Virus record (IMG/VR): IMGVR_UViG_3300032238_000977
Coordinates: 14,410-78,409 of that record
DNA from: a virus
Length of the DNA stretch: 64,000 nt
Reading direction: 5' to 3' (one strand)
Shown here: positions 1-64,000 of the stretch, piece by piece
How positions within the stretch are numbered: the first letter of the stretch is position 1
How the letters are laid out: every line of letters starts with the position of its first letter
Position numbers and translations under genes: made by a program
Notes under the pieces: model-generated
Databases searched by the model: none
What the model was told of the DNA's origin: nothing
What the model saw: the letters and a program-made list of their open reading frames with translations, nothing else

Positions 1-529
1 TTACATCCATACTAGGATATCCTTCTCCCCTTTTACCATAAGTAAAAGTATCATGAAAGGCAATATACTTTCTTACTTTACCTGCATGAAGTTCTAGTTC
101 TTTTTTAAGTTGATCGTAGCAATGCCATGTATCAATGAAAAGAAGATCAGTTTCTTCAATTTCAATTGTGAGAACATCTGCACCAATATACTCACAGTTA
201 ACTCCCAGTTCTTTTGCTTTTTCAAAGATAGAAATTAATTGGTTAACTTCACTAACTAGATGTGGTTCTGGGTTTTCATACTGATAATCGTAAGAAATAA
301 ATTTTTTAGGATTTGCATAAAGGAATGCTCGTGTACTATTTCCTCCTCTAGCTCCCATTTCAGTTACATGCTCACAGTCTTGTGCATATTGATACAATAC
401 TGGTAGATGTTGGTAAATGTCGGATACATAACACTCACATGCTTCATCATAAAGTTCTTTCAAACTAAATGGTTTTTCAATCTTAGGTTTTTTATTTTTT
501 GGGGTATAGACAAGTATTTGTGGTTTCAT
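1..529 (-). CDS. Class I SAM-dependent methyltransferase (Methyltransf_24-like), 3' end outside window
   Basis: Manually translated from ATG at 529: MKPQILV...EHVTEMGARGGNST...DLLFIDTWHCYDQLKKELELH...IAFHDT; motif I (ExG) and FIDTxH/HD motifs. Confidence 0.8.
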   Translation of the reverse strand, partial: MKPQILVYTPKNKKPKIEKPFSLKELYDEACECYVSDIYQHLPVLYQYAQDCEHVTEMGARGGNSTRAFLYANPKKFISYDYQYENPEPHLVSEVNQLISIFEKAKELGVNCEYIGADVLTIEIEETDLLFIDTWHCYDQLKKELELHAGKVRKYIAFHDTFTYGKRGEGYPSMDV

Positions 530-532
530 TTT

Positions 533-1525
533 TTACTCCTTCCAATAGTCATAGATTCCTTGATTAACTTCATAACTCATATTCTTAACCTTTCTGTTTG
601 GTTCTTTCATAGCCCAAACAAAAACCTTTTCAATCAATTCTTCAAGATTCGTATTATCTTGAAATTGTAACATTGACTTAGCCTTTGTATGATCACAATA
701 AGCATGTTTAACTTCATGTCTGGGTTGTCCATGCTCGATAGGCACATCATACCCATATTTTCTTCCTATTTTTTGGACCGTTTCTGCAACTTCATTTAAT
801 GAGAAATGCTTATCTGCCCCAATATTAAAAATTTCTCCGTCATAATCTGTTAACAGTTTATCAAACGGTTCCATATAATATTTAATATCAGAAAAAGCTC
901 GTGTCTGGTTACCGTCACCATACACCAAGATAGGTTGATTATTTAGAGTTTTGCGAATAAAAATTCCAATAACATTGCGATAACGATCCCAGATATTCTG
1001 ATAGATTCCCAGAACATTGTGGGGGCGAACAATATTATATCTCAAACCAAATTGTTCGTGAGCAAGTTTTAAATCACACTCAACAGCATATTTTGCTACG
1101 CCATAAGGATCAATTGGTTGTGGTCTTTTATCTTCGATAAAAGGTGGTTCTTGAGCACCATACACAGCCATACTAGATGTAAAAATCATTTTAGTATTAT
1201 GATTAATACACTCATTAATTAAATTTGCTGAGCAAATAAGATTATTTCTGTAGTTGTAGTTCCTAATAAATGGGGATAATCCTTCAGCAGCATAAGCTGC
1301 AAAATGAAGAAGAACATCTGGTTTATGCTCCTCAAACAATTCAACTATTTTTTTCCTCTTCTCTAGATTAAGTTTTACAAAAGTAAAGTTCTCACCCTTC
1401 GTTACGAAAGATTTGTATCCACCAGACAGATCATCTATTCCGATTACTTCATGACCCCTAGATAACAAGTGCCTAGTGTAATTTGCGCCAAGAAGACCAG
1501 CACATCCCGTTACAAATATTTTCAT
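533..1525 (-). CDS. NAD-dependent epimerase/dehydratase (extended SDR, GalE/WcaG-like)
   Basis: TGCAGLLG Rossmann motif, TSSMAVYG, YGVAK catalytic motif. Confidence 0.9.
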   Translation of the reverse strand: MKIFVTGCAGLLGANYTRHLLSRGHEVIGIDDLSGGYKSFVTKGENFTFVKLNLEKRKKIVELFEEHKPDVLLHFAAYAAEGLSPFIRNYNYRNNLICSANLINECINHNTKMIFTSSMAVYGAQEPPFIEDKRPQPIDPYGVAKYAVECDLKLAHEQFGLRYNIVRPHNVLGIYQNIWDRYRNVIGIFIRKTLNNQPILVYGDGNQTRAFSDIKYYMEPFDKLLTDYDGEIFNIGADKHFSLNEVAETVQKIGRKYGYDVPIEHGQPRHEVKHAYCDHTKAKSMLQFQDNTNLEELIEKVFVWAMKEPNRKVKNMSYEVNQGIYDYWKE

Positions 1526-2361
1526 TATTCTAATCCATATTTAACAATAAATTTTCTTTGCTCTTCGGTATTATACCATCCACCACCCTCATGTGGATGG
1601 ATTTTGATATAATTATCTAATTCCATTTCATGGACCTTAACATCAGTACTATAAAATATACTATGGTTTAGATTTTCAGTCAATAGCAAATCTGTTGTGT
1701 AAATATCAGTCACATTACTAGAGCACAATGCGGAAGCCATTGCAAATGTGCCTACTCCAGATAGACCAACATGTTTAGATCTCATAAATGTAGAAATATC
1801 TTCGGAATTGCTCAAATGCTGAATTTTAATTTTATCAATTTTTTCCAATTCTGAAATTAAAGGATTATTATTGTCTGGTTGAGTTACAATAATAGTGTTC
1901 TTAAAAGATTCAATAAGTCTCAAATAAAATACTAGAGGATTTGGAATATAATTCGTAGGAGGTTCAAAAATCTTATGGTATAAATCACCACTTCTTAAAT
2001 GAATTACAATAGTATCATCATCAAAAGGATCTCCAACTTCAACATTTAAATTTGGAGAAATATAATCTTTACAAACTCTACGCATATTTGCGTAAAGATA
2101 TTCCCTACTCAATCCAATTTCATTCCCACCTTCAAAGACATCAGTTGTAGAATTATACCATTGTTGCCATGCAAAAAATCTTCCAGGAGTTATAGAATCT
2201 TGCTCCTGTTCTCCAAAAGAAATTTTAAATTTTTTAATTATTTCATGATCTAAAGTTTGTTCAAAATTTGTTTTTTTATGCTCAGCAAGCATGATTGCGT
2301 TTGCTACCTGCTGAATATTATTTCCAAACTGACCGGACCAATGAGAAACTGTATAAGTCAT
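1525..2361 (-). CDS. GT11/NodZ-like (alpha-1,2-fucosyltransferase-like) glycosyltransferase
   Basis: N-terminal GQFGNNIQQ, IHLRSGD motif, GTF motif, all paralleling GT11 motifs. Confidence 0.6.
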   Translation of the reverse strand: MTYTVSHWSGQFGNNIQQVANAIMLAEHKKTNFEQTLDHEIIKKFKISFGEQEQDSITPGRFFAWQQWYNSTTDVFEGGNEIGLSREYLYANMRRVCKDYISPNLNVEVGDPFDDDTIVIHLRSGDLYHKIFEPPTNYIPNPLVFYLRLIESFKNTIIVTQPDNNNPLISELEKIDKIKIQHLSNSEDISTFMRSKHVGLSGVGTFAMASALCSSNVTDIYTTDLLLTENLNHSIFYSTDVKVHEMELDNYIKIHPHEGGGWYNTEEQRKFIVKYGLE

Positions 2362-3029
2362 TCCTTACCTTTGATAAAAAGTTCAACGCATTCAATAAAA
2401 TGACTTTCAAAAGGTTTCCATTTTTCTTCAGGAACAATCTCAGGATCAACGTACCAATCTTCAAACGGATTGTTACCATTAGCCACATGGTAAGCAACTA
2501 ATTTATATCCAAGATCTTGTAGCAGTTCTCTAGACTCTTTAACTACATCTTGATTTCCACCAGCATAAACATCAGTTTCAAATGTAATAACATTAAATCT
2601 ATATTTTTTAAGATCAATTGCTTTAAGTGCTGCAAGCGTTTGTTTAGCAGGTTCAATGTCTACTTGTAGATAATCAATCCTATTTGGAAGATTATATTTT
2701 TCAAAATACTCACTATAGTTTACAGTGGTTGCATCGCAGGTGATAATTGGATTTTTCCTCTCATCCTCAAACATTTTGTTGAGGAGTTTGTCTCTATCAA
2801 AAGAGACTCCAGTCCAATCAAATTCACTCTCTAAAACATAAGTATTATTATAATCTATTGGATAACTTGACCCAATTTCTACATATGTTCCGTTCCTTTT
2901 TCCATCAAGAACTGTGAGAACAAATAAATCTTGGTACGCCTGGGAATAAGTTCTTTTTAATTTATCAGAACCTTTGAAGGTATGAAGCAATTCATCTTTA
3001 TGAGCTTCATAATAAGTATTAATATTCAT
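2358..3029 (-). CDS. FkbM-family methyltransferase
   Basis: YSQAYQD, YVEIGS, NNTYVLE, IDYLQVDIE motifs. Confidence 0.8.
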   Translation of the reverse strand: MNINTYYEAHKDELLHTFKGSDKLKRTYSQAYQDLFVLTVLDGKRNGTYVEIGSSYPIDYNNTYVLESEFDWTGVSFDRDKLLNKMFEDERKNPIITCDATTVNYSEYFEKYNLPNRIDYLQVDIEPAKQTLAALKAIDLKKYRFNVITFETDVYAGGNQDVVKESRELLQDLGYKLVAYHVANGNNPFEDWYVDPEIVPEEKWKPFESHFIECVELFIKGKE

Positions 3030-3076
3030 TCAAGATCTCCAAACAAAAATAATTAATTTAAAAATTATAGAAATAT

Positions 3077-4246
3077 TTATAGGTCGATATTAAGTATGTC
3101 TTCATCAATATCAGATTCAGATTCAAAAAATCTTACTCTGTCATAATATTTTTCATACATCTCATCTTTTACTTTATCAATAACTGTTTGATTGTCTGTA
3201 ATATAAACTTTATATCCAGCATCCAATAGCATAGTACAAAGTTTATATTGTTGGCTTTCCGTTATGATATCCGTACCCTTTTTATATGCAATATGATCAA
3301 AATGGAAAGGAACCTTGTTTACATTTTGATCAACAAAGTAGTTAAACAAAAATTTAGAATGTTCTTCATTAAAGCTGTCCGTAGTCAGTCCAAGATTGTA
3401 TTGTAACCCCAATTTTTTAGCATAAGCAGCAAAAGATCGATTATCTCTCGGTAAGCATGGACCACCAAATCCAAATCCATATTTCATATATTTGCTACCA
3501 ATCCTAGTATCTTCCCCAATTGCCTTCAGAACGGTAGAGATTTCATCTTCCATTCCAGCAAGAGTCATGAGTTCACCAACCATGTTAGCATAACTAATTT
3601 TTGTAGTGAGGTAACAATTAACTGCTAGTTTTACAAGTTCTGCAGCAGTTGTACTCATATTATATACATGAGGTTCTGTTACTTGAATCTTGGAATAGAT
3701 CTCACTTATCTTAAAAATGTTATCGCTACTTTTTTCAGAAGTTCCAACCAAAACCATATCAGCATGTTGAAGATCTTTGACTATAGATCCTTGTGCAATA
3801 AATTCTGGATTATAAAATACATCAATATTATATGGATTCAATTTCTGTTGAAATAATTCACAATCACCTGGATTTGTAGTACACCCTACAACAAAAATTT
3901 TATCTTTAATGTTACTATTTGTAAGAGCAGACTGTTCAATATCAGATACTACTTTCCATACAGAACTAACGTCATAACTACCATCAGGTAAGGATGGAGT
4001 TGCTACAAGAGTATAGACGATATCACATTCCGAAATAACTTCCAGATTATTTGTTGTTGCTCTGAAATTTATTGCATTATCCAGAAGTTCTACTACTTCA
4101 GGTTCTTCCGTAATGATTAGCCTTTCATTCAATTTTTTAACATAATCATCACGAATATCGGATACGAGAACGTCATATCCCGCCTTTTCTAGAAGAAGAG
4201 CAAAGCAAATGCCCAATCTTCCAGTTCCAATTACACCAATTTTCAT
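3077..4246 (-). CDS. UDP-glucose/GDP-mannose dehydrogenase family
   Basis: MKIGVIGTGRLG, NPEFIAQG, AELVK, GFGGPCLPRD catalytic Cys motif; start set at MKIG. Confidence 0.9.
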   Translation of the reverse strand: MKIGVIGTGRLGICFALLLEKAGYDVLVSDIRDDYVKKLNERLIITEEPEVVELLDNAINFRATTNNLEVISECDIVYTLVATPSLPDGSYDVSSVWKVVSDIEQSALTNSNIKDKIFVVGCTTNPGDCELFQQKLNPYNIDVFYNPEFIAQGSIVKDLQHADMVLVGTSEKSSDNIFKISEIYSKIQVTEPHVYNMSTTAAELVKLAVNCYLTTKISYANMVGELMTLAGMEDEISTVLKAIGEDTRIGSKYMKYGFGFGGPCLPRDNRSFAAYAKKLGLQYNLGLTTDSFNEEHSKFLFNYFVDQNVNKVPFHFDHIAYKKGTDIITESQQYKLCTMLLDAGYKVYITDNQTVIDKVKDEMYEKYYDRVRFFESESDIDEDILNIDL

Positions 4247-5016
4247 TTTAGCTTTGCAGTAATTAGTAAGTGCCAACCAAGATTCTTTTCAAGAGTCCTG
4301 AACATTTCATCAGGCATAGATTCAAACCAAGGTTGTTTGAGGTATTCACCTTTCTTATAAGGTTCTATTTGATATGGAAAGATATGATCCTGTTCAATTG
4401 AAAGAACTTCATATCCTTCCAATAATTCTACCACATCTTGCTTTGTATACGTCTTTGCAATCGGACAACCATACTGTGCTTCTGGTTGATCTAAACCAGA
4501 TTCAATCATATAATTTTTCCAAGAATCTTTTGCATAAAGCATAATTTTGAGAATACTATTCTCATTCATATACTTCTTAATCTCAGAAATAATCTTTTCT
4601 GGATGGGGACTATGATGAATTACACCAAAAGAGTAAATTAAATCATAAGTTTCTACTGGGACAAAAGAGGAGAGTTCTTCGGCATTACCAGAATAAAACT
4701 CTCCAGTTTGTGCAAATACTTCAAATCGTTTTCTAGCAAGTTCAAGACTTGATTCGGAAAGTTCTACTCCAGTATAATCAGAACCAACAGCAGCAAAGTT
4801 AATTCCAACAGTTGCAAGTCCGCAACCAATTTCTAAAACTTTTTTACCTTCCCATTTTGGAAATTCAGTAAACTTAAGAATATGAGGTTCTGCCGTAAAC
4901 TTTTTCCGTTCTACTTCATTAAAGTATTCTTTAGTTCCAATCTCTTTACTGGAATGTTTTACGTTACAAGGACGATCATTCCAAAACTTTTTTACGTCTT
5001 CAATTGTTGCAGTCAT
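4243..5016 (-). CDS. Class I SAM-dependent methyltransferase
   Basis: VLEIGCG motif I, YDLIYSFGVIHH. Confidence 0.85.
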   Translation of the reverse strand: MTATIEDVKKFWNDRPCNVKHSSKEIGTKEYFNEVERKKFTAEPHILKFTEFPKWEGKKVLEIGCGLATVGINFAAVGSDYTGVELSESSLELARKRFEVFAQTGEFYSGNAEELSSFVPVETYDLIYSFGVIHHSPHPEKIISEIKKYMNENSILKIMLYAKDSWKNYMIESGLDQPEAQYGCPIAKTYTKQDVVELLEGYEVLSIEQDHIFPYQIEPYKKGEYLKQPWFESMPDEMFRTLEKNLGWHLLITAKLK

Positions 5017-5768
5017 AGTTTAAATGTAGGGATGGGTTCCATTTTATGTTTGTTTTGAGAGTTGAACTTTGCAAGAACTTCAACTGCTGGTCCAGTTCCA
5101 TTTTCCATTGCTTCTTCAAGTTCGGTATAAGAAACTCCGATCTGATCTTCATCAGTTCTTCCGTCTTCCCAGAGACCATCTGTAGGTTGTGCATCAATGA
5201 TACGTTGATCTACACCAAGATGCTTTCCAAGTTTCCATACTTCAGTTTTATAAAGATCGGCAATTGGAGCAATATCAACTCCACCGTCACCATATTTAGT
5301 ATAGAATCCTATACCATAATCTTCAACCTTATTACCAGTACCAACAACAATACCGCCAACAGAACCTGCAACCTGATACAAAGTAACCATACGAATACGA
5401 GACTTTGTATTTGCAAGAGCAAGTTTATTAGAAACCATATCATTACCCAACCAGAATCCCAAGCTCTTGGTAAACTGCTCATAAGTGGAAGAGAGATCAA
5501 CTTTTAGGGGAGTAACATTCTTATAACTATTAGAAAGAAATTCTCTATGAACTTCTGAAAGTTCTGCCTGAGAAAAAATTTGATTCAGAGGCATCGATAG
5601 GACATATGTTGGAAGTCCTGTCTCGGCACAAAGAGTTGATACAACTGAAGAATCAATACCTCCAGAAATACCAACAACCAAGGACTTAATATTATTTGTC
5701 GTAGCGTAATCTTTAATCCAACCTACAACTCTTGTTTTTAATTCAGAATAATCAGTAATACGATTCAT
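5013..5768 (-). CDS. nadE: NH3-dependent NAD+ synthetase
   Basis: VGISGGIDSSV PP-loop, NTKSRIRM, GTGNKVE, GFYTKYGDGG, PIADLYKTEV, PTDGLW...TDEDQIG. Confidence 0.9.
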   Translation of the reverse strand: MNRITDYSELKTRVVGWIKDYATTNNIKSLVVGISGGIDSSVVSTLCAETGLPTYVLSMPLNQIFSQAELSEVHREFLSNSYKNVTPLKVDLSSTYEQFTKSLGFWLGNDMVSNKLALANTKSRIRMVTLYQVAGSVGGIVVGTGNKVEDYGIGFYTKYGDGGVDIAPIADLYKTEVWKLGKHLGVDQRIIDAQPTDGLWEDGRTDEDQIGVSYTELEEAMENGTGPAVEVLAKFNSQNKHKMEPIPTFKL

Positions 5769-6619
5769 AGTACAATCCAATTTTTGGGATAAAGATCTTT
5801 GGTATTTTTATCTGCATAAGCAGGTCCAAACCACATTTTTGGTGCAATCACTTTTTTATTTGGATTGGAAATCAACCATGCACCCCACCAGCTCATACTA
5901 CTATTAGCAATAATAGCATGAGAACACAAAGACATCAAGCACAAATCGGAATATGGAGTATATGATCCATCATCATATTTTTCTTGAGGTTCTGAAATTA
6001 AAAACCTATCACTAGAGAAAAATTCTTGCTCTCTTACCCATTCAGGAGAATCAGAAAAAACAATTACAGGTTGATCATCATCAAACTCGGCAAGTGCCTT
6101 TTGATAATATTCGATTGGCTGAACAGGATGTTGATCCCCACATTGGGTATAACTCCATTTAAATCCACGAGGATCTGTAAGATTAGGATCGCCTCTGCGA
6201 ACATGAAGCATAATGGGTTCTCCTTCTACAGAGTCTATCATCTCCTTACAAGGTTGCAAATGCTCATCATGAAAAGTAAATTCTTTACGAATTTCATCTG
6301 AAATATTTTCAAAATACTTTTCAGATTGAAAGAATCCATGAAGACTTACGTTATCTGGACATTGCTCAAAGAGTTCTTCATCAAAATGAAAAAACCTTTC
6401 TCCAATGTATTTAAAATGCTCAATAAAATTTAAATTCTCTTCCTTTACAGATTCCAATTTAAAACAGTTATGAAGACTATAGTTTTCAATACCTTTTTTA
6501 TTAAACGGAGGAATACACCATTCATATCCACGATTTGCAGCAATTCCACGAATAGCAGCATACTCAAACATTTGATTTCCTAGTCTTCCTAGACTTCCAA
6601 TCTGATTAAATGCTAACAT
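5765..6619 (-). CDS. Alpha-1,2-fucosyltransferase (GT11)
   Basis: GRLGNQMFEYA, GFFQSEKYF, HVRRGD, FSD, IIANSSMSWWGAWL. Confidence 0.9.
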   Translation of the reverse strand: MLAFNQIGSLGRLGNQMFEYAAIRGIAANRGYEWCIPPFNKKGIENYSLHNCFKLESVKEENLNFIEHFKYIGERFFHFDEELFEQCPDNVSLHGFFQSEKYFENISDEIRKEFTFHDEHLQPCKEMIDSVEGEPIMLHVRRGDPNLTDPRGFKWSYTQCGDQHPVQPIEYYQKALAEFDDDQPVIVFSDSPEWVREQEFFSSDRFLISEPQEKYDDGSYTPYSDLCLMSLCSHAIIANSSMSWWGAWLISNPNKKVIAPKMWFGPAYADKNTKDLYPKNWIVL

Positions 6620-7472
6620 AATCCTCCTTCATAGACTCAAATACTTTAGCAATACCTTGTTCGATAGTTGTTTTAGGGATCCACCATTTAGATAGATACA
6701 AATCTGGGCGATTCTTTTTATCCATCTGAACACTATCTTTTTCAGTAGATGGTTGCAGTTTCACATCATACTTACCGATCAGATTAAATTGCCCAACTAT
6801 CATATTTGCAATATGAATAATCTTAGTTGGATGGTAACTTGTAATATGAAGATTATCTTCTGAAGTAAAGTCAGTATAATTCTCCATAATGGATTCAAGT
6901 GCTTCACAACAATCTTCGGCATAAAGGAACTCACGTTCCTCTTCACCATCAGTAAGCATATCAATCACACCAGTCTCAAATCCTTTACGAATAAAGTCTG
7001 TGATAACGTGTGCTTTCTCATGATCCTTCTCAATACCATAAACATTCCAGAACTTAACGATCAGTCCTTTGAGTGATTTAGTATACAGTTCACCAACGTT
7101 CTTGAGAACTCCATATGGAGAGTAACTCATATTACTCATTTGAGATGAGGCAAAGATAAACCTTTTATTATACTTTTGAAGCAATCCAAAAGCATTTGCC
7201 ATTAAACGAGCATTGTTATCAATAAATTTGAAAGTATGTTGATACTTCTTGAGATAACGTGATCCACCCACATCAAATGCAAGAAAGAATACAAAGTCTG
7301 CAGTCTCAATTGCATTCTCAAGATATTGATTAGGAATAACAGTCATATCATGATTAGGAGTTTCCACCTTATCAAAATCAATAACTGTGTGACCTTTACT
7401 GCGAAGATATTCTGAGAGATAGGCACCGATCTGCCCACTAGATCCTAAAATAGTAATTTTCATTTTACTCAA
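6606..7472 (-). CDS. NAD-dependent epimerase/dehydratase
   Basis: GSSGQIG, FASS, YGVLK, NVYG. Confidence 0.85.
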   Translation of the reverse strand: MSKMKITILGSSGQIGAYLSEYLRSKGHTVIDFDKVETPNHDMTVIPNQYLENAIETADFVFFLAFDVGGSRYLKKYQHTFKFIDNNARLMANAFGLLQKYNKRFIFASSQMSNMSYSPYGVLKNVGELYTKSLKGLIVKFWNVYGIEKDHEKAHVITDFIRKGFETGVIDMLTDGEEEREFLYAEDCCEALESIMENYTDFTSEDNLHITSYHPTKIIHIANMIVGQFNLIGKYDVKLQPSTEKDSVQMDKKNRPDLYLSKWWIPKTTIEQGIAKVFESMKEDYVSI

Positions 7473-8383
7473 TTAAACAAACTGCGATAGACTTCCCAAT
7501 ATTTCTTAGTTTCTTCTGGAAGATAATTTGTATAATTTTCCAAATCTTTAACCAAATTTAGTGTATTTCTATACCCAATAATTTCTTTCTCCAAGTTAGT
7601 AATAAGATCTTGAACATTTCTATCTTGATAGACTGAAGATCTATTATAAATTACAGAATTTGGAAAATAATGTTGCAGAATATACCCACCCCAAATATCA
7701 TCCATTCTTCCAACATGAGGTAGGACAGAGTAATAAGGAATAACTTCACGGGACAAAAAAGTATTTTGACTGTTAAATGGTGCTATAAAATTTGAACAAT
7801 ATGGTTTTGTTATCTCAGAATATTTTACAATTGGTTTAATAGAAAGTCTAGCCATTGCGTCAATATCAGGATCTCCATCCCACAAATCTGCTTGAACTAA
7901 AACTTTTCTTTTTATTTTTCCCTTATAGTCAACATTATGTCTTGTGGGTACATACTCTAATGGATAACCTCTGTGCCAAACTTGATTACTTTTGGTTACA
8001 GACAAAGGATCAAAAACATCATGCTTTGTTGGTTCATACAAATCACATTCGATTTCCTTTCCAACATATAAATCAGACCCCCAATCATCATAAGGAATAT
8101 TATCATCATCTACGGTTGCTATTACATCAGCACCCAAGTTATAAGCTTCAACAAAACCAACATTTCTTCTTTGAATGGATTTCCACCCAATTACATCCGA
8201 CAATTCTTTATACTTTTTTTCCTGATCATCTGGATGCAAATAAATGCAATTTAGTTTTTCATATTCTGAGTGTGGAGTTTTAGTATCTCCAACAACGATT
8301 AAAGTCCAATCATTAAATTCGCAAAATTTATGAGTTGCTACAGTTGGACTATTAATCGTTGTTGTTACAATATATTTTTTCAT
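7469..8383 (-). CDS. STELLO/DUF288-like (GT75-related) glycosyltransferase or mutase
   Basis: IVTTTIN, VVGDTKTP, RRNVGF, DDDN, RGYP, GDPDIDA, PFNSQNT, RMDDIWG. Confidence 0.75.
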   Translation of the reverse strand: MKKYIVTTTINSPTVATHKFCEFNDWTLIVVGDTKTPHSEYEKLNCIYLHPDDQEKKYKELSDVIGWKSIQRRNVGFVEAYNLGADVIATVDDDNIPYDDWGSDLYVGKEIECDLYEPTKHDVFDPLSVTKSNQVWHRGYPLEYVPTRHNVDYKGKIKRKVLVQADLWDGDPDIDAMARLSIKPIVKYSEITKPYCSNFIAPFNSQNTFLSREVIPYYSVLPHVGRMDDIWGGYILQHYFPNSVIYNRSSVYQDRNVQDLITNLEKEIIGYRNTLNLVKDLENYTNYLPEETKKYWEVYRSLFN

Positions 8384-9204
8384 TTTTTAAATCCAATGTA
8401 TTTTTCAACAAATTTTTCTGTTGTATATTCATTAATTGCTTTATTGTAAGCATTATCAATTAAATACTGGTAATTAGAATAATCCGCCAAAATAGTGTTT
8501 AACTTTTCCTGGAGATCTTCTTCACTTTCGAAATAAACAAAGTCCTCATTTTCAACGAACCATTCCTCAATAACATTATACTTATCTTTCAGAACTAGCA
8601 TTAATGTTCTTGAAAAAGCTGCTTCAAAAGTTCTACTTTTTAATTGAGGAGTTCCATAAGATAACATATTCTGGATGACTGATATTTTACTTTTGGAAAC
8701 CAATTTTAATTTTTCAATGTAACTTACACCCAAATTAGTTTCCAATCCATTTTGTCTTTGAAAAGAGACGTAACGATAATTATACTGAGAAATTATATTT
8801 GCTAATCTCCTAACATGGGGAATATTTACATATCCAGTATAAATTACATCATATAGTTTTTCAGTTTGTTCGGGAATGTATTTTGGGTTGAAAGGAAAAA
8901 ATACATTTGTTCTTCCTTTTCTACCTGTTACATTCGGGCTAACAATGGTAAACGCATTATCAACATAAGGTAAATAATTATCCAAACCATACGGATCAGA
9001 ATATGTTCCATCAGGTTCTGGTTTTGCTTGTTCCTCTAGGCAAAGCAAATATTTTGGAACATTTGTAGGTTCTTTAATTGAAGGATCAGGTTCACATCCA
9101 ATAAACAAAAGGCAATCATTTGCTTTATCAGAAAATTCTTCAAATCCAAACATTCTAACTGGATCGTCAGGATAATTTCCCCGAAAATTAGGAATGACTT
9201 TCAT
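8380..9204 (-). CDS. Glycosyltransferase (GT-B, Glyco_trans_1_2/CgeB-like C-terminus)
   Basis: KSRTFEAA...WFVENEDFVYF...AYNKAINEYT C-terminal pattern. Confidence 0.65.
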   Translation of the reverse strand: MKVIPNFRGNYPDDPVRMFGFEEFSDKANDCLLFIGCEPDPSIKEPTNVPKYLLCLEEQAKPEPDGTYSDPYGLDNYLPYVDNAFTIVSPNVTGRKGRTNVFFPFNPKYIPEQTEKLYDVIYTGYVNIPHVRRLANIISQYNYRYVSFQRQNGLETNLGVSYIEKLKLVSKSKISVIQNMLSYGTPQLKSRTFEAAFSRTLMLVLKDKYNVIEEWFVENEDFVYFESEEDLQEKLNTILADYSNYQYLIDNAYNKAINEYTTEKFVEKYIGFKK

Positions 9205-9216
9205 AATTATATAAAA

Positions 9217-10266
9217 TTATTTTGAATTTTTAATTTGATCAGAAATCCAAGTATAAGTCTTGCGAATTCCTTCTTCTAATGTTTGTTGATAATCCCAACC
9301 CAGTTTTTCTCGGATGAGATCATTATTGGAGTTACGTCCACGAACACCAAGAGGTCCATCAATATGATTTTTCTCTACAGTCTTTGCAGATACTTTAGCA
9401 GCAGTATCAACCAATTGATTGATAGTAACCATTTCCTCAGATCCAATATTCACTGGTCCAATGAAGTCGGAATCCATCATTCTGCGTGTTGCTTCGATGC
9501 ATTCATCAATATACAGGAAGGAACGAGTTTGTAGGCCATCTCCCCACACTTCTATGGTTCCACCTTCCTCTGGAAGGTAGGCAACTTTACGACAGATTGC
9601 TGCTGGTGCCTTCTCTCTTCCACCTTCCCACGTCCCTTCAGGACCGAAGATATTGTGGTAACGAGCAACACGCACGGGAATATTGTAGTTACGGTTATAA
9701 GCGAAATAAAGACGCTCACTAAAAAGTTTCTCCCAACCATATTCGGAATCTGGGTTTGCTGGATATGCGGATTCTTCACGACAGTCGGGATTATCGGGAT
9801 CAAGTTGATTATGTTCTGGATACATACACGCAGATCCAGAATAGAAAATCTTAGTCTTATTAATTCCAGTCCTCTCATTCATTTTATGTTGCTCTTCAAG
9901 AACATTCAGATTGATAGAAACTGAATTATGCATGATGTCTGCATCGTTCTCACCAGTGAAAACAAATCCAGCACCGCCCATATCAGCAGCAAACTGATAG
10001 ATCTCATCAAATGTTTGAATATAACGATAAGGAACTGAATTATAGAAGTTTCCTTGGTCGCCTTTAAATTCAAGAACACGACGAACAAAATCTACGTCTC
10101 TAAGATCTCCCTGAATAAATTCATGCGCTTCAGTGGGAGAATACTCAGGTCTCTTAAGGTCTACACCACGTACCCAATATCCTTCGGAACGTAGTCTTTT
10201 AACCATATGACTTCCGATAAAGCCACCCGCACCAAGAACAAGTGCAGTCTTAGTATATTGACTCAT
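9217..10266 (-). CDS. GDP-mannose 3,5-epimerase-like SDR
   Basis: GAGGFIGSH, FAADMGGAGF, SACMYP, YGWEKL, RYHNIFGP, GGREKAPAAICRK, WGDGLQTRSF, GVRGRNS. Confidence 0.85.
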   Translation of the reverse strand: MSQYTKTALVLGAGGFIGSHMVKRLRSEGYWVRGVDLKRPEYSPTEAHEFIQGDLRDVDFVRRVLEFKGDQGNFYNSVPYRYIQTFDEIYQFAADMGGAGFVFTGENDADIMHNSVSINLNVLEEQHKMNERTGINKTKIFYSGSACMYPEHNQLDPDNPDCREESAYPANPDSEYGWEKLFSERLYFAYNRNYNIPVRVARYHNIFGPEGTWEGGREKAPAAICRKVAYLPEEGGTIEVWGDGLQTRSFLYIDECIEATRRMMDSDFIGPVNIGSEEMVTINQLVDTAAKVSAKTVEKNHIDGPLGVRGRNSNNDLIREKLGWDYQQTLEEGIRKTYTWISDQIKNSK

Positions 10267-10299
10267 TTTTTGATCAAAAATAATAATCTCATATTATAT

Positions 10300-10328
10300 A
10301 TTATACTAAAAAAGGAGAGTTTATGCAA
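10300..10328 (-). promoter_or_regulatory. Sigma70-type promoter for the glycan operon, overlapping a terminator
   Basis: TTGCAT-N17-TATAAT on minus strand. Confidence 0.7.
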
Positions 10329-10335
10329 CTCTCCT
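10308..10335 (-). terminator. Intrinsic terminator
   Basis: AGGAGAGTT-GCAT-AAACTCTCC followed by T6 on minus strand. Confidence 0.75.
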
Positions 10336-10344
10336 CTAGGTCTT

Positions 10345-10415
10345 TCAGGCTCGCCACCAATTCTTTAACTGGAAATTGGAAACCAGGCGGGGAGAGTATC
10401 CCATCCGCACCACCA
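10345..10415 (-). ncRNA. wcaG RNA motif-like structured RNA
   Basis: TGGTGCGGATGGG...CCCGCCTGGTTTC-CAATTTCCAGTTAAAGAATTG-GTGGCGAGCC: two UGGYG motifs and a CUGG/CCAG pseudoknot, upstream of an epimerase as known for cyanophage wcaG RNAs. Confidence 0.7.
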
Positions 10416-10460
10416 GTTTTTTAAAGAAACTGGAAACTTTTAAGAGGGTCATATGACTCC

Positions 10461-10532
10461 ACCAGTACTTTTAAAGTCTCTCCGTGACTTCGAGGGGGTC
10501 CCGACCAGTACTTTTTAAGTCTCTCCGTGACT
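10461..10532. repeat. 29-bp direct repeat, 2 copies (10461-10489, 10504-10532), 1 mismatch
   Basis: accagtacttttaaagtctctccgtgact vs accagtactttttaagtctctccgtgact, 14-nt spacer. Confidence 0.95.
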
Positions 10533-10779
10533 ATTGATCCCAAAATTCTTCACTGTCTTTTACATAACAAGGAACCCTATCTGGATCTAACCATTTTGCA
10601 TACTCAATATCTTCCATTGCGGTAGAACATTGCATAGCATTGTCAAATAGATAGATATCATTCCATCGTTTAGTGTATTCGTTTTGTTTTTGCATACGGT
10701 AATCAAGTTTACCGTTGATTTCAAGAATACCTGCTTCAATAAAACGATATCCTTCACGTTCCAAGATAACCTTGGTCAT
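10531..10779 (-). CDS. Hypothetical phage protein
   Basis: 82-aa ORF, ATGA overlap with upstream gene. Confidence 0.75.
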   Translation of the reverse strand: MTKVILEREGYRFIEAGILEINGKLDYRMQKQNEYTKRWNDIYLFDNAMQCSTAMEDIEYAKWLDPDRVPCYVKDSEEFWDQ

Positions 10780-10991
10780 ACAACCTCACTAGTTTCAAGA
10801 TCACTATAAACATATTCCATGAGCATTTCATAATCATCCAGAGGATCACCAGAGAATACTACACCCTCATTTGCATAATAACGACGAACCTTTTTGTAGA
10901 GTTTCGGATTCTTTACATCAAGGTAGAATTCTCCATTTGCTGCACCACGAAGAGTGGGAATATCTTTCTTGAATTTTACTGCGAGAGTCAT
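10776..10991 (-). CDS. Hypothetical cyanophage protein
   Basis: Start at MTLAVKFKKDI, just downstream of the promoter at 11014-11042. Confidence 0.75.
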   Translation of the reverse strand: MTLAVKFKKDIPTLRGAANGEFYLDVKNPKLYKKVRRYYANEGVVFSGDPLDDYEMLMEYVYSDLETSEVV

Positions 10992-11013
10992 TGTTTTGAA
11001 TGTTGACCTTGTT

Positions 11014-11065
11014 ATTATAGGAAAATAATGTTTGTGCGTCAAGTAGGACAATTTTAAAACTGTCC
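11014..11065 (-). promoter_or_regulatory. Sigma70 promoter with upstream GGACA-N10-TGTCC inverted repeat
   Basis: TTGACG-N17-TATAAT (11042-11014); palindrome at 11046-11065. Confidence 0.75.
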
Positions 11066-11066
11066 A

Positions 11067-11139
11067 TGCCCCTTGCGTGGATCGAACACGCCTCAGCCGA
11101 ATTATGAGTTCGGTGCATTCACCAGATTGCTAAAAGGGC
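11067..11139 (-). tRNA. tRNA-Met/Ile2 (CAT)
   Basis: Cloverleaf; CCGAA-CTCATAA-TTCGG anticodon arm; TTCGATC T-loop; no encoded CCA. Confidence 0.9.
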
Positions 11140-11168
11140 ATTCGCTATTCGCAAATAGCGAATAGCAA

Positions 11169-11256
11169 TACGAGTGGGTGGATTCGAACCACCTCAAAGC
11201 CGCTAATCTGGCGGAAAGAGTTTATAAGACTCCTCTGACTACCAAGTCTCACTCGC
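11169..11256 (-). tRNA. Atypical tRNA, anticodon TAT (nominally Ile), long variable arm
   Basis: GCGAGTG/CACTCGT acceptor, GACT-TGGT-AGTC D arm, GGAGT-CTTATAA-ACTCT, CCGC-CAGATTA-GCGG V arm, GGTGG-TTCGAAT-CCACC. Confidence 0.8.
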
Positions 11257-11304
11257 ACGAAAGTTGCCTTGAGGCAACTTATAAGACCTATATGTGGTCT
11301 TAAA

Positions 11305-11520
11305 TCACGAACCTTCTTCGTGATCAGTGTGGATGCGTATAAGTTCCTCATCCGAATAATCCGAAGAATCTGAAGAATCCACTATGTAATCGTAATTGGT
11401 TGTTCTTACAATAACCACTTCATTATTATCATTGTATATTTGAAATGACTCTCCAGATTCGACTCTTTCCAAGAGTTCATCAAATCTTTTTTGAAATTCT
11501 TCAACTGTAAACTTTTCCAT
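11305..11520 (-). CDS. Phd/YefM antitoxin-like small protein
   Basis: MEKFTVEEFQKRFDELLERVESGESFQI resembles the Phd/YefM N-terminal domain; acidic tail. Confidence 0.55.
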   Translation of the reverse strand: MEKFTVEEFQKRFDELLERVESGESFQIYNDNNEVVIVRTTNYDYIVDSSDSSDYSDEELIRIHTDHEEGS

Positions 11521-12094
11521 TAGATTCGGAGACGAGTCGTTTAAATTCGATGAGATAATCATACAGCAAATCAAATTCGTAGTCAACCCCAGCATCCATC
11601 GTAATAGAAATTTTAATATTTGATGGATCCAAATACCTTTCAAGCAACCAAACTTTATAATATGATCTAAAAAATTTAGATACAATTTTAAAGTCTAATA
11701 ATTTGAAAAAATCTGCCTCAAGATCATCTGAAGATTTTTTGCTTGGATGATATACATTTATTTTATAATAGTCTTCAGAAAACCACTTCATGTGAGATCT
11801 GACTATTTTACAATGTTCTTCGAGATCAAAATCTTGATTATTATAATAATGCATTGAAAATAAATTTAATATATTTTCAACATATACTGCATTATATTCT
11901 GCAATATCATTCGGCATTATTTTAAAGTTCCACTCCATGTCTGGAATAAATCCACATATGAAGTGGGTTATATCATGAGAAGGTTTTGTCGGAGGTGGTT
12001 TAGGGGACGAAAAAGATTCTTGATATTCTTTATGAAGAATTTTATAATAAACCTTTCCGTTTTCCCATGACCATTCTATTTTTTGTAAACTCAT
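11501..12094 (-). CDS. Hypothetical protein
   Basis: 197-aa ORF on the coding strand, no motif recognised. Confidence 0.7.
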   Translation of the reverse strand: MSLQKIEWSWENGKVYYKILHKEYQESFSSPKPPPTKPSHDITHFICGFIPDMEWNFKIMPNDIAEYNAVYVENILNLFSMHYYNNQDFDLEEHCKIVRSHMKWFSEDYYKINVYHPSKKSSDDLEADFFKLLDFKIVSKFFRSYYKVWLLERYLDPSNIKISITMDAGVDYEFDLLYDYLIEFKRLVSESNGKVYS

Positions 12095-12104
12095 AATTTT
12101 TCAA

Positions 12105-12176
12105 TCGGGGCGACAGGGATCGAACCTGTGACCTCTGGTTCCCAAAACCAGCATTCTACCGCTGAACTACGCCCCG
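12105..12176 (-). tRNA. tRNA-Pro (TGG)
   Basis: CGGGGCG acceptor; CTGGT-TTTGGGA-ACCAG. Confidence 0.95.
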
Positions 12177-12181
12177 TAAAT

Positions 12182-12442
12182 TCACTCTACAAATTCTACC
12201 ACAGGACCATTACCTTTGGCAACTACATCTTCTAAAAGATATTTTTGAACTTCGTCAAATGTTTCAAAAATTTTTTTATCATTTTCAAATTCTACCCACC
12301 AACATACATCATTTTCTGTAGGTGAATTAAGTTCTTCATCATTTTTAGGAATGGCTTCAATTATCATATGAGTATTTACACCATGCTTTTTTTCAGCCTG
12401 CATAATGGTATACATTAGAGGCAAATCAGAAATATATCTCAT
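12182..12442 (-). CDS. Hypothetical protein
   Basis: 86-aa ORF. Confidence 0.65.
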   Translation of the reverse strand: MRYISDLPLMYTIMQAEKKHGVNTHMIIEAIPKNDEELNSPTENDVCWWVEFENDKKIFETFDEVQKYLLEDVVAKGNGPVVEFVE

Positions 12443-12550
12443 TTCAATAATTTAAATTTTTTACTTATTTCTATGTATAAGAATTATACCTATAATTTCT
12501 GGAATAATCAATACCAAACCAGATCGGGATTGCTGCTAAAACTTCTAACA

Positions 12551-12745
12551 TCAAACTCCTCTCCAGTTCTTATATTCATAATGAAAGTATTGATCTATAG
12601 TATTATCCAGAGGGGCATCAACTTCCCATTGTGCCCATTCTTTACAAAACTGTTTAATGTATCCGTCGTTTAAGACACTTCTACCATATGATCTCACAAA
12701 ACAAGTCATCGCAAAATGATATCTTTGTTTAGTTTGCGTAAGCAT
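12551..12745 (-). CDS. Hypothetical phage protein
   Basis: 64-aa ORF in a run of overlapping small genes. Confidence 0.65.
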   Translation of the reverse strand: MLTQTKQRYHFAMTCFVRSYGRSVLNDGYIKQFCKEWAQWEVDAPLDNTIDQYFHYEYKNWRGV

Positions 12746-12818
12746 GGGTCAACCCCCAATATACAAAAATTCCAACAAAACTAAAAATAGACACTGCGGC
12801 AAAAATAGTGTTAGTCAT
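12729..12818 (-). CDS. 29-aa single-TM microprotein (not in ORF track)
   Basis: MTNTIFAAVSIFSFVGIFVYWGLTHAYAN fills the gap between neighbours. Confidence 0.55.
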   Translation of the reverse strand: MTNTIFAAVSIFSFVGIFVYWGLTHAYAN

Positions 12819-12821
12819 CTT

Positions 12822-13028
12822 CTAGTTCAAAGTAATTTTAAGAAATGGAAGTAGAGGTGGAATAACTCCAACTAACCTTAAAAGTCCTTCAGCAAATAAA
12901 GAAAGAACCACCCAACCGACGCACATACTAATGATAGAAGCATTGCGGTTATGTCTTCTGATAGCAGCATCAATCATCTCCTGCACTTCTGTGCGAGTTA
13001 CATAATCATCATCAAACGGTTCCATCAT
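12822..13028 (-). CDS. Small membrane protein
   Basis: Hydrophobic C-terminal half. Confidence 0.7.
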   Translation of the reverse strand: MMEPFDDDYVTRTEVQEMIDAAIRRHNRNASIISMCVGWVVLSLFAEGLLRLVGVIPPLLPFLKITLN

Positions 13029-13174
13029 TTCCCACCTCCAAGAAATTTTTCCAAAGGATCTTTTCTTGTTTTAACTATTTCACATGCTCTCATGTAAAAC
13101 ATATTTTCCATATTTCCAGACTTTTCAAATGTTTTTTTTATCTTCACCCAATTGTCGTAGGTGTGCTGATCCAT
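13025..13174 (-). CDS. Hypothetical phage protein
   Basis: Likely start MDQHTYDNW. Confidence 0.65.
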   Translation of the reverse strand: MDQHTYDNWVKIKKTFEKSGNMENMFYMRACEIVKTRKDPLEKFLGGGK

Positions 13175-13287
13175 TTGATTTTTAGATTGGATACTATTAT
13201 ATAATAGTCTCCAATACCAAGAAGTCAACATATGTGTTCATACCATAACACTGATAAAGAAATTGTTAAATTCGTAACTAATTTAAA

Positions 13288-13373
13288 AGGAAGATCAGGG
13301 ATTCGAACCCTGGAACGCTACTAACGTTAATAGTTTTCAAGACTATCGCCATCAACCACTCGGCCAATCTTCC
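13288..13373 (-). tRNA. tRNA-Ser (TGA)
   Basis: ATAGT-CTTGAAA-ACTAT, long V arm. Confidence 0.95.
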
Positions 13374-13384
13374 AATAAAAATCC

Positions 13385-13636
13385 TTAACGGACTTCAAAA
13401 TCTAAACGTCTTACTTTACGTTGACGCCTTGCTTCTTGATAAGCAAGATCTTCATTTGTAAGAACTCCAGATTTTGTTTTGGTATCTATTGAGTTTAACA
13501 TAACAACCCGAGATAAGTCAACTGCAGAGATTTTGTCTCCTCTTATCATAGTCATATTAGGACACCCACAAGTAATACTTTTTGATGGATGTCCAATCAT
13601 TTCTTTATTGCAATCTTTACATCTTATTGAAATCAT
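13385..13636 (-). CDS. Zinc-ribbon protein
   Basis: CKDC...CGC motif. Confidence 0.7.
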   Translation of the reverse strand: MISIRCKDCNKEMIGHPSKSITCGCPNMTMIRGDKISAVDLSRVVMLNSIDTKTKSGVLTNEDLAYQEARRQRKVRRLDFEVR

Positions 13637-13651
13637 TGTCCTTTACCCTAA

Positions 13652-14086
13652 TCACTGTAAATGAGATCTTAACATCCAAACAAACTTACCATGGGATTCC
13701 ATTAAATCCTGAACCAGATTAGCAGTTGCATATTGCTTTTGATCTTCCGATTCTTCCGAAATCTCTTTCATTAATTCACAAAACTTTTCGTTATTCTCAA
13801 GAAGTTCTTGAAGAATTTCTTTTGCTCCTGTTGAACTAGCCGCTTCTTTAATTTGCGTCACTTCAAGCATTCTTGAAAGAGAACTCAATGGTTTTACGTT
13901 TAAGTATCTCATATGCTCAGAAAGACGATCAATCTCTTCAAACATAGTTTCATACTGTCCACCAAAAAGTTGATGTAGTTGAGTGAAATCTGATCCAACT
14001 ACATTCCAGTGAAATGCCCAAGTTTTATGAAATAAGACAAAAAGTGATGACTGAGCATCACTCAAGAGTTTATAAAGTTTTTCCAT
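13652..14086 (-). CDS. dps: Dps/ferritin-like DNA protection protein
   Basis: HKTWAFHWNVVGSDFTQLHQLF, IDRLSEH, HGKFVWML; late promoter ATAAATA at 14103-14109. Confidence 0.9.
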   Translation of the reverse strand: MEKLYKLLSDAQSSLFVLFHKTWAFHWNVVGSDFTQLHQLFGGQYETMFEEIDRLSEHMRYLNVKPLSSLSRMLEVTQIKEAASSTGAKEILQELLENNEKFCELMKEISEESEDQKQYATANLVQDLMESHGKFVWMLRSHLQ

Positions 14087-14114
14087 TATACTCTTTTTTG
14101 AGTATTTATGCAAG

Positions 14115-14186
14115 TGGGCGATACTGGATTCGAACCAGTGACCATCTCCGTGTAAAGGAGGTGCGCTACCGCTGCGCTAATCGCCC
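14115..14186 (-). tRNA. tRNA-Val (TAC)
   Basis: CTCC-TTTACAC-GGAG; TTCGAAT T-loop. Confidence 0.95.
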
Positions 14187-14191
14187 TTAAA

Positions 14192-14254
14192 TGGATGGTA
14201 GGTATTCCCACTCGGATGTTAAGAAGGTGATTAACCGTTAACCCCGACCATCCA
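14192..14254 (-). ncRNA. Candidate structured RNA (three-way junction, tRNA-like)
   Basis: Closing stem TGGATGGT/ACCATCCA; internal stem CGGGGTTAA/TTAAC-A-TCCG. Confidence 0.5.
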
Positions 14255-14255
14255 A

Positions 14256-14327
14256 CTCCCCCGGCAAGATTCGAACTTGCGACCTGGAAATTAACAGTTT
14301 CTCGCGCTACCGCTGCGCCACAGGGGA
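14256..14327 (-). tRNA. tRNA-Asn (GTT)
   Basis: GAAA-CTGTTAA-TTTC anticodon arm. Confidence 0.95.
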
Positions 14328-14331
14328 ATAA

Positions 14332-14401
14332 AGGAAGTTACTGGACTTACACCAGTTACGAGGGCATTGTCTGCTTGTCTTGATTCTTTGACTTAACTTC
14401 C
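14332..14401 (-). ncRNA. tRNA-like RNA with non-canonical loops
   Basis: GGAAGTT/AACTTCC acceptor-like stem stacked on ACTGG-TGTAAGT-CCAGT; GTC/GAC D-like arm; only GCA-GACAA-TGC as anticodon-like arm. Confidence 0.6.
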
Positions 14402-14403
14402 GC

Positions 14404-14458
14404 GATGGGGCAAGTGTGATATACCTCATAAGGATATAACAGGGACTTACCCTCTATC
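14404..14458 (-). ncRNA. Candidate long imperfect hairpin RNA
   Basis: GATAGAGGGTAAGT...GTTATATC/GGTATATCAC...ACTTGCCCCATC. Confidence 0.45.
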
Positions 14459-14485
14459 ATTTTATATATGGAGATAAACTCCAAG

Positions 14486-14559
14486 CGTCTTGGGAGGGAC
14501 TCGAACCCCCGACCAACTCATTAGAAGTGAGATGCTCTATCCAACTGAGCTACCAAGAC
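14486..14559 (-). tRNA. tRNA-Arg (TCT)
   Basis: CTCA-CTTCTAA-TGAG. Confidence 0.95.
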
Positions 14560-14563
14560 ATAA

Positions 14564-14628
14564 GTAGGTTCCTATCGCCGCCACTCCTGAACCTACCGAA
14601 GGAGAGTGTCGCAGTTGATTTCTCAACT
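14564..14628 (-). ncRNA. Candidate H-type pseudoknot RNA at transcript 5' end
   Basis: AGTTGA-GAAA-TCAACT hairpin; CACTC(T)CC/GGAGTG stem whose loop GTAGGTTC pairs with 3' GAACCTAC (8 bp). Confidence 0.55.
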
Positions 14629-14633
14629 CTGAT

Positions 14634-14662
14634 ATTATACCAGTCCTTATGAAACTGGTCAA
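14634..14662 (-). promoter_or_regulatory. Sigma70 promoter
   Basis: TTGACC-N17-TATAAT. Confidence 0.8.
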
Positions 14663-14665
14663 GTG

Positions 14666-14745
14666 TGCCGTGTGGTTGTGAATCTAAATCAAACCTTTTT
14701 GATAAGTGCCCCACTGGATCTTATCTAAAGTTTTGAACCACGGCA
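14666..14745 (-). ncRNA. Candidate rod-like structured RNA
   Basis: TGCCGTG/CACGGCA closing stem, TCAAAACTTT/AAAGGTTTGA, GATAAG/CTTATC. Confidence 0.5.
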
Positions 14746-14747
14746 AG

Positions 14748-14821
14748 TGGGAAATCCTGGACTCGAACCAGGCACCTCACGATTATCAGTCGTGCGCTCT
14801 AACCAACTGAGCTAATCTCCC
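14748..14821 (-). tRNA. tRNA-Ile (GAT)
   Basis: CACGA-CTGATAA-TCGTG. Confidence 0.95.
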
Positions 14822-14824
14822 ACA

Positions 14825-14913
14825 CGGAGGATGTTGGATTTGAACCAACGGAGACCCGTAAAGATCTCAAGAACTTAGCAGGTTCCCGCTTTAAGCCACT
14901 CAGCCAATCCTCC
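14825..14913 (-). tRNA. tRNA-Ser (GCT)
   Basis: GGAAC-CTGCTAA-GTTCT, long V arm. Confidence 0.95.
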
Positions 14914-14915
14914 AA

Positions 14916-14988
14916 TGGGTCAAGTGAGACTCGAACTCACGACTTACAGGTTAAAAGCCCGCTACTCTACCAACTGAGTTATTGACCC
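14916..14988 (-). tRNA. tRNA-Lys (TTT)
   Basis: GCGGG-CTTTTAA-CCTGT. Confidence 0.95.
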
Positions 14989-14992
14989 AAAG

Positions 14993-15074
14993 TGGGCAGG
15001 GAGGGATTTGAACCCCCGTAGGCAGAGCCAGCGGATTTACAGTCCGCCTCCATTAACCACTCGGACACCTACCC
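14993..15074 (-). tRNA. tRNA-Tyr (GTA)
   Basis: GCGGA-CTGTAAA-TCCGC, long V arm. Confidence 0.95.
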
Positions 15075-15084
15075 ATAAAACTTA

Positions 15085-15140
15085 AAGGCAGGTGCGGTAT
15101 CTCCTTTCGGTGCCCATGCTCCTTTTACTTTCCTTGCCTT
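15085..15140 (-). ncRNA. Candidate structured leader RNA of the tRNA operon
   Basis: AAGGCA(A)GG/CCTGCCTT closing stem, purine-rich internal loop, CC-GAAA-GG cap. Confidence 0.5.
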
Positions 15141-15150
15141 CAATGAGTTT

Positions 15151-15179
15151 ATTGTATCACTCCTTAGGGCAGTCGTCAA
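15151..15179 (-). promoter_or_regulatory. Sigma70 promoter of tRNA operon
   Basis: TTGACG-N17-TACAAT. Confidence 0.8.
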
Positions 15180-15370
15180 CCTGCTGTTGCTTCCTTACGA
15201 GCAGTCTTTTCAGCGGTGATTTCGTTACGACGAACTTTTACAAGTTTGGAAATTTCTTGAAGTGCTTTACGAGCACGAGTTCCTGCAGATCCATTACCTG
15301 CGACGAACTTTTCATCTTCAACTTGCCAAGCTGCAACTGCATCTGTGAGTTGTTGTACTGTTTCCGACAT
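15176..15370 (-). CDS. Histone H1-like (Hc1 family) small basic protein
   Basis: EKFVAGNGSAGTRARKALQEISKLVKVRRNEI matches the Hc1 GNxxAGTRARK pattern. Confidence 0.7.
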   Translation of the reverse strand: MSETVQQLTDAVAAWQVEDEKFVAGNGSAGTRARKALQEISKLVKVRRNEITAEKTARKEATAG

Positions 15371-15441
15371 AATAATTCCTTTAATATAGGTATGTGTTTA
15401 TATATGTAAGAAAGGGGGGGGACAATCTCCCCCCTAACTAA

Positions 15442-16077
15442 TCAGACTTCTACTTGAACTAGTCGAGAAGCATAATCATGGGCATAAGATGTGCGAGCAC
15501 CATGATGCCCCCAACCAATCCAACTGTACGCATAGTCCATGTAAGAGTAGATAGACTTTCCAGGTTTTTTCATTCTATCTTCAATATTCTTCCATTGAAC
15601 TTCATTTGTGAGATAACGAAGTTGCGTTTGAAGTGCTGATGGCGAACCACCAAACTTCTTAGCGAAATCACCCAATCCATAATAACGATTAGCAGATGTC
15701 CATTGAATCAAACCATAACCGCCGTAGCAGTTGCGGTATGACGTTATACTACCACCTTCGCAAACACTAGATTGGAATGTTGATTCCTGTTTAATGTTGC
15801 CCATGATGGTAGCAAGGGCGTTTTTATCTCTAATTCCAATGTCCTGGAAATAATCCAGGGCTACATTTTCATTTTCATTACACCCTTTACAAATTAACCT
15901 TTTATCTTTTGGTTTTTCGGGAGCAACCTCTTTGGTCGCTGTCGTTGTATCAAACTCCCTAATAACAGAAAATGGTGGAGGACCACTCAATAGAGGAGGA
16001 AATACTACAGGCAGTGTTGCCGTACTGGTTGTAACCGATGCCAAGAGAGGCAAGGCTACTGTAAAGAAATTTTGCAT
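15442..16077 (-). CDS. Phage tail-type lysozyme-domain protein with N-terminal hydrophobic/signal segment (putative endolysin)
   Basis: ALATIMGNIKQES and GYGLIQWT motifs. Confidence 0.75.
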   Translation of the reverse strand: MQNFFTVALPLLASVTTSTATLPVVFPPLLSGPPPFSVIREFDTTTATKEVAPEKPKDKRLICKGCNENENVALDYFQDIGIRDKNALATIMGNIKQESTFQSSVCEGGSITSYRNCYGGYGLIQWTSANRYYGLGDFAKKFGGSPSALQTQLRYLTNEVQWKNIEDRMKKPGKSIYSYMDYAYSWIGWGHHGARTSYAHDYASRLVQVEV

Positions 16078-16084
16078 TAAGTTT

Positions 16085-16198
16085 AATAGAATTCGACATC
16101 CGTATAGAAGAGGGGTGCACCCAACTCTCGAAGGGCATCTTCCACGGCTCTAGGTTTCAATCACCTTCTCATTACGAGAAAACCCACCAAGGTGGGTC
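16085..16198 (-). ncRNA. Structured 5' leader upstream of the lysozyme gene
   Basis: GACCCACC-TT-GGTGGGTT and TTCTCG-TAA-TGAGAA hairpins; CCGTG-GAAG/CTTC-TA-TACGG enclosing TGCCC/GGGTG. Confidence 0.5.
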
Positions 16199-16237
16199 TT
16201 TTCATTATAAGTGATTATTTAGAAAAAGTAAAGAGGG

Positions 16238-16438
16238 TTAATCAAAATGGTAATAATCATCAACCTTTTCCAAACTCATAATTTCTAATTGATCTTCTGT
16301 TTCATCAAGATAAATCCATTCATAAAATTCCTGAGAGATAGCATCCGCATTTCCCCGATTATCAGATGCTGTTTGATGCAACTTTTCAATTGCCCATTCA
16401 CGAACATGACCAACAATATCTTCAGTCTGTGTTTCCAT
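16238..16438 (-). CDS. Hypothetical acidic protein
   Basis: Likely start METQTEDIVGHVREW. Confidence 0.65.
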   Translation of the reverse strand: METQTEDIVGHVREWAIEKLHQTASDNRGNADAISQEFYEWIYLDETEDQLEIMSLEKVDDYYHFD

Positions 16439-16865
16439 AATAATCTTTTCGGAAGTACCTATTGAGGATGTTGCTATTGTAGTACCTCGGGGTTCCTTCG
16501 TCAAGGGATTCTGTAAGGACATTGTTGAAGAAGAGTTGTCGCGTCTCTTCGAAGTTTGTTTTGCCTTTTGTTTTATGTAATGAAATAATAGTTCTTGTAA
16601 AATTCTCTTTACCAAATTTTTCAACATCATTTTTTAGTTCTGGACATGATCCATAATACTTTTTCCAATCAGACTCTGATTTAACTTTTCTAGATTTTCC
16701 CTTCGGTGTGCGGAAAGACCAGAAATATTTTCTACCAATATAGTCCCTACCAGTTGCAGTGCAATGAATATGGTAAACAAAACCAAAATAATCTTGAATA
16801 TCACATGAACGAAACACTTCTCCATCATACGTCCAAGGGTTTTCATAGTCAATATCTATATTCAT
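16422..16865 (-). CDS. GIY-YIG-like nuclease-domain protein
   Basis: GFVY...YIGRK, YYGS, E...YYN motifs. Confidence 0.7.
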   Translation of the reverse strand: MNIDIDYENPWTYDGEVFRSCDIQDYFGFVYHIHCTATGRDYIGRKYFWSFRTPKGKSRKVKSESDWKKYYGSCPELKNDVEKFGKENFTRTIISLHKTKGKTNFEETRQLFFNNVLTESLDEGTPRYYNSNILNRYFRKDYYGNTD

Positions 16866-17010
16866 CTAGTATATCAAGGACTTCGTTCAGATATTTATGG
16901 GTTAGACCTTTCATGTCCATATCATGATGAATATACTCGTTGTTCAATTGGTGTTTTAATTTCAACACACGCACTTTCATTTCACCTTTAGTCAGTTGAT
17001 TTTTAGACAT
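16849..17010 (-). CDS. Small hypothetical protein (53 aa, not in ORF track)
   Basis: MSKNQLTKGEMKVRVLKLKHQL...YLNEVLDILDEYRY. Confidence 0.65.
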   Translation of the reverse strand: MSKNQLTKGEMKVRVLKLKHQLNNEYIHHDMDMKGLTHKYLNEVLDILDEYRY

Positions 17011-17036
17011 AAAAAAGAGGAGGGTAAACCTCCTCT
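17011..17036 (-). terminator. Intrinsic terminator after the nrd genes
   Basis: AGAGGAGG-TTTA-CCCTCCTC followed by T6. Confidence 0.7.
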
Positions 17037-17038
17037 AT

Positions 17039-17200
17039 CTATACAACATCATTATGTTTTTTTCCTAGCCATTCGGTTTCATAATCATAATCACCAAACA
17101 TAAACTCATCCAACTCTGCAGCATCTTTATATGCATTTAGGATTTCTTGTTCACACCACTCATCATAATTTGAATCCTGAGAAAGTATTTTTGGTAACAT
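17039..17200 (-). CDS. Small acidic protein overlapping the nrdB 3' end (53 aa)
   Basis: MLPKILSQDSNYDEWCEQEILNAYKDAAELDEFMFGDYDY... Confidence 0.5.
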   Translation of the reverse strand: MLPKILSQDSNYDEWCEQEILNAYKDAAELDEFMFGDYDYETEWLGKKHNDVV

Positions 17201-18347
17201 CTTGTTTGATTCCACCAACGACGTATGATTCTACCTCAGTTTCCTGCGGAGCAACCTGAAGACCTTTAGAAGAGATCCAGTGCTGAGTCCAAGGTAACGG
17301 ATTATTATTTGCTGAGATATCGTACTGTGGTTTCAGTCCTATTCCTTTTAGTCTGCGGTTTGCAATCCATTCAACATATTGTTGTAACAATTTGTCGTTA
17401 AGTCCAATCATACTACCGTCTTTGAACAAATAATCTGCCCATTTCTTTTCTTCATTCACTGCACGATCAAACATTTTATAAACCCACTCTTCTTCTTCTT
17501 TAGCAATTTGCTTCATCTCTGGATCATCCCCATCACGCCACTTATTCAAAATATTTTGAGTAATTGCTAAGTGTTGGTTTTCGTCTCTTGCAATGAGAGA
17601 GATGATCTTAGCTGATCCTTCCATAAGCTTAAGTTCACCAAAGGCGAAAGAGCAAGCAAAACTAACGTAGAACCGAATACCTTCAAGAATGTTAACGTTT
17701 GCAACTGCTCTGTAGAGTTTTCGTTTAACGTCATTGAGTGTTTCCTTTGTGTTTGGGACTCCTTCAAGACTATACATCCATTCATTGGATGTACCATAAT
17801 TTTGGGCTGATTGAATAAAGTCATCATACGACTCAGTTACGCTTCTAGCACGTTCTAGAATACGCTCGTCGGTAATGATAGTATCAAACACCTCACTTGG
17901 GTCTGAATAGACGTTTTTAATAATATAAGTGTACGAACGTGAGTGAATCATTTCCATAAATCCCCACACTTCCATACATGCCTCTAATTCAGGTAGAGAG
18001 CAATAGGGAATAAAGGCCATACCAGGACCACGACCCTGAATAGAATCAAGCATAATCTGATACTTCAAATTGGAAGTGTAGATGTGCTTTTGTTCTGGAC
18101 GAAGTGTTTGATAATCTCCACGATCCTTCTGGAGAGATACCTCTTCAGGTCTCCAGAAGTAACCAAGTTGTTGAGTTGTTAGTTTGTCGAAGACTGGATA
18201 TTTGTACGAATCGTATCTTTGAACTCCAAGAGGTTTTCCAAAAAACATTGGTTGCTTTTTGGTATCAACTTTTTCAGTATTAAAAACCGTCATTCCTTTG
18301 ACTCGGGATTCTTCCGTTGAAGAAATTTTAAACTGCACAGGATTCAC
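17163..18347 (-). CDS. nrdB: Ribonucleotide reductase class Ia beta subunit
   Basis: FWRPEEV, EMIHSRSY, EGIRFYVSF, DENQH, VAPQETE. Confidence 0.97.
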   Translation of the reverse strand: MNPVQFKISSTEESRVKGMTVFNTEKVDTKKQPMFFGKPLGVQRYDSYKYPVFDKLTTQQLGYFWRPEEVSLQKDRGDYQTLRPEQKHIYTSNLKYQIMLDSIQGRGPGMAFIPYCSLPELEACMEVWGFMEMIHSRSYTYIIKNVYSDPSEVFDTIITDERILERARSVTESYDDFIQSAQNYGTSNEWMYSLEGVPNTKETLNDVKRKLYRAVANVNILEGIRFYVSFACSFAFGELKLMEGSAKIISLIARDENQHLAITQNILNKWRDGDDPEMKQIAKEEEEWVYKMFDRAVNEEKKWADYLFKDGSMIGLNDKLLQQYVEWIANRRLKGIGLKPQYDISANNNPLPWTQHWISSKGLQVAPQETEVESYVVGGIKQDVTKNTFSGFKL

Positions 18348-20628
18348 ACTCCCCCTCCTCTACTGAACTTAACTCATCAATTAAACTTTCCAATTCGGAT
18401 TTTTTATCTTCAATTACCTCATCAGTTTTGATATCATAAGTATTTTGGTAATAAGATGTTTTCCATCCGTACTTGTATGTAGTCAAGAAGTCATTAGCCA
18501 TTACACTAATAGGAATTTCATTATCCGTGTAATGTTCCGGATTATAGGACCAGTTTCCAGAAATCGCTTGATCGAAGAACTTTTGCATAACTGCAACAAT
18601 ATTAATGTACCCATTATTGCTAGGCATATCCCACAGCAACGTATAATTGTTCTTAAGTGTTTGGTACTGGGGAACAATTTGCTTAAGTGGACCCTTCTTC
18701 GACTTCTTAATGGACAAGTATCCGCGAGGTGGTTCGATACCGTTGGTTGCATTTGACACAACGGAACTGCTCTCTGAAGGCATTTGTGCGGACAATGTGC
18801 TGTGTCGCAAACCATGTGCCTGAATTTCGGCACGTAAAGTCTCCCAATCATGTTGATATGAAATAGAGGAAATTTCGTCTACATCTTTTTTATAAGTATC
18901 GATAGGAAGTATTCCATCTGCATATTTTGTACGTCCAAAATTAATACAATGTCCCTTTTCCTTAGCTAACTGATTAGATGCTTTGAGAAGATAATATTGA
19001 AAAGACTCAGATAGACCGTGAACGGCGTCCCACGCCACCTGAGAGTCGTATTTGCACCCCAGTTTCGCCAAATAGTGAGCAAGACCGATAAACCCTACTC
19101 CAAGCGAACGACGCGCCTTGGTGGCGATTTCTGCCGCTACTACGGGGTATTTCTGATAGTCGATCAACTCTTCAAGTCCACGAACCGTAAGATCACAAAG
19201 TTCCTCAAGTTCATCATCAGATTTTACTTTACCAACATTGATTGCAGAAAGAATGCAAAGAGCAATTTCTCCACTAGTATCATCGATGTGCTGAATAGGA
19301 TGAGTAGGAAGAGTAATTTCCTGACATAAATTACTCATCTCAATTTTATCTTTAAATGATGAATGAGAATTGCAATGGTCAATATTCATGATATAGATAC
19401 GACCCGTCTCAGCACGTTCTTTGAGGAGGTTAAAAATGAGTTCTTGCGCCTTAACACTTTTCGACGGAATGGACGAATTGTTCTCATATTCAACGTATAA
19501 ATCGTCAAACTTGTCTGTTCCAAAAGAATCGTAAAGTCCAGGGACATCATGTGGGGAGAAAAGAGTGATTTCACCGTCTTGAATAAACCTTTCATAGAAC
19601 AACTTGCTAATTTGAATAGAGTAATCCAGTTTACGGACACGATTATCTTCAGTTCCCTTGTTGTTCTTGAGAACTAGAATGTCTTGGATTTCTTGGTGCC
19701 AGATTGGGAAGTGTACTGTTGCGCTTCCACCTCTGATGCCATTCTGTGTACAGCATCGGACAGTTGCCTCAAACTTCTTGAGGAATGGGACAACCCCAGT
19801 ATGAGCAACTTCTCCGCCTCTGATCTTGCTGTTGATACCACGGATTCTGCCTGCGTTGATACCGATTCCCGCCCTTTGAGCAACATAGCGCATAATAGCC
19901 AGGTCGCTACTACCGATACTATCGAGGGTGTCATCAACATCAACAAGAACACAACTAGCAAATTGTCTAAGTGGCGTCCGTACTCCCGCCATGATGGGCG
20001 TTGGAATGTTGATTTTGTGTTTTGAGATTGCGTCATAGTACCTCCTGACGTATGACATTCTTGTTTCTTTAGAATAATCCGCAAAAATAGTCAAAGCAAT
20101 CATCATGTACATAAATTGTGGAGTCTCATACACCCCACCAGTGCTTCTATCCTGCACAAGGTATTTGTCAACAACTTGACGTAGACCTGCATAAGTGAAC
20201 AGATAGTCACGATCATGATCAATATATGAATCTGCTTTATCAATTTCTTCCTTCGAATACTTATTATAAATTTCAACATCATACACTTCCTCACCAACAC
20301 ATTTGTAAATGTGCTGCTCAAGGGCAGGCAATTCCTTCATCTTACCATACAACTGCTTTCTTACGGCAAAAAGAAGCAAACGAGCAGCCACAAATTGATA
20401 ATTAGGATGATCAAGATCGATCAAATCAGAAGCAGAACGAATCAAAATCTCCTGAATTTCTGCAGTTGTAATTCCATCATAAAACTGAATACCAGAAGTC
20501 ATCTCAACTTGACTTGCAGAAACTCCAGCAAGACCTTTACAAGCCTCATCAACCATTAGATGCATTTTATCAAGGTCAAGGGATTCAATTCTCCCGTCTC
20601 TCTTTTTTACTTTTGTACCGTTGCTCAT
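18328..20628 (-). CDS. nrdA: Ribonucleotide reductase class Ia alpha subunit
   Basis: ATP cone, PTPIMAG, QFASC, SNLCQEI, C-terminal CESC. Confidence 0.97.
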   Translation of the reverse strand: MSNGTKVKKRDGRIESLDLDKMHLMVDEACKGLAGVSASQVEMTSGIQFYDGITTAEIQEILIRSASDLIDLDHPNYQFVAARLLLFAVRKQLYGKMKELPALEQHIYKCVGEEVYDVEIYNKYSKEEIDKADSYIDHDRDYLFTYAGLRQVVDKYLVQDRSTGGVYETPQFMYMMIALTIFADYSKETRMSYVRRYYDAISKHKINIPTPIMAGVRTPLRQFASCVLVDVDDTLDSIGSSDLAIMRYVAQRAGIGINAGRIRGINSKIRGGEVAHTGVVPFLKKFEATVRCCTQNGIRGGSATVHFPIWHQEIQDILVLKNNKGTEDNRVRKLDYSIQISKLFYERFIQDGEITLFSPHDVPGLYDSFGTDKFDDLYVEYENNSSIPSKSVKAQELIFNLLKERAETGRIYIMNIDHCNSHSSFKDKIEMSNLCQEITLPTHPIQHIDDTSGEIALCILSAINVGKVKSDDELEELCDLTVRGLEELIDYQKYPVVAAEIATKARRSLGVGFIGLAHYLAKLGCKYDSQVAWDAVHGLSESFQYYLLKASNQLAKEKGHCINFGRTKYADGILPIDTYKKDVDEISSISYQHDWETLRAEIQAHGLRHSTLSAQMPSESSSVVSNATNGIEPPRGYLSIKKSKKGPLKQIVPQYQTLKNNYTLLWDMPSNNGYINIVAVMQKFFDQAISGNWSYNPEHYTDNEIPISVMANDFLTTYKYGWKTSYYQNTYDIKTDEVIEDKKSELESLIDELSSVEEGECESCAV

Positions 20629-21596
20629 ATCTTTTTCCAAGTAGTAAATTTAAGTTTTGCTTCTAATCCAGAATAAGTATTTAATTCTATCACGGACTGT
20701 ACATCAAGTCCAGATAATACCATTTCATTAATATCCTTTTCTTTTATAGTTGATGGCCAGATGACGACTCTTTCACCTCTAGAGATGGTAGATTCGATTC
20801 GGGAGACAATTTGTGAATTTCTTGGTTCGTTATCGTATATCCAAACAGGATTGTTAATCCCCCACTCACTAATATCAGCATCAGCTCCGCACATAGCAAT
20901 CGCATTGCGAATAAACGTACTATCGAAAGGTCCTTCTGTAACATAAACTGTTTCGTCTTTTTTAAGGTCATCAATTCCATAGATTTTCGGAGCATTCTCC
21001 TCCAACATTATAGTAATGTATTTTACTTTTGATTCTTGAAGTAAAGACCTCCCTTGATATCCAACAAATCTATTTTGATAAAACAAAGGAATAATAATCC
21101 TTGGTTCATCTCTATTTACGTTTTCAAATGTTGGTTGAAGAGAATTAGTCCACTCCTTAAATTTTTCAGCGTAATAATAGTTATCTGGGTTTAACTTTCT
21201 ATTTTCAAGATACTTCCTAGCGTCAGAATTTGAAGACACTTTTGGAAGATCTAATTTTGGTTTAAACTTTGGAGTATTAAAATTAAATTTTGGTTCTTCA
21301 ACTACAAAGTTTTTACCTGTTTTACCCTCTTTAAATTTTTCAAATGCATATTGCTTGTACATCTCACTATCTACTTTTTTAAGTAGATTGTTAAAAGATA
21401 TATTTGTACCACAATTATGACACTTAAAATTAATGTTATTTTTTACTTGATAAAGATACCCTCTTGCTTTATTTTTACTTCTTTCAGAATCTCCACAAAT
21501 AGGGCATCTAAAATTGTAAAGATTATCTTTAATTCTTTTAAATTTTTGAAGTCTGATAGAAATCAAATTGATGTATTTAACATCAACAAAATCCAT
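20625..21596 (-). CDS. g61: DNA primase gp61
   Basis: RCPICGDS...CHNC zinc finger, EGPFDS TOPRIM, DNEPRN. Confidence 0.95.
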   Translation of the reverse strand: MDFVDVKYINLISIRLQKFKRIKDNLYNFRCPICGDSERSKNKARGYLYQVKNNINFKCHNCGTNISFNNLLKKVDSEMYKQYAFEKFKEGKTGKNFVVEEPKFNFNTPKFKPKLDLPKVSSNSDARKYLENRKLNPDNYYYAEKFKEWTNSLQPTFENVNRDEPRIIIPLFYQNRFVGYQGRSLLQESKVKYITIMLEENAPKIYGIDDLKKDETVYVTEGPFDSTFIRNAIAMCGADADISEWGINNPVWIYDNEPRNSQIVSRIESTISRGERVVIWPSTIKEKDINEMVLSGLDVQSVIELNTYSGLEAKLKFTTWKKI

Positions 21597-21620
21597 AATA
21601 TTGTTGTAGACAGTCCTGTA

Positions 21621-21648
21621 ATTATACCAGACTACCTCTGCTTGTCAA
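21621..21648 (-). promoter_or_regulatory. Sigma70 promoter for the primase/nrd genes
   Basis: TTGACA-N16-TATAAT. Confidence 0.7.
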
Positions 21649-21785
21649 GACATAAAACCGTTATAATTCCCGTCCATTTTATAACGGAATTTGTAAGTTT
21701 ATGTAGAGAGTAGTTGGTAGGTTTCTTTTTAGTTTTCATGAGGCAACAATGTGTGCCCAATCTCATACTATTTATTATATGGATC

Positions 21786-22211
21786 TTATTTCGATCTTTC
21801 TATTGAAAGTGCAGGTATTGGTTTGGGGTCCAAGAAAGAACTTACTGTTGGAGCAATTCCAATTAAAAACGCAACTATCGCAAGTGCTCCAACTGCTTTC
21901 CATTTAAACTGTGATATCTCTTCTACTTTCTCTTCTACTTTTTCTATTCTTTCTCCAAGTTCTTTACTAATTGCATCATGCTGTTCCTTCGAAGACTTTT
22001 TGATATCTTCAATCATTGATACAATTAAATTGTCTGTTCTATTGCACTGTTCAATCTTTTCATTATGAACAGCTAGCATTTGACTAATATTTTGACTTGT
22101 CTCACCAATCTTTTGAATTGCAGTATCAATCCTTTCCATCATCTGCTCATACGCAGTAATACGCTCTTCGAGTATTGCTATTTTTGTTTCCGCAGATGAT
22201 GATTGGAACAT
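21786..22211 (-). CDS. Coiled-coil protein with C-terminal TM helix
   Basis: Heptad pattern then WKAVGALAIVAFLIGIA. Confidence 0.75.
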   Translation of the reverse strand: MFQSSSAETKIAILEERITAYEQMMERIDTAIQKIGETSQNISQMLAVHNEKIEQCNRTDNLIVSMIEDIKKSSKEQHDAISKELGERIEKVEEKVEEISQFKWKAVGALAIVAFLIGIAPTVSSFLDPKPIPALSIERSK

Positions 22212-22212
22212 T

Positions 22213-22461
22213 TTACTTCTTTGTTCGATTTCTTAAGTAATCCATCCATTTTTTTCTGGAATCTTTTCCACCCTTTGCATATCTCTTCCGCACAGATCCC
22301 ATTTTAGGATCAAACCCAGCGGTAGGACCTGGATCAAAACCCTGAGCACTTCCACCAAATCCAGCCTTACCAGCAGTGCTAGCAGTACTCATTGTTGGGA
22401 CACCATCTTCTTTCAGATGCCTAAAGGCTTCTATTATTCTATCAAGTTTCGTTTTGTCCAT
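22213..22461 (-). CDS. Small protein carrying a major-capsid N-arm-like peptide
   Basis: AGFGGSAQGFDPGPTAGFDP vs gp23 AGFGGSAQGFSAGPTAGFDP. Confidence 0.8.
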   Translation of the reverse strand: MDKTKLDRIIEAFRHLKEDGVPTMSTASTAGKAGFGGSAQGFDPGPTAGFDPKMGSVRKRYAKGGKDSRKKWMDYLRNRTKK

Positions 22462-22834
22462 GGAAGATTTTTTGCAATTCCTTTAAGCAGACCAGATCAA
22501 CTTTTATATCATGAATATAGCACTTTGGGTACTCTGGCAATTTACCCAGAAACATCACAAATGTTTTCATTATTTCCCAAAGATCTTTTTCTATTTTATA
22601 AAAAAGCATTGGGGTCGTCGCATCACCAAATATATTATAAAGAATAATAAAATGATTGAGAAGGAGGTGAGTTTTTAACTTACCAGTATTTTTATATCTT
22701 TTCAAAAGTCTTTTAATATACTTAAAATGATTCAAGTCCTTCTCAAAGTCTTCTTTAGTGACTGCTTGAGGATTTTCATAATTTTTAATAGCGAACAAGA
22801 GGAAATTATCCTCATTCAATTCATTAAATATCAT
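22442..22834 (-). CDS. Conserved T4-like phage hypothetical protein
   Basis: FLLFAIKNYENP...FKYIKRL...LLLNHFIILYNIFG pattern. Confidence 0.8.
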   Translation of the reverse strand: MIFNELNEDNFLLFAIKNYENPQAVTKEDFEKDLNHFKYIKRLLKRYKNTGKLKTHLLLNHFIILYNIFGDATTPMLFYKIEKDLWEIMKTFVMFLGKLPEYPKCYIHDIKVDLVCLKELQKIFHGQNET

Positions 22835-22840
22835 ATTCTA

Positions 22841-23872
22841 TCAAACAACTGTTAATGTAGTAGTTCCAATACCAACAGATCCGGTAATTCCCGCGCCGCC
22901 AATATTGCGAATAAGAATATCACCAAATTGCGAAGTAAATGAACTAGTTACTCCAGCACCATTTGAACCATCAGTGATTACACCAACAAATCCTTTACTC
23001 ATATCAATTTTAAGAGTGGTAGCATTTGTACGAGTACTAAATGTTACGGTAGAACCCACTCCTAGGGATGCATTTGAAGTACTTCCTGCACCAATCTGAA
23101 TGTAAGTAGATGCGACAGAGACTACAGGAGCATTAGTAATTTTAATTCCAGTAGTAGTATTTACTGTGACGGAACTGCCGATAGAAACTCCACTTACAGA
23201 GTCAATGTAAATTGTCGTTGCTCCTACACCAGCAGCATTTCCAGTAGTAACTGCTGTTGTTAAGAAATTAACATTAGCTGATAAAACAGTGCTTGGTGAA
23301 GTGAATGCAAATGCTACTCTATTGGTAATTTGTCCATTAAAATTGGTATAAACATTAGGAGAACCATGAGTAGCTGCTGCTCCTACCCAACCATACTGAG
23401 TACCACCATTGGATGGAGAATACGCAATAACTGCAGTGCTTTCATTTCCATTCGCATCAAAAGTACGAATACGAACAGTTGATCCAGTTCCGGCAAATAC
23501 CAACTCGTTGAAAACAACATGAACATATCCCGTTGTACCCGCGCCAATACGAGTTGTTCCACCACCACCAACTGAGATTGGAGATGCTTCATTTGGATCT
23601 TCAAAGAAAACTGCAACTGGACCAGCAGTTCCTAGTCCAGTACCTCCAAGAGTATTACTATTCAATCCAGTAACATCAACCAAAATTTCATCAAAATAGC
23701 GATTTGAAAGTCCAGAATTAACTTTAGTTTTATATCTTCTCTGAATCCAACCACGAACATCAGCAAAGCAATTCCAAGGAGTGTTGTTTCTATCGTTTTC
23801 AGATAGATGCTTTGGAATAGCGTAATTATTAGCCGCAGTTTCAGTAGTTGTGGAAATTCCCCAGAGTGCCAT
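22841..23872 (-). CDS. Virion structural protein (G/T/S-rich)
   Basis: Start MALWG; beta-rich Gly/Thr composition; TATAAATA late promoter upstream. Confidence 0.7.
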   Translation of the reverse strand: MALWGISTTTETAANNYAIPKHLSENDRNNTPWNCFADVRGWIQRRYKTKVNSGLSNRYFDEILVDVTGLNSNTLGGTGLGTAGPVAVFFEDPNEASPISVGGGGTTRIGAGTTGYVHVVFNELVFAGTGSTVRIRTFDANGNESTAVIAYSPSNGGTQYGWVGAAATHGSPNVYTNFNGQITNRVAFAFTSPSTVLSANVNFLTTAVTTGNAAGVGATTIYIDSVSGVSIGSSVTVNTTTGIKITNAPVVSVASTYIQIGAGSTSNASLGVGSTVTFSTRTNATTLKIDMSKGFVGVITDGSNGAGVTSSFTSQFGDILIRNIGGAGITGSVGIGTTTLTVV

Positions 23873-23960
23873 CCTTTTTACCTTTATTAATTTAATCGTA
23901 GAAATATTTATAAAAAATGGGGAGTAGACTCCCCTCATATAATATTAAATTTTTATTTAC

Positions 23961-24140
23961 TTATGAAGTTAAATCTTTTGCACCTTTATTCTTTAACTGA
24001 GATTGAACTTGCAAAAGAATTAGTGAAAGAATGCCGTTTGACTTAACCTTTGGGTTTGCTCCTAGTGCTTCAGAAATAGCAAATAAAACTGTTGCAATTA
24101 GAGCTTGATTAGCAAGGCACCATGCGATAATAGCGGACAT
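23961..24140 (-). CDS. 59-aa membrane protein, possible holin (not in ORF track)
   Basis: MSAIIAWCLANQALIATVLFAISEALGANPKVKSNGILSLILLQV...; strong SD AGGAGG. Confidence 0.6.
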   Translation of the reverse strand: MSAIIAWCLANQALIATVLFAISEALGANPKVKSNGILSLILLQVQSQLKNKGAKDLTS

Positions 24141-24178
24141 AATAACCTCCTTGTGAACAGTATCTTATTATATTTAGA

Positions 24179-26371
24179 TCAATCAAACCTTGAAGACATA
24201 TTATCTCTTCCTTGCTGACGTGCTACACGACGGTTCTTAACAATTTGTTCTGGTGAACGTCTTTCTGAACCATACTCACCAGCAGCAGGTGGTTTTTGTC
24301 CAGGAACTTTGCCCTTTCCTCTTGGTTGAATAGGACCACCGGCACCCATTCTACCAGCACCCATAACCTTATGCATGTGGCGCATTACCTTTGAATTGGA
24401 ATCGTTTCCACCCATAGTCCCACCTTTAGTTACTGATTTACCAGTCTTATAATCCTTACCAGTCTCCTTCTCATAACGATTAAGTTCATCAATATGCTCA
24501 ACTTCTTCAGCATTTAAAGGAAGTTTACCTTGTTTTTGAAGATTAAGTTTTTGACGCTGAAGCATTTGTTGCTTCTGCTGCATTGTTTTCAAATTTGCAA
24601 GTTTTTGCTTCTCAGCAGCATTTGTTACTTGTCTTTTTTGAATATCATCTTGTTTAGCAGTTGTACCAGAAGGAGGTGTGGTTTCTCTACCGGGCATTTG
24701 CCCTACCGCTTCAGCAACTCTTTTTGCTTGCTTTGTTGCGGTTGCATACATTACTTCTTTACCACGACCAGGATATCTTTTTTCAAAGTCACCTGCACTC
24801 TTCTTCATTGACTTTACAATCTCTTCCCTCTTTTTGGTTTCAGCAGAAGTCAGAGTCTTTTCATCAAGTTCAAACTCTTCTTTACTGAGTTCTGCTGCTC
24901 TTCTTGCTGCTTTATTTCCAGTTCCACCATAAGATCTAGACTTAACTGGATTTTTAGCAATTGTTGGAGTAGCAGGAGTTCCACTAAGATTTTCTACATT
25001 AGCACGACTGATATGTTTAATTGCAGCAACAGAGGCACCTTGCCCAGATTTTGCTCTACCAGAAGGAGTAGAACGCTTAGCAATCATTTCTGCTGCTTTT
25101 GCTTTACCCTTTTCGCTGGTGATTGCTTCATCAAGTTCAAGTTCTTCTTTGTTAAGTTTTTTTGCTCTCATAGCAGCAGCTTTTGCAAGTGTTCTTTGTC
25201 TTGCAGCATCTTGCTCATCTTTTGGTATAGAAGTTACAGCACCAAGTTTTTCTGCAGGTTTTCCAGGAACTGCAGACTCTCCCATTGCTTTTTGCTTACG
25301 GAGTTTCTTAGGATTCTTAGTCTTATCTGCAGAGTAAGTATTTTCATCACGATCATCATCAGGATCTACAGCAGAACGATGTCTTGCTGCTCTATCATCA
25401 TCACTCATGTTTGCTCTGCCTGATTTTGCCTCATCTGGAGAATACTTGTTACCAGTGTTGTACCATTCCTTACCCACATGACCTCTCTTCTCAGCATCAA
25501 CAGAAGCAGCACGTCTTACATTCTTCTTACGATTTGATTTGAAGTCTTTCATACTCATGCCTTCTTCAATTTCAACCATTTCAATAAGTTGACCACCAAT
25601 CGCTTCAATTGCCTCATTCATTTTGGGGTGAACATTAATTTTATTGTTAATGTTCTTTTCTACAATTTTTTTATCAGATTTTTCTTTTTCAATTTTATCA
25701 ACGATCTCATAAAGATCCTCTCTCCAATTTGAGAAATTTTCTTTAGTTACTCTCTTTCCAATAGCAGCACCACGAACTTTTCTACGATTCAAAAGATACT
25801 TATCATTCTTATCATGATCCCCATCATTATCAATATCCTTATCTTCATGACCAACAGGATCTAAACCCTTACCGGAAGTCACAGATGCAGTTTGCTTTCC
25901 CCTTTTCCTTTCACCTTCATATGGAGTACCATACTTAGTCATTTCTACCGAAGAAATATTTGAATTGCTGCGAAGTTGATTAATCTTTTCTCTAGTAGCC
26001 ATACGAACATATGACTTACCAGAATTTTTATCAGTTACACGAACCTGAAACTTTTTCTCTTCTACTTCTTCGGTTACTTTCTCTTCACCAAGTTTTGATT
26101 TAACTTCAGACTTTTCAGGACCAGTCATGGTCGTATGCGACATGTACTGTCCATATGCTTGCTGAACTGGGATCTCTTCTCTTCTTGCACGATATCTAAT
26201 ATCATAAACTGCTTGACGAATTCTTTTTGCAGATCCATCGGATGCATCACCTTCCTTCTTTTCCCCACCACCGACCGGTGGTTTCTCTTTAGCAATATTT
26301 TTGCCCAATTGTGGTTTAAGAACTTCTTGCACGTAAACTGCAGAAATTTCATTTAGAGGATTTATGGCCAT
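24179..26371 (-). CDS. Large charged protein, probable head-internal protein
   Basis: K/R/E-rich modules separated by repeated (L/I)xE motifs; ATAAATA late promoter upstream. Confidence 0.65.
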   Translation of the reverse strand: MAINPLNEISAVYVQEVLKPQLGKNIAKEKPPVGGGEKKEGDASDGSAKRIRQAVYDIRYRARREEIPVQQAYGQYMSHTTMTGPEKSEVKSKLGEEKVTEEVEEKKFQVRVTDKNSGKSYVRMATREKINQLRSNSNISSVEMTKYGTPYEGERKRGKQTASVTSGKGLDPVGHEDKDIDNDGDHDKNDKYLLNRRKVRGAAIGKRVTKENFSNWREDLYEIVDKIEKEKSDKKIVEKNINNKINVHPKMNEAIEAIGGQLIEMVEIEEGMSMKDFKSNRKKNVRRAASVDAEKRGHVGKEWYNTGNKYSPDEAKSGRANMSDDDRAARHRSAVDPDDDRDENTYSADKTKNPKKLRKQKAMGESAVPGKPAEKLGAVTSIPKDEQDAARQRTLAKAAAMRAKKLNKEELELDEAITSEKGKAKAAEMIAKRSTPSGRAKSGQGASVAAIKHISRANVENLSGTPATPTIAKNPVKSRSYGGTGNKAARRAAELSKEEFELDEKTLTSAETKKREEIVKSMKKSAGDFEKRYPGRGKEVMYATATKQAKRVAEAVGQMPGRETTPPSGTTAKQDDIQKRQVTNAAEKQKLANLKTMQQKQQMLQRQKLNLQKQGKLPLNAEEVEHIDELNRYEKETGKDYKTGKSVTKGGTMGGNDSNSKVMRHMHKVMGAGRMGAGGPIQPRGKGKVPGQKPPAAGEYGSERRSPEQIVKNRRVARQQGRDNMSSRFD

Positions 26372-26380
26372 TGCAATACT

Positions 26381-27625
26381 TTACTTTTTATTTGCCTTAT
26401 ACTTATTTATGAAATTAATACCATACGCCTTTTGTTTTGGTGCTAGATTTTCTTTTCCAGTACCAACAGATCCTTGAGTCATTTTTGCATAATGTTTAAA
26501 AGCACCTAAAGTACCAACAAGAGTATTTGGATGTTTTTTATCTCTCATTGGACTATCCATTTTAACTTCAGTATATTCCATCACATCTTTAATCCAAGAT
26601 TTGAACATAATATTATCTTCAGTAACGCAGATAAGGTAATTAGTTCCTCTACGGATAATTTTACCAATTAATCCAGTATTTAAATTTTCAACTAAATGTC
26701 CAATTTGAAATATTTTTTGCGAGACATAATTTTCCCTCAAATTAATCCAATCAAATTTTGGAGCGATCTCCCACAAACTCCATCCTTCTTTAATACCCAT
26801 CGATTTGCGAATAGTATTATAAATTTGTTTTGCGGAGTTATCGTCTAAAGTTCCAGGAACACCAGATCTAAAGGTTTTGTAATCACCTTCTGCTGCTGCC
26901 TTACGGAGTTTAGATGCAGACATTCCCTCCACACCCTCGGCATCAGGATCTCTTTCTCCTGCAGAAACCACATTTAAATCTTTAAAATCATAAAGTTCTC
27001 CATTATACTGTGTTGCGAGTTTTTCAAATTCTGCCTGACGATCAGAACCGACTACAATATTAACTCCAGAATATCCATCTGCATGTGCTTGCTTCAATAC
27101 ATCAAAAATTGTTTTTGAGTTTGCATCATTCACAATTCTTTCGCCATGCTTTGGATACATCTGGCGCATGATTGAAATTTTAGTATCAGGATCTAATGGA
27201 TTCTTCTTTTTATCATTAGATCTTGATGGATAGATTTTGTATTCACCCTTTCCAGCAACATTAGCAACTTTATCTAAAAGTTTTTCGTGCCCAGTTGTTG
27301 GAGGATTGAATCTCCCAAATGCGACAGTTAAAGTTCCTTTATCTTTTTTTGGTTCTTCTGTAGGAGGTTGCTCTTGTCGAGGAGGTTGAACTTGAGTTGC
27401 AACTGGTTGCTGATTTGCGGCAGTTCTATCCTGTGGAGGATCTTGTTTTCCAGGAACCTGATTTTTGTTATAAAACTTTAATTTACCACCTTCAGTTTTT
27501 GCTACAAACTCACCATTTTTATCGTACCATCCTCCATGACCATCGCCAACCAACCCAAGCCTTTTTGCCTGCATTACGGATTGGGAAGATTGCGCCTCAG
27601 ATAAAAATTTTGAAAAACTTTTCAT
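26381..27625 (-). CDS. Cytidyltransferase-like (HIGH-class nucleotidyltransferase)
   Basis: FGRFNPPTTGHEKL, VVGSDR, SAGERDPD, MSASKLR. Confidence 0.85.
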   Translation of the reverse strand: MKSFSKFLSEAQSSQSVMQAKRLGLVGDGHGGWYDKNGEFVAKTEGGKLKFYNKNQVPGKQDPPQDRTAANQQPVATQVQPPRQEQPPTEEPKKDKGTLTVAFGRFNPPTTGHEKLLDKVANVAGKGEYKIYPSRSNDKKKNPLDPDTKISIMRQMYPKHGERIVNDANSKTIFDVLKQAHADGYSGVNIVVGSDRQAEFEKLATQYNGELYDFKDLNVVSAGERDPDAEGVEGMSASKLRKAAAEGDYKTFRSGVPGTLDDNSAKQIYNTIRKSMGIKEGWSLWEIAPKFDWINLRENYVSQKIFQIGHLVENLNTGLIGKIIRRGTNYLICVTEDNIMFKSWIKDVMEYTEVKMDSPMRDKKHPNTLVGTLGAFKHYAKMTQGSVGTGKENLAPKQKAYGINFINKYKANKK

Positions 27626-27651
27626 GTTTTACTTTAATATACAAATATTTA

Positions 27652-28482
27652 TTAAGCGCGTACATCAAACCTAAAAGCAACAGAAGAAATCCCATCTCTA
27701 GACTTTGCTCTAATATCTATCTTGGTTTTTTTCACCATCAATTTAATATATGCACTATCAATCTCACCAAACTTTGCCGGAGAAAGCATATAGTTAGCAG
27801 TAGCATCAGCATTTGGACCAAAATAGTTTTTTCCCGTTAAAGCTTCTTCAATTAAACAATAAAGAAATTGAGGATCGGACTCCAAGTAATCAAATAACTC
27901 TTTAATTAATACTAGTTTATTTTCAGAAATCCACTTTGTATAATTTTTATCGTCTTTTATTTTACCCTTAGAATCAACAAGATCTTTTACAATATTTGGT
28001 TTTCTTTCTCTAGCTTTGGACAAATTTTTTTCAGTTAAAAGTTTAGTAGGTGTAGAAGAAATTTTACTTATCAATGCCGAAAGGTTTTTTCCTCTTTGCC
28101 CTGGACAATGAGCAGCAGTTTCCGCCATTGCTTTTGCTGTATTTGGACCTTCTGCACTAGATAATTGAATAGGTCCTTTCATTTTTACTGAGCATCTAAT
28201 AGTATTTCTATTATTTTCTTTAAATACAACATCAGTTTTTGGTTCTGGATCGCCAGCAATATTAAGTTCATCACTGTGATATGCATGTGCAAGTAATTCT
28301 GGATTTTTCTCCTCTACCAGATCAACACACTGTTTTGCTTGAATTCCTATGGGTCCAGTATACTGTTTTAAATTAAGATTTTTTTGCATTCTTTTTTGGA
28401 TTTCCGTATAAGGAACTCCCCCACGAACCAAAGATTCATACACTATAGCCCACTCTAATTGGACACCTCTACCTTGCGCCAT
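27652..28482 (-). CDS. Hypothetical protein, possible PD-(D/E)XK nuclease
   Basis: E...PKTD...SVK pattern. Confidence 0.5.
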   Translation of the reverse strand: MAQGRGVQLEWAIVYESLVRGGVPYTEIQKRMQKNLNLKQYTGPIGIQAKQCVDLVEEKNPELLAHAYHSDELNIAGDPEPKTDVVFKENNRNTIRCSVKMKGPIQLSSAEGPNTAKAMAETAAHCPGQRGKNLSALISKISSTPTKLLTEKNLSKARERKPNIVKDLVDSKGKIKDDKNYTKWISENKLVLIKELFDYLESDPQFLYCLIEEALTGKNYFGPNADATANYMLSPAKFGEIDSAYIKLMVKKTKIDIRAKSRDGISSVAFRFDVRA

Positions 28483-28510
28483 ATATGAATACTTTTTAAG
28501 TATTTAGACA

Positions 28511-28583
28511 TGGAGAATAGGGGACTCGAACCCCTCACCCCCGCCGTGCAAAGGCGGTGCTCTACCAAATGAGCTAATTCCCC
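28511..28583 (-). tRNA. tRNA-Ala (TGC)
   Basis: CCGCC-TTTGCAC-GGCGG; G3:U70. Confidence 0.95.
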
Positions 28584-28600
28584 AAAAAACCCCTTACGGG

Positions 28601-28780
28601 TCAAACGCCAAGTACAGCGCCAATATTATCATCAAGGTCTTGAATCACTGAGCGAATATCAATAACGCGCTCTGGAGTATGCTCAAGTCCATATCCTTTT
28701 TGTGCGTCAAAAAGAACTTGACGTACCACTGCAGCAGTACGGACATCCATTTTAATTGTTACTTTTTTTTCTTTAGTCAT
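28601..28780 (-). CDS. Small hypothetical protein (59 aa, not in ORF track)
   Basis: MTKEKKVTIKMDVRTAAVVRQVLF...; ATGA overlap with mazG. Confidence 0.7.
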   Translation of the reverse strand: MTKEKKVTIKMDVRTAAVVRQVLFDAQKGYGLEHTPERVIDIRSVIQDLDDNIGAVLGV

Positions 28781-29181
28781 AGGTCTCCCTCAACACGATT
28801 TTCAGAACGTTCGATAGTAAAAGCACCTTCAGGATAACGAGCACTCAGTTTCTCAAAGTTCATTTGAATTACTTCTTCAAGTGAAATATCAAGACCAATA
28901 CATGCCTGAGAAACATACCACATAATATCTCCAAGTTCACGTTTTAGGTGAAACAAATTTTCTTGGTTTACTGGTTTACCTTGAAAAATAATTTTTTTTA
29001 CAATTTCAGTAAACTCACCTGCTTCAGCAGACATTCCTACAGCAGCAGTAAGCAGTCGCTCGGTATGAAATCCTTGGATCTCAAGTTCCTGAAGACGGTC
29101 TTGAAAATCACTATATTGTTTACTGGGGTTTGAAGTGGTTGTATCGACAAACTCAACATACTTATTAAGATCAATAGTCAT
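28777..29181 (-). CDS. mazG: MazG-like NTP pyrophosphohydrolase
   Basis: EAGEFTEIVKK, ELGDIMWY, KLSARYP. Confidence 0.9.
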   Translation of the reverse strand: MTIDLNKYVEFVDTTTSNPSKQYSDFQDRLQELEIQGFHTERLLTAAVGMSAEAGEFTEIVKKIIFQGKPVNQENLFHLKRELGDIMWYVSQACIGLDISLEEVIQMNFEKLSARYPEGAFTIERSENRVEGDL

Positions 29182-30563
29182 TAAAATTTAAATCCCTCGA
29201 ATGATTTTTTAGGTTTTTTGTCTTCATACTCATTATACTCATCATCCTGCCCAGAGTCAAGTATGTCTTTTTGAGCAGACTGTTCTACATCATACAATCT
29301 CATTTTGGCACGATCAATTCCAACAACAAATCTCTTATTCATTGTAGGATCATTATAACGATTCTTCAATTGTTTTACAAGAATTTGTCCCAACCCCTCC
29401 AACTCTTCAGTGCTAATAAGGGCAAACATAAGATCAGCAGTAGCAGGGAGACCAAAGGATTCAGAAGTATCAGTAAGTTCAACATCAGAACTACCAAAAC
29501 CTGAACGAGTGGTCTGAGTAGCGGAGACAATTGGGACATTAAACTCGACGGCGAGCCCCCTAAGTTCTTCAGCAATTGACTTAACCAACGTATATGAGTT
29601 GATATTACTGCTTCCTTTATGCCTAGAGGAAGCACAAATATTAAGGTAATCAATGAAAATAATATCAGGTCTAAATGACTTCTTAAGTGCAAGTTCATTG
29701 AGAAGTGCTTTAAAGTGACCACTATGCGCTGATGCAGTAGGATACTCCTTAATTATAAGAGTTCCTTGTGTTTTTTTTGTGATATTATTGACTTTATTTT
29801 CAAATAATTGTTTTGGGAGGTCTGCAATATCTTGGATGGGAACGTTGAGAAGGTTCGCATCAATTCTTTCTGCAATTCGCTCTTCCGCCATCTCAAGAGT
29901 GATATAGAGAACGTTCCTACCTTGCAGTAAGACGGCACTAGCCACATGACACATGAATAGCGATTTCCCAACGCCCGTCCCAGCGAGAGCGATATTGAGA
30001 GTCTTATTAGGGAGACCACCTTTTGTGATCTTATTGAAGTATTCCAGATCAAATTCGATCTTATCCTCTTTCTTATGATATGTATCATATCTTAATTCAT
30101 AATCTAATAAGTAATCGTGCCCAATGTGTGTATCAAAACTTACTGCTAGGGCATCCGAAAGAATTGTTGGGATACTATCCCTACCCTTTTTAGAGTCCTT
30201 TCCATCTGCAATATGAATAGATTCCATGAGTGCTAAGTAAATAGCACGATCACGGCACCATTTTTCCGTGGTGGAGACTAACCATTTAAATTCAACTGGA
30301 ACATTTTCCAAAGAAGAAACTAAATGAGAAATTTCTTTAAAGGAAGACTCATTAATATCTCTCCTTTTTTCAATCTCAATTAACAAAACCTCATTAGTAG
30401 CCAATTGATTATAATCTTGAATAAATTTAAGAATTTCCTCAAAAACTACTTTCTGATTGAAATCTTCGAAGTATTCATTTTTAATAAAAGGTATTACCTT
30501 TCTAGTATATTCTTCATTGTATAAAAGATTTCTCAGAACTAAAAATTCAATCTTATCCATCAT
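29181..30563 (-). CDS. g41: Replicative helicase gp41
   Basis: AGTGVGKS, LEMAEE, IDYLNIC, SATQTTR, SESFGLP. Confidence 0.95.
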   Translation of the reverse strand: MMDKIEFLVLRNLLYNEEYTRKVIPFIKNEYFEDFNQKVVFEEILKFIQDYNQLATNEVLLIEIEKRRDINESSFKEISHLVSSLENVPVEFKWLVSTTEKWCRDRAIYLALMESIHIADGKDSKKGRDSIPTILSDALAVSFDTHIGHDYLLDYELRYDTYHKKEDKIEFDLEYFNKITKGGLPNKTLNIALAGTGVGKSLFMCHVASAVLLQGRNVLYITLEMAEERIAERIDANLLNVPIQDIADLPKQLFENKVNNITKKTQGTLIIKEYPTASAHSGHFKALLNELALKKSFRPDIIFIDYLNICASSRHKGSSNINSYTLVKSIAEELRGLAVEFNVPIVSATQTTRSGFGSSDVELTDTSESFGLPATADLMFALISTEELEGLGQILVKQLKNRYNDPTMNKRFVVGIDRAKMRLYDVEQSAQKDILDSGQDDEYNEYEDKKPKKSFEGFKF

Positions 30564-31117
30564 TTATAATGCAAATAAGTACTTAACAAATATTTTGGAC
30601 CACTAATTGGTTTTTCACCTCTATGGGGAAACAACCAAACAGGTGGAAAAATTACCAATTTTCCTTTTTCTGGTTTAATTTCAAGATCCTTGAAAACTGT
30701 TTTACCACCTTCATCAACATCATTCAAATACCAGAAAAAAGATAAGAATCTTCTAGAAGATTCATGATCAGTAACATCAACATGAGTATCAAAAAAATCA
30801 TTATCATCATTTAGATATCTTTTTATTCTAAATTGCTCAAATGCATTTTTTTCTGGAAAACATCTTTTATCAATATATTTGTAATATGCTTTCTTATACT
30901 CAAGAGTTTTTTTTACGATATAGTCATGAACATTATTAAGTTCTTCAGATTCTTTTGATAATTTTGTTAAATTTATCTGGGTAAAATTAGGGACTCCATC
31001 ATTATCAATTCTTTCTTGATAATCAATCAGAGGATCGAATACATTTATCAAGTAATCACAAATATCTGGTTCTAAAGAATTTTCATAAATTTTGATAAAA
31101 TCATTGAGTTCATCCAT
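30560..31117 (-). CDS. 2OG-Fe(II) oxygenase
   Basis: HVD...YLNDVDEGG...FPHRG...KY. Confidence 0.85.
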
Positions 31118-32111
31118 AACTAAACTCTTTTTTAGCAATCGCATCAAGTTTTTGCATTACTTCTTCAGTAAAGTATTCTTCGGGATTAGCAAGAATTTGT
31201 TTTGCGTAGATTTTTTTACCGTCCATTTCATATCTACCAGCAACGTTCTTCCACATTCCACCAATCTCACCTAGTTCCAGAAGACCATAATACTTATCAA
31301 GACCACGTTCATCATAGTAAAGACGAACTTCAACTTGTTGATTCTCCTTACTCAGACGTGATTTAGCAGTCTTAGCTTTGATAATATTACCGACCACTTC
31401 TGTTCCATCCTTTTCTTTCTTTTTGCTGAGATAAATGATCGTAGATGCTGCGTACTTGAGTCCGCTCCCTCCACCCATTTCCTTAGTTGGTACGTAAGCT
31501 CCGATAACATCATAGGTGTGATTAGTAACTATCATTGGAATATTTGCTTGACCAAGTTTCAAGGTAAGCATACGGAATGCACCCTTGATAAGTTGTGATT
31601 TGGTCATATCACGAACTTCTTTATCATTCAATGCATCATTGATCTCTTTGCTGGTAGAAAGCATTCCTAAAGAATCTAGCACAAACATGCAAGGATTACG
31701 CTCTCCCTCAGGTTTTTTCATATACAAGTCTACCGCCTTGAGCGCCTTTCCGCGAAACTCTTCAACAGTAACAACATTAACAACCACCAGACGAGTAGTA
31801 TCAATTCCACGAGATTCTAAAAGAGATTTAGTAATAGCAGCTTCAGTATCAAAATAGAGACAATAACCATCGGGATTATTATCGAGGAAATTCTTAACAA
31901 CGGCGAGGCTGAAGAAAGTCTTTCCAGTAGAAGACTCTCCAGCAATAGCAGTAATCTTATTCCCAGATACACCACCAAACACACTACCTGAAACCAGTGC
32001 ATTAAAGATATACGAACCCGTATCAACATAACTTTCAGTCTCATCAATATCGGAGGCAAGTTGTGTATAATCTCCTCCAATTTCTTTTACAATATCTTTA
32101 AGAAAATCCAT
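31110..32111 (-). CDS. uvsX: RecA-like recombinase UvsX
   Basis: [18 protein letters not shown]. Confidence 0.95.
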
Positions 32112-32275
32112 CAGCAAACCATCCCGTATTCTTCACGAAGTATTTTTTTATAAGGTAAACCTTGTTCTTTAAGTTCCCTAACCAATTTGAGTTTATGATA
32201 AAGGGCAGCATCACCACCAAATCCAAGTGCCTTCACAATTGTATCTAGTTCTTTTTCGTTAATAGGCAAATCCAT
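32111..32275 (-). CDS. Small hypothetical protein (54 aa, not in ORF track)
   Basis: [32 protein letters not shown]...; TGATG coupling on both sides. Confidence 0.7.
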
Positions 32276-32439
32276 CAATAACCTCTAGAATCTTTAGTCT
32301 CCATACAAGTAACCCAATCATAACATCTTTTTATTTGATTTGCAAACCAAGTTGCTTTACTCTCATCTTCAAAATCTTTAGACATTTTATTAATTTTTCC
32401 GTCATAAGTTTCATACCAAAAAACAGTATAGTTTCTCAT
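32275..32439 (-). CDS. Small hypothetical protein (54 aa, not in ORF track)
   Basis: MRNYTVFWYETYDGK...; ATGA overlap with g43. Confidence 0.65.
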   Translation of the reverse strand: MRNYTVFWYETYDGKINKMSKDFEDESKATWFANQIKRCYDWVTCMETKDSRGY

Positions 32440-34931
32440 GAGAAAAAATCCTCTAAACTAATTTTCTTTTCAACCGACCATCCAATAGAATCCAAAATAA
32501 TTTTAAGAGGTTCTAAAAATGCCTTCTCAAATTGAGTATCATAATCAATATACTTATTAAGTCCAAGTTCTTTTGGAAAATCTTGAATAAATGCAATAAC
32601 ATTTTCTTGAATAATATTTGGCTTTTTCAAGAAAATAAATTTAACCTTTTCACCATTAGCAATAAGAGAATACTTATTAGTCAGTTTTTTCTCTTTAATA
32701 TGATGATTGAAAAGAAGTGCTCCTCGAACATGAATAGGTGTTCCTTTTGCATAAATTGTAGATGATGCTGTATATTTACGGACATCTGATGCTGTTCTTG
32801 GGAAAGCAATTTCTTCGGGAGTGAGTTTTTTAAACATTTCACGACTCTTATCGATAAAATTAATTACATCATCTTCAGTCCCACTCAGCATCAATTTAAG
32901 ACCATCCTTAATCATCTGACGACAAGGAGCTGGAGTAGAAGATTTGACTGCTTCAATACCCATCATCTTGAGTTTAGGTTCTTCATAACGAACACCTTCA
33001 CTATCCCAGACATTCAAGATATAACGTTTCTTAGCAGTCCATATTCCACGATCAGCAATATTCTCACGCTTCATGATCATTTTCTGATCATATGCATTTA
33101 CATACTCAGCCAATTCTTGGTAAGAACTCTCAATATACTTTTCAAGTTCCATCTGACAGACCTTATCAAGGAACGAAACAATGCTCTCAGTAGTTTTCTC
33201 TCTTCCCTTGAATACAGTTTCAACCAAAGGACCCATATTAAGATAAATGGAATCAGTATCTGAAGCAATAACATAATCAAAATCTTCCGTTTTAAAAACT
33301 TTATTGAAGTACTTATTCATTTTTTCTTCAATCCATCTGATTGCAACCTGGCCAGATAAGGTGATTGCCTCAGCATTTGCTAGTTTGTAATAACGGAAAT
33401 ACTGATTACCAATAGCGCCATAAGCGGAGTTAAGTTGAATCTTTCTCGCCATTTGAATGTTGTTGCAGCGAGCAATCTCTTTCTCTAGATCTTTTGTTTT
33501 TTTCTTTTCATACTCTTGCTTTGCAGCAAGCATTTTATTTTTATAGATGGTGCGATCCTTATAAATTTTTTCCATTAGTTCTGGAAGGAATCCACGAACA
33601 TCTTTACGGTACATTGCACCATTTGCACAGACCGCATAATCCTTATATTCATCAAAATCAATCTCTCGATTCAAAATCCTATCGACAGAAGATGTTGGAT
33701 GACGCTGATCCAAAAGAGTTTCTGGAGAAATATTATACATCATAATTAGATGTGGATATAGAGAGTTGAGGTCGAAATTTACAACCCAATCATATACACC
33801 AGGCTTTGGTTCTTTTACATAAGCACCAGCATATTTTTCATTTTTAACTGACCGTTCTTTTGGGGGGATGACGATATTCCTTTTCTTCAAATAATTGTAT
33901 ATGATGTTATCCCACATACGAACTTGATAAAAAATATCTCCATAATTGACTTTAGCGTCATACGCCATCGTGATGGCGAGTTCAATCAGTTTCATCTTGT
34001 CTTCCAAACGGTCAACAAGTTCCACGTCCTTAATATTATACTCTACGAACTTCTGCCATCCTTTAGTATAAAAGTCCTTAAAGGTATCAAACTCTGAGTG
34101 GTCAAGTTTCTTCTGACCAAGTTCCACATTTGCAATATGATCTAGGCGATAAGATTCTTGAGCTTTATATGTAAATTTTTTATATAGATCAAGGTAATCT
34201 AGTTGAGTGATTCCACCAACATCATATGCAATTTGCTTTCTACCATTTACAAAGATTTCACCCTGAGTCACAAGACCCCAAGGAGAAAATCTTTTCATTT
34301 GCTTTTCACCAAGAATCCTACTCAATCTACCACAAATGTAAGGAACGTCATAAAATTGAATATTCCATCCAGTAATAACTTCAGGAATATTTGCGTCCCA
34401 ATAATCAATAAAATTTGAAAGGAGATGATGCTCACCTGAACATTGAATATAAGTTACATTTTGGTTATCATTTCTAAATGACTTAACTCCCCATGTAATA
34501 ATCTTCTTAGTTGTGTAATCCTGAATTGTAATTGCAAGTATTTCTTCTGCACAAGACTCCACATCCGGAAATCCATTTTCTGAAGCAACCTCAATATCAA
34601 TTGTTGATAGTTTAATTTTACTAATATCAAATTTAATTTCATCTTCTGGGTACTTATCCGATATGTATTGTGATACATATCGGTCGTTTCCATGGATTTT
34701 AAATCCGTCTACGTTCTCATATTTTTTATAAAATTCTCTACAATCACGGACCATACCCGGATTAATTGGTTCTACACTTTCACCTTCCAGGGTTTTATAT
34801 TTTGTTTCTTTTTTAGATGGAACAAATAAAGTAGGACAATATTCCTCTTTAAACATTACATGCTTACCATTTTCATAACCACGGACGAGAAATTGATTCC
34901 CGATCATTTGCACATTGGTATAAAATCTCAT
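32436..34931 (-). CDS. g43: Family B DNA polymerase gp43
   Basis: DIEV exo I, DLNSLYP, KIQLNSAYG, DTDS. Confidence 0.97.
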   Translation of the reverse strand: MRFYTNVQMIGNQFLVRGYENGKHVMFKEEYCPTLFVPSKKETKYKTLEGESVEPINPGMVRDCREFYKKYENVDGFKIHGNDRYVSQYISDKYPEDEIKFDISKIKLSTIDIEVASENGFPDVESCAEEILAITIQDYTTKKIITWGVKSFRNDNQNVTYIQCSGEHHLLSNFIDYWDANIPEVITGWNIQFYDVPYICGRLSRILGEKQMKRFSPWGLVTQGEIFVNGRKQIAYDVGGITQLDYLDLYKKFTYKAQESYRLDHIANVELGQKKLDHSEFDTFKDFYTKGWQKFVEYNIKDVELVDRLEDKMKLIELAITMAYDAKVNYGDIFYQVRMWDNIIYNYLKKRNIVIPPKERSVKNEKYAGAYVKEPKPGVYDWVVNFDLNSLYPHLIMMYNISPETLLDQRHPTSSVDRILNREIDFDEYKDYAVCANGAMYRKDVRGFLPELMEKIYKDRTIYKNKMLAAKQEYEKKKTKDLEKEIARCNNIQMARKIQLNSAYGAIGNQYFRYYKLANAEAITLSGQVAIRWIEEKMNKYFNKVFKTEDFDYVIASDTDSIYLNMGPLVETVFKGREKTTESIVSFLDKVCQMELEKYIESSYQELAEYVNAYDQKMIMKRENIADRGIWTAKKRYILNVWDSEGVRYEEPKLKMMGIEAVKSSTPAPCRQMIKDGLKLMLSGTEDDVINFIDKSREMFKKLTPEEIAFPRTASDVRKYTASSTIYAKGTPIHVRGALLFNHHIKEKKLTNKYSLIANGEKVKFIFLKKPNIIQENVIAFIQDFPKELGLNKYIDYDTQFEKAFLEPLKIILDSIGWSVEKKISLEDFFS

Positions 34932-35197
34932 TATTTCAAAATATCCTCATAAGATTTCAATAATTTAGAATTTGGTTGTGTAATAGTTAAAATTTTATCA
35001 GAATGAATCATAAAAGTATTTTGGTCAGTATATTCAACCAACCAAGGTTCTAAAGTAAGAGTGGAACCAATTTCATTTTTAACAACAAATGGTTCTACCA
35101 ATTTACAATCTGGTTCACCAAGTTCAGATCCACATTCTTCAATTTGACTGATCAGAACTGACTGATTCAGTAAAATCAACATCTTGATGTTCTTCAT
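34931..35197 (-). CDS. Conserved hypothetical protein
   Basis: GEPDCKLVEPF...LEPW; paralog-like to its neighbour. Confidence 0.75.
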   Translation of the reverse strand: MKNIKMLILLNQSVLISQIEECGSELGEPDCKLVEPFVVKNEIGSTLTLEPWLVEYTDQNTFMIHSDKILTITQPNSKLLKSYEDILK

Positions 35198-35522
35198 TAC
35201 TTTCTCCTTTTCCATTTTTTAATACATCCTTTTCATACATTTGAAATAAACTGTCTACTGGATCTACGATACTAAGAACCCAATCTAAATTTACTGGAAT
35301 ATTTTCCGTTTTGGTTAAAGGAATCCAAGGATACAGTTCAATATCCAAAGATGTTTTTCCTTTAATATCAGAAGGTTTAGTACTTTTAATCCTAATACCA
35401 CATGGTTTGTTAAAAATATACCCAACCACTTTACGATCTTCCTCAGTTTCACCAAGCACCATTTCTTGGATACGAGTGATAATATTTTCACCCGTTTTTA
35501 ATATTACTAGTTTTGTAGTCAT
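35139..35522 (-). CDS. Conserved hypothetical protein (Sm-like fold candidate)
   Basis: LKTGENII...LYPWIPL. Confidence 0.75.
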   Translation of the reverse strand: MTTKLVILKTGENIITRIQEMVLGETEEDRKVVGYIFNKPCGIRIKSTKPSDIKGKTSLDIELYPWIPLTKTENIPVNLDWVLSIVDPVDSLFQMYEKDVLKNGKGESNEEHQDVDFTESVSSDQSN

Positions 35523-35543
35523 TGCACTAAAATACCTCCATAT

Positions 35544-35596
35544 AGTATAGCAAGAAAAAAAAGAGGAGTCAACCTAGATTTTGCCAGGTGCTCCTC
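35544..35596 (-). promoter_or_regulatory. Terminator hairpin overlapping a sigma70 promoter
   Basis: GAGGAG...CTCCTC followed by a T-run; TTGACT -35 inside the hairpin with TATACT -10 downstream. Confidence 0.6.
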
Positions 35597-35619
35597 GCGG
35601 CGACAATATTCAAAAGTAT

Positions 35620-36054
35620 TTATAGATAATCTTTACGTTTATGGTAATCTGGAACAATTCTACCAAGAGTCACAGTTAAAAGCCCATCCTCAAAATCAAC
35701 TGATCGTACTTCCGTATCATCAGAGAGTGTCCACGCTCTCTTAAAACTCCGTTGAGCCAAACCCTTGTGGATATAGTTGGACTCCGTTTCTTTATCCTCT
35801 TTTTGGCCTTCCACAAAGAGTTTACCATCTTGAGTGTAGACATAAACCTCCTTCTTTTTGAATCCGGCAAGAGCAAGTTCTAGTCGTGATTCGACATTGC
35901 TAACTTGAACAAGATTATATGGAGGATAGTTTGTTGTAGTTTCATGCAAATTAAATATGCGATCAAAATACTCATCCATTCCGATAGTATTGCGAGTGAT
36001 CTTATCCATTAAGCGATCTAAATCCGCAGCATTATATTTCATAAGGTTAGTCAT
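35620..36054 (-). CDS. hsp20: Small heat-shock protein Hsp20
   Basis: NYPPYN, LALAGF, HKGLAQRSF, DGLL; start MTNLMKY with AAGGAG SD. Confidence 0.95.
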   Translation of the reverse strand: MTNLMKYNAADLDRLMDKITRNTIGMDEYFDRIFNLHETTTNYPPYNLVQVSNVESRLELALAGFKKKEVYVYTQDGKLFVEGQKEDKETESNYIHKGLAQRSFKRAWTLSDDTEVRSVDFEDGLLTVTLGRIVPDYHKRKDYL

Positions 36055-36217
36055 TATAGTAGCTCCTTTAAAGCGAGTTTGTGTTTTGTGGACCCTTGCG
36101 GCATCCATTATTAATTATACAAGAAACGAAAAAAAGAGGAGGGGTAAAAACCCAACCTCTTTTTAGGGTGTTCCGACTTTTGTAGAGACCGCACGAAAAG
36201 AGTCTCAACAATATTTA

Positions 36218-36658
36218 TCACAAATCTTCTTCTTTTTTCTTCTTAGAACCAATATTATACTTGGTTTCTAACGCCCATTCATTTTTTTCTTTATAAGAAA
36301 GAACTTTAATTTGATTGAGAGGAGCAATGTCTTGAATTTTTTTCAGTTCAACAACCGTAATCAGACCCCAATCAGCAAGAAGTTGGGCAATACGATTACG
36401 ACGTTGAACATCATTCACAGTCAGATTTGCATGTTTACCATCCAAGGCAAACAGCTCTTTAAAGTGAGTAATGTAATATCTACCCTGCTTATGTAGAATG
36501 TGACAAGATTGATATATCTTTTTTTCCTTTCTGGATGCTACTCCAATACGAGTCAAAGTTTCTCTAACTTTTAAAAAGTCGTCTGGTTCATTAAGAATAA
36601 CCTCCACCATCATATCAGGAGACCAGTTTACTTGAGGTTCAATTGTTTGGTTAGTCAT
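36218..36658 (-). CDS. regA: Translational repressor RegA
   Basis: DDFLKVRETLTRIG, CHILHKQG, HFKELF. Confidence 0.95.
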   Translation of the reverse strand: MTNQTIEPQVNWSPDMMVEVILNEPDDFLKVRETLTRIGVASRKEKKIYQSCHILHKQGRYYITHFKELFALDGKHANLTVNDVQRRNRIAQLLADWGLITVVELKKIQDIAPLNQIKVLSYKEKNEWALETKYNIGSKKKKEEDL

Positions 36659-37041
36659 TTTGTTCCGCCAGTTTCAAGTCGTTTTTTAATAAAATCTAAT
36701 TGTTCTTTATTTAGAATCTTCAAAGCTTGAGATGCCTTCTCATTACTATATCCATAGTATTGTTTAACACATTCTAAATCTTTGATTTTATCCTTTCGGA
36801 GCCAAGGAGAAAATCTCTTACGCTTCCTAAGACTATTTAGATAAAACAAATATTGCATATCTTTTGTAAGGTGATGATTAATATTCATCTCATTAGCAAA
36901 AAGAATACAGTCAATATTTCCAGATAAACATCTGTTAATAATATATGGTGGATAATTTTTTATCGAATCTGAAGATTCTTCTACAAAATTCTCTTTAGTA
37001 AAATTAATAGAGTTTAACCAATCCTTAAGTTCATAAGTCAT
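36655..37041 (-). CDS. g62: Clamp loader small subunit gp62
   Basis: YPPYIINR, YYGYSNEKA; synteny. Confidence 0.9.
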   Translation of the reverse strand: MTYELKDWLNSINFTKENFVEESSDSIKNYPPYIINRCLSGNIDCILFANEMNINHHLTKDMQYLFYLNSLRKRKRFSPWLRKDKIKDLECVKQYYGYSNEKASQALKILNKEQLDFIKKRLETGGTK

Positions 37042-38099
37042 CGAATAATCTCCAAATCACTTCCCAGTTTCCAAAGTTCTAACTCAGTTCTTAGACGATT
37101 TTCATTCTTCAGTTTTTCATATCTTTTACTTGCCTTCTTTTTCCACCAAGAAATTACATCATCGGGTTCATATCCAAACTCAGAAATATAATATCTTTTC
37201 TTTTCAGTTAAAGATTTAGCATATTCAATTGACTGCTTAAACTCATTCAACTTTGAAGTATCCTGAAGAGAATTTGTAATGATTGAAATCATCTTTGTTT
37301 GTATTTTTAACTTTTTAGATGATTTATCTGCAGATATGAGACGCTCCCCACCATTGGCTTTATTATTAAACCACCAAAACATTTCACGAAAATAATCATC
37401 GTGAAAAAGAGGTAGAAACTTACTTTCAGTATCTCCAATGTGTCGAATATAAGGTTTAAGACCATCGTACATTGATATACCCTTTGTCGTTCCGTACAAG
37501 GATGTTGTTTCAAAATAACGGAGATTCGTTCCGTACTTATTATCAAAATCCCTTTTTAATTTGTTTGAAGAAGCTAGTAAAGCAAGTAATTTTCCACCAA
37601 GATAATTGTATCCGAAGGGTTGTACTGGGACAATATTAAATCCCATAACAAATTCTTTATTGATTGTAGATAAAGAAAGAACTTCTCCAAAATAATCATT
37701 TCTTGGTTTTGAATTAATAGTTGGAGATCCAAACCTAACTACGCCAATAATCTTTTTTGTACTTTCTTCTGTTACTATCCACTTCAAAGTTCTTCCAGGA
37801 ATTGCTTCTTCAATTGCATTTGAAGCAGTCTCGTTTAATATTTCCGAATATAAATCTTGATTGTATTTTGATGCTGGTTTGGGACTAGTATCCACCTCAT
37901 GAATCTGGAAATCCATTTCATTCGGATGAATATTAAAATTGGAAAAAATTTCATACTCTGGACCAAACAACTTACCAGAAGCATTGGTAAGTCTACTAGA
38001 CTTTACAAATCTCAAATAATCATCAATTCGATTAAATCTTGAATAATAGTTTATAAATTGATCCGCAGCCCACACAGCATCTTCATTTGAAAGACTCAT
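37038..38099 (-). CDS. DUF4338/DruA-like protein
   Basis: PGRTLKW, VPVQPFGYNYLGGKLLAL, ETTSLYG...SMYDGL. Confidence 0.65.
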   Translation of the reverse strand: MSLSNEDAVWAADQFINYYSRFNRIDDYLRFVKSSRLTNASGKLFGPEYEIFSNFNIHPNEMDFQIHEVDTSPKPASKYNQDLYSEILNETASNAIEEAIPGRTLKWIVTEESTKKIIGVVRFGSPTINSKPRNDYFGEVLSLSTINKEFVMGFNIVPVQPFGYNYLGGKLLALLASSNKLKRDFDNKYGTNLRYFETTSLYGTTKGISMYDGLKPYIRHIGDTESKFLPLFHDDYFREMFWWFNNKANGGERLISADKSSKKLKIQTKMISIITNSLQDTSKLNEFKQSIEYAKSLTEKKRYYISEFGYEPDDVISWWKKKASKRYEKLKNENRLRTELELWKLGSDLEIIR

Positions 38100-39046
38100 T
38101 TGAATTCACATTCACACATAACTTCAGTAAGGGCAGCAAGAAGATTTATTTCCTGGTCAGCCACGAACGCACATTGGTATTGATACTTAGCAATAACAAG
38201 AACGGCAGCAGGGATAGATGTGGGTGAAAGATGGTCAAAAGTGGCGTCATAAACCCTGCGAAGTAGACTAGAAGCATCGTTGTCCAAGTTGGAGACCACC
38301 CACTTTCGGACCTCAGTAAAGTTCTTATCCTTGAGATTTTTAACCAGTTCATTTACAGAGATGTCCGAGAAAGATGCAAGAATACCTGAGTCAATCTTCC
38401 CCCCCACCGAATACCTTTGACATTCGTTGAGGACTCTTCGCCAATCTGGAAAGTGTTTGTTAATGATTTCTGCAAGAACTTTTTCATCATATTCAATTTT
38501 TTCCTTGTCCAAGATTTCTTGGAGTCTTTTGAAGAACGCACCCGCAAGATGCGCTCTTTCCTTACCTTTGATACCAAACTCAACGACAGCACACCTGGAA
38601 TGGAGCGGCTCAATGATTTTATTTTTATAGTTGCAGGTAAAGATGAATCTGCAGTTGTTAGCAAACTCCTCAATAGACGCCCGTAGTAAGAGTTGTACAT
38701 CGTTGGTTGTGTTATCTGCCTCATCAATGATGATGACTTTGTGTTTAGCAGTTGACGAAAGCGATACGGTCGAAGCGAAGTTCTTTGCATTGTTTCTGAC
38801 AGTATCGAGGAATCTACCCTCATCGGATCCATTAATAACATAAACATCTACTCCCAATTCATTACATAATGCCTTTGCTACTGTAGTTTTACCGACCCCA
38901 GGAGGACCAGCAAGAAGCATATTTGAAATTTCACCTCTATTTAGAAAGTCACTAAAAGTTTTTTTAATATTCTCAGGAAGAATACAATCTTCAATTGTCT
39001 TTGGGCGATATTTTTCAACCCACAAAAATTCATCACGCATAATCAA
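38096..39046 (-). CDS. g44: Clamp loader large subunit gp44
   Basis: WVEKYRP, GPPGVGKT, IIDEAD, SRC. Confidence 0.95.
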   Translation of the reverse strand: MIMRDEFLWVEKYRPKTIEDCILPENIKKTFSDFLNRGEISNMLLAGPPGVGKTTVAKALCNELGVDVYVINGSDEGRFLDTVRNNAKNFASTVSLSSTAKHKVIIIDEADNTTNDVQLLLRASIEEFANNCRFIFTCNYKNKIIEPLHSRCAVVEFGIKGKERAHLAGAFFKRLQEILDKEKIEYDEKVLAEIINKHFPDWRRVLNECQRYSVGGKIDSGILASFSDISVNELVKNLKDKNFTEVRKWVVSNLDNDASSLLRRVYDATFDHLSPTSIPAAVLVIAKYQYQCAFVADQEINLLAALTEVMCECEFK

Positions 39047-39189
39047 ATAGGTTGAGGACCACCAACAATAATAGCAGAAGGAATCTGAACTTGAGCAATT
39101 TTCTTTGCTTGAGATTGACTATCTGCATCGACAACAACTTCCAAGTAACGTCCGTCACGTGGAAGTTTATATTTTACACAATATTTCAT
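39043..39189 (-). CDS. Small hypothetical protein (48 aa, not in ORF track)
   Basis: MKYCVKYKLPRDGRYLEVVVDADSQSQAKKIAQ... Confidence 0.6.
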   Translation of the reverse strand: MKYCVKYKLPRDGRYLEVVVDADSQSQAKKIAQVQIPSAIIVGGPQPI

Positions 39190-39869
39190 CTAAATTTAGA
39201 ATCGGGTTCAAGAGCAATATAATACGTCAAATCTGAGGTTTGACTCTTAAATCTAGAAAGAAGTTTTTCCGAAATTACAACTTCATATGTTCCAGGAAGA
39301 ATTTTAATATTTTCTACCTTAAAGTTAAAAACAAATTCGTTGTCGGTTTCACCAACAATAATTGAAAACTCATTAGAAGAATCATTCTTCTTATCACGAA
39401 CTACCAATTTAATTACACCATTTTCACCAACGGCAGAAAGATCAGAAATCTGATATACTGCTGCAGCTTTTTTAAGTTTATCAATTTGTTGGGTATTGAT
39501 AACGAAACAAACATCTTCACTCGGAAGATTAATCTGTTTATCAGGAGGAGTAACAATTACGTTAGGATCTGCAAAGAAATACTTTGAGCGTTCTTTACCG
39601 TCCCTAATAATTGTATAACTATCATTCTCAAAATCCAATTCTGGATTATCATTGATAGAAAGTGCATTCAAAAATTGAGTAAGATCGTAGATCCCAAAAT
39701 CTTTAGGAAATTCTTCTTCAACTGTTGCTTCCGCAAGAATGTTCTTCATCACAGAAATTGTGCGGATTGTTTTCCCAGATTTAAATAAAATTGACTGGTT
39801 AATTGAGGAAAAATTTTTAAGTACAGAGATGGTCTTTTCAGAAAATTTCATAGTTTTTTTTAGTTTCAC
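39186..39869 (-). CDS. g45: Sliding clamp gp45
   Basis: LKNFSSINQS, FGIYDL, YYIALE. Confidence 0.95.
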   Translation of the reverse strand: MKLKKTMKFSEKTISVLKNFSSINQSILFKSGKTIRTISVMKNILAEATVEEEFPKDFGIYDLTQFLNALSINDNPELDFENDSYTIIRDGKERSKYFFADPNVIVTPPDKQINLPSEDVCFVINTQQIDKLKKAAAVYQISDLSAVGENGVIKLVVRDKKNDSSNEFSIIVGETDNEFVFNFKVENIKILPGTYEVVISEKLLSRFKSQTSDLTYYIALEPDSKFR

Positions 39870-40240
39870 TTGTTTTCAACGAGATTAAGATGATTAATCA
39901 AAAGAATAGTATAGTGCAGTACTTTGAATAAGTCGGCACGAGGAGTTCCTTTTGTATCATAACGATCAGTGTACTTAGTGATATTACCAGCACAAAATCC
40001 TTCACGACGATTGTGCTTAATCTTATCGAGGGTTTGTTCAGTTCCACCACCAGTACGATCAACATAATGTTGACTATAAGTACCAGAAATGTACTGTTCA
40101 AGTTGTTTCAGGATTTTATCTTCGTTGTATTTCCAGAAACCATTAGCATTTGCATTTTCGTTCATAGTAACAGGGGTTTTTTCAATTACAATTTTATCTT
40201 CACTATTAAGAGACATAGTGAATTGATTATACTCGTTCAT
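39866..40240 (-). CDS. DUF3310-like conserved protein
   Basis: TYSQHY...GFCAGNITKY..RY..KG...DLFKVLHY. Confidence 0.7.
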   Translation of the reverse strand: MNEYNQFTMSLNSEDKIVIEKTPVTMNENANANGFWKYNEDKILKQLEQYISGTYSQHYVDRTGGGTEQTLDKIKHNRREGFCAGNITKYTDRYDTKGTPRADLFKVLHYTILLINHLNLVENK

Positions 40241-40271
40241 AATAAGGGGGAAGTCACATTAACCTCCCCCA

Positions 40272-40300
40272 ATTATATCAGAAAGAAGCGGGTTGGTCAA
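40272..40300 (-). promoter_or_regulatory. Sigma70 promoter
   Basis: TTGACC-N17-TATAAT. Confidence 0.7.
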
Positions 40301-41408
40301 TATTAGGATTGATATCCACTTGTTCAATAGGCATCTGGAAGTCAACATCAACCTTGTCGTACAGTTCCAAGAACGACTGTTTGGTCTCCTCATCAAAGCG
40401 GTTCACACACACTTGAATTGCCTTTGCCTTGTCTTGGAAGATGCTGTAGGCGCGGATGATATGGACCAGACGACGGGTAGAGATGATTTCCTCAATACCA
40501 CCATCATAGAAGGTCTTGCGGATGATATCTGCCCAATCAGTAAGACGCTTGCAGAAGTCACGGTCTTCCACGCCAAGGTCCAGGGCAACGCCTTCCAGGA
40601 TCTTCTGCTCGATAGCAGGAGCAGGATAGGACTGCTCAAGGGTTACGGGGAAACGCTCAAGGAATGCTTCGTTAAGAACGTTAGTACCGATGAATCGCCC
40701 ATCATCAGAACCCTTACCTTTTGTATTAGCAGTAGCTACAATGTTGAAACCAACAGCAGGTTTCACAAACTTACCAATTTTTTTCAGGAAGACACCTTTA
40801 CCTTCCAGGATGGACTGGAGGCACAGAATCTTGTTAGAGGCAAGGTCAATCTCATCCAGAAGCAGGACAGCACCACGTTCCAGTGCTTCTACAACGGGAC
40901 CATTATGCCAGACAGTTTCACCATTCACAAGACGGAAACCTCCGATTAGATCATCCTCATCAGTTTCGATAGTGATATTTACACGGATGAGTTCACGCTT
41001 AAGTTGGGCACACGCTTGCTCAACAGAGAACGTTTTACCGTTACCCGACAGACCCGTGATAAACGCAGGGTAAAAAATATTGGACTGAATAATTTTTTTA
41101 ATATCACCAAAGTTACCAAACTTGACGAAGGTATCATCTTTATCGGGAATAAGGTTTTGTTCCACGGCAGGAAGAGCGGGAGGTGCTTGATAAGAACGTT
41201 CGATTTCTTGAACACGCTCCTGAGTAACTTCAAGATTCCAACGACCACGGGAAGTTTTAAACTTATCAAGGCGACGGGTCACCGTCTGATAATTCAGACT
41301 ACGGGAAGCGCAGAAACCCTTGATATCACCGGCACTCAGTTCAGAACCGAACAGAGATTGAAGTTCAGCAATCAGTTGATCGTCAGTCACAGAAATCTTG
41401 CGGGGCAT
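40278..41408 (-). CDS. cobS: MoxR-type AAA+ ATPase (CobS-like)
   Basis: GLSGNGKT, LLLDEID, TANTKG, AFLERF, ISTRRL. Confidence 0.9.
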   Translation of the reverse strand: MPRKISVTDDQLIAELQSLFGSELSAGDIKGFCASRSLNYQTVTRRLDKFKTSRGRWNLEVTQERVQEIERSYQAPPALPAVEQNLIPDKDDTFVKFGNFGDIKKIIQSNIFYPAFITGLSGNGKTFSVEQACAQLKRELIRVNITIETDEDDLIGGFRLVNGETVWHNGPVVEALERGAVLLLDEIDLASNKILCLQSILEGKGVFLKKIGKFVKPAVGFNIVATANTKGKGSDDGRFIGTNVLNEAFLERFPVTLEQSYPAPAIEQKILEGVALDLGVEDRDFCKRLTDWADIIRKTFYDGGIEEIISTRRLVHIIRAYSIFQDKAKAIQVCVNRFDEETKQSFLELYDKVDVDFQMPIEQVDINPNIDQPASF

Positions 41409-41481
41409 AATGTAGTTAGGTGGTTTTGTTTAACTGAAGTAATTATAGCAGCAAAAAGGGGGTCTTGAGGACCCCCAGTGG

Positions 41482-41676
41482 TCAGTTCACTAACTGGTTT
41501 CTCAACTGCTCCAAATACTCTTGAGAAGCAATTTTTGGTTTATATCCAGGATAAAACATTTTAACAAGAGTTCCAACTCCCATAGCAGTGATAGCACTAT
41601 CACACTTTACCCAAACTTCTTGAGTATCATACTTAACAACGTGATCATATGGAAATTTATCAAGTTTTTTAGACAT
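41482..41676 (-). CDS. Hypothetical protein
   Basis: Small ORF, likely start MSKKLDK. Confidence 0.65.
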   Translation of the reverse strand: MSKKLDKFPYDHVVKYDTQEVWVKCDSAITAMGVGTLVKMFYPGYKPKIASQEYLEQLRNQLVN

Positions 41677-41677
41677 T

Positions 41678-42787
41678 TCAATCCTCAACTGTAAATGTTT
41701 TGTTTTTTACTTTAGTATCAAATTCACCAGTTCTTCCTGGTTTCATTTTACCAATTTTAACATTCTTACCCTTTCCAGGCCAAGAAGTTTTTGATGTTCC
41801 TTTAAGAGTTGCACTTCCACCACCCTTACGTTGAATCAAAACAGAATCTTGATCGTACTTTTTACCCAATTTTTCAATTGCTTTTTTAAACTGCCTTTTT
41901 CCTTTTTTACCAGGAGTAATGACGTGAGATTTTTCAGCAACTTTTTTCTCCTGAGAAGTCCCTGGGTTCTCAGTATATCTACCTTTTACTTTAGTAGGTC
42001 CTGGAAGACCAGCACCTCTTACATCTTTTTCAAGTTGTTTTGAACGTGCTTTATTCTCTGACTTTGATTTGTCTCCACGTTGGGCAGACATAATAGCCAT
42101 CCCACCTTTTTCAGATTTGGACTTAATTCTATTCAAGGATGTTTCTTGAATAGAATTGCATTCTAGCATAAATTGCTTAAATGATTTACCTTCCTCTAGT
42201 TTTGCCATTTGTACTCCTGTTTTTGGATTTCTTTCACCCATACCAAGTTTTTTATATATTCTACCTCTTTGCTCTGCACCTTCATCATCACTTCTCTTTC
42301 TTTTTTTCCCCGATGAACTAATAGCAGTAGGAGTATTGGTAGCAACACCCTTACGCTCTTTCATCTTATCTTTTACATCTTTCAAAGCTCCGACAAATTG
42401 TCTTGCCCTTTGCCCTGGTTCTTTTACCTTAGACTTTGGAGAACCCACAGTAATATCATGCACTTCAGAATCTTTTTTAGCTCCAGTTTTATGAAACTGT
42501 TTTTTCAATTCTTTAGCATCAACCTTTTCACCCTCTTTATGTTTTTGTTTTGATGTATGAGCAGCATAATCTGCAGGAGACTTATGAGTTCTTACCCAAA
42601 CAGGAACATCCTTCCCACTTTTTTCCACCTTTGGATCTTGAATAGGACCCTTCTTTCTAAATCCAGCACGAGCAACATCTTTTCTAGCAGCACCTTCGGA
42701 TCCGGGAATAGGCATTGTACCTGATTTGCCGGATCCTTTCATTTTAAGTAAAGTCCTTTCATCAAGGATTTCTTCCTGAAACTGCAT
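41678..42787 (-). CDS. Basic two-module protein, probable head-internal protein
   Basis: ILDE, KSFKQFMLE, IQE motifs; ATAAATA at 42803-42809. Confidence 0.6.
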   Translation of the reverse strand: MQFQEEILDERTLLKMKGSGKSGTMPIPGSEGAARKDVARAGFRKKGPIQDPKVEKSGKDVPVWVRTHKSPADYAAHTSKQKHKEGEKVDAKELKKQFHKTGAKKDSEVHDITVGSPKSKVKEPGQRARQFVGALKDVKDKMKERKGVATNTPTAISSSGKKRKRSDDEGAEQRGRIYKKLGMGERNPKTGVQMAKLEEGKSFKQFMLECNSIQETSLNRIKSKSEKGGMAIMSAQRGDKSKSENKARSKQLEKDVRGAGLPGPTKVKGRYTENPGTSQEKKVAEKSHVITPGKKGKRQFKKAIEKLGKKYDQDSVLIQRKGGGSATLKGTSKTSWPGKGKNVKIGKMKPGRTGEFDTKVKNKTFTVED

Positions 42788-42813
42788 CTTTATATTACTT
42801 TTTATTTATTTAT

Positions 42814-44964
42814 TTAAGCAACAAGATCCATAAACTCTCCCAAAACCCGCTTGTTCATCTTTTTAGATTTCAGACTCTTTACAAAAGCAGATTTAATTTG
42901 TGCTTTGGTTGCACATTCATGAACATCAAACTCAGCATCTTGAGATAAAGCAGTTGCAGAAAGACCAAAGTAAGAATGATACCCAGATTTTTTGATAGAG
43001 ATTGCTTTTTCCTTTTTCCAAGTAGACATTACTTTTTCATAATCAGGACCATAGCATCCACAGTAACGGCGGATAAAACTTCCAGCATCACGACTTTCAA
43101 GAACACGGATACCAATGAAGTTAATATAAGCAAATTTATCTCGGAGATTGCAAAGAAGAACATCAGTAAATTTCCACCACTCACCATCAAGAGAATAAGT
43201 GTTACCAGTCTTGCGATCACGAAGGAAAGCATTAGAACCAATGTGAGAAACGCCAATAAAAGGACCTTCTTCCCAGTTACGTTGAACTTCACGATGATAC
43301 TTTGGAGACTGAGATTCACCATCAGTAAGAATCACACATTGAACTTTTTGCAGTTTGTTTTCGCTCCGAAACTTTGGAAGAATTTGATGAAGAGTAATCA
43401 GAGTCTCATTCAATGGAGTTCCAGAAAGATTCAAACCCAAAGGAATATTATAACTACAATTATACGAACGACTAAAAGCTGCAGAAAGACGAAAAATGTT
43501 TTTCATTTGCTCATCTAGAGTTTTGCCATTTACTTTACTAGTCAGAAGATTCATCAAAGAAAACCATTCACCGACTTGAACAAGTCCATCACGTTTTTCA
43601 TAAGAAAGTTCGCGGAAATTTGCTTTACCATCTTCATCATAGGAAACCAAAGGATAATCAGTAGTAAAAGCATAAACCTCAAAAGGAATCGAAACTTTCT
43701 TACAGAACCAAACAAGGTTGAAAAGTTGCTTTACCGTATCCAACATCACATCCCCCATTGAACCAGACCAGTCCAGAATGAATACCAGACCGTGATTCTT
43801 GCCGTCTGCAAGTGTTGTGACCTTGCGGAACAGGTCTTCATTGTATTTGTAGGTGTGCAGTTTAGAGCAGTCTAGAACACCTGTACGCGCCGTCGTCGCA
43901 CGTGCATAACTATCTGCTGCCTTACGGCACTCAAACTCTTTTACCAGATAATTAACTTCCTTCTGAGCAGAACGCTTGAACTGATTGAACTGAGTATCAA
44001 CATTCCCAAAAATTTCGTCATGAGTGTACCCAGTACGCTCAAGATAATCTTTCCAAGTTTCCTTACACTTATCATGAATTTCTGCATTTGGAACGATTAC
44101 TTTTTTCAAATCAAGTTTAGGAAGTTCAATATAAACATTCTCATAACCACTAGTATTAACCAAGTCTTTTAGAGATTCTTCCAAAGAATCCATAGTTTTA
44201 ACTTCAGGTTCTTCATTCTCATCACCACCCACGGGAGAGTTAGTAGATTTCAGTTGCTCCGAAGATTCGCTGGAAGCAGAACCATCAGAACCATCAGATT
44301 CGGGTTGGTCGTTCTCACCTTCTCGTTGATCGGAGAAGTCAGAAGCAGGTTGTTGATTAGCACCACTTTGTTGAGACTCAAGATTATCAATTTGAGTCTT
44401 AGTTTCTTCTTGCTTTTTTTGTTTACAATACTTATAGAGTGCTTCTGCAGCGATCAGAACATCAGCAAAGGTTTCGGTATCGGCAATCAGGTTGATGATT
44501 TCAGTTTCTTCGCCACGCTCAACAGGAATATCTACAAAATTACCAACCTTGAACCACAGGTTAGCACGGTCAGCAAGGTTATAAGTTTCCAGTTTATCAT
44601 CACCAATCTGAAAGAAATCTTGGTCAGCAAGTTCCTTATAACCGTTGAAGAAAGTCTTAGCAAGACCAGCATAACGACGCTTCATCAGTTTCTCGATGCG
44701 AGCATCTTCCACCACATTCACAAACTGCGGGGGAATCTTGTGCTCCTTCAACCAGTCTTCATCAGGCGTAAAAAGTGCATGACCAACCTCATGTCCTACC
44801 AGAAGGTCATAGACTGTATTGCTTGCCTTCTCCCACAGAGGCAGCGTCAGCACACGAGTATGAACATTAAAACAGGCAGTCTCTACTTTCTTATGCTCAA
44901 CCACAAGATCTTCAGTAGCAAGCAGTTTAGCCAGTTGTGACTTGATTTCGTGGCGGACAGTCAT
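42814..44964 (-). CDS. Zincin peptidase + vWA domain protein (CobT-like)
   Basis: HEVGH...NVVEDARIE, acidic linker, LDWSGSM MIDAS, GTP, ILTDGES. Confidence 0.85.
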   Translation of the reverse strand: MTVRHEIKSQLAKLLATEDLVVEHKKVETACFNVHTRVLTLPLWEKASNTVYDLLVGHEVGHALFTPDEDWLKEHKIPPQFVNVVEDARIEKLMKRRYAGLAKTFFNGYKELADQDFFQIGDDKLETYNLADRANLWFKVGNFVDIPVERGEETEIINLIADTETFADVLIAAEALYKYCKQKKQEETKTQIDNLESQQSGANQQPASDFSDQREGENDQPESDGSDGSASSESSEQLKSTNSPVGGDENEEPEVKTMDSLEESLKDLVNTSGYENVYIELPKLDLKKVIVPNAEIHDKCKETWKDYLERTGYTHDEIFGNVDTQFNQFKRSAQKEVNYLVKEFECRKAADSYARATTARTGVLDCSKLHTYKYNEDLFRKVTTLADGKNHGLVFILDWSGSMGDVMLDTVKQLFNLVWFCKKVSIPFEVYAFTTDYPLVSYDEDGKANFRELSYEKRDGLVQVGEWFSLMNLLTSKVNGKTLDEQMKNIFRLSAAFSRSYNCSYNIPLGLNLSGTPLNETLITLHQILPKFRSENKLQKVQCVILTDGESQSPKYHREVQRNWEEGPFIGVSHIGSNAFLRDRKTGNTYSLDGEWWKFTDVLLCNLRDKFAYINFIGIRVLESRDAGSFIRRYCGCYGPDYEKVMSTWKKEKAISIKKSGYHSYFGLSATALSQDAEFDVHECATKAQIKSAFVKSLKSKKMNKRVLGEFMDLVA

Positions 44965-45041
44965 AGGTTTGGTGCGTATTGACCTATTATACAAAAAAAG
45001 GAGGTCTTGCGACCCCCCAGTGGACAGTTTAGAAAGTGTCC

Positions 45042-45602
45042 TCAATCTTTAGGCATTCTAGCACCAGTATGATGTCTTACAACACCAGCAGAATCAGTAT
45101 AAGTTGCTCTTTCTGGTCTAGGAGATACATAACCTACACCAGGAACAGAACCAGTTTGTCCTTTTGCTCTTGCTTCATTTCTTGCTTGTGCTCTTTGTGC
45201 CGCTCTACGACGATTTCTATCGTATGCTGCATCTTCACCAATAACTTCATCAATGATACTATTTCTCCACTCTTCACTCATATTCGCCATAATAGCAAGA
45301 GATGCCTTATTTGTATCTGCATAACCTTCGGCAACCAAATATTCAATTATATAATCAAAAAGATCACCTTCAAATTCTTCTCTATTCAATCTCTTTGCTG
45401 CTTGTGCTTTATAAAGACGCGCAGCTTGTGCAGCCTTAGCAGCAGCACCTTCTTTATCACCAGTAACAGAAAGTTTACCACGCTTTATATCTGCAGCTTT
45501 TGATGCTTTCAATGCAAGATCAGGAGAAATTTCATCAAGTTGTTGAGTTTCCACTGACTTTAAATATGCTTCTTGAAGATTAATAAGATCTCTAACGTCC
45601 AT
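45042..45602 (-). CDS. Probable head-internal protein
   Basis: LQEAY, LDEIS, IIEYLVAEGYA...MSEEW; TATAAATA at 45629-45636. Confidence 0.6.
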   Translation of the reverse strand: MDVRDLINLQEAYLKSVETQQLDEISPDLALKASKAADIKRGKLSVTGDKEGAAAKAAQAARLYKAQAAKRLNREEFEGDLFDYIIEYLVAEGYADTNKASLAIMANMSEEWRNSIIDEVIGEDAAYDRNRRRAAQRAQARNEARAKGQTGSVPGVGYVSPRPERATYTDSAGVVRHHTGARMPKD

Positions 45603-45631
45603 TTTTTTTTCTTAATCTATTATAATAATAT

Positions 45632-45772
45632 TTATAAAAAAGAAGCGTCTCGTTGATCAACGAGACGCTTCTTGAGTGCTTGGCGACGTGCCTTTGCTTG
45701 TCGGAGTGCCTGCGGTTTGAGTTTTCGCTTCTGCTCCTTTTTAGAATGGTGCATCCAGTTTGGAGTGTTCAT
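45632..45772 (-). CDS. 46-aa very basic microprotein (not in ORF track)
   Basis: MNTPNWMHHSKKEQKRKLKPQALRQAKARRQALKKRLVDQRDASFL. Confidence 0.6.
   Translation of the reverse strand: MNTPNWMHHSKKEQKRKLKPQALRQAKARRQALKKRLVDQRDASFL
45635..45673 (-). terminator. Terminator formed by a perfect 34-bp palindrome
   Basis: aagaagcgtctcgttga|tcaacgagacgcttctt (45640-45673) followed by a T-run on minus strand. Confidence 0.75.
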
Positions 45773-46484
45773 TGATCGTATCCAGAATGTTGATGGTGGG
45801 AAACCACCCAATACTAGTTAGTATTTTAACATCTGCTGCATTGTCCCGTCTCTCTCCAGGGGTCAGTTCCTTAACTGGCAGGTGACCCTGACCAAATGCT
45901 TCTGCTAAATCAGAAACCTTTACAGATTTTCCAGTCCCAACTGAGACTGGTCCAGTTACATCACTCAAAGCAAGATATCGAATAGCACGACAAACATCCT
46001 TAACATGAATCCAGTCTCTTTTGTGATTTGTTATATAAGTTGCTTTTTTATCTTTAAGCAAATCATACATCATGTTACCACGACCGCCAGGACCATAGAC
46101 TGTGGTAAATCTCATACCAACAGAGTTTGGTGGGGCCATTACCTCATTAATCCATTTAGTCATTGCATATGGATTAGTCCAATAATCCTCTTCTACAGTG
46201 CTTGAAGAGGCATACAAAAGGCGTGTATTTGTTTCTCTACACCAATCAAATATCTTTTTAGTTTTGAGAACATTGTTTTCGTAATACTTTTCTGGATTCT
46301 CTTGACTGTCTCTAATATCAGCAAAAGCAGCAAGATGAATTACAAGGTTAAAATCTCCTCCAGAAAAATCACCAATATCATAAGGCAAATCCATACCAAC
46401 AACTAAGTTGTTATGAGTCTCTACCCAATCATTAAAAACATGTTTTCCAATAAAACCTTTATGTCCAGTAATTAAGACTTTCAT
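45741..46484 (-). CDS. NAD-dependent epimerase/dehydratase
   Basis: TGHKGFIG, HLAA, YASSS, YAMTK. Confidence 0.85.
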   Translation of the reverse strand: MKVLITGHKGFIGKHVFNDWVETHNNLVVGMDLPYDIGDFSGGDFNLVIHLAAFADIRDSQENPEKYYENNVLKTKKIFDWCRETNTRLLYASSSTVEEDYWTNPYAMTKWINEVMAPPNSVGMRFTTVYGPGGRGNMMYDLLKDKKATYITNHKRDWIHVKDVCRAIRYLALSDVTGPVSVGTGKSVKVSDLAEAFGQGHLPVKELTPGERRDNAADVKILTSIGWFPTINILDTINEHSKLDAPF

Positions 46485-48190
46485 ACAATTCTACTAAATC
46501 CTTTAATTTTATCAAATTTAATTACGTTATCAAATTTATCATGCAAAGATTCTTTATGGGAAATAACAAAGATATTTGCATCTTTAATTACATATTTAAT
46601 AATTTTTAGAAAATCATCAGTTCCAAATCCATCAAGAGAAGAATCAAACACTTCATCCATAATAAGGAGATTGGTATTTACTGAATTTTTAAATTTAGCA
46701 ACTTCCCTCCAAGTAAAGAGAAGAGCCAAGTCTATTCTCATTTTTTCCCCTTCACTAAAAGAAGCATAGGAAAAATCTTCATGAATTGGGGACTGGACGG
46801 TTTCGTTAAATTCATCATCAAGAGTAAAGTTAATGTAAAAGTCCATCATCTGAAGATAACGGTTTACTTGCTGATTTATCAGCGGCAAGTACTTCTTAAT
46901 GATTTTGGATTTTACTCCACCGTCTTTAAGTAAACTATACGCAAAATCGTAATAGTTGATTAAGTCTTTTTTAGAAGCGAGTTCGTCGTATGTAGTTTTT
47001 AGGTTCTCTTTAAAAGATTCTAACTTCTCATGTTCAGAATTTCGGTTTGCAAGGTTCTCGGTAAGAACTTGAATTTCATGTTCAAGATTTCGGATTTGTC
47101 TTTGTAATCCGTTAATCTTAATATTGTTTTGAGAAATGCCATTCGTTAGTTTCGAAATCTCCTTAGACAGAGTATTGAATTGACGCTCTCGCTTCTCTTC
47201 CTCTTTAATTGCCTCCTCCAGTTCTTTATAACCAGATTGCAACTCCTTTGCTTTATTTTGAGCGTCATTAATCTTATTTATTCTAAACTCGTCCTCAATC
47301 TCCTGTGTGCAGGTAGGACAAACCGTATTTTCAGTGAAGAACTTATGCTCTTTGGTAATCGTAGATACCTTTTGTGAGATTTTACCTTTTAGATTTCCCA
47401 ACTTACGAAGTTTTTCTGCATACCCAATTAATTGATCTTGCTCGCAGATATACTCACGAAGAGGATCTTCCAGAGAAGAGTTTTCTTTTATATGATCATC
47501 AACTTCTAAATTTAATTCAGATATCTTTTCTTTACTTGCATTAATATTAGCATTACCACGATTCTCAAGTTCTTCAATGAAATTACTTTGCATTTCAACT
47601 TTTTCTATAATGGATTGCTTTTTCAAATCCAAAGTTCTAAGTTGTTCTTTTGCAGATCTTATTTTCTCTTTAATGAGATTATTCATTGAAGAGAAAATCT
47701 TAATATCTAATAGATCTTCAATAACTTCTCTTCGATGAGCAGCAGGAAGTTGCATAAAGGGAACAAATGCACTTGAACCCAAAATTACAATTTGTGTAAA
47801 AGATTTATAGTTCATTTTAAGAACATTTTGCTCCAACCATTTTTGCTGATCCAAAGCTGCAGAAGACTGATCTAAAGGAGATCCGTTTCTATAGATTTCA
47901 AAAATAGCAGGTTTTATTCCACGAACAACTTTCCACTCAGTTTTTCCAATAGAAAATTCAACCTCAACAACACAATCCTTTTCATTTGCAGTATTGATAA
48001 GTTGGGGTTTGTTAATTTTACGAAATGGTTTCCCAAACAAAGAAAAGGTAAGGGCATCCAGAACAGTACTCTTACCTGCACCGTTTGTTCCAATAATCAA
48101 ATTCGTTGTTTTATTTACGAATTCAATTTCACTAAAGTGGTTTCCCGTTGAAAGAAAATTTTTCCAACGAATATTACGAAATAAAATCAT
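46481..48190 (-). CDS. g46: Recombination endonuclease subunit gp46 (SbcC/Rad50-like)
   Basis: GTNGAGKST, CPTC hook, FSEGEK, MDEVFD. Confidence 0.95.
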   Translation of the reverse strand: MILFRNIRWKNFLSTGNHFSEIEFVNKTTNLIIGTNGAGKSTVLDALTFSLFGKPFRKINKPQLINTANEKDCVVEVEFSIGKTEWKVVRGIKPAIFEIYRNGSPLDQSSAALDQQKWLEQNVLKMNYKSFTQIVILGSSAFVPFMQLPAAHRREVIEDLLDIKIFSSMNNLIKEKIRSAKEQLRTLDLKKQSIIEKVEMQSNFIEELENRGNANINASKEKISELNLEVDDHIKENSSLEDPLREYICEQDQLIGYAEKLRKLGNLKGKISQKVSTITKEHKFFTENTVCPTCTQEIEDEFRINKINDAQNKAKELQSGYKELEEAIKEEEKRERQFNTLSKEISKLTNGISQNNIKINGLQRQIRNLEHEIQVLTENLANRNSEHEKLESFKENLKTTYDELASKKDLINYYDFAYSLLKDGGVKSKIIKKYLPLINQQVNRYLQMMDFYINFTLDDEFNETVQSPIHEDFSYASFSEGEKMRIDLALLFTWREVAKFKNSVNTNLLIMDEVFDSSLDGFGTDDFLKIIKYVIKDANIFVISHKESLHDKFDNVIKFDKIKGFSRIV

Positions 48191-48446
48191 TTGTTTCTGG
48201 TGGAATTACAATGTCGTTTTCAGTTATTATTGTATATTGGTAATTGTGTACTTCACATGCTTTAATTAGCAATTCATCATCTACTTCCAAAACTTTCATT
48301 GTTGGAAATTCTTTTTCCTCCAACATCATAGCATATCTTGCCGCGTCATCTTCTTCAACAAAAAGATAGATAATCTCTTCCCCATCTTCATTTTCTACGG
48401 AATATGCACCCTTCTCTTCGTTTCCATCAACTGTAAGGATATACAT
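48174..48446 (-). CDS. DUF3110-like conserved protein
   Basis: LFVEEDDAARYAMMLE...IVIPP. Confidence 0.7.
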   Translation of the reverse strand: MYILTVDGNEEKGAYSVENEDGEEIIYLFVEEDDAARYAMMLEEKEFPTMKVLEVDDELLIKACEVHNYQYTIITENDIVIPPETNDFIS

Positions 48447-48448
48447 TT

Positions 48449-49489
48449 TTATGCCATCTCACAAGCTTCTTTATAGATTTCAGATATAATTTTTTGAATT
48501 ACCGATTTATCCAAATTAACCTCAGACTCTTCAATATATCTATTAAGAATAGAAATAGTATCTTCGGATTCAAATCCTTCAAATTCATCATCATCTATGA
48601 TTTGAAAATTTTCAACAATTTTCAATTCAGCAACATTTGCTGCATACAATTTATCGATAAATTTTTCAAACTGTTTGGTATCGGATTTTTTTCTAACTAT
48701 AACTTTTACTATTTTTTCTTCATATTCTCTTGTATCGAAAAGTTGAGGATTTGTATCCTCATAATAAATGTTATAGAACATCCTGAACGGATTGTTTACG
48801 GGAACATGTTCTAAAGTATCTGTATCAAATAGAGTAAATCCGCGATCATCATTCACATCATTCCAATAAATCTCATACGGATTACCCAAATAGAAAATTT
48901 TTCCATCATTAGAACGAGTATGATAATGACCAGAAAATACTTTTTCAAATTTATTAAAAATTTTGGTTTCCATACCATGATCCATAACATGGCCTCTATG
49001 AGAGTTAAACCCATTAAGTTCCAAATGCCCCATTGCAACGGAAGATTTGGTATTCTCAATCATTTTTAAAGTTTTTTTTTCATTTTCTTGGTTAATCCAA
49101 GGAATAAAAAGTACTTTTAATTTATCAACTAAAACCTCAGTTGGGTCGGAAATAATTTCAACATTATCATACTCACGAAGAAGAAGATCCACAGCATTTA
49201 CTTCGTTTGTATTTTTATAATACGAATCGTGATTTCCAACAATTAAATGCAATTTAATTCCCCTCTTCTTAAGAGGGTCAAAAATATTATCTTTAGACCA
49301 AGCAAGGGCTGAAAAATCAATTCCTTTTCTACTATCAAAAGCATCACCCATATGAATAACAGTTTTAATTTCCTCCTTATCTAAGGTAGGAAAAAATACA
49401 TTATGGTAAAACTTTTTAAAATAATCATGAAAAAGTTTAGAATTTTTCCTTGCCCCATAATGGGTGTCACTTATAATACCAATCTTCAT
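48449..49489 (-). CDS. g47: Recombination endonuclease subunit gp47 (Mre11-like)
   Basis: SDTHYG, GDAFD, GNHD, SGHYH. Confidence 0.95.
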   Translation of the reverse strand: MKIGIISDTHYGARKNSKLFHDYFKKFYHNVFFPTLDKEEIKTVIHMGDAFDSRKGIDFSALAWSKDNIFDPLKKRGIKLHLIVGNHDSYYKNTNEVNAVDLLLREYDNVEIISDPTEVLVDKLKVLFIPWINQENEKKTLKMIENTKSSVAMGHLELNGFNSHRGHVMDHGMETKIFNKFEKVFSGHYHTRSNDGKIFYLGNPYEIYWNDVNDDRGFTLFDTDTLEHVPVNNPFRMFYNIYYEDTNPQLFDTREYEEKIVKVIVRKKSDTKQFEKFIDKLYAANVAELKIVENFQIIDDDEFEGFESEDTISILNRYIEESEVNLDKSVIQKIISEIYKEACEMA

Positions 49490-49494
49490 AATTA

Positions 49495-49992
49495 TCAGTA
49501 TCTTATCTTGCTATGAACAGCATCTTTAATACTATTATAGTCGCTGTAGTTGGATCCGTCAATAAGGTTGTTGTCCACAAAAACCTCATCGTATCCAGTC
49601 TTTTCTAGGATTTTATTTTTGATTTCTAACTGCTTTTTCTCTTTTTGAATTCTTCTCAAAAATGCGTAGTGAATGATTTGAGTAAAGTAAGCAAAAGGAT
49701 TTTGAGATTTTTCTGGATCAAAATTGTGAATATACTGAACACAATTTTCTATACCATCAGAAATCATATCATCTTTGAAGATGTAATTTACAAAATTAGG
49801 TTTGAAAGATAAGTGAGTTGCAATCTTTAAAAAACATTCACCTATGTAATTTGGAATTTTTGGTTTAGGTCTATCATTAATTTCAGCAATTTTTACATTA
49901 TCCCTATGATTAATTAAGGCTGCTAAAAATTCTTTGTTATTAACGTAATGAATTGACCTCTTTCTTTTGGTCATTACTGCTGTGGTTATCAT
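49495..49992 (-). CDS. g55: Late-transcription sigma factor gp55
   Basis: HYVNNKEF, DMISDGIENC, NPFAYFTQI. Confidence 0.95.
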   Translation of the reverse strand: MITTAVMTKRKRSIHYVNNKEFLAALINHRDNVKIAEINDRPKPKIPNYIGECFLKIATHLSFKPNFVNYIFKDDMISDGIENCVQYIHNFDPEKSQNPFAYFTQIIHYAFLRRIQKEKKQLEIKNKILEKTGYDEVFVDNNLIDGSNYSDYNSIKDAVHSKIRY

Positions 49993-50018
49993 TTAACAAT
50001 ATTATGTATTATCAGTAC

Positions 50019-50069
50019 ATGATAACACTTTTCTTGGTAGTTGACAAGCATTCCTAATGTGTGTATAAT
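50019..50069. promoter_or_regulatory. Back-to-back overlapping sigma70 promoters
   Basis: Minus: TTGTCA-N17-TATCAT (to g55). Plus: perfect TTGACA-N17-TATAAT (50041-50069). Confidence 0.75.
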
Positions 50070-50098
50070 AACCTTTGTGGAGGTTGAAAAGATTAGTA

Positions 50099-50497
50099 TT
50101 AGCTTTTATTATAAAGCTTCTCTAAGATCTCTTTAGCATCATTGACGTTAGCAATATATCCCATTTTTCTATTTAATTTTGTACGCTGATAACGTCCGTT
50201 TGAATTTCCAGATTGACGTACATAAGATTGATACATTTGAATCATTTCAATATCAAAAGATTCAGACATTGTAATTACATTGTCTAGATCCAGAATAAAC
50301 ATATCTTCTGTTGTGGTTTTTAACCAAGGTTCTATTTTATATCCAATAATTCCATTTTTACCTTTAATTTCGGATATGATTATTGGATTGCTTACAAGCA
50401 ATATCATTCTGTCGTTTTCTTCACATGGAGAAACTTTTGCAAATATTTCTTCCCCTGATTTTAACTTTAAAGTTGCATAAAAATCTTCTTCCATCAT
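50099..50497 (-). CDS. Conserved hypothetical protein (Sm-like fold candidate)
   Basis: LKLKSGEEIFAKV...EPWLK. Confidence 0.75.
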   Translation of the reverse strand: MMEEDFYATLKLKSGEEIFAKVSPCEENDRMILLVSNPIIISEIKGKNGIIGYKIEPWLKTTTEDMFILDLDNVITMSESFDIEMIQMYQSYVRQSGNSNGRYQRTKLNRKMGYIANVNDAKEILEKLYNKS

Positions 50498-51966
50498 TGT
50501 TTTAAATTTACAGTTAGTATTTCATAATTAAAATTTTCTTCATTATATATTTTTATTCTTTCTATTAAATGATTTAAAGTATAATTTTTTCTAGAATTGT
50601 AAGTACAATCATCGGATATATCATATAACATTGCTTTATTTTTAGATTTACTTTTTCTAAGTACTCTCCCTATACTTTGCAAATTTCGTATTCTAGATTT
50701 ACTTGGAGATGCAAATATTACATTGTGTAGATTTTTAATATTTACTCCTGTGGAAAATACTCCATATGATGCTATGATAATTGCATTAGATTCAATTTCT
50801 GTAATTTCTCTAATTTTTTCTCTTTCAACAGCATCAACTCCACCATGTACAAAAAAGACTTTTCTACCTTGATGTGCATTTTTATTTATGAGTTCAAACA
50901 GCGGTAGTCCATGCGTTTCTACTCTGGAAAAAAGAACCAAAGTATTTCCTTTTAAATCTATAGATAAATTTTTAATAAAGTTATTTCTTTTGTCATGTGT
51001 AATTAAATATTGTATCTCATCTTCAAAAGTATTAAATTTGTTAGCCGGATGTTTCAATACAATACATTTAATGTCTAATTTTGAAACATGACCTTGCTCC
51101 ATCAACTCTGCGGTTCTTGTTACTTTATATGATGGACCAAATAATCCTTCTAGAACCCATTTGTGAGTTTGTGTACCATCAAGAGTTCCAGTAAATCCAA
51201 AACGATATTTTGCATGATGAAGTTTAGTCATAATCTCTATAAGAGATTTACTTTTGAAAAGGTGCGCTTCATCTCCAATAACTACATTGTAATCTTCAAA
51301 AAATGATCTCTCTAATTTATAAACAGATTGCCATGTTGTAATTGTAACTGGATATTCATTAGTTTTTTCCCTACCAGAATAAATTCGATGGCAATATGAC
51401 TCAGCATCCCAACCATAATCCTGGAAATCTTTATACATCTGCTCTACAAGAGATGTCGTTGGAACAACTAAAAGGATTTTTTGTCCTTTATTTGCATAAT
51501 ACCTTACTAATGAATAAATCATCAGAGATTTGCCTGAGGCAGTTGGTGATATCAATAATTTTCTATTATGTCTTAAAGCATCGTATACTCCATCTACCTG
51601 ATATGAACGAGGAGTATGGGAGCAAATAGAATGCATGTAATCTTTAACACCTTCATGGGATACCTCTTCGTTTATCTCAAAGGGTAACCCATAAAATTTA
51701 TTTTCTTCGAATGAATAAGTATAATTATAATTTTTGCAAAAAGATACTAACTTATCCAAAAGACCAATATAAATTTGTTTGGTTCTCAAATCAAACAGAT
51801 GAATTTCTCCATTCCAATTTCTACCCCTATACTGGGGCATGAACTTTGCATTCGGAACTTCAAATTTAAAATAATCCTTTAGTTCGTATTCGATATGAGG
51901 TTCGGTTTTTATTTTTAAAAAAACCTCATTAGATTTGCTAATAGTTAAATTTGAATTGTCAACCAT
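50494..51966 (-). CDS. uvsW: UvsW helicase
   Basis: SPTASGKS, DEAH, TGT, QSIGRVLR. Confidence 0.95.
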   Translation of the reverse strand: MVDNSNLTISKSNEVFLKIKTEPHIEYELKDYFKFEVPNAKFMPQYRGRNWNGEIHLFDLRTKQIYIGLLDKLVSFCKNYNYTYSFEENKFYGLPFEINEEVSHEGVKDYMHSICSHTPRSYQVDGVYDALRHNRKLLISPTASGKSLMIYSLVRYYANKGQKILLVVPTTSLVEQMYKDFQDYGWDAESYCHRIYSGREKTNEYPVTITTWQSVYKLERSFFEDYNVVIGDEAHLFKSKSLIEIMTKLHHAKYRFGFTGTLDGTQTHKWVLEGLFGPSYKVTRTAELMEQGHVSKLDIKCIVLKHPANKFNTFEDEIQYLITHDKRNNFIKNLSIDLKGNTLVLFSRVETHGLPLFELINKNAHQGRKVFFVHGGVDAVEREKIREITEIESNAIIIASYGVFSTGVNIKNLHNVIFASPSKSRIRNLQSIGRVLRKSKSKNKAMLYDISDDCTYNSRKNYTLNHLIERIKIYNEENFNYEILTVNLKQ

Positions 51967-52396
51967 ATCCTGCCTGGAATTTTATAAATTCAATAGCATT
52001 CTTAATTTGGTAAGTTCTATTTTGAATTACTTTAAGAATACTCTCAATATAATTTAGGATAGTTTCGTAGTAGTCAATTTTCAAACAAATTTGAGAAAGA
52101 TTTTTATCTGCATCCAAATATTTTTGTAAGGTTTCTTTATCTCTTATTTTTTTGGGAAAAGGATTTTCTACATATACTTCTGGATCTGCCTTTCCAGTGA
52201 AGTATTCATATCTCTCATGTCTTATATTTTTTTTCTGTTGTTCTGCTTTTTTCCTTAAAAGAAAAATTGTATTGTATAAATCAAAATATTTTGCATGTAA
52301 TCTGGGAATGTTTAATGACTCTGTATGCAAATTGTCTGGGTCAATTTTCGAATCTTCTTCCCACATTTTTTGTATAGTATCAAGGTCTAGCTTCAT
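51959..52396 (-). CDS. uvsY: Recombination mediator UvsY
   Basis: LHAKY...YQIKNAIEF; synteny. Confidence 0.9.
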   Translation of the reverse strand: MKLDLDTIQKMWEEDSKIDPDNLHTESLNIPRLHAKYFDLYNTIFLLRKKAEQQKKNIRHERYEYFTGKADPEVYVENPFPKKIRDKETLQKYLDADKNLSQICLKIDYYETILNYIESILKVIQNRTYQIKNAIEFIKFQAGYG

Positions 52397-52956
52397 AAAG
52401 GATTGCCGTTCAAATCAGTTATATTGTAAATAGTATACTTGAATACTACCTCTGCGGTAAAGTATTCAATATCATTCATTGTTGCATCAAATTGTAATGT
52501 AGATAAAGAAACTGGAAATAAATCTTTAAATTTGATTTTAAAATTTGGATTGTTGTTGCTTGTTAAAATTTGAAGAGTAGCATCCGAATATATGTTCAGC
52601 ATGGACTTTGGTTGTTGGTCCATTGCTTTGTTTGATTTTTGCAAATCATATATTTCTTGAAGACTTTCTGGATAACCAAGTCCTCTCATCCAATTTTGTA
52701 TTTCCATATAGTTTTCAAGATTTTCATCTACCAAAAAACGTAAATTAAAATCGGAAAAAACTAACTTATCACCAGGAACATCAATGTCTTTTAGGTATGT
52801 TGGTTGAACAGCTACTCCTAAATCTATTCCTGGGATATTTGCTTGGTTACTGAAAAATGATACTTTTGGACTTTTATTTAATACAAACTTAAATCCTACA
52901 GGAGATAGAAAATTTCTATTCTGTATTTGATTATCGTAAATATTTTTTGTAGCCAT
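52393..52956 (-). CDS. g3: Tail tube terminator/completion protein gp3
   Basis: NFLSPVGF, ANIPG, VDENLENY, FPVSLS. Confidence 0.9.
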   Translation of the reverse strand: MATKNIYDNQIQNRNFLSPVGFKFVLNKSPKVSFFSNQANIPGIDLGVAVQPTYLKDIDVPGDKLVFSDFNLRFLVDENLENYMEIQNWMRGLGYPESLQEIYDLQKSNKAMDQQPKSMLNIYSDATLQILTSNNNPNFKIKFKDLFPVSLSTLQFDATMNDIEYFTAEVVFKYTIYNITDLNGNPL

Positions 52957-52974
52957 TTTTTTAACTATTTAGAT

Positions 52975-53001
52975 AAAAAAAGAGGGTCCCGAAGGACCCT
53001 C
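52975..53001 (-). terminator. Intrinsic terminator after g23
   Basis: GAGGGTCC-TTCG-GGACCCTC followed by T7. Confidence 0.9.
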
Positions 53002-53021
53002 CAGAAATATGTGAATTTAGA

Positions 53022-54455
53022 TCACATGAGGTTCTTAACAGCAACTCTTCTGTAGTAACGGTTTGCGTTAACAGTGAGGTTACCTTGACCCTGAGTTGTA
53101 CCCTCAGCGAATGGGTTAGCAACCATACCATAACGAGTCTTAAACCCGATTTTTGGTTGGAAGCTGTTCTCACCAACGGCACGTACCATTTGGAGAGGAA
53201 CATATGGGCAATAGAAGAGACCTGCGTCATAAGGTGAAGAACCCTTATAACCAACAACGTAGTACTGGTTACCACCTGTTGGAGCAGCGTTACCTGTAGT
53301 CAGGTTAGCAGCATATGGGTCAATGTAGACGCGGAATTTGCCCATCAAAGTACCAGCAAAAGTATTGCCAGTGTCGTCAACGTTAAGGTTAGCGTTGAGT
53401 GCGGGGGTGTAATCGAGAACACCAGCCATGGTGAGTGCTGAAGCAACGTCAGCAGAACACATGATGATGTTGCCCTTTCCACGACGAGTTCTTTGTGCGA
53501 TTGCGTTAGCATCACGCTCGATTTGGAAAAGAAGACCCTTGAACTTCTCAACAGACCAACGACCGTTGGAATCAACGTCGAGGTCAAATACACCAGCAGT
53601 AGCGGTGTTTTGTGCAGCACCCTGTTCAGCAACCCTGTAGATGGTTCTGATAACTTCGCGGTTGATTTCAGCAAGAATCTCGGTTGAGAGAATATTTGCT
53701 AATTCCGCTTCAGCGTTCAGACCGTGGATTGCCTTAAGGTCTTGTGCGAGTTCTAAGGTGTACTCAGCTTTGAGTGCGCGTGACTTTGCAGTAACGGTAA
53801 CTTTCTCGATTGAGAAAGCCATCTGGTTGAATGCATCAGCACCGCTATCAAGAGCTTCTGCCTGATCAGTACGCATACCCTGACCAACATTGTAGTCAGT
53901 GCTGGTTGAAGATGCGGTTGGATTAAGAACTCCTGGGTTTGAACCGCTTTGTGCGGTAGTACCCATACCAACTGAGCCGTCGGTGAATCCGTCGCTATTA
54001 TCACGACCAAATGGTTGCCCAGAGTATGCAGTATCAACTTCGTTGAAGAATGCTTCTGTGCCGCTCTGGCTGTTGTAGCGTGAGCGCATTGCGAAGATGA
54101 GTCCAGTAGGACCGTTCATTGGTTGAACGCCTGCGAGGTCATAAGCGACCAAGTTGGGCATTGAACGTCTGATCAATGAGATCAGAACTGGATCGAAACC
54201 TGCAGTAGGACCTGCGCTGAATCCTTGTGCGCTACCACCGAAACCAGCTGTACCACCTGAAGCAGTGCTGTTTGCTGCGGTTTCGGATAAGAATGAACCT
54301 GCAGTATCAAATGCAGATTGCTCTCTTAAAAACTTTTCTTGGTTTTCTAGCAGGACTGCGGTTACCGCTCTACGATGTGAATCTTTGATTGAATCAAGAC
54401 CCTCATAGTTGAGGAGTGGTGCCCACTTTTCCTGCAGATGCTCGGAATGGAACAT
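53022..54455 (-). CDS. g23: Major capsid protein gp23
   Basis: KWAPLL, GVQPMNGPTGLIFAMR, KSRALKAEY, FQPKIGFKTRYG. Confidence 0.98.
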   Translation of the reverse strand: MFHSEHLQEKWAPLLNYEGLDSIKDSHRRAVTAVLLENQEKFLREQSAFDTAGSFLSETAANSTASGGTAGFGGSAQGFSAGPTAGFDPVLISLIRRSMPNLVAYDLAGVQPMNGPTGLIFAMRSRYNSQSGTEAFFNEVDTAYSGQPFGRDNSDGFTDGSVGMGTTAQSGSNPGVLNPTASSTSTDYNVGQGMRTDQAEALDSGADAFNQMAFSIEKVTVTAKSRALKAEYTLELAQDLKAIHGLNAEAELANILSTEILAEINREVIRTIYRVAEQGAAQNTATAGVFDLDVDSNGRWSVEKFKGLLFQIERDANAIAQRTRRGKGNIIMCSADVASALTMAGVLDYTPALNANLNVDDTGNTFAGTLMGKFRVYIDPYAANLTTGNAAPTGGNQYYVVGYKGSSPYDAGLFYCPYVPLQMVRAVGENSFQPKIGFKTRYGMVANPFAEGTTQGQGNLTVNANRYYRRVAVKNLM

Positions 54456-54510
54456 TTGCGTTTACCTTTTGTAGTGTGTTTGTTTACGTTTGAATTATAT
54501 TAAATTCAGT

Positions 54511-55698
54511 TTATTTGCTAAAGGATGAAAGCGTTCTCAGATAAGCGGCCATAGAACCTGTTACATTTTCAGGTGCTCTGTCTACTCCCTCCGAGAGGGT
54601 TTCTGTTTTAGCCGATGGAGATACCATTCTTGAAGGAAAATATGACTCCTTCAAAGTCTCCAACTTTTCACGATATTCTTCTTCACTTTCAAACTCAACA
54701 CTTTCGGCAAGTGAAGCGAGCTTTTCTTTCTGAGTAGCAGCAAGGCCCTCAGAAACTTGATCTAAGATCCCATCAGCAACCGACTCTGCGAGACGCTTGT
54801 TTAAGGAAATATTTCTCTCAATCTGCTCGTTGAGTTTTGTCTCCATTTCGTCAAGTTTATCTACCATATTCTCTAATACATCATATCTATCTTCAGGGAT
54901 TGTTACATAATGCTCTTCAAAAAGTCCCTTCATGCCTGAAAGGAATGATTCTGTGATTTCAGTTTTGAGTCCATGCTCTATTGCTAGAGCATTTTCCTCA
55001 AACCATTCATCAGCAACATATTCTAAATATGAATCAATTCTTTCTTGAAGAGTTGATTTAATTTCTTCAACTTCTTCAAAAAGTCTTTGACCATACTGCT
55101 CTTCAAGAGCTTCCTTAATGTCAGAAACTTTTGAGCGAAGAGCAGCTTCAAAGATGATACGTGCTTTCTCTTGGAATTCCTCAGAAAGCTCTTCACCTTC
55201 TAGGAGAGCACTAACATCTTCTTCAATATTAAAATCTTCTTTTACTTCCTCTTCATCATCTTCCTCTTCATCATCCTCTTCGGATTTCTTCTTGTTTTTC
55301 TTTTTATCTTCTTCTTCGTCTTCGTCTTCTTTGGCGGCTTCCAAGATCTCTTCTTCCGAGATCTCTTCTTCGGAGATGAGATCCTCATCATCTTCTTCTG
55401 ATTCTTCTTTAACAGCACCTTTCAGTTGAGGAGTTGGATCCGCAGATTTAGCTCCCTTATTAATTACATCCCTAACTTGCTTAAGAGTTGCACCAGGGGT
55501 TTTTAATTTAGCTGAATCATCATCTGGACGATAGTTTGTTGGATCTGGGCCACCCAGATCTTCCCAACTACCTGTCTGACCAGCAACGGCACCTGCTGCT
55601 AGTTTGGGCATCGAATCTCCCGCTTTTGCATTTGCATTGACAGCGGTTTTGGATTGCTTAGTGCCTACTTCCATTTCTTGTAAATCTCCACGAGACAT
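54511..55698 (-). CDS. g22: Prohead core scaffold gp22
   Basis: Acidic coiled coil, LSEEF..KA..IFEAA, YLEYVADEW. Confidence 0.9.
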   Translation of the reverse strand: MSRGDLQEMEVGTKQSKTAVNANAKAGDSMPKLAAGAVAGQTGSWEDLGGPDPTNYRPDDDSAKLKTPGATLKQVRDVINKGAKSADPTPQLKGAVKEESEEDDEDLISEEEISEEEILEAAKEDEDEEEDKKKNKKKSEEDDEEEDDEEEVKEDFNIEEDVSALLEGEELSEEFQEKARIIFEAALRSKVSDIKEALEEQYGQRLFEEVEEIKSTLQERIDSYLEYVADEWFEENALAIEHGLKTEITESFLSGMKGLFEEHYVTIPEDRYDVLENMVDKLDEMETKLNEQIERNISLNKRLAESVADGILDQVSEGLAATQKEKLASLAESVEFESEEEYREKLETLKESYFPSRMVSPSAKTETLSEGVDRAPENVTGSMAAYLRTLSSFSK

Positions 55699-55757
55699 TT
55701 GAACTCTCCGATTAACCTTAGTGTAATTTAATCTATATTTATTTATAATTTAACAAA

Positions 55758-56408
55758 TTACAATGAGTTTAAAAACTCATTGAATAAATTTAATTTATTC
55801 TCTTCTAGAATTTTTTGATCTACAAGAGTATTAATTCTTTTGAAAGTTCTTTCCGCTGATCTTTCACGAAGCATTCCACCTTCCCAAACCCACTCCTTAC
55901 CTTCCATAATTCCTGATACAAAAGCGTCAGGAGCAGAAGGATCAGCAACGATATCTGCCGCAGTTGCAAGCATGAAATCTTCACCAACCTCGGTAAATCC
56001 TTCTCTCGTTGTTTTTACCGAACCAATTCCTCTAGAGGAAACTCCAAGAGTTACTCCTTCTTTAAGAAGAGATTCTGCAATTTTACCCATTGGGGTAGAA
56101 AGAATCTGCGCCTTACCGATAAAGTTATTTCCTTCGCGGTGAAGAGAAACAATCTTATGAGAAACACGATCAAGGTTGACGGTTGGTCCATCAGGGTGAC
56201 CAAGTTCTCCAAGAGCACGACCTTTATTTACATATTGCTCAGAATAACGCTTTACCTCTCTTTCCATAACAGGTAAGCGATACATTCTACCATTGCGGTT
56301 TACAACTTCAGTTTGTAGGAAAGGTCCTTGAATATAAAGAGTCTTCTTACCGTTGACTGTTTCGGTAAGAACTTCTACTGATTCAATTTCTTCGGTAATG
56401 AGTTTCAT
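55758..56408 (-). CDS. g21: Prohead protease gp21
   Basis: ALGELGHP, GVSSRG, DIVADPSAPDA. Confidence 0.95.
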   Translation of the reverse strand: MKLITEEIESVEVLTETVNGKKTLYIQGPFLQTEVVNRNGRMYRLPVMEREVKRYSEQYVNKGRALGELGHPDGPTVNLDRVSHKIVSLHREGNNFIGKAQILSTPMGKIAESLLKEGVTLGVSSRGIGSVKTTREGFTEVGEDFMLATAADIVADPSAPDAFVSGIMEGKEWVWEGGMLRERSAERTFKRINTLVDQKILEENKLNLFNEFLNSL

Positions 56409-56962
56409 TATGCTTGCCCCGTTGTTTGTACTTGTTGAATGTATACTATTCCAGAACCACCTTCGGTTCTAGCAGATACTCTTGTAGATCTTTTTAAATC
56501 CGCATATGATGAAGATGCAAATGCAGTCGCTATTCCACTTGAGTTATAATCAACAGTAATTCTTTCTGAAAAATAACCATCATAAGATGATGTATTATTT
56601 GTAGATTTAACTGGAACGTGGACAAAATTATAATAAGTTTGTCCGCTAACAGTTAAAGTTACATAGTCTCCTACTGAAAAAGGAGACTGAGTTCCCTCCG
56701 CAAAAATAATAGTCGTTGTTGTTCCGGTTGTTATACCTACGACTCTATTTGAACCTGGAGTTAACGCTAGGGTCTCACTTTTTCCTGCTGGAATATAATA
56801 ATCAGAAATTGTGGCGGTTGGATTTGTACCAATTGCAACAAATGCACCAGCACTAACGGCAGTCACTCTTAGAACGTTTGATTGAACTGTGAATGAGGTT
56901 GTTAATGATGATACTGCGGTTGTTGATAAAGAAATTCCCGCCCCTACTGGTTTATGAGCCAT
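56408..56962 (-). CDS. Putative virion structural protein
   Basis: T/S/G-rich beta protein in the head operon. Confidence 0.65.
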   Translation of the reverse strand: MAHKPVGAGISLSTTAVSSLTTSFTVQSNVLRVTAVSAGAFVAIGTNPTATISDYYIPAGKSETLALTPGSNRVVGITTGTTTTIIFAEGTQSPFSVGDYVTLTVSGQTYYNFVHVPVKSTNNTSSYDGYFSERITVDYNSSGIATAFASSSYADLKRSTRVSARTEGGSGIVYIQQVQTTGQA

Positions 56963-56992
56963 TATTTTTAGAATTCATTTATTAAGTATTTA

Positions 56993-57154
56993 TTATTCTT
57001 CTTCTTCTGATCCAAAGTCAAACATAGAATCAGCTACATTTGGTTTATGTGCATCAATTATAGATCCAGCCTTTGCAAATAAAAGGTCTTTGATTTTATC
57101 GCTAATCTGAGAAGGGCTTTCATCAGCAGCAATCATATCGATTAAGTCTTCCAT
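56993..57154 (-). CDS. Small acidic prohead core protein (gp67-like position; not in ORF track)
   Basis: MEDLIDMIAADESPSQISDKIKDLLFAKA...; immediately after the portal gene. Confidence 0.7.
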   Translation of the reverse strand: MEDLIDMIAADESPSQISDKIKDLLFAKAGSIIDAHKPNVADSMFDFGSEEEE

Positions 57155-57185
57155 AGTTTTTAATAATTTTTTTAATCTATATTAT

Positions 57186-58877
57186 TTATATTTTTCCACC
57201 ACGAGGAGATGGTGGTGGTTCTGCAGCAGCACCATCAGCTTCTGTTGCTGCTCCCTGAGAATCTAAATTCGGTTCCATAACTGGTTGTCCCAAATCCATT
57301 GCTGCCGGATCCATTGGTTGACCCGTTGCCGGATCAATTGGAGCGTTTGGATCTGGAATAATCCCTTCTTCTATTTCCTTTTTGATTATTTGATCCTGTT
57401 CAACAATTTCTTGATCAGTTTGTCTTAAGATCTTTCTTCTTACATAATCTTGAGAATAATATTTCCCAACATATGGTTCTGCAGTTGCGACCAAATTAAG
57501 TCTTTCAGTAATTAATTCAGCTTCCTTAAGTTCAGAAAAATGGTTATCATATAAGAAGTCATATTGAATATGATCCTTCATTAGGTCCCAATCTTTTGGT
57601 GTAATGATATTTTTTAGAATCAATTGAGTCTTTAGCATATCATTAAACATTCCGGAGAATCTTTTTCTAAGTCTCCCCACAAATTTCGTAAATTTGAGTT
57701 CATCACGAAGAATTTCTGATGAGCGACCAAGATTGAATCCACCTTCCCCATCCATTCTTGATGGTGGAACATTCAAAGAGCGAAATAGTTTTTTCTTGAA
57801 ATATTCAATATCTGTTATTTCTCCCAAATTTTGTCCACCAGGAAGAGTAGTAATTTCTGTTCCTCTACCACCTTCACGGCGAGGAAGCCAAAAATCTTCC
57901 ATCATACTCATGAATTTTTTATCATCACGAATTTCTCCCGTTTGTGCGTCATAAACTAGTTTGTTTCTATAACGCATCATAACATCACGAAGATATTGTT
58001 CCGCCTTTACTTTTGGAAGATTGCCTACATCAATATAAAAAATACGACGCTCTGGAGCACGAGATAATCTATAAATTACAAGACTATCCTCAATCATGCG
58101 AAGTTGGTTGAGTGCTTTAATTGCTTTATGCAAATAAGAAAGTACTGTACCTCTATTCCTATCAACTAACCCTGAAGTGCAATATGCAATTGCATCTTTT
58201 GAAATTCTTACTCCATTAGAACTTCCAACTGTTCCAGTTGGGTTTCCTGATAGGTAAGTCATTTTTGGATTATATACGAAATATTCTTCAATATCGACGA
58301 AGGTGAAATCCATAGCATCTTCGTCTGGTCTTCTTATTTTATAGGCAGGTTTATTATTATCTTGTTGTTTAGCCTGCCTAACATAACGCATTTTCATTGC
58401 GTCAATATAACGAAGTTCTTTAATTCCTTCATGTGGATTTTTTAAATCAATTACTTTATGATAATAAATTTTCCCATCTATATACCAATTTCTGTATATT
58501 TCGTGAGATTTTTTATCAAAATCTAAAAGTTCTAAAATATATTTAAACTCTTCTCTTATTTTCTTTTTAATTCCGTCACTTGCATTCAAATTTGATAATT
58601 CAATTTCTACAGGTGAATCGTTCGTATCTGAGACAATTGCTTCGTTTACAATATCTTCAATGGCTCCATCCACTTCTGGATGCAAAGCCATTTCTCTATA
58701 CCTTTTTAAAAGATCAAATTCAGTTTTATAAACACCTTCAATATCAACATATGATCCAAAAAATCCACTTGTCAAATAATGATCAACCCCATCCTCATTA
58801 TTCTGAGGAATGGGGGAAGATGTGGGTGGTAATTGAGGTGTTTGATCCTCAATAGAAAAACCAAATAATTTTGCCAT
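57186..58877 (-). CDS. g20: Portal protein gp20
   Basis: YRLSRAPERRIFYIDVGNLP, EDFWLPRREGGRGTEI. Confidence 0.98.
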   Translation of the reverse strand: MAKLFGFSIEDQTPQLPPTSSPIPQNNEDGVDHYLTSGFFGSYVDIEGVYKTEFDLLKRYREMALHPEVDGAIEDIVNEAIVSDTNDSPVEIELSNLNASDGIKKKIREEFKYILELLDFDKKSHEIYRNWYIDGKIYYHKVIDLKNPHEGIKELRYIDAMKMRYVRQAKQQDNNKPAYKIRRPDEDAMDFTFVDIEEYFVYNPKMTYLSGNPTGTVGSSNGVRISKDAIAYCTSGLVDRNRGTVLSYLHKAIKALNQLRMIEDSLVIYRLSRAPERRIFYIDVGNLPKVKAEQYLRDVMMRYRNKLVYDAQTGEIRDDKKFMSMMEDFWLPRREGGRGTEITTLPGGQNLGEITDIEYFKKKLFRSLNVPPSRMDGEGGFNLGRSSEILRDELKFTKFVGRLRKRFSGMFNDMLKTQLILKNIITPKDWDLMKDHIQYDFLYDNHFSELKEAELITERLNLVATAEPYVGKYYSQDYVRRKILRQTDQEIVEQDQIIKKEIEEGIIPDPNAPIDPATGQPMDPAAMDLGQPVMEPNLDSQGAATEADGAAAEPPPSPRGGKI

Positions 58878-58914
58878 GAATAAAGGTTAAACTTGCTGTT
58901 GCTGATACTATTTA

Positions 58915-59541
58915 TCAGCTGATTCTTTGACCAGTTTGGTCACGTAGTTCACCTACGGTCCAGTATTGGACTTGGAATTCTACAGTATATTCTTCAATTG
59001 TATCTCCAGTATCATAAGAAAGATCAATCTGAGATACATTTGTTGGAAAAATATCGTAGAACTTATAAGATCTTAATGGTGGAATGGAAGTTCCATCTGA
59101 CGCTTGAACATTATTTTGAGAGAATCTTCCAGCTCCAGCACCTCTTCCCAACTGATAAACTTCAGCATTAACCATGTATGAAGTTGGATTGGTAGCTCCA
59201 GTGTTATTATCAAGTTTGCTGATTCCATTCATCCACTGCTCAAAGGCAGTTCTTAATCTGAAATCTTCATCGTTGATAACGGTAACTGTCCAAGTATCAA
59301 ACGTTCTATCTCCAGCAACTTTTAAAATACGTCCTCTAAAAGGAACTTCAATTGGAGCGATGTTTGATGCAGGAAGTGCAGCTGCTTTACATAAGAAATT
59401 GAAAGTTCTTACTGATTCGTTATCCCAAGTGACACCTAATGTTCTTGGGAATGATGGAATGGACACTTCAAATAGATTGGGTCTAGCACCACCACCAGCA
59501 AGTCTTTCTTTAAATCCTGTAATTGTTCTGAGAGTAGACAT
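58915..59541 (-). CDS. g19: Tail tube protein gp19
   Basis: GGARPNLF, FRGR.LK.AGDRTF, IEEYTVEF. Confidence 0.95.
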   Translation of the reverse strand: MSTLRTITGFKERLAGGGARPNLFEVSIPSFPRTLGVTWDNESVRTFNFLCKAAALPASNIAPIEVPFRGRILKVAGDRTFDTWTVTVINDEDFRLRTAFEQWMNGISKLDNNTGATNPTSYMVNAEVYQLGRGAGAGRFSQNNVQASDGTSIPPLRSYKFYDIFPTNVSQIDLSYDTGDTIEEYTVEFQVQYWTVGELRDQTGQRIS

Positions 59542-59582
59542 TTTAAATTCCTCCTTTTGTAAATTTTAAGCAATTAGTTTAC

Positions 59583-61856
59583 TTAAACTGTTCCAACTAC
59601 TTCGTCAAAGCTAACACCAGTGCGGGTAGCAACGAATGTGAGTGTTACGAAGTTAATTGATTTCGCTGGTTTCAGATAAATTTCAGCTCTAAATTCATTA
59701 TTGTCAATAATGTCTGGTGTGTTATTAGATTCATCACAAACAACAAGGAAGTCATAAACACCTCTCTTTGATTGAACATCACGTAAATAAGGTTCAACAA
59801 TGTTTACAAAGTTTGCTCTAGTAATTGAATCGTTGAATTCAAATAGTTGAGCTTCTGCTGCTCTCTTCAATGCTCTCTTGATAGTGATAAAGAGTCTTCT
59901 AACATTAATTCTATCAAATGCAGATTGATATGTTAGTGCAGTTTTATCACCAAAAAGTAGAATTCCAGTTCCAGGAGAAGAAATGATAGGATTGATTCTG
60001 TTTGGATAGATGGCGTCTCTTTGTAATTTTGATGGATTGTATGCTAATTTAATAGCATTGTTAAGAACACCTCTCTGCTGACCAGCAGGAGAATACCAAG
60101 AATATTGGTCAAGAGAAGTTCTAACCATCAATCCAGCAACGTCTGCATTGCATGGGATATAGACGAATTGATTATTGAATCTATCGTATGTGTACTTCCA
60201 ACCACTATCAAATACCCCATAAGATGAGGAAATTGAAATTCCATTAAAGAATCTATTAATGTTCGTTGTTTGAGTTGCAGATCCCAGTGGTCCAGCAGAA
60301 CCTAGAACATTTGATCTATTTGGAGAAATTACAGCAAGACAATCCTTTCTGTTAGCCGCAATAGTAATAAGATTAATTGCGTATGCTTGGGATTGAGTCT
60401 CATCTGGTAGTCCAGGACCTCCAATTAGGTAGTCTACTACCTTATCGTCATCATTATCAAATAATCCGTAAGCAGTATTTAAACTTCCCAAATCTGCAGC
60501 AAACTGTCCAGATTGATTGGATGCTGCGTAGTCAACACCTTTCCAATATGTTAATGAACCATCTGCTACATCTCCACCTAAAGTATAGGATTTATTTCCA
60601 ATTACATTAAATGAAGTGCCTTGAGCTTCTTGATTCCAAATACCATTTGAGGTTGAATCTGGAGTTGTCGATATACCACCAACAACAGTTGTAAATTGTG
60701 GTGCTATTGCGCTAGTTCCAGAAGACTGATTTGTTCCAGCATAAAGAACTGATGAGAAATTTGCAATGTAAGACTTATACCAATTTTTGGATGGAGAATT
60801 TATTTCAGAAATTGAATCTTGTGCTTTTGAAAGACCTACAAACTTCTCAACTAACGTTCCCTTTGTTCCTGTAAAAGTACCTAAATCATCTATAACTACT
60901 AAATGCAATTCGTCATTCTTACCACCTCTAGCCAATGAATAATTGGTAGATTTTGGTCTTGGTGCGAGAGTCTTCCAATAAATTGTATTATTTGTAAGAC
61001 CTAATGTCTGTTCATTGTACCAGTCTAGAACTGTTCCTAAAGCGGTGGTTGTTGTTGACTGTGTACCAATACCAGTTAAAGTTACTGTTCCGCCAGGTCT
61101 TTGGAATGAAATTGTATCTCCCTGATTAAACGCTGCAACTGAACTTCCAGAAGCATAATCTACTACAGTTTCTGTTCCGGCAGTAACGCCAGAAGTAGAA
61201 AGTCTAGAAATAATTTTAATATCTACTGTTGAAGTTCCTGTGGTGCTGGAATTAATTCCTACTACAATACCTCTAAGTTTTCCGGTGAAAGATGAGGTCT
61301 CTCCTGCGCCAGCAATTGGTTGTGCTGTTAGTGTTTTAAAAATTTCTGTTCCTACAGTAATTCCGGACCCAACTGGGTTTGAGGTAGAAATTGCAACTCT
61401 TTGATCTGCAAAAGCATCAATTGTGCAAACTTTTAATCCATTTGCCCAAGTTCCTGGATTTTTTGCTGCATATAAGAAATTAACAGCATCAGCCTCTGCG
61501 TAATTTTCGCTATATTCGTCAAAGTTTCTAATTTTTACTGCTGGAGTGCTTACCCCAGAACCTACAATAGCATTTTTTAACGCATTACCATCAACTCTTA
61601 CTGTTTTTAATTTTCCACCATATGTTAGGAACGATGATGCCGATAACCACCATTCATATTGTCTATCTGTAGAAAGTGGTTTTCCATAAACATTTAATAA
61701 TTCTTGCTCACTGGTGATATCAATTACCTCATTTACTGGTCCTTTTGAAAAAGGAGCGCAGATCCCGCCTGTATTCTCAAATACGTTATCAGCCCTTCCT
61801 ACTGTTAGGTCAACTTCCCTAATAAGTACACCGGGAGATAATTGAGGAGTCGCCAT
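59583..61856 (-). CDS. g18: Tail sheath protein gp18
   Basis: SPGVLIREVD, WYSPAG, FDRINVRRLF. Confidence 0.95.
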   Translation of the reverse strand: MATPQLSPGVLIREVDLTVGRADNVFENTGGICAPFSKGPVNEVIDITSEQELLNVYGKPLSTDRQYEWWLSASSFLTYGGKLKTVRVDGNALKNAIVGSGVSTPAVKIRNFDEYSENYAEADAVNFLYAAKNPGTWANGLKVCTIDAFADQRVAISTSNPVGSGITVGTEIFKTLTAQPIAGAGETSSFTGKLRGIVVGINSSTTGTSTVDIKIISRLSTSGVTAGTETVVDYASGSSVAAFNQGDTISFQRPGGTVTLTGIGTQSTTTTALGTVLDWYNEQTLGLTNNTIYWKTLAPRPKSTNYSLARGGKNDELHLVVIDDLGTFTGTKGTLVEKFVGLSKAQDSISEINSPSKNWYKSYIANFSSVLYAGTNQSSGTSAIAPQFTTVVGGISTTPDSTSNGIWNQEAQGTSFNVIGNKSYTLGGDVADGSLTYWKGVDYAASNQSGQFAADLGSLNTAYGLFDNDDDKVVDYLIGGPGLPDETQSQAYAINLITIAANRKDCLAVISPNRSNVLGSAGPLGSATQTTNINRFFNGISISSSYGVFDSGWKYTYDRFNNQFVYIPCNADVAGLMVRTSLDQYSWYSPAGQQRGVLNNAIKLAYNPSKLQRDAIYPNRINPIISSPGTGILLFGDKTALTYQSAFDRINVRRLFITIKRALKRAAEAQLFEFNDSITRANFVNIVEPYLRDVQSKRGVYDFLVVCDESNNTPDIIDNNEFRAEIYLKPAKSINFVTLTFVATRTGVSFDEVVGTV

Positions 61857-61939
61857 GTTTTTCTCCGTAAAATCTCAGTTTATCTAAAAAATATTTATTA
61901 AAAAGTTACTTTTCATGGGGGAAACATGACGTGAACTAA

Positions 61940-62170
61940 TCACCAGTCAGGATATTCCCATCCAATCATATTTTTTGGTAAAGATTTTCTTTTTACAATT
62001 CTTTTAATAGTACATTCCTTACATTCATAAGAATATGAAGAAGCTACTGGACCTCTATTTTTGCGGGTTCTATAAAAACCATCTATTAAGTTTTTAACTT
62101 CACCACAGCATCTACAAGTTCTATCTGCAAGTAATAAATGACCTAGTTTGATTTGCTTATCAATTTCCAT
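61940..62170 (-). CDS. Small zinc-finger protein
   Basis: CRCCG...CKEC. Confidence 0.7.
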   Translation of the reverse strand: MEIDKQIKLGHLLLADRTCRCCGEVKNLIDGFYRTRKNRGPVASSYSYECKECTIKRIVKRKSLPKNMIGWEYPDW

Positions 62171-63813
62171 TACCCATATTCCCACATGTAAGATCTATCG
62201 CCATATTCGTCAGCAAACCACCTGTCTCCATCAGCATCGATAAAACTATTAGATTCTGTACCATCAACTATAAATCCAAATGGAGACATATCTTGTTCTA
62301 TTTGATTTTTTTGTTCTTCATATAATCTTTTTCTTACATCTTGATCAGTCAGTTCTTTAAAATAGTCTTGGGCAACTAACCAAGCATAGATGACCAAGCA
62401 CATAGCAAGGTCATCATTACATCCTTCTTCAGCCTCAAATGAATTATGTTTTTGTATAAAAGTTGTAAGTTCACTTATAATTTCATAGTCATTGAAGATT
62501 AATTTATCTTCTTCTATCATAGTTTTTAAGTTAAGGCATCCGACTTTTTTAACAGTTTTGGACATCTTAACTCCCAATTGAGTTTTTTTGCCAGAAAATC
62601 CTTGCCCAACAATTTGTCCAGCTCTTCCTCTCATAGAGCACATTAGCAAATTATTATATTCCAAATCATACTGAATAATACTGGCTACTTGATCCCCAAC
62701 ATCATTGACTTCGCATAAAATATAAGCATCATTATAACTTTTTGCCACCTCATGGATAATGCTCGGAAATAGCATTGGTTTTATTTCATTATTTCTGTAT
62801 TTTGCAACAACTGTGTGAGGGAACTGAGTTATATCTGTGACTATAAAAGCTGAATAATCACTTCCCACTCCTCTAGCTACGTCAACAGTAATAAGATAAT
62901 CGTGATTTTCTTTCGGATCTATGTAAACATCCAATCCAGCATTTCTTTTTCTTGGGTGATCATATACCAAATTTCTTATCTTACTCGGAGCAATTAAGGT
63001 ATCAACTGATCCTAAAAATTCACATTCAAATTCTACTTTGAATTGTTGTTCGGATGTGTTTGCAATAGTTTGTGATTTCCAGTTTTCATCTCTTCCAGGA
63101 ACTTCGCTCCAATGAACATCGGTAAATACATATTCATTTTTACCGCGTTCAGCATCATGCCACATTCGATAAAAATGATTCATCCCTTTTGGAGTTGAAA
63201 CAATTATAACTTTTGTGGATTTACCAGAAGAAATTGTTGGATATACTGAACTAAAAAAGTCATCTGCAATATGATTTGGGACGAAAGCAAATTCGTCCAA
63301 GAAAATAATGTTAAAAGACATACCACGAACTGTGGATGCTGATGTTGATGCTGCTAAAATTTTAGATCCATTTTCGAGTTCAAGAGATCCTCTGTTCCAA
63401 GCAATAATTCCCTGTTGCATCCATTTGGGTAGGTTTTCATATGCCGTCTGTAACCTATCCAGGAGCTCCCTGGCGGTCGCTGCTTTGTTTGCTAGGATGC
63501 CTATGTTAACATTATCATTAAAGACCGCATAGTGGAGCAGGAAAGACACTACAGTGGTTGATTTGCCCGTCTGTCTAGGCATTTTACAGATATTGAATCT
63601 GTTCTTATGGAAGTTGTTTATTAATTTTTCTTGAAAGTGGTAAGGTTGAAATGGTTGAAGACCATAGTCTAGAGTTACAATTTTTACATAATTTTTTGCA
63701 AAATAAACCGGATCATCTTTACATTTTAAAAACTCAATAATTTGCTCTTGAGTAAATTGTATTTGAGTATTAGCTTTTTTAAGATTGGGATTACCGAGAT
63801 AAACTTCAGACAT
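62170..63813 (-). CDS. g17: Terminase large subunit gp17
   Basis: PRQTGKST, FLDEFAF, STPKG, DVARG, DDLAM. Confidence 0.97.
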   Translation of the reverse strand: MSEVYLGNPNLKKANTQIQFTQEQIIEFLKCKDDPVYFAKNYVKIVTLDYGLQPFQPYHFQEKLINNFHKNRFNICKMPRQTGKSTTVVSFLLHYAVFNDNVNIGILANKAATARELLDRLQTAYENLPKWMQQGIIAWNRGSLELENGSKILAASTSASTVRGMSFNIIFLDEFAFVPNHIADDFFSSVYPTISSGKSTKVIIVSTPKGMNHFYRMWHDAERGKNEYVFTDVHWSEVPGRDENWKSQTIANTSEQQFKVEFECEFLGSVDTLIAPSKIRNLVYDHPRKRNAGLDVYIDPKENHDYLITVDVARGVGSDYSAFIVTDITQFPHTVVAKYRNNEIKPMLFPSIIHEVAKSYNDAYILCEVNDVGDQVASIIQYDLEYNNLLMCSMRGRAGQIVGQGFSGKKTQLGVKMSKTVKKVGCLNLKTMIEEDKLIFNDYEIISELTTFIQKHNSFEAEEGCNDDLAMCLVIYAWLVAQDYFKELTDQDVRKRLYEEQKNQIEQDMSPFGFIVDGTESNSFIDADGDRWFADEYGDRSYMWEYG

Positions 63814-63818
63814 AATTC

Positions 63819-64000
63819 TTACAAGTTCTCAATAATATTCATAGAAGCAACAATTTTTCCATCATTACTTCCACCAGTAATTTCAGTCACACTCAAAACA
63901 ATCGTATCACTAAGAGTATAAGTTAAGTTAGAACCCATATTTACGAAATTAAGTGCAGTAGCTACATCAACTGCACTTTGCCCACTAAAATAACCAGAGA
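63819..64000 (-). CDS. C-terminus of a probable structural protein (5' end outside window)
   Basis: Open frame ...LSDTIVLSVTEITGGSNDGKIVASMNIIENL-stop. Confidence 0.55.
   Translation of the reverse strand, partial: SGYFSGQSAVDVATALNFVNMGSNLTYTLSDTIVLSVTEITGGSNDGKIVASMNIIENL

Follow-up and report, generated by a model that had tools for sequence, protein, structure and literature searches.

The wcaG RNA of ocean cyanophages has stood as an orphan riboswitch candidate since 2010, and in papers on phage genomes it is routinely labeled a regulator of polysaccharide genes. In the viral DNA analyzed here, a stretch of 64,000 nt (the window) from a 78-kb viral contig whose closest relatives are T4-like Synechococcus myoviruses, an RNA of this kind lies between a pair of direct repeats and a gene for a nucleotide-sugar epimerase. 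The locus raises the question of what the repeats are, how they relate to the wcaG RNA, and whether the whole is a switch for the gene that follows it.

The two 29-nt direct repeats described in the initial annotation are real. They occupy positions 10461 to 10489 and 10504 to 10532, are identical at 28 of 29 positions, and have a period of 43 nt. On the minus strand, each consists of a 4-bp stem (AGUC/GACU), a 7-nt loop, and an A-rich tail, followed by CUGGU. The Rfam covariance search for wcaG that had been suggested as a check gave a match of 99.4 bits against a cut-off of 42, covering model positions 1 to 98 of 98 (RF01761; 10343 to 10441, minus strand). A wcaG-like RNA had been proposed and is present, but the "hairpin module" placed beside it is not a separate element: the single match includes both, the former being hairpins 2 and 3 of wcaG and the latter hairpin 1. 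Because both belong to wcaG, the two repeats are the only uncatalogued parts. An Rfam scan of positions 10250 to 10600 (E ≤ 10) returned nothing credible except wcaG and no ToxI, T-box, preQ1, glutamine, or mini-ykkC RNA. A covariance model of the 29-mer, also suggested and built from relatives, scored the repeats at 48.5 and 48.4 bits (E ~1e-13) and found no further copies of the repeat module in the 64-kb window. A weak partial match to the module model at 20132 to 20149 (minus strand; 13.3 bits, E 0.018) covers the end motif only and is probably due to chance.

On the minus strand, positions 10532 to 10339 form a chain of four small modules, A, B, W1, and W2, with a terminator at its end, and the neighboring genes around 10532 to 10300 are all on the same strand (Table 1). 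The proposal that the four units are related modules of one RNA was borne out. The TAG stop codon of the phrog_481 gene shares the first two bases of module A. After its stem (P1), module A continues with a 7-nt loop, an A-rich linker, the anchor CUGGUCGG (10508 to 10501), and a short GGG/CCC hairpin (10502 to 10494); loop base 2 (C) pairs with linker base −4 (G), giving a predicted H-type pseudoknot. In module B, the 3′ part consists of the anchor CUGGUGGAGUCA (10465 to 10454) and a bulged hairpin (10460 to 10446). The 5′ flank of W1, AAAG (10440 to 10437), can pair with CUUU in the loop of its first hairpin, which is followed by the anchor UGGUGCGGAUGG (10412 to 10401) and a second hairpin (10402 to 10389). 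In W2, CUGG (10386 to 10383) pairs with CCAG in the hairpin loop, and the 3′ part is the anchor UGGCG with a conserved tail (10356 to 10339). Part of this tail (10352 to 10346; alignment columns 101 to 107) occurs in two linked forms, GAGCC and GUGCA, whose A/U and C/A positions change together; no pairing accounts for the linkage.

Table 1. Features of the putative transcription unit that carries the RNA array and of the gene downstream of it, with positions in the window
Feature	Position	Strand	Basis
Hairpin just 5′ of the unit's promoter (stem-loop of terminator/promoter-type cassette)	11046..11065	−	Read from sequence
Sigma-70-type promoter, TTGACG-17-TATAAT, 11/12 consensus matches	11014..11042	−	Consensus match
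phrog_552 small gene, in-frame ATG at 10991	10776..10991	−	Profile match
phrog_481 ("gp206-like") small gene	10531..10779	−	Profile match
Module A	10490..10532	−	P1 AGUC/GACU, 10532-10529 with 10521-10518
Module B	10444..10489	−	Pseudoknotted hairpin as in module A
Module W1, first half of Rfam wcaG	10387..10440	−	Hairpin 10433-10413
Module W2, second half of Rfam wcaG	10339..10386	−	Hairpin 10379-10357
Intrinsic terminator: 11-bp stem, 5-nt loop, T-run	10308..10337	−	Terminator prediction from sequence
Next promoter, overlapping the terminator: TTGCAT (10328-10323), 17-nt spacer, TATAAT (10305-10300)	10300..10328	−	
Nucleotide-sugar epimerase/dehydratase ("wcaG-like" gene)	9217..10266	−	PF01370, E 7.8e-37; phrog_540

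The same two units are found 5′ of wcaG in the homologous intergenic regions of S-SM2, SynMITS9220M01, S-RIM4, DSL-LC03, S-SRM01, and Bellamy. Two pattern scans of viral contigs, keyed to the tail of the B unit and to the center of wcaG, yielded about 80 more non-redundant arrays. Modules were named by their end motif, 5′ of which stands a hairpin of one of two types. The short type, to which both repeats of the window belong, has a 4-bp stem, a 7-nt loop, and an A-rich linker; the long type is the GUUUC-type hairpin of wcaG. Among 83 non-redundant A or B motifs within 700 nt 5′ of wcaG cores, 61 were preceded by the short type, 20 by the long type, and 2 by neither, and a short-type hairpin was present at 2.5% of random positions. 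Our literature searches found no description of the extra modules A and B.

Across relatives, A ends in UGGUCGG with a GGG/CCC hairpin, B in UGGUGGAGUCA with a bulged hairpin, W1 in UGGUGCGGAUGG with a hairpin, and W2 in UGGCG(A/U)GC. A common ending UGGU(C/G)G had been proposed for all modules; the four in the window do contain it, and the forms listed here are those conserved across relatives. Every module has a single-stranded UGG(U/C)(G/C), abbreviated UGGYS, followed by a short G/C hairpin. The invariance of UGG in A and B is partly built in, because the searches used the UGG motif, and the independent Rfam consensus covers W1 and W2 only. The hairpins 3′ of the A and B motifs take covarying inserts (among them GGUC/GACC, GAUCC/GGAUU, AGUCC/GGACU, and UGAAGG/CCUUCA). 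A variant first module, with a 5-bp stem (AGUCU/AGACU), an 8-nt loop, and the motif AUGGUGU, replaces A about 20 nt past the upstream open reading frame (ORF) in S-RS29, S-IOM18, S-BM1, S-RIM2, and Syn9 (loci L332, L333, L342, L343, and L351, the last being Syn9) and scores about 8 bits with the module model.

The repeats are conserved with covariation in related phages, and the suggestion that they form pseudoknots was right: a loop-linker pair covaries in A and B, as does a helix in W2. For A and B, the structure was derived from an alignment of 104 distinct short-type units from related phages. The stem takes at least 10 complementary forms among these units; its 98% pairing is not independent evidence, because stem pairing was a selection criterion. 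The pair between loop base 2 and linker base −4 (four before UGG) played no part in selecting the copies. It was C-G in 77 units and U-A in 27 and was unpaired in none of the 104, and the U-A form was seen with several different loops and stems. Loop base 5 and linker base −5 formed A-U, G-C, or U-A in 47 of 47 units with a 12-nt linker and were A/A in the 10-nt linker class, which includes this window. When the partner was moved by 1 to 3 columns as a control, only 22 to 31% paired. A regular loop-linker helix of more than 1 to 4 bp was rejected as a general feature, since it holds in the long-linker class only; the short-linker class, that of the window, has a single covarying pair. Because a pair that was not selected for covaries and is never unpaired, the short-type units are H-type pseudoknots, in which two Gs are bulged and the third loop is rich in A.

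A helix within wcaG joins the loop of hairpin 3 to the four bases that precede the second GUUUC. This W2 helix occurs as CUGG/CCAG, CCUG/CAGG, CAGG/CCUG, CCAG/CUGG, and CUAG/CUAG; it is 99.5% paired in 51 sequences, with compensatory changes at two positions (UA/CG/AU and GC/UA/AU). The flank-loop pairing of W1 is weaker, with 65% paired in a MAFFT alignment, which gives it partial support. The W2 pseudoknot is a previously unannotated part of wcaG; no pseudoknot is drawn in the Rfam consensus line, and the legend of the riboswitch-candidate figure that includes wcaG names pseudoknots for manA and epsC only (PMC2864571). G-U pairs are frequent in the modules, which fixes the transcribed strand. 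A reading at the DNA level, as repeats for recombination or protein binding, was rejected, as the strand-specific G-U pairs and compensatory changes point to RNA. The minimum free energy fold of the whole region was not unusually stable (z = −1.0). At the level of sequence, the locus is demonstrably a conserved, strand-specific, multi-pseudoknot RNA, and Rfam wcaG represents two of its modules.

The order of the modules varies among phages. A-B-W1-W2 was counted 15 times, and 13 times more in a version with a long hairpin preceding B; B-A-W1-W2 was counted 7 times, and W1-A-B-W2 and W2-B-A-W1 were seen as well. W1 and W2 can be separated by other modules (locus L022), a short hairpin precedes W1 in S-SCSM2R and S-PM2, and in Syn9 a pseudoknotted long hairpin stands before a B motif. 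S-SCSM1 has B and W2 only, and the arrays of S-BM1 and S-RIM2 are without W1. Modules are spaced about 50 nt apart, or 210 to 330 nt where a small ORF lies between A and B or between B and W1. As judged from these arrangements, the modules are autonomous, and hairpin types and end motifs recombine freely.

A single wcaG locus was found in each of five complete genomes, with short-type modules only beside wcaG, and all 13 further isolates with wcaG carry extra modules. The wcaG RNA is present in Syn9, with the array near 163,080-163,300 of DQ149023, and in S-PM2, near 122,750-122,990 of AJ630128; wcaG and the modules are both absent from the Prochlorococcus phages P-SSM2, P-SSM4, and P-HM2. When the wcaG-center pattern was searched against bacterial genomes, the matches listed included chance matches in GC-rich genomes and were uninformative on cyanobacterial hosts.

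Several ORFs are nested in the arrays or overlap them. In S-SM2, SynMITS9220M01, and Bellamy, an Ala/Lys/Glu-rich ORF of 60 to 70 aa lies between B and W1 (L001:1613-1805, L002:1644-1850, and L006:1603-1803, respectively) and looks like an unrelated insert in this gap. Many arrays have a small hydrophobic, membrane-type ORF between A and B (L005:1289-1500, L014, L031, L113, and others), which starts about 10 nt past the GGGAG-containing hairpin of module A and stops in the hairpin loop of the next module. Annotated coding sequences overlap the wcaG RNA in Syn9 (gp208, L351:829-987) and S-SRM01 (L005:1514-1720), and the start of gmd in DSL-LC03 is drawn inside it (L004:1543 onward). These overlapping annotations are probably over-calls.

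The RNA had been held to be something other than a 5′ untranslated region of the epimerase gene, and the context of the array agrees: as read from the sequence, it is a 3′-terminal element of the upstream transcript, because a terminator and a fresh promoter come after it. Transcription of the unit with the array at its end probably begins at the sigma-70-type promoter 5′ of the two small genes. The profile match of phrog_552 begins at residue 21 of a longer ORF, which is the position of the in-frame ATG. At the other end, the −35-like TTGCAT sits in the terminator loop and a perfect TATAAT −10 box lies just past the T-run. By sequence-based calls of promoters and terminators, a stable hairpin with a T-run follows W2 in 45 of 56 non-redundant relatives, at a fixed distance of 40 to 55 nt, and the terminator arms covary; about one-fifth of the arrays are without a T-run terminator. 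A TATAAT-like box is found 4 to 6 nt past the T-run in 37 of the 56, and TTGACA or TTGCAT occurs in the terminator loop 17 nt 5′ of this box. The downstream epimerase of the window is of the SDR type. The genes 3′ of the array vary by phage and include those for sugar-nucleotide enzymes, glycosyltransferases, 2OG oxygenases, hli, denV, and tRNAs.

Upstream, the array follows directly on the stop codon of an ORF, often overlapping it, and a member of the phrog_481 family lies within 400 nt 5′ in 42 of 75 arrays. The phrog_481 protein was considered as a partner of the RNA and rejected; it has no sequence match in Pfam or PDB, and its AlphaFold model was too poor to search (pLDDT 57). Like most of its counterparts in relatives, the array lies at the margin of the tRNA region. 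Within 1 kb of 50 of 64 arrays there is a tRNA gene on the same strand, and some tRNA genes begin 18 to 45 nt past the array end (taken as 20 nt past the start of the last anchor). The window has ten tRNA genes above the Rfam threshold, all on the minus strand, nine of them in 12105 to 15074 and one at 28511 to 28583. In the L007 copy of the locus, ARAGORN placed tRNA-Ile and tRNA-Met 625 and 523 nt 5′ of the array. In S-CREM1, the tRNA genes a few hundred bases past the wcaG array are interspersed with a manA RNA and an abiF-type sRNA (L336:1467-1819), so several structured RNAs are clustered there.

The occurrence of one array per genome, the autonomy and shuffling of its modules, and its placement after the genes of a short operon and ahead of a terminator-promoter cassette are established by these comparisons. 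The reading preferred here, held with about even confidence, is that the full-form wcaG RNA of cyanomyoviruses is a four-module chain that serves as a multi-site docking platform for a trans-acting factor. The chain would form the 3′ tail in the transcript of a short early operon, which runs from the promoter through the two small genes to the array, and this transcript would end at the intrinsic terminator, with which the promoter of the glycan genes overlaps. Each module would contain a small H-type pseudoknot, the invariant single-stranded UGG(U/C)(G/C), and the short G/C-rich hairpin. The pseudoknots would be scaffolds that display several copies of UGGYS, because the two designs are interchangeable, while UGGYS and the hairpin after it are common to all modules; such a scaffold role points to a docking RNA with several sites for a factor in trans. 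The factor may be an oligomeric protein or another RNA, and the chain could act while attached to the upstream mRNA or as a released 3′-terminal RNA. A protein sponge, as proposed at the outset, would fit the modular anatomy. A single integrated aptamer that switches the downstream gene is probably not how the array works, because W1 and W2 are separable, a promoter follows the RNA, and no co-evolving antiterminator was found.

The array could also be a tandem riboswitch, in which a small ligand is bound by each pseudoknot, or by W1 and W2 jointly, and the array thereby adjusts how far transcription runs past the terminator into the downstream genes. The structures are as compatible with one small-molecule ligand per pseudoknot as with docking, and the modules match small ligand-binding pseudoknots in size and topology, including the A-rich third loop. 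By the rating of Weinberg et al., wcaG is probably a cis-regulator and a switch (PMC2864571). The fixed distance from W2 to the terminator agrees with this, and in some relatives an inserted ORF has its start codon 10 nt past a GGAG-like element in the G/C hairpin of A. However, the conserved promoter comes after the RNA and not before it, so the downstream gene is independent of read-through, and the downstream genes are functionally unrelated among phages. Two ORFs appear to precede the RNA, whereas a generic riboswitch has its aptamer between promoter and gene. The duplex energy of the terminator arms was −8.2 kcal/mol with the native array and −8.0 kcal/mol with non-native arrays (P = 0.23), giving no sign of a co-evolving antiterminator in a test that is blind to short or non-canonical links. 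In this window the W1 hairpin seemed to match the terminator, which was dismissed as lineage-specific. Other modules can also split W1 from W2, and no known riboswitch family matches A or B (Rfam, E ≤ 10). Such a switch is considered rather unlikely.

If the array were instead a passive 3′-end element, its pseudoknots and terminator would stabilize the upstream early mRNA or mark processing sites, for example by blocking an exonuclease or by guiding RNase cleavage next to the tRNA cluster. Its position directly after the upstream stop codon, at the 3′ end of the transcript, and the tRNA genes close by agree with such a role. Simple protection requires, however, neither an invariant single-stranded UGGYS nor the conservation across genera of four distinct anchor types, and each genome has a single array despite many early transcripts. 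This explanation is regarded as quite improbable.

The tRNA genes also suggest a third reading, in which UGGU and UGGC pair with the ACCA and GCCA ends of tRNAs, as the UGGN bulge of the T-box antiterminator does, and the RNA is a sensor or decoy of tRNA 3′ ends. The motif is complementary to NCCA by base-pairing rules, and the arrays are embedded in the tRNA gene regions of the phages. However, the array shows nothing like Stem I or a specifier and matched no T-box in Rfam, the fourth base does not vary as in T-boxes, and the synteny may reflect only a shared hyperplastic region. Complementarity and synteny are a lead only, and sensing of this kind is very unlikely. It would likewise be surprising if the array were a multivalent phage RNA that captures or senses free tRNA 3′ CCA ends through three to five UGGU/UGGC sites displayed by pseudoknots; if true, a virus would be reusing a T-box-like principle in trans, from an array inside its own tRNA gene cluster. 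A type III antitoxin of the ToxI kind, or a phage mimic of one, had been suggested in the initial annotation and has in its favor the tandem pseudoknotted units with A-rich tracts before a terminator, but it is hardly credible, given that the modules are heterogeneous, diverged paralogues (those of the window share the 29-nt core only, and A and B of relatives differ in stems and tails), that no ToxI-type Rfam match was obtained at E ≤ 10, and that the flanking genes are a PF01370 epimerase downstream and phrog_481 and phrog_552 upstream, with no adjacent ToxN/AbiQ-type nuclease gene.

The catalogued motif is half of a chain of shuffled pseudoknot modules, the chain precedes the promoter of the sugar genes, and one displayed motif is common to the modules. 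What is worth seeking is therefore a trans partner and a discrete 3′-terminal RNA rather than a sugar-nucleotide ligand. The modules are a better search model than the 98-nt unit, and the loop-linker pair of A and B and the 4-bp flank-loop helix of W2 are supplied as targets for compensatory mutation.

Among known systems, the closest is the wcaG RNA itself, of which the window has a full-length, high-scoring member. It is known from T4-like cyanophages and marine DNA, near exopolysaccharide-type or high-light genes (PMC2864571). The array shares its host range and the kind of gene downstream (sugar-nucleotide enzymes, hli), here an epimerase. The wcaG model covers two modules only; it does not represent A or B, the pseudoknots, the free ordering of modules, the genes nested among them, or the location before a terminator-promoter cassette. 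That cassette resembles the composite terminator/promoter cassettes (PeSLs) of T4-type phages, described in coliphages and vibriophages (PMC2839356, PMC4122927). Like a PeSL, it has a −35 box in the terminator loop and a −10 box right after the T-run, lies in a variable region of a T4-like genome, and recurs in relatives, so that terminator and promoter together are predicted to be a PeSL-type cassette; it differs in following a structured RNA.

The preQ1-I and SAM-II riboswitches resemble the modules in size and topology: the stem is short, its loop pairs with the 3′ tail, and the third loop is rich in A. No match to them was obtained by sequence or by covariance model, and the array chains four or more copies. 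ToxI RNAs are likewise tandem small pseudoknots before a terminator, but the array is without an adjacent toxin gene, identical repeats, or a match to the family. T-boxes have a Stem I with a specifier loop and an antiterminator with a UGGN bulge; in Rfam scans, the array had only the UGGN-like motif in common with them. In sponges of the CsrB/RsmZ type, repeated GGA motifs in hairpin loops bind the CsrA dimer. The short-type loops of the array read YGG(A/G/U), where the base 3′ of GG takes part in the pseudoknot and covaries accordingly, and the long-type hairpins have no GGA loop; its motif is UGGYS after a pseudoknot instead of GGA in a hairpin loop. Like these sponges, however, the array consists of several similar structured units that display one short single-stranded motif in an RNA ended by a terminator.

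Follow-up and report, generated by a model that had tools for sequence, protein, structure and literature searches.

The window, that is, the whole 64,000-nt stretch of viral DNA that was analyzed, comes from a 78-kb contig representing about 38% of a genome. It carries an array of seven tRNA genes, six further elements (E1 to E6), and promoters, all on the minus strand (Table 1). The tRNA-Tyr, tRNA-Lys, tRNA-Ser, and tRNA-Ile genes form a compact block (14747–15074) with intergenic spacers of 2, 0, and 2 nt; these spacers are indeed short, if not the 2–4 nt given by the original prediction. The long spacers (15075–15150, 14560–14746, 14329–14484, and 14187–14254) contain the elements. The six structures of 55–80 nt that had been predicted in all long spacers were each found where expected, with lengths of 55–83 nt. 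They are self-contained folds, as had been claimed, each with paired ends or, at 14564–14627, a pseudoknot, and they do abut tRNA ends, with linkers of 0–6 nt. They were also described as GC-richer, which is true of the set (0.37–0.50 versus 0.358 for the window) but hardly of E3 (0.37).

Table 1 Features of the tRNA array, in RNA order (5′ to 3′)
Feature	Position	Strand	Evidence
Predicted sigma-70-like promoter, TTGACG-17-TACAAT, TG-extended; predicted start is the E6 5′ end	15151–15179	−	Motif match
E6, member of a virus-specific RNA family, here 5′ leader of tRNA-Tyr	15085–15146	−	Pattern search and covariation
Seven tRNAs: Tyr, Lys, Ser, Ile, Arg, Asn, Val	14114–15074	−	ARAGORN and Rfam
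tRNA-Tyr(GTA)	14992–15074	−	ARAGORN and Rfam
tRNA-Lys(TTT)	14915–14989	−	ARAGORN and Rfam
tRNA-Ser(GCT)	14824–14914	−	ARAGORN and Rfam
tRNA-Ile(GAT)	14747–14821	−	ARAGORN and Rfam
E5, rod-like RNA, 0 nt after tRNA-Ile	14664–14746	−	Pattern search and covariation
Predicted internal sigma-70 promoter, TTGACC-17-TATAAT, 11/12 matches; predicted start is the E4 5′ end	14634–14662	−	Motif match
E4, promoter-proximal leader, ends 4 nt before tRNA-Arg	14564–14627	−	Pattern search and covariation
tRNA-Arg(TCT), hub of the recurring module promoter-E4-tRNA-Arg-E3	14485–14559	−	ARAGORN and homologous-copy counts
Small variable hairpin, then A/T box (AUAUAUAAAAU) directly before E3	14459–14484	−	Homologous-copy counts
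E3, 55-nt hairpin-type RNA, here abutting E2	14404–14458	−	Pattern search and covariation
E2, tRNA-shaped RNA, ends 4 nt before tRNA-Asn	14333–14401	−	Folding and homologues
tRNA-Asn(GTT)	14255–14328	−	ARAGORN and Rfam
E1, three-way-junction RNA, 0 nt after tRNA-Asn, 5 nt before tRNA-Val	14192–14254	−	Folding, z = −2.1
tRNA-Val(TAC), last gene of the array	14114–14186	−	ARAGORN and Rfam

Two elements were expected to begin at transcription starts, and this agrees with the motif matches, as E6 and E4 each lie behind a sigma-70-like promoter on the minus strand. The upstream promoter, whose −10 region is retained in part among the nearest relatives, is predicted to drive E6, the Tyr, Lys, Ser, and Ile tRNAs, and E5. 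The internal promoter is kept together with E4 across copies. Because the array has at least two promoters, it is not the single tRNA operon that had been proposed.

E3, E4, E5, and E6 were found to belong to four different RNA families. Pattern searches of IMG/VR contigs matched E5 in 82 viral contigs and E3, E4, and E6 in more than 119 each, the latter counts being lower bounds. Matches in cultured phages came from S-SRM01, S-CREM1, S-RIM8, S-SZBM1, S-RIM32, DSL-LC03, S-SKS1, SynMITS9220M01, P-SSM2, S-SCSM2R, Ralstonia phage RSP15, and Cobetia phage Carin-5. Among these, S-SRM01 carries E3, S-RIM8 both E3 and E5, and S-RIM32 E5; E4 is carried by P-SSM2, S-SKS1, and SynMITS9220M01, and E6 by RSP15 and Carin-5. 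Every tRNA located within 700 nt of any copy was co-oriented with it (1266 co-oriented, 0 opposite). The tRNA species adjoining the copies differ between loci, suggesting that the modules shuffle like tRNA genes, and the tRNA content of the arrays varies greatly among relatives. Single-sequence folding gave weak z-scores, from −0.5 to −3.1 (−1.2 for E4 and −0.5 for E6), and the case for structure therefore rests on comparative data. Helix support was expressed as the percentage of paired cells in the alignment, compared with the same alignment with pairing partners slid. Compensatory base changes were found in every one of the four families, and some positions are dominated by G-U pairs, which in RNA from the opposite strand would read as A-C mismatches; the fold thus belongs to the tRNA-sense RNA. 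For E3 to E6, conservation and compensatory changes bear out the view that the spacers are discrete, conserved, structured RNAs rather than junk.

Four parts make up the E6 fold: the outer stem P1; a purine bulge of 12 nt that is invariant (AAGGAAAGNAAA); helix P2, which contains an AU bulge; and a distal arm, which is variable and in the window takes the form of a GAAA-capped hairpin. Across 70 sequences, 94% of the cells are paired versus 37–50% when slid (score 0.43 versus 0.05–0.09). Two internal pairs switch (A-U/C-G and A-U/C-G/G-C), and pair 18-91 is U-G in 58/70 sequences. Copies are placed after a tRNA (37) about as often as before one (36), and 27/102 have no tRNA within 700 nt. E6 is almost confined to viruses: only 5 matches were obtained among the genomes of 185,579 GTDB species, all of them on MAG contigs. 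The family extends from cyanophages to Ralstonia and Cobetia phages, and the 12-nt bulge is kept throughout. Clustering of the neighboring proteins around 102 copies gave no cluster present in more than 13 loci; with no conserved neighbor gene, no partner could be proposed.

The rod-like E5 is closed by a terminal stem of 6 bp, covaries in its middle helix, and carries a hairpin whose 13-nt loop (AUCCAGUGGGGCR) is conserved, as is a 17-nt bulge on the 3′ side of the element. Pairing reaches 95% versus 28–34% slid (43 sequences), with compensatory changes at 7/19 pairs. In 34/50 copies, E5 starts 0–1 nt past a tRNA 3′ end.

E3 is composed of 3-bp, 8-bp, and 6-bp stems, with internal loops that are conserved and an apical loop of 7 nt; its pairing is 99.4% versus 29–47% slid, and pair 8-50 is G-U in 56/59 sequences. 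At other loci its 3′ end lies 1–3 nt upstream of a tRNA, and in 65/118 copies overall this end adjoins a tRNA 5′ end. E3 comes after tRNA-Arg(TCT) in 49 copies and after tRNA-Arg(ACG) in 20. The A/T box precedes E3 in 84/110 distinct copies and may be a −10-type promoter element. In phage S-CREM1, a 713-aa protein annotated as an RNA binding protein adjoins an E3-tRNA-Ala pair and has no Pfam match.

The first structure in E4 is a GAAA hairpin; behind it lies an H-type pseudoknot made of a 6-bp stem, the loop CCUUCG, an 8-bp stem, and a conserved loop (GCGGCGAUAG). Both pseudoknot stems are 99.5% paired versus 19–51% slid, and 12/19 pairs show compensatory changes (101 sequences). E4 copies always have their own promoter. 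The 3′ end adjoins a tRNA 5′ end in 68/117 copies, with tRNA-Arg(TCT) following in 57; across the family, E4 lies 7–10 nt upstream of tRNA-Arg or tRNA-Pro. Of the 44 copies lacking a tRNA, 43 have an ORF whose start is no more than 170 nt downstream, and the encoded proteins form at least 12 unrelated clusters. Because so many unrelated protein genes lie downstream in addition to tRNAs, E4 is probably a cis-acting leader. It also follows that release by RNase P, which had been put forward for the elements in general, is not the general fate of E4. Leader RNAs offer several analogues, among them HK022 put, 5′ stabilizer hairpins, and the H-type pseudoknot riboswitches preQ1 and SAM-II. E4 resembles these in its position at a predicted transcription start, its hairpin plus classical H-type pseudoknot, its conserved loops, and its varied cargo, but differs in having no sequence or Rfam match to them and no evident expression platform. 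A riboswitch would be expected to associate with a single gene function, which was not observed, as E4 precedes tRNA-Arg, tRNA-Pro, and the unrelated ORFs alike.

The two remaining elements are tRNA-like in layout. In E2, an acceptor-like stem of 7 bp stacks on a stem of 5 bp, whose 7-nt loop (UGUAAGU) is the T-loop, and there is a D-like stem of 3 bp; the anticodon arm is replaced by a stunted arm (3 bp, 5-nt loop), and the D-loop has no GG. E2 was found in about 54 contigs. Its 70-nt core is near-invariant while the flanks vary, which indicates that the core is under purifying selection; all of the changes fall in loops, and hence no covariation was detected across these contigs. E1 is closed by a terminal stem of 6–7 bp and includes, besides its 13-bp arm, a 5-bp hairpin whose loop has 4 nt; it was found in only one other contig, in the same context and with two substitutions, both in loops. 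Of the six elements, only E3, E4, E5, and E6 are thus supported by covariation. No spacer matched the Rfam tRNA model (RF00005), even at E ≤ 10, and ARAGORN in its relaxed, intron, and mitochondrial modes made no call on the minus strand of the spacers, giving only chance calls on the plus strand. When E1 and E2 were aligned globally with the tRNAs of the window and with a tRNA-like family of non-canonical type, z was ≤ 3.2. A minihelix descriptor (acceptor stem plus T-arm), run over 3.9 Mb of array-rich loci, recovered E2 and many tRNAs missed by ARAGORN, and revealed no broader anticodon-less class.

As anticipated, no spacer matched any Rfam 15 covariance model, either at the gathering score or at E ≤ 10. 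At the homologous loci of RSP15, S-RIM8, P-SSM2, and S-SKS1, the only Rfam matches were tRNA, wcaG, and manA, positioned elsewhere than the elements. The core motifs of the families were not found in the texts of papers. The four families match nothing in Rfam 15 and seem to be uncatalogued, although a catalogue of 10,006 csRNAs (PMC10690425) could list them. Relatives of E2, E3, E5, and E6 occur in metatranscriptome contigs from three studies, in which DNA carry-over is possible; E1 and E4 were not covered at 90% likeness. Such contigs neither reveal RNA ends nor prove transcription, and they weigh neither for nor against expression of the elements.

The best explanation, which we consider reasonably probable, is that the long spacers of this freshwater cyanomyovirus array encode non-tRNA structured RNAs co-transcribed with the tRNAs from at least two sigma-70 promoters. 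E3 to E6 are members of four unrelated families, E2 is a strongly conserved tRNA-shaped RNA, and E1 is a rare tRNA-shaped relic or novelty; all but E4 would be released as discrete RNAs. The closing helices of the elements lie 0–6 nt from mature tRNA ends. RNase P cleavage at the 5′ end of the downstream tRNA would set one end of an element, and RNase Z, or the transcription start, would set the other, yielding a discrete RNA with clamped ends that would resist exonucleases. Given the strict co-orientation with tRNAs and the many flush copies, excision by tRNA-processing enzymes is a reasonable reading, and release by RNase P and RNase Z can soundly be inferred from the geometry. It should be noted that helices closing within 1–6 nt of the RNase P cleavage point could just as well impede the enzyme as make use of it. 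Moreover, the E4 copies before protein genes and the E6 copies that have no nearby tRNA indicate that tRNA processing is not a universal release route. E4 is the exception, a portable promoter-plus-leader cassette. Its effect is most likely in cis, on the RNA that contains it, either by stabilizing the 5′ end or as a leader controlling antitermination or translation.

The invariant unpaired stretches, among them the 12-nt E6 bulge and the 13-nt E5 loop, suggest that each RNA has its own specific partner, probably a protein. We tentatively propose that at least one family could act in trans as a phage-specific RNA made through tRNA processing, whether as a protein sponge or cofactor or as a new catalytic RNA. 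The best candidate for such a role would be E6, as it is nearly exclusive to viruses, is shared by cyanophages and Proteobacteria phages, and has an invariant bulge held between helices that covary. Were a family to act in this way, tRNA arrays would have a second use, as platforms from which a hidden set of phage small RNAs is expressed. The analysis turned up nothing pointing to the arsenal of anti-defense decoys that had been suggested.

A rival to release as discrete RNAs is the somewhat doubtful view that the elements are purely cis parts of precursors, leaders or trailers that are degraded after processing, having stabilized the transcript, insulated tRNAs from misfolding, timed or guided RNase P and RNase Z, or served in put-like antitermination. 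The constant promoter of E4 and the diverse ORFs behind its tRNA-less copies agree with such roles, as do the start of E6 at a predicted transcription start in the window and the conserved A/T box ahead of E3. So does a −35-like motif of the TTGAC/CTTG type found within 12 nt past E5 in 20/44 copies, which fits a 3′ end structure. However, it is very common for E6 and E5 to be sandwiched between tRNAs that leave no space for a promoter, more than a quarter of the E6 copies have no tRNA nearby, and long unpaired stretches that stay invariant across distant phages favor specific recognition over generic insulation. It seems improbable that the spacers, if not all of them then E1 and E2, are tRNA pseudogenes in decay or neutral remnants of gene turnover in a very fluid array. 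In its favor, both elements have a tRNA-like layout in which a 7-bp terminal stem stacks on a hairpin of 5 bp, tRNA content does differ strongly between related arrays, and the single further E1 contig and the lack of covariation in E2 would fit decay. Yet the E2 core is nearly invariant in about 54 contigs with variable flanks, neither element is recognized as a tRNA by Rfam or ARAGORN, and E3 to E6 covary and are not tRNA-shaped.

Self-cleaving ribozymes, also raised by the original prediction, would trim the adjacent tRNAs and could be HDV-like (theta) or of another class; we regard this as very unlikely, as the analysis gave no sign of them. Theta ribozymes do occur beside phage tRNAs, and E4, with its crossing helices, resembles them as a compact pseudoknotted RNA abutting tRNA genes in Caudoviricetes. 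However, the elements matched no Rfam ribozyme family at E ≤ 10, no hammerhead, twister, or pistol core motif was visible in them, and they lie 5′ of tRNAs, at the site already cut by RNase P. An HDV-like identity of E4 was rejected, since it lacks P3/L3/P1.1 and P4, lies 5′ of the tRNA, and has its own promoter; the 5′ strand of stem 2 and the 3′ strand of stem 1 are only 1 nt apart, in the place of the P3/L3/P1.1 that HDV-like ribozymes require, leaving no P3/L3. Least probable of all, and barely credible to us, are Y-RNA-like partners of Ro60/Rsr or DNA-level elements such as MITEs or recombination sites, both of which would share paired ends with the elements. YrlA RNAs (RF02553) are likewise small, are sometimes built with tRNA-like modules, and can be cleaved by RNase P (PMC4201824). 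Nevertheless, no TROVE (Ro60) domain was found in the 78-kb contig (38% complete) or in five complete genomes carrying E3, E4, E5, or E6, and neither of the motifs GNCGAAN0-1G and GGUCCGA (PMC4201824) was seen by eye in the 5′ strands of the terminal stems of the six sequences. The YrlA matches in the window were weak (15–23 bits versus a threshold of 69) and overlapped true tRNAs. Strand-specific G-U pairs, compensatory changes, and the strict co-orientation with tRNAs speak against elements that function as DNA.

Phage tRNA clusters are usually viewed only as codon-usage or anti-nuclease devices. In phage T4, the cluster also yields rnaC (species 1, 139 nt) and rnaD (species 2, 119 nt), thought to arise with clamped ends by excision with the tRNA enzymes. 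The T4 annotation lists them as small stable RNAs, in the order tRNA-Arg, 1 nt, rnaD, 6 nt, rnaC. Their role is still unsettled (PMC9697503), and, as two stable RNAs flush against tRNA-Arg, they are a precedent that runs counter to the description of the elements as an undescribed kind of RNA. The elements resemble them as co-oriented non-tRNA RNAs inside a phage tRNA cluster, flush with tRNA ends beside tRNA-Arg(UCU), but are half their size (55–83 nt), belong to several unrelated families, and include in E4 a leader that also serves protein genes. A comparison of nhmmer profiles, together with E1 and E2, with T4 positions 69500–73500 gave no evidence of homology (best E = 0.12). By analogy, rnaC and rnaD are the closest precedent for the elements and would be analogues rather than relatives. 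The 50-year-old question of what T4-type stable RNAs do in tRNA clusters can now be tested outside T4. A large share of the length of the present array consists of other conserved RNAs, which are found again in several cultured phages and in hundreds of uncultured ones, and the four covariation-backed families are each present in at least one cultured phage (S-SRM01, S-RIM8, S-RIM32, P-SSM2, S-SKS1, RSP15, and Carin-5).

Seven tRNA genes, on which ARAGORN and Rfam agree, occupy 14114-15074 of the window, whose parent is a 78-kb IMG/VR viral contig (approximately 38% complete) from a freshwater T4-like cyanomyovirus; among cultured phages, Synechococcus phage S-SRM01 is the closest relative. 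All seven are on the minus strand, and the linkers preceding tRNAs are U/A-rich and 4-6 nt long. The six structured elements of the long spacers (E1 to E6) lie exactly where the original prediction placed them and fold as self-contained units, as it had claimed, with paired ends in E1, E2, E3, E5, and E6 and a pseudoknot in E4. The thermodynamic signal is modest, and single-sequence folding by itself would make the finding weak. As to whether the elements were already described, no Rfam family matched any spacer of the array, even at E ≤ 10, and relaxed ARAGORN called no tRNA in the spacers on the coding strand.

Features of the tRNA array, in RNA order, and other features of the window
Feature	Coordinates	Strand	Folding z-score	Cultured carriers
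Predicted promoter	15179-15151	-
E6	15085-15146	-	-0.5	Ralstonia phage RSP15, Cobetia phage Carin-5 (E6-like)
tRNAs Tyr, (2 nt) Lys, (0 nt) Ser, (2 nt) Ile		-
E5	14664-14746	-	-3.1	S-RIM32, DSL-LC03, S-RIM8
Predicted promoter	14662-14634	-
E4	14564-14627	-	-1.2 (pseudoknot left unscored)	S-SKS1, SynMITS9220M01, P-SSM2/P-SSM5, S-SCSM2R
tRNA-Arg		-
Small hairpin and A/T box		-
E3	14404-14458	-	-2.7 (with upstream hairpin)	S-SRM01, S-CREM1, S-RIM8, S-SZBM1
E2	14333-14401	-	-2.1
tRNA-Asn		-
E1	14192-14254	-	-2.1
tRNA-Val		-
wcaG RNA (RF01761)	10343-10441	-
tRNA-Ile(UAU)	11168-11257	-
Terminator-like hairpin	15416-15434	-
211-aa protein gene	15442-16077
Histone-H1-like ORF	15176-15370

Collection of homologs supported the helices of E3, E4, E5, and E6 by covariation. 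In E6, the outer stem P1 is free to vary in sequence while its pairing is kept. It is followed by an invariant 12-nt purine bulge, AAGGAAAGNAAA, and by helix P2, in which 5'-XGGAGN[AU]GG pairs with 5'-CCN'CACCY; the X-Y pair is A-U in 52 sequences and C-G in 16, and N-N' is A-U in 34, C-G in 31, and G-C in 4. The distal arm varies, from a GNRA hairpin up to some 35 nt. Across 70 distinct sequences, 94% of alignment cells could pair, compared with 37-50% when the pairing partners were slid, and the covariation score (0.43 vs 0.05-0.09) was reached by none of 500 shuffles. E4 consists of a GAAA or GAGA hairpin, a UGCGR linker, and an H-type pseudoknot with conserved loops CCUUYG and GCGGCGAUAG. 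Both pseudoknot stems covary: 10 sequences gave 99.5% pairing (19-51% slid) with 8 compensatory pairs, and 101 sequences gave compensatory changes at 12 of 19 pairs. E3 is a stack of three helices with conserved internal loops (99.4% paired vs 29-47% slid; 6 of 17 pairs compensatory in 59 sequences). E5 comprises a terminal stem, a middle helix that covaries (CAAAAC/GUUUUG vs CAGAUU/AAUCUG, for example), a hairpin with a conserved 13-nt loop, and a conserved 17-nt 3' bulge (95% paired vs 28-34% slid). The folds belong to the tRNA-sense RNA, as some columns are dominated by G-U pairs, which the other strand would turn into A-C mismatches.

Among 80 related loci gathered via the flanking 211-aa protein, E3 recurs in 14, E4 in 8, and E6 in 14, at 79-99% nucleotide identity, which often exceeds that of the anchor protein itself, and the adjoining tRNAs differ from array to array. 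Pattern scans of IMG/VR placed E6, E3, and E4 each in more than 119 contigs, a lower bound among the matches listed, and E5 in 82. In one genome for each of 185,579 prokaryotic species, the E6 pattern occurred only five times, always on MAG contigs, so E6 is essentially a viral RNA. These five contigs (2.6-65 kb, four under 8 kb) sit in MAGs assigned to Alphaproteobacteria, TM6, Patescibacteria, Spirochaetota, and Berkelbacteria (GTDB), and are probably mis-binned phage contigs. No gene was consistently adjacent to E6 copies that could encode a partner protein.

All 1266 tRNA genes within 700 nt of distinct copies of the E3-E6 families are co-oriented with the element. Of 118 E3 copies, 65 end beside the 5' end of a tRNA, ahead of 12 different tRNA species, and 69 lie 26-41 nt after tRNA-Arg. 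Of 50 E5 copies, 34 start 0-1 nt past the 3' end of a tRNA, and about one third of E6 copies fill the entire gap between two tRNAs. Since none of the window's tRNAs encodes CCA, RNase Z-type 3' processing is expected; the linkers and the placement beside tRNA ends suggest that the clamped small RNAs would be freed by RNase P and RNase Z. A conserved A/T box upstream of E3 (84 of 110 copies), which in some copies belongs to a complete TTGACA-17-TATACT promoter, suggests that E3 may often start a transcript too. In S-RIM8 (L084:1501-1635) and in locus L490, E5 and E3 are fused head to tail with zero spacer immediately 5' of tRNA-Ala, so modules can be concatenated. In S-CREM1 (L511:330-2471), a 713-aa ORF annotated as "RNA binding protein", with no Pfam match, lies between E3-tRNA-Ala and a MoxR ATPase gene further downstream.

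E4 ends 7-10 nt ahead of tRNA-Arg(TCT) in 57 copies and of tRNA-Pro in 11, and always has its own sigma-70 promoter. No tRNA lies within 700 nt in 41 of 117 copies. Of the 44 copies lacking a tRNA in the 60 nt downstream, 43 are followed by an ORF start within 170 nt (at 7-81 nt for 41 of these 43). The ORFs belong to at least 12 unrelated protein clusters; in P-SSM2, for example, E4 sits between hsp20 and the next gene. E4 is thus a portable promoter-plus-leader cassette, most likely acting in cis. An HDV-like or theta ribozyme was ruled out on architecture.

E2 was found in about 54 IMG/VR contigs in a constant context, between tRNA-Gly(TCC), which ends 35-38 nt upstream, and tRNA-Asn(GTT), which begins 4-6 nt downstream. 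The predicted shape of E2 is that of a tRNA top half with a D-like stem of 3 bp and, where the anticodon arm would be, a stunted arm. The 70-nt core is almost invariant and all substitutions fall in predicted loops, which indicates selection but yields no covariation. E1 occurs in one other contig, in an identical context (Asn-E1-Val), with two substitutions, both in loops.

The proposal of small structured RNAs in the spacers is thus confirmed and strengthened for E3-E6 and supported for E2 by conservation alone, with E1 a candidate. That the tRNA operon serves as a processing scaffold is a reasonable reading for every element except E4; for the "arsenal" reading, we found no evidence. What is new is the presence of several RNA families in one array, together with the virus specificity of E6, which spans phages of distant hosts, and the use of E4 before protein genes as well. 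A literature search found no paper describing these motifs, with the set of 10,006 candidate viral RNAs in PMC10690425 outside its scope.

The closest analogues in placement, and in lack of known function, are T4 rnaC and rnaD (PMC9697503). The T4 order tRNA-Arg(UCU), rnaD, rnaC is echoed by the recurring core module of promoter, E4, tRNA-Arg(UCU), and E3, with no sequence similarity between the T4 RNAs and the elements. Neither T4 RNA has an Rfam family of its own; rnaC (L512:1409-1502) gave a weak tRNA-Sec-like alignment (17.5 bits, E = 0.92). A Y RNA acting with Ro60 was also considered and rejected: the TROVE gene is absent from the contig, incomplete as it is, and from five complete carrier genomes, and inspection revealed no Ro60-binding motif.

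A 72-nt tRNA-shaped gene, uncalled by ARAGORN, occupies "empty" gaps of related arrays (L038:5180-5251, L102:1219-1290, L155:9730-9801, and many other loci). Its anticodon loop (CUGUUAA) is of Asn type, its T-loop (GGCAGUA or GAGCGUU) is non-canonical, and its D-loop lacks GG. Elsewhere in the window, a full-length wcaG RNA scored 99.4 bits; this cis-regulatory motif is known from cyanophages but has no assigned function. The 90-nt tRNA-Ile adjoining tRNA-Met(CAT) is absent from the Rfam tRNA-model list at gathering score, and its UAU anticodon is unusual for bacteria-type AUA decoding. Finally, between the 211-aa gene, which it follows, and the histone-H1-like ORF, which it precedes, lies a strong G6/C6 terminator-like hairpin.

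Follow-up and report, generated by a model that had tools for sequence, protein, structure and literature searches.

A small gene of T4-like phages was found to carry a copy of the start of the mature major capsid protein gp23, and this copy follows the gp23 of its own genome. In the 64,000-nucleotide stretch analyzed here (the window), which comes from a 78-kb T4-like cyanomyovirus record, the gene is an 82-aa ORF in which a leader, the gp23 copy and a basic tail follow one another. The best explanation, to which we assign a probability of about 0.5, is that its product is a minor head peptide of the T4 61.1 family that would be targeted to the prohead, processed by the prohead protease gp21 and used for N-fist contacts. 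The ORF, its parts and the template of the copy are located as follows.

22213..22461, minus strand: the small ORF, 82 aa (ORF list; phrog_3286, E 7.5e-7; phrog_696, E 2.9e-4)
22408..22461, minus strand: leader, residues 1-18, a predicted helix with LKE at its end (family alignment)
22408-22416, minus strand: LKE, a putative gp21-type (L/I)xE site (motif)
22282..22389, minus strand: copy of the mature gp23 N-terminus, residues 25-60 (BLASTP, E 2e-12; whole-record search)
22306-22365, minus strand: core of the copy, residues 33-52 (codon comparison)
22216..22305, minus strand: basic tail, residues 53-82, with 8 K, 5 R and 2 D (translation)
53022..54455, minus strand: gp23 major capsid protein, 477 aa (Pfam Gp23, E 1.6e-151)
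54165..54290, minus strand: gp23 residues 56-97, template of the copy, with the putative site LSE58, the N-fist equivalent and the start of the N-arm

A preliminary description of the ORF had reported that residues 33-52 share 18 of 20 positions with gp23 residues 70-89 (nt 54189-54248), that STAS precedes both matches and an LxE motif lies upstream of both, and that most of the identical residues use different codons. Each of these observations was reproduced: 13 of the 18 identical residues have different codons and 5 have the same one, 43 of the 60 nucleotides are identical, and the match is preceded at a distance of 15 residues by LKE in the ORF (residues 16-18) and of 12 residues by LSE in gp23 (residues 56-58). 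The BLASTP alignment pairs ORF residues 25-60 with gp23 residues 62-97, and 21 of 36 residues are identical. When gp23 residues 46-97 were used as a query against the whole 78-kb record, the only matches were gp23 itself and the 82-aa ORF (E 2.6e-11, 70% identity over 33 aa). Compared with gp23 (and its paralogue gp24), the ORF shares ~35 residues with the mature gp23 N-terminus, while it has no HK97-fold body and no Pfam Gp23 (PF07068) match and is similar only in residues 25-60. Several members of the family are nevertheless labelled 'major head protein' or 'major capsid protein' in RefSeq/UniRef, a label that is an annotation artefact of the short copy of ~35 residues. We rejected this identity, which comes from automatic annotation with no experiment behind it. 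Such labels on gp61.1-type genes are a systematic and widespread misannotation, which the present finding corrects.

The ORF had also been described as a mimic of the gp23 N-arm. In T4 terms the copied segment comprises the N-fist together with the start of the N-arm, and we corrected the label. In T4, gp23* residues 66-91 form the N-fist, which is followed by the N-arm (PMC7136217, PMC9546572). Both are disordered and inside the unexpanded head, where they probably touch the scaffold, and both move to the outer surface upon head expansion (PMC9546572, PMC9958956). In the expanded head, the N-fist contacts four subunits and helps to form the Soc site, and the head-length mutants A66D, A94V and G97S map to the N-fist/N-arm region (PMC7136217, PMC9546572, PMC9958956). 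The copied segment is also the most variable part of gp23, with a pairwise identity of 0.49 versus 0.82 in the body.

Whether the small protein co-varies with gp23, as the preliminary description had proposed, was examined in 32 T4-like phage genomes by comparing each small protein with each gp23 N-region using Smith-Waterman alignment. The double-centred own-genome excess was 15.7 versus 0 +/- 2.0 in 20,000 permutations (p<5e-5). The excess persisted when the conserved GPxAGFDPV was left out and the variable part alone was scored (9.8 +/- 1.4, p<5e-5), as well as when one genome per lineage was used for 21 lineages (12.3 +/- 1.7, p<5e-5). An old duplication followed by independent divergence would predict no own-genome excess. 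Tracking is imperfect: the T4-GC426 forms of ACG-2014b, Syn30, P-SSM7 and S-RIM2 fit the gp23 of S-ShM2 above their own, which may reflect a lag or an exchange of either the gp23 5' end or the small gene. The long form of P-SSM4, unlike these four other T4-GC426 forms, fits its own gp23.

The codons tell at which level the match is kept. Among the 485 identical aligned residues of all pairs, 190 have the same codon, compared with 243 expected from gp23 codon usage, and in the window pair this is the case for 8 of 25 identical residues. Since same-codon pairs are not above expectation, the match is maintained at the protein level and does not come from a recent DNA duplication, in agreement with the preliminary description. 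Recent gene conversion was considered as well and is ruled out by these counts (190 observed against 243 expected; 5 of 18 in the core of the window pair). Because the most variable part of the capsid protein is tracked at the protein level, a sequence-specific contact of the N-fist is implied.

The same data bear on the idea that the gene arose from gp23 by gene conversion or duplication and persists with no function. T4-like phages recombine actively, and the copy has been lost in some lineages, with little or none of it left in the P-SSM2 and S-PM2-type genes. A remnant, however, would not account for synonymous sites that are randomised while the residues are kept, for a copy that in every case has a cut site or start codon on one side and a charged tail on the other, or for a design that, judged by sequence layout, is kept in Kyanoviridae, Straboviridae and Emdodecavirus. 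We find this explanation scarcely credible.

In addition to its match with gp23, the ORF has 99 protein-level homologues of 53-93 aa in marine metagenomes, all of them unnamed; together with the conserved synteny described below, these indicate that it is a real gene. K/R-rich tails are present throughout the family, and a [LIV]xE motif directly precedes the copy in 96 of the 99 homologues (LKE in 42, IRE in 31, LRE in 11). The ORF matches the profile of phrog_3286, a group of small cyanophage proteins, and more weakly that of phrog_696, labelled 'major head protein'; the genes at the same position in S-SM2 and S-CAM7 match phrog_3286 with E 4e-27 and 3.5e-28, respectively. No family was found by Pfam search with any form of the gene at this position.

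These forms range from 62 to 286 aa and are spread over several PHROGs: phrog_3286 holds the short forms, phrog_696 (equal to T4-GC426) the long forms, phrog_4187 (equal to T4-GC844) the S-PM2 type, and phrog_18642 together with phrog_2086 those of phiM7 and Melnitz. Most of them copy the start of their own mature gp23, from just past the maturation site to the conserved DPVLISLIRR, and a K/R-rich stretch always comes after the copy. In the short forms the copy follows [LIV]xE, in the long cyanophage forms it follows the start Met directly, and it is preceded by IVEVE in phiM7 and by LNEE in GAP161. Given this position after a cut site or the start Met, the copy would always become N-terminal after a gp21-type cut, as in gp23*. 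The pairing is also visible in lineage-specific strings that occur only in the two genes of one genome: TNVGPINTPTT in both MED4-213 genes, VGADGFQGS in both S-CRM01 genes, QTTGYT with the preceding xNE site in both P-SSM4 genes, VGTGGF in both S-ShM2 genes and TNTGNI in both phiM7 genes.

Other forms at this position have diverged. The P-SSM2 gene (T4-GC199) keeps the leader helix, and a Cys pair and a Gly/Asn-rich tail replace the copy, while in the forms of S-PM2 (S-PM2p147, T4-GC844), Syn1 and S-RSM4 only an xLNE junction resembling the site of their own gp23 remains. In an AF2 model of a long cyanophage form, residues 1-60 are disordered, and downstream of them come a small beta-beta-alpha-beta domain and a helix of 75 residues; a Foldseek search of this model against the PDB returned nothing at E<=0.001. 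In the AF2 model of a GAP161-type long form, the N-domain is helical and both the copy and the tail are disordered; this model had no match in the PDB.

The 82-aa ORF lies within a tight minus-strand operon in the order structural-like protein, DUF7207, 82-aa ORF, DUF7201, gp61 primase and nrdA. The features around it are as follows.

23905..23912, minus strand: T4-type late promoter TATAAATA, a perfect match ~30 nt before ATG 23872
22841..23872, minus strand: Gly/Thr-rich structural-like protein, the first gene of the operon, likely start ATG 23872
22442..22834, minus strand: DUF7207 gene (T4-GC 198; Pfam, E 2.6e-54)
21786..22211, minus strand: DUF7201 coiled-coil protein with a C-terminal hydrophobic segment (T4-GC 201; Pfam, E 8.4e-38)
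20625..21596, minus strand: gp61 DNA primase (relatives annotated gp61/primase, in identical order)

The 3' end of the DUF7207 gene overlaps the start of the ORF by 20 nt, and the DUF7201 gene starts 1 nt past its stop. The same gene order is found in P-TIM68, S-CAM7, S-SM2, S-PM2, Syn1, P-SSM4, Sinorhizobium phage phiM7 and others. The first gene of the operon carries the annotation of a virion structural protein in both S-PM2 (p145) and S-ShM2. The forms of the small gene in S-PM2 (S-PM2p147), S-ShM2 and P-SSM4 are annotated as hypothetical, with upstream neighbours annotated as virion structural proteins. We dropped an identification of this locus with the 'S-PM2_163/165 structural' proteins (PMC2984593), as the S-PM2 record has p147 as 'hypothetical'. 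All six matches to TATAAATA in the window are on the coding strand, one of them 42 nt before gp22. A terminator-like hairpin at 23919-23934 (6 bp, GC-rich, with a T-run) closes the upstream 59-aa gene, and its T-run continues into the late promoter at 23905-23912, forming a compact terminator-promoter junction. A second late-promoter-like sequence, AATAAATA, lies at 21776 on the minus strand, after the DUF7201 stop and within the 189-nt gap before gp61.

Searches beyond the cyanophages led to T4 gene 61.1. A tblastn search with the T4 N-fist gave ~490 records with a second match, which in VR25 and GAP161 is the gene annotated gp61.1, directly upstream of the primase gene 61. With VR25 gp61.1 as the query, 1,488 phage records were matched, mostly at two places each. 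T4 gp61.1 is a 54-aa 'hypothetical protein' (phrog_1823), and the long forms, such as GAP161_028, belong to phrog_2086. Its N-terminus, MKTFKEFIKE, is identical at 7 of 10 positions to the leader MKTYQEFIAE of the internal proteins IPII/IPIII; a six-frame scan of T4 with the pattern of this leader retrieved ipII, ipIII and 61.1 only, and VR25 gp61.1 also has the pattern. Residues 2-38 of gp61.1 align with gp23 residues 57-93 in T4 without gaps, with 17 identical residues and 6 shared codons, and E10 of gp61.1 is in register with the gp23 cut E65|A66. A search of the T4 genome with gp61.1 found itself and gp23 only (E 1.4e-5). In VR25, TATAAATA is located 24 nt upstream of the 61.1 start. The gene next to 61.1 in T4, 61.2, is AdfA, an anti-DarT factor (Pfam PF23813, E 1e-135), and the T4 mimic gene, unlike those of cyanophages, is thus at the edge of an anti-defence cluster (61.2/adfA, with sp and dmd nearby).

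The window ORF has no similarity to T4 gp61.1 that BLASTP could detect (E 0.13) and does not match the profiles of phrog_1823 or phrog_2086, its PHROG matches being phrog_3286 and phrog_696 only, as one would expect of proteins that each follow the gp23 of their own phage. Instead, a bridge from the Straboviridae gene to the DUF7207/DUF7201 slot is provided by phiM7 gp353, which sits in this slot as the window ORF does and has an N-domain homologous to that of the GAP161 long form (E 2e-13, with phrog_2086 and phrog_18642 in common); the match of the T4 short form is to the C-terminal region of phrog_2086. We therefore regard the 82-aa ORF, by position and design, as the cyanophage counterpart of T4 gene 61.1, a sequence-based assignment that draws on gene position, shared design and the phiM7/GAP161 bridge.

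The design, which is also seen in T4, VR25 and GAP161, consists of a leader with (L/I)xE, a copy of the phage's own gp23 N-fist and a charged tail, and the window ORF has all three. The settings differ in part: in T4, 61.1 is the immediate upstream neighbour of primase gene 61 and shares its strand; in the window the strand is likewise shared, but DUF7201 lies between the ORF and gp61, and DUF7207 lies upstream. The T4 leader is of the MKTF..FI.E type and that of the window ORF is not, having no match to the 10-residue MKTYQEFIAE-type targeting consensus of T4; the tail is purely basic in the window ORF but of mixed charge in T4 gp61.1. The window ORF also resembles T4 IPII/IPIII, which are likewise small and basic with an N-terminal propeptide ending in (L/I)xE. 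In contrast to gp61.1-type proteins, the T4 internal proteins do not contain a gp23 copy, and while the presence of IPII/IPIII in the head is proven (PMC9026906, PMC9958956), gp61.1-type proteins are known here from sequence. The 10-residue IPIII leader is enough for head targeting and gp21 processing, according to the part of PMC9026906 that cites Mullaney and Black 1996.

Small peptides rich in K/R easily escape detection. In a time-resolved T4 study (PMC9697503, supplement 4), the proteome did not include gp61.1, and its RNA was classed as early, the same as those of ipI-III. Nor is gp61.1 mentioned in PMC5694885, where a T4 cleavage logo was built from 13 sites in 9 head proteins. In the literature on gp61.1 we found incidental mentions and neither a functional study nor a published description of the mimic.

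From these observations, a sequence of events can be proposed for the minor head peptide. The small gene would be transcribed from the late-promoter operon, and the leader would bring the small protein into the assembling prohead, where gp21 would cut at LKE18, the same relative position as in gp23. Protease maturation had been claimed in the preliminary description; the conserved [LIV]xE, the presence of gp21 in the window, and in T4 gp61.1 the IPII/IPIII-type leader and the cut site in register with that of gp23 are consistent with it, and the cleavage itself stays a prediction. The product would be a ~64-aa basic peptide whose free N-terminal segment is the same as that of gp23*, and for this reason we propose that it engages the partners of the gp23 N-terminus. 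Before head expansion these partners would be on the scaffold side, and later they might include neighbouring subunits; the peptide would thus be a minor head or internal component and may influence head assembly or stability. Several of the observations above count against this course of events: the small gene is annotated as hypothetical in S-PM2, S-ShM2 and P-SSM4, T4 gp61.1 went undetected in the proteome, the leader of the window ORF is not of the T4 targeting type, tracking has exceptions, and BLASTP detects no similarity between the window ORF and T4 gp61.1. Nor did we find virion evidence for a member of the family. A complex prediction of two gp23 chains (residues 98-477) with peptide residues 19-82, run with alignments, gave a score of 0.02 against a mark of 0.32, which is evidence neither way. 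The protease and the scaffold are encoded close to gp23 in the window.

55758..56408, minus strand: gp21 prohead protease (Pfam Peptidase_S77, E 3.8e-36)
54511..55698, minus strand: gp22 scaffolding core protein (Pfam T4_CASP, E 1.9e-81)

The conserved cut site could also be read differently, with the small protein competing for the prohead protease as a substrate or regulating it: by occupying gp21, it would time or buffer gp23 maturation, or limit off-target cleavage. The T4 copy includes the cut site in register with gp23, and since hosts can sense gp21 activity through CBASS (PMC12991175), control of the protease could matter. However, the long cyanophage forms begin with the copy and have no cut site, and gp21 reads little beyond (L/I)xE, so that tracking ~25 hypervariable residues on the P' side would be needless; the basic tail is not accounted for either. 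We consider such a regulator unlikely.

The location of the peptide in the head was the subject of the model in the preliminary description, according to which it fills binding sites left empty at the portal vertex while its tail contacts DNA or the portal; in terms of N-fist sockets, this would take 5-10 copies. In T4, each of the five D subunits nearest the portal has a disordered N-fist, owing to its orientation towards the portal (PMC7136217), so that N-fist contacts are not complete around this vertex. On the other hand, the T4 N-fists are outside after expansion (PMC9546572) and would be hard to reach for a peptide released inside, and a search of the T4 in situ portal-vertex paper for five terms denoting extra or unassigned density returned nothing. 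A few copies per virion would also require neither a late operon position nor, in T4, the leader of proteins that are present at hundreds of copies. We regard this placement as very unlikely.

A third role would lie outside the head: a cytoplasmic copy of the gp23 N-terminus could act as a decoy against capsid-sensing host defences by binding the sensor without triggering it. This role would require the copy to keep pace with the capsid protein of the same phage, as is seen here, and the N-fist, being more variable than the rest of gp23, would be in keeping with an arms race; T4 61.1 also adjoins the anti-defence genes. The leader of the head-targeting type and the gp21 site, in contrast, would route the protein to the prohead and not to a cytoplasmic sensor, and in cyanophages and phiM7 the gene is accompanied by DUF7207, DUF7201 and a structural gene with a late promoter, with no defence genes. 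We know of no sensor of the copied gp23 segment, which also counts against a decoy; the Gol peptide, sensed by Lit, is presumably just downstream of the copied part of gp23. Overall, we give the decoy a small chance.

Besides a minor head peptide with N-fist contacts, a stronger proposal would give gp61.1-type peptides a genuine structural place in the T4-like capsid lattice, which we consider doubtful and improbable. If it were true, the prohead core would be the loading route for a free N-fist, which would then be inserted at lattice positions that have no gp23 N-terminus or, alternatively, pair with the gp23 N-fists. The peptide would then have to match the hypervariable N-fist of its own phage and would be a self-recognition element of head assembly that was missed in T4.

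T4 head assembly is among the best-studied pathways, and the occurrence of the design in T4 points to an overlooked head-assembly component. Coliphages, marine cyanophages and rhizobial phages have all retained the gene, and it copies the very segment of gp23 that is cut and refolded in maturation. The window contributed the cyanophage and rhizobiophage operon context and the range of architectures, and in addition the 32-genome tracking test restricted to the hypervariable part and the codon statistics.

We also noted several features of the neighbouring genes. DUF7201 and DUF7207 flank the mimic gene from cyanophages through Sinorhizobium phage phiM7, and a head-assembly role for these two proteins would be a guess. 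DUF7207 is present in 506 phage records and also occurs in Stenotrophomonas, Caulobacter, Pelagibacter and Methylophilales phages. Near the head genes of the window, the gene upstream of gp21 (56408-56962) encodes a 184-aa DUF7243 protein (E 2.3e-31), at the place where T4 has genes 67 and 68.
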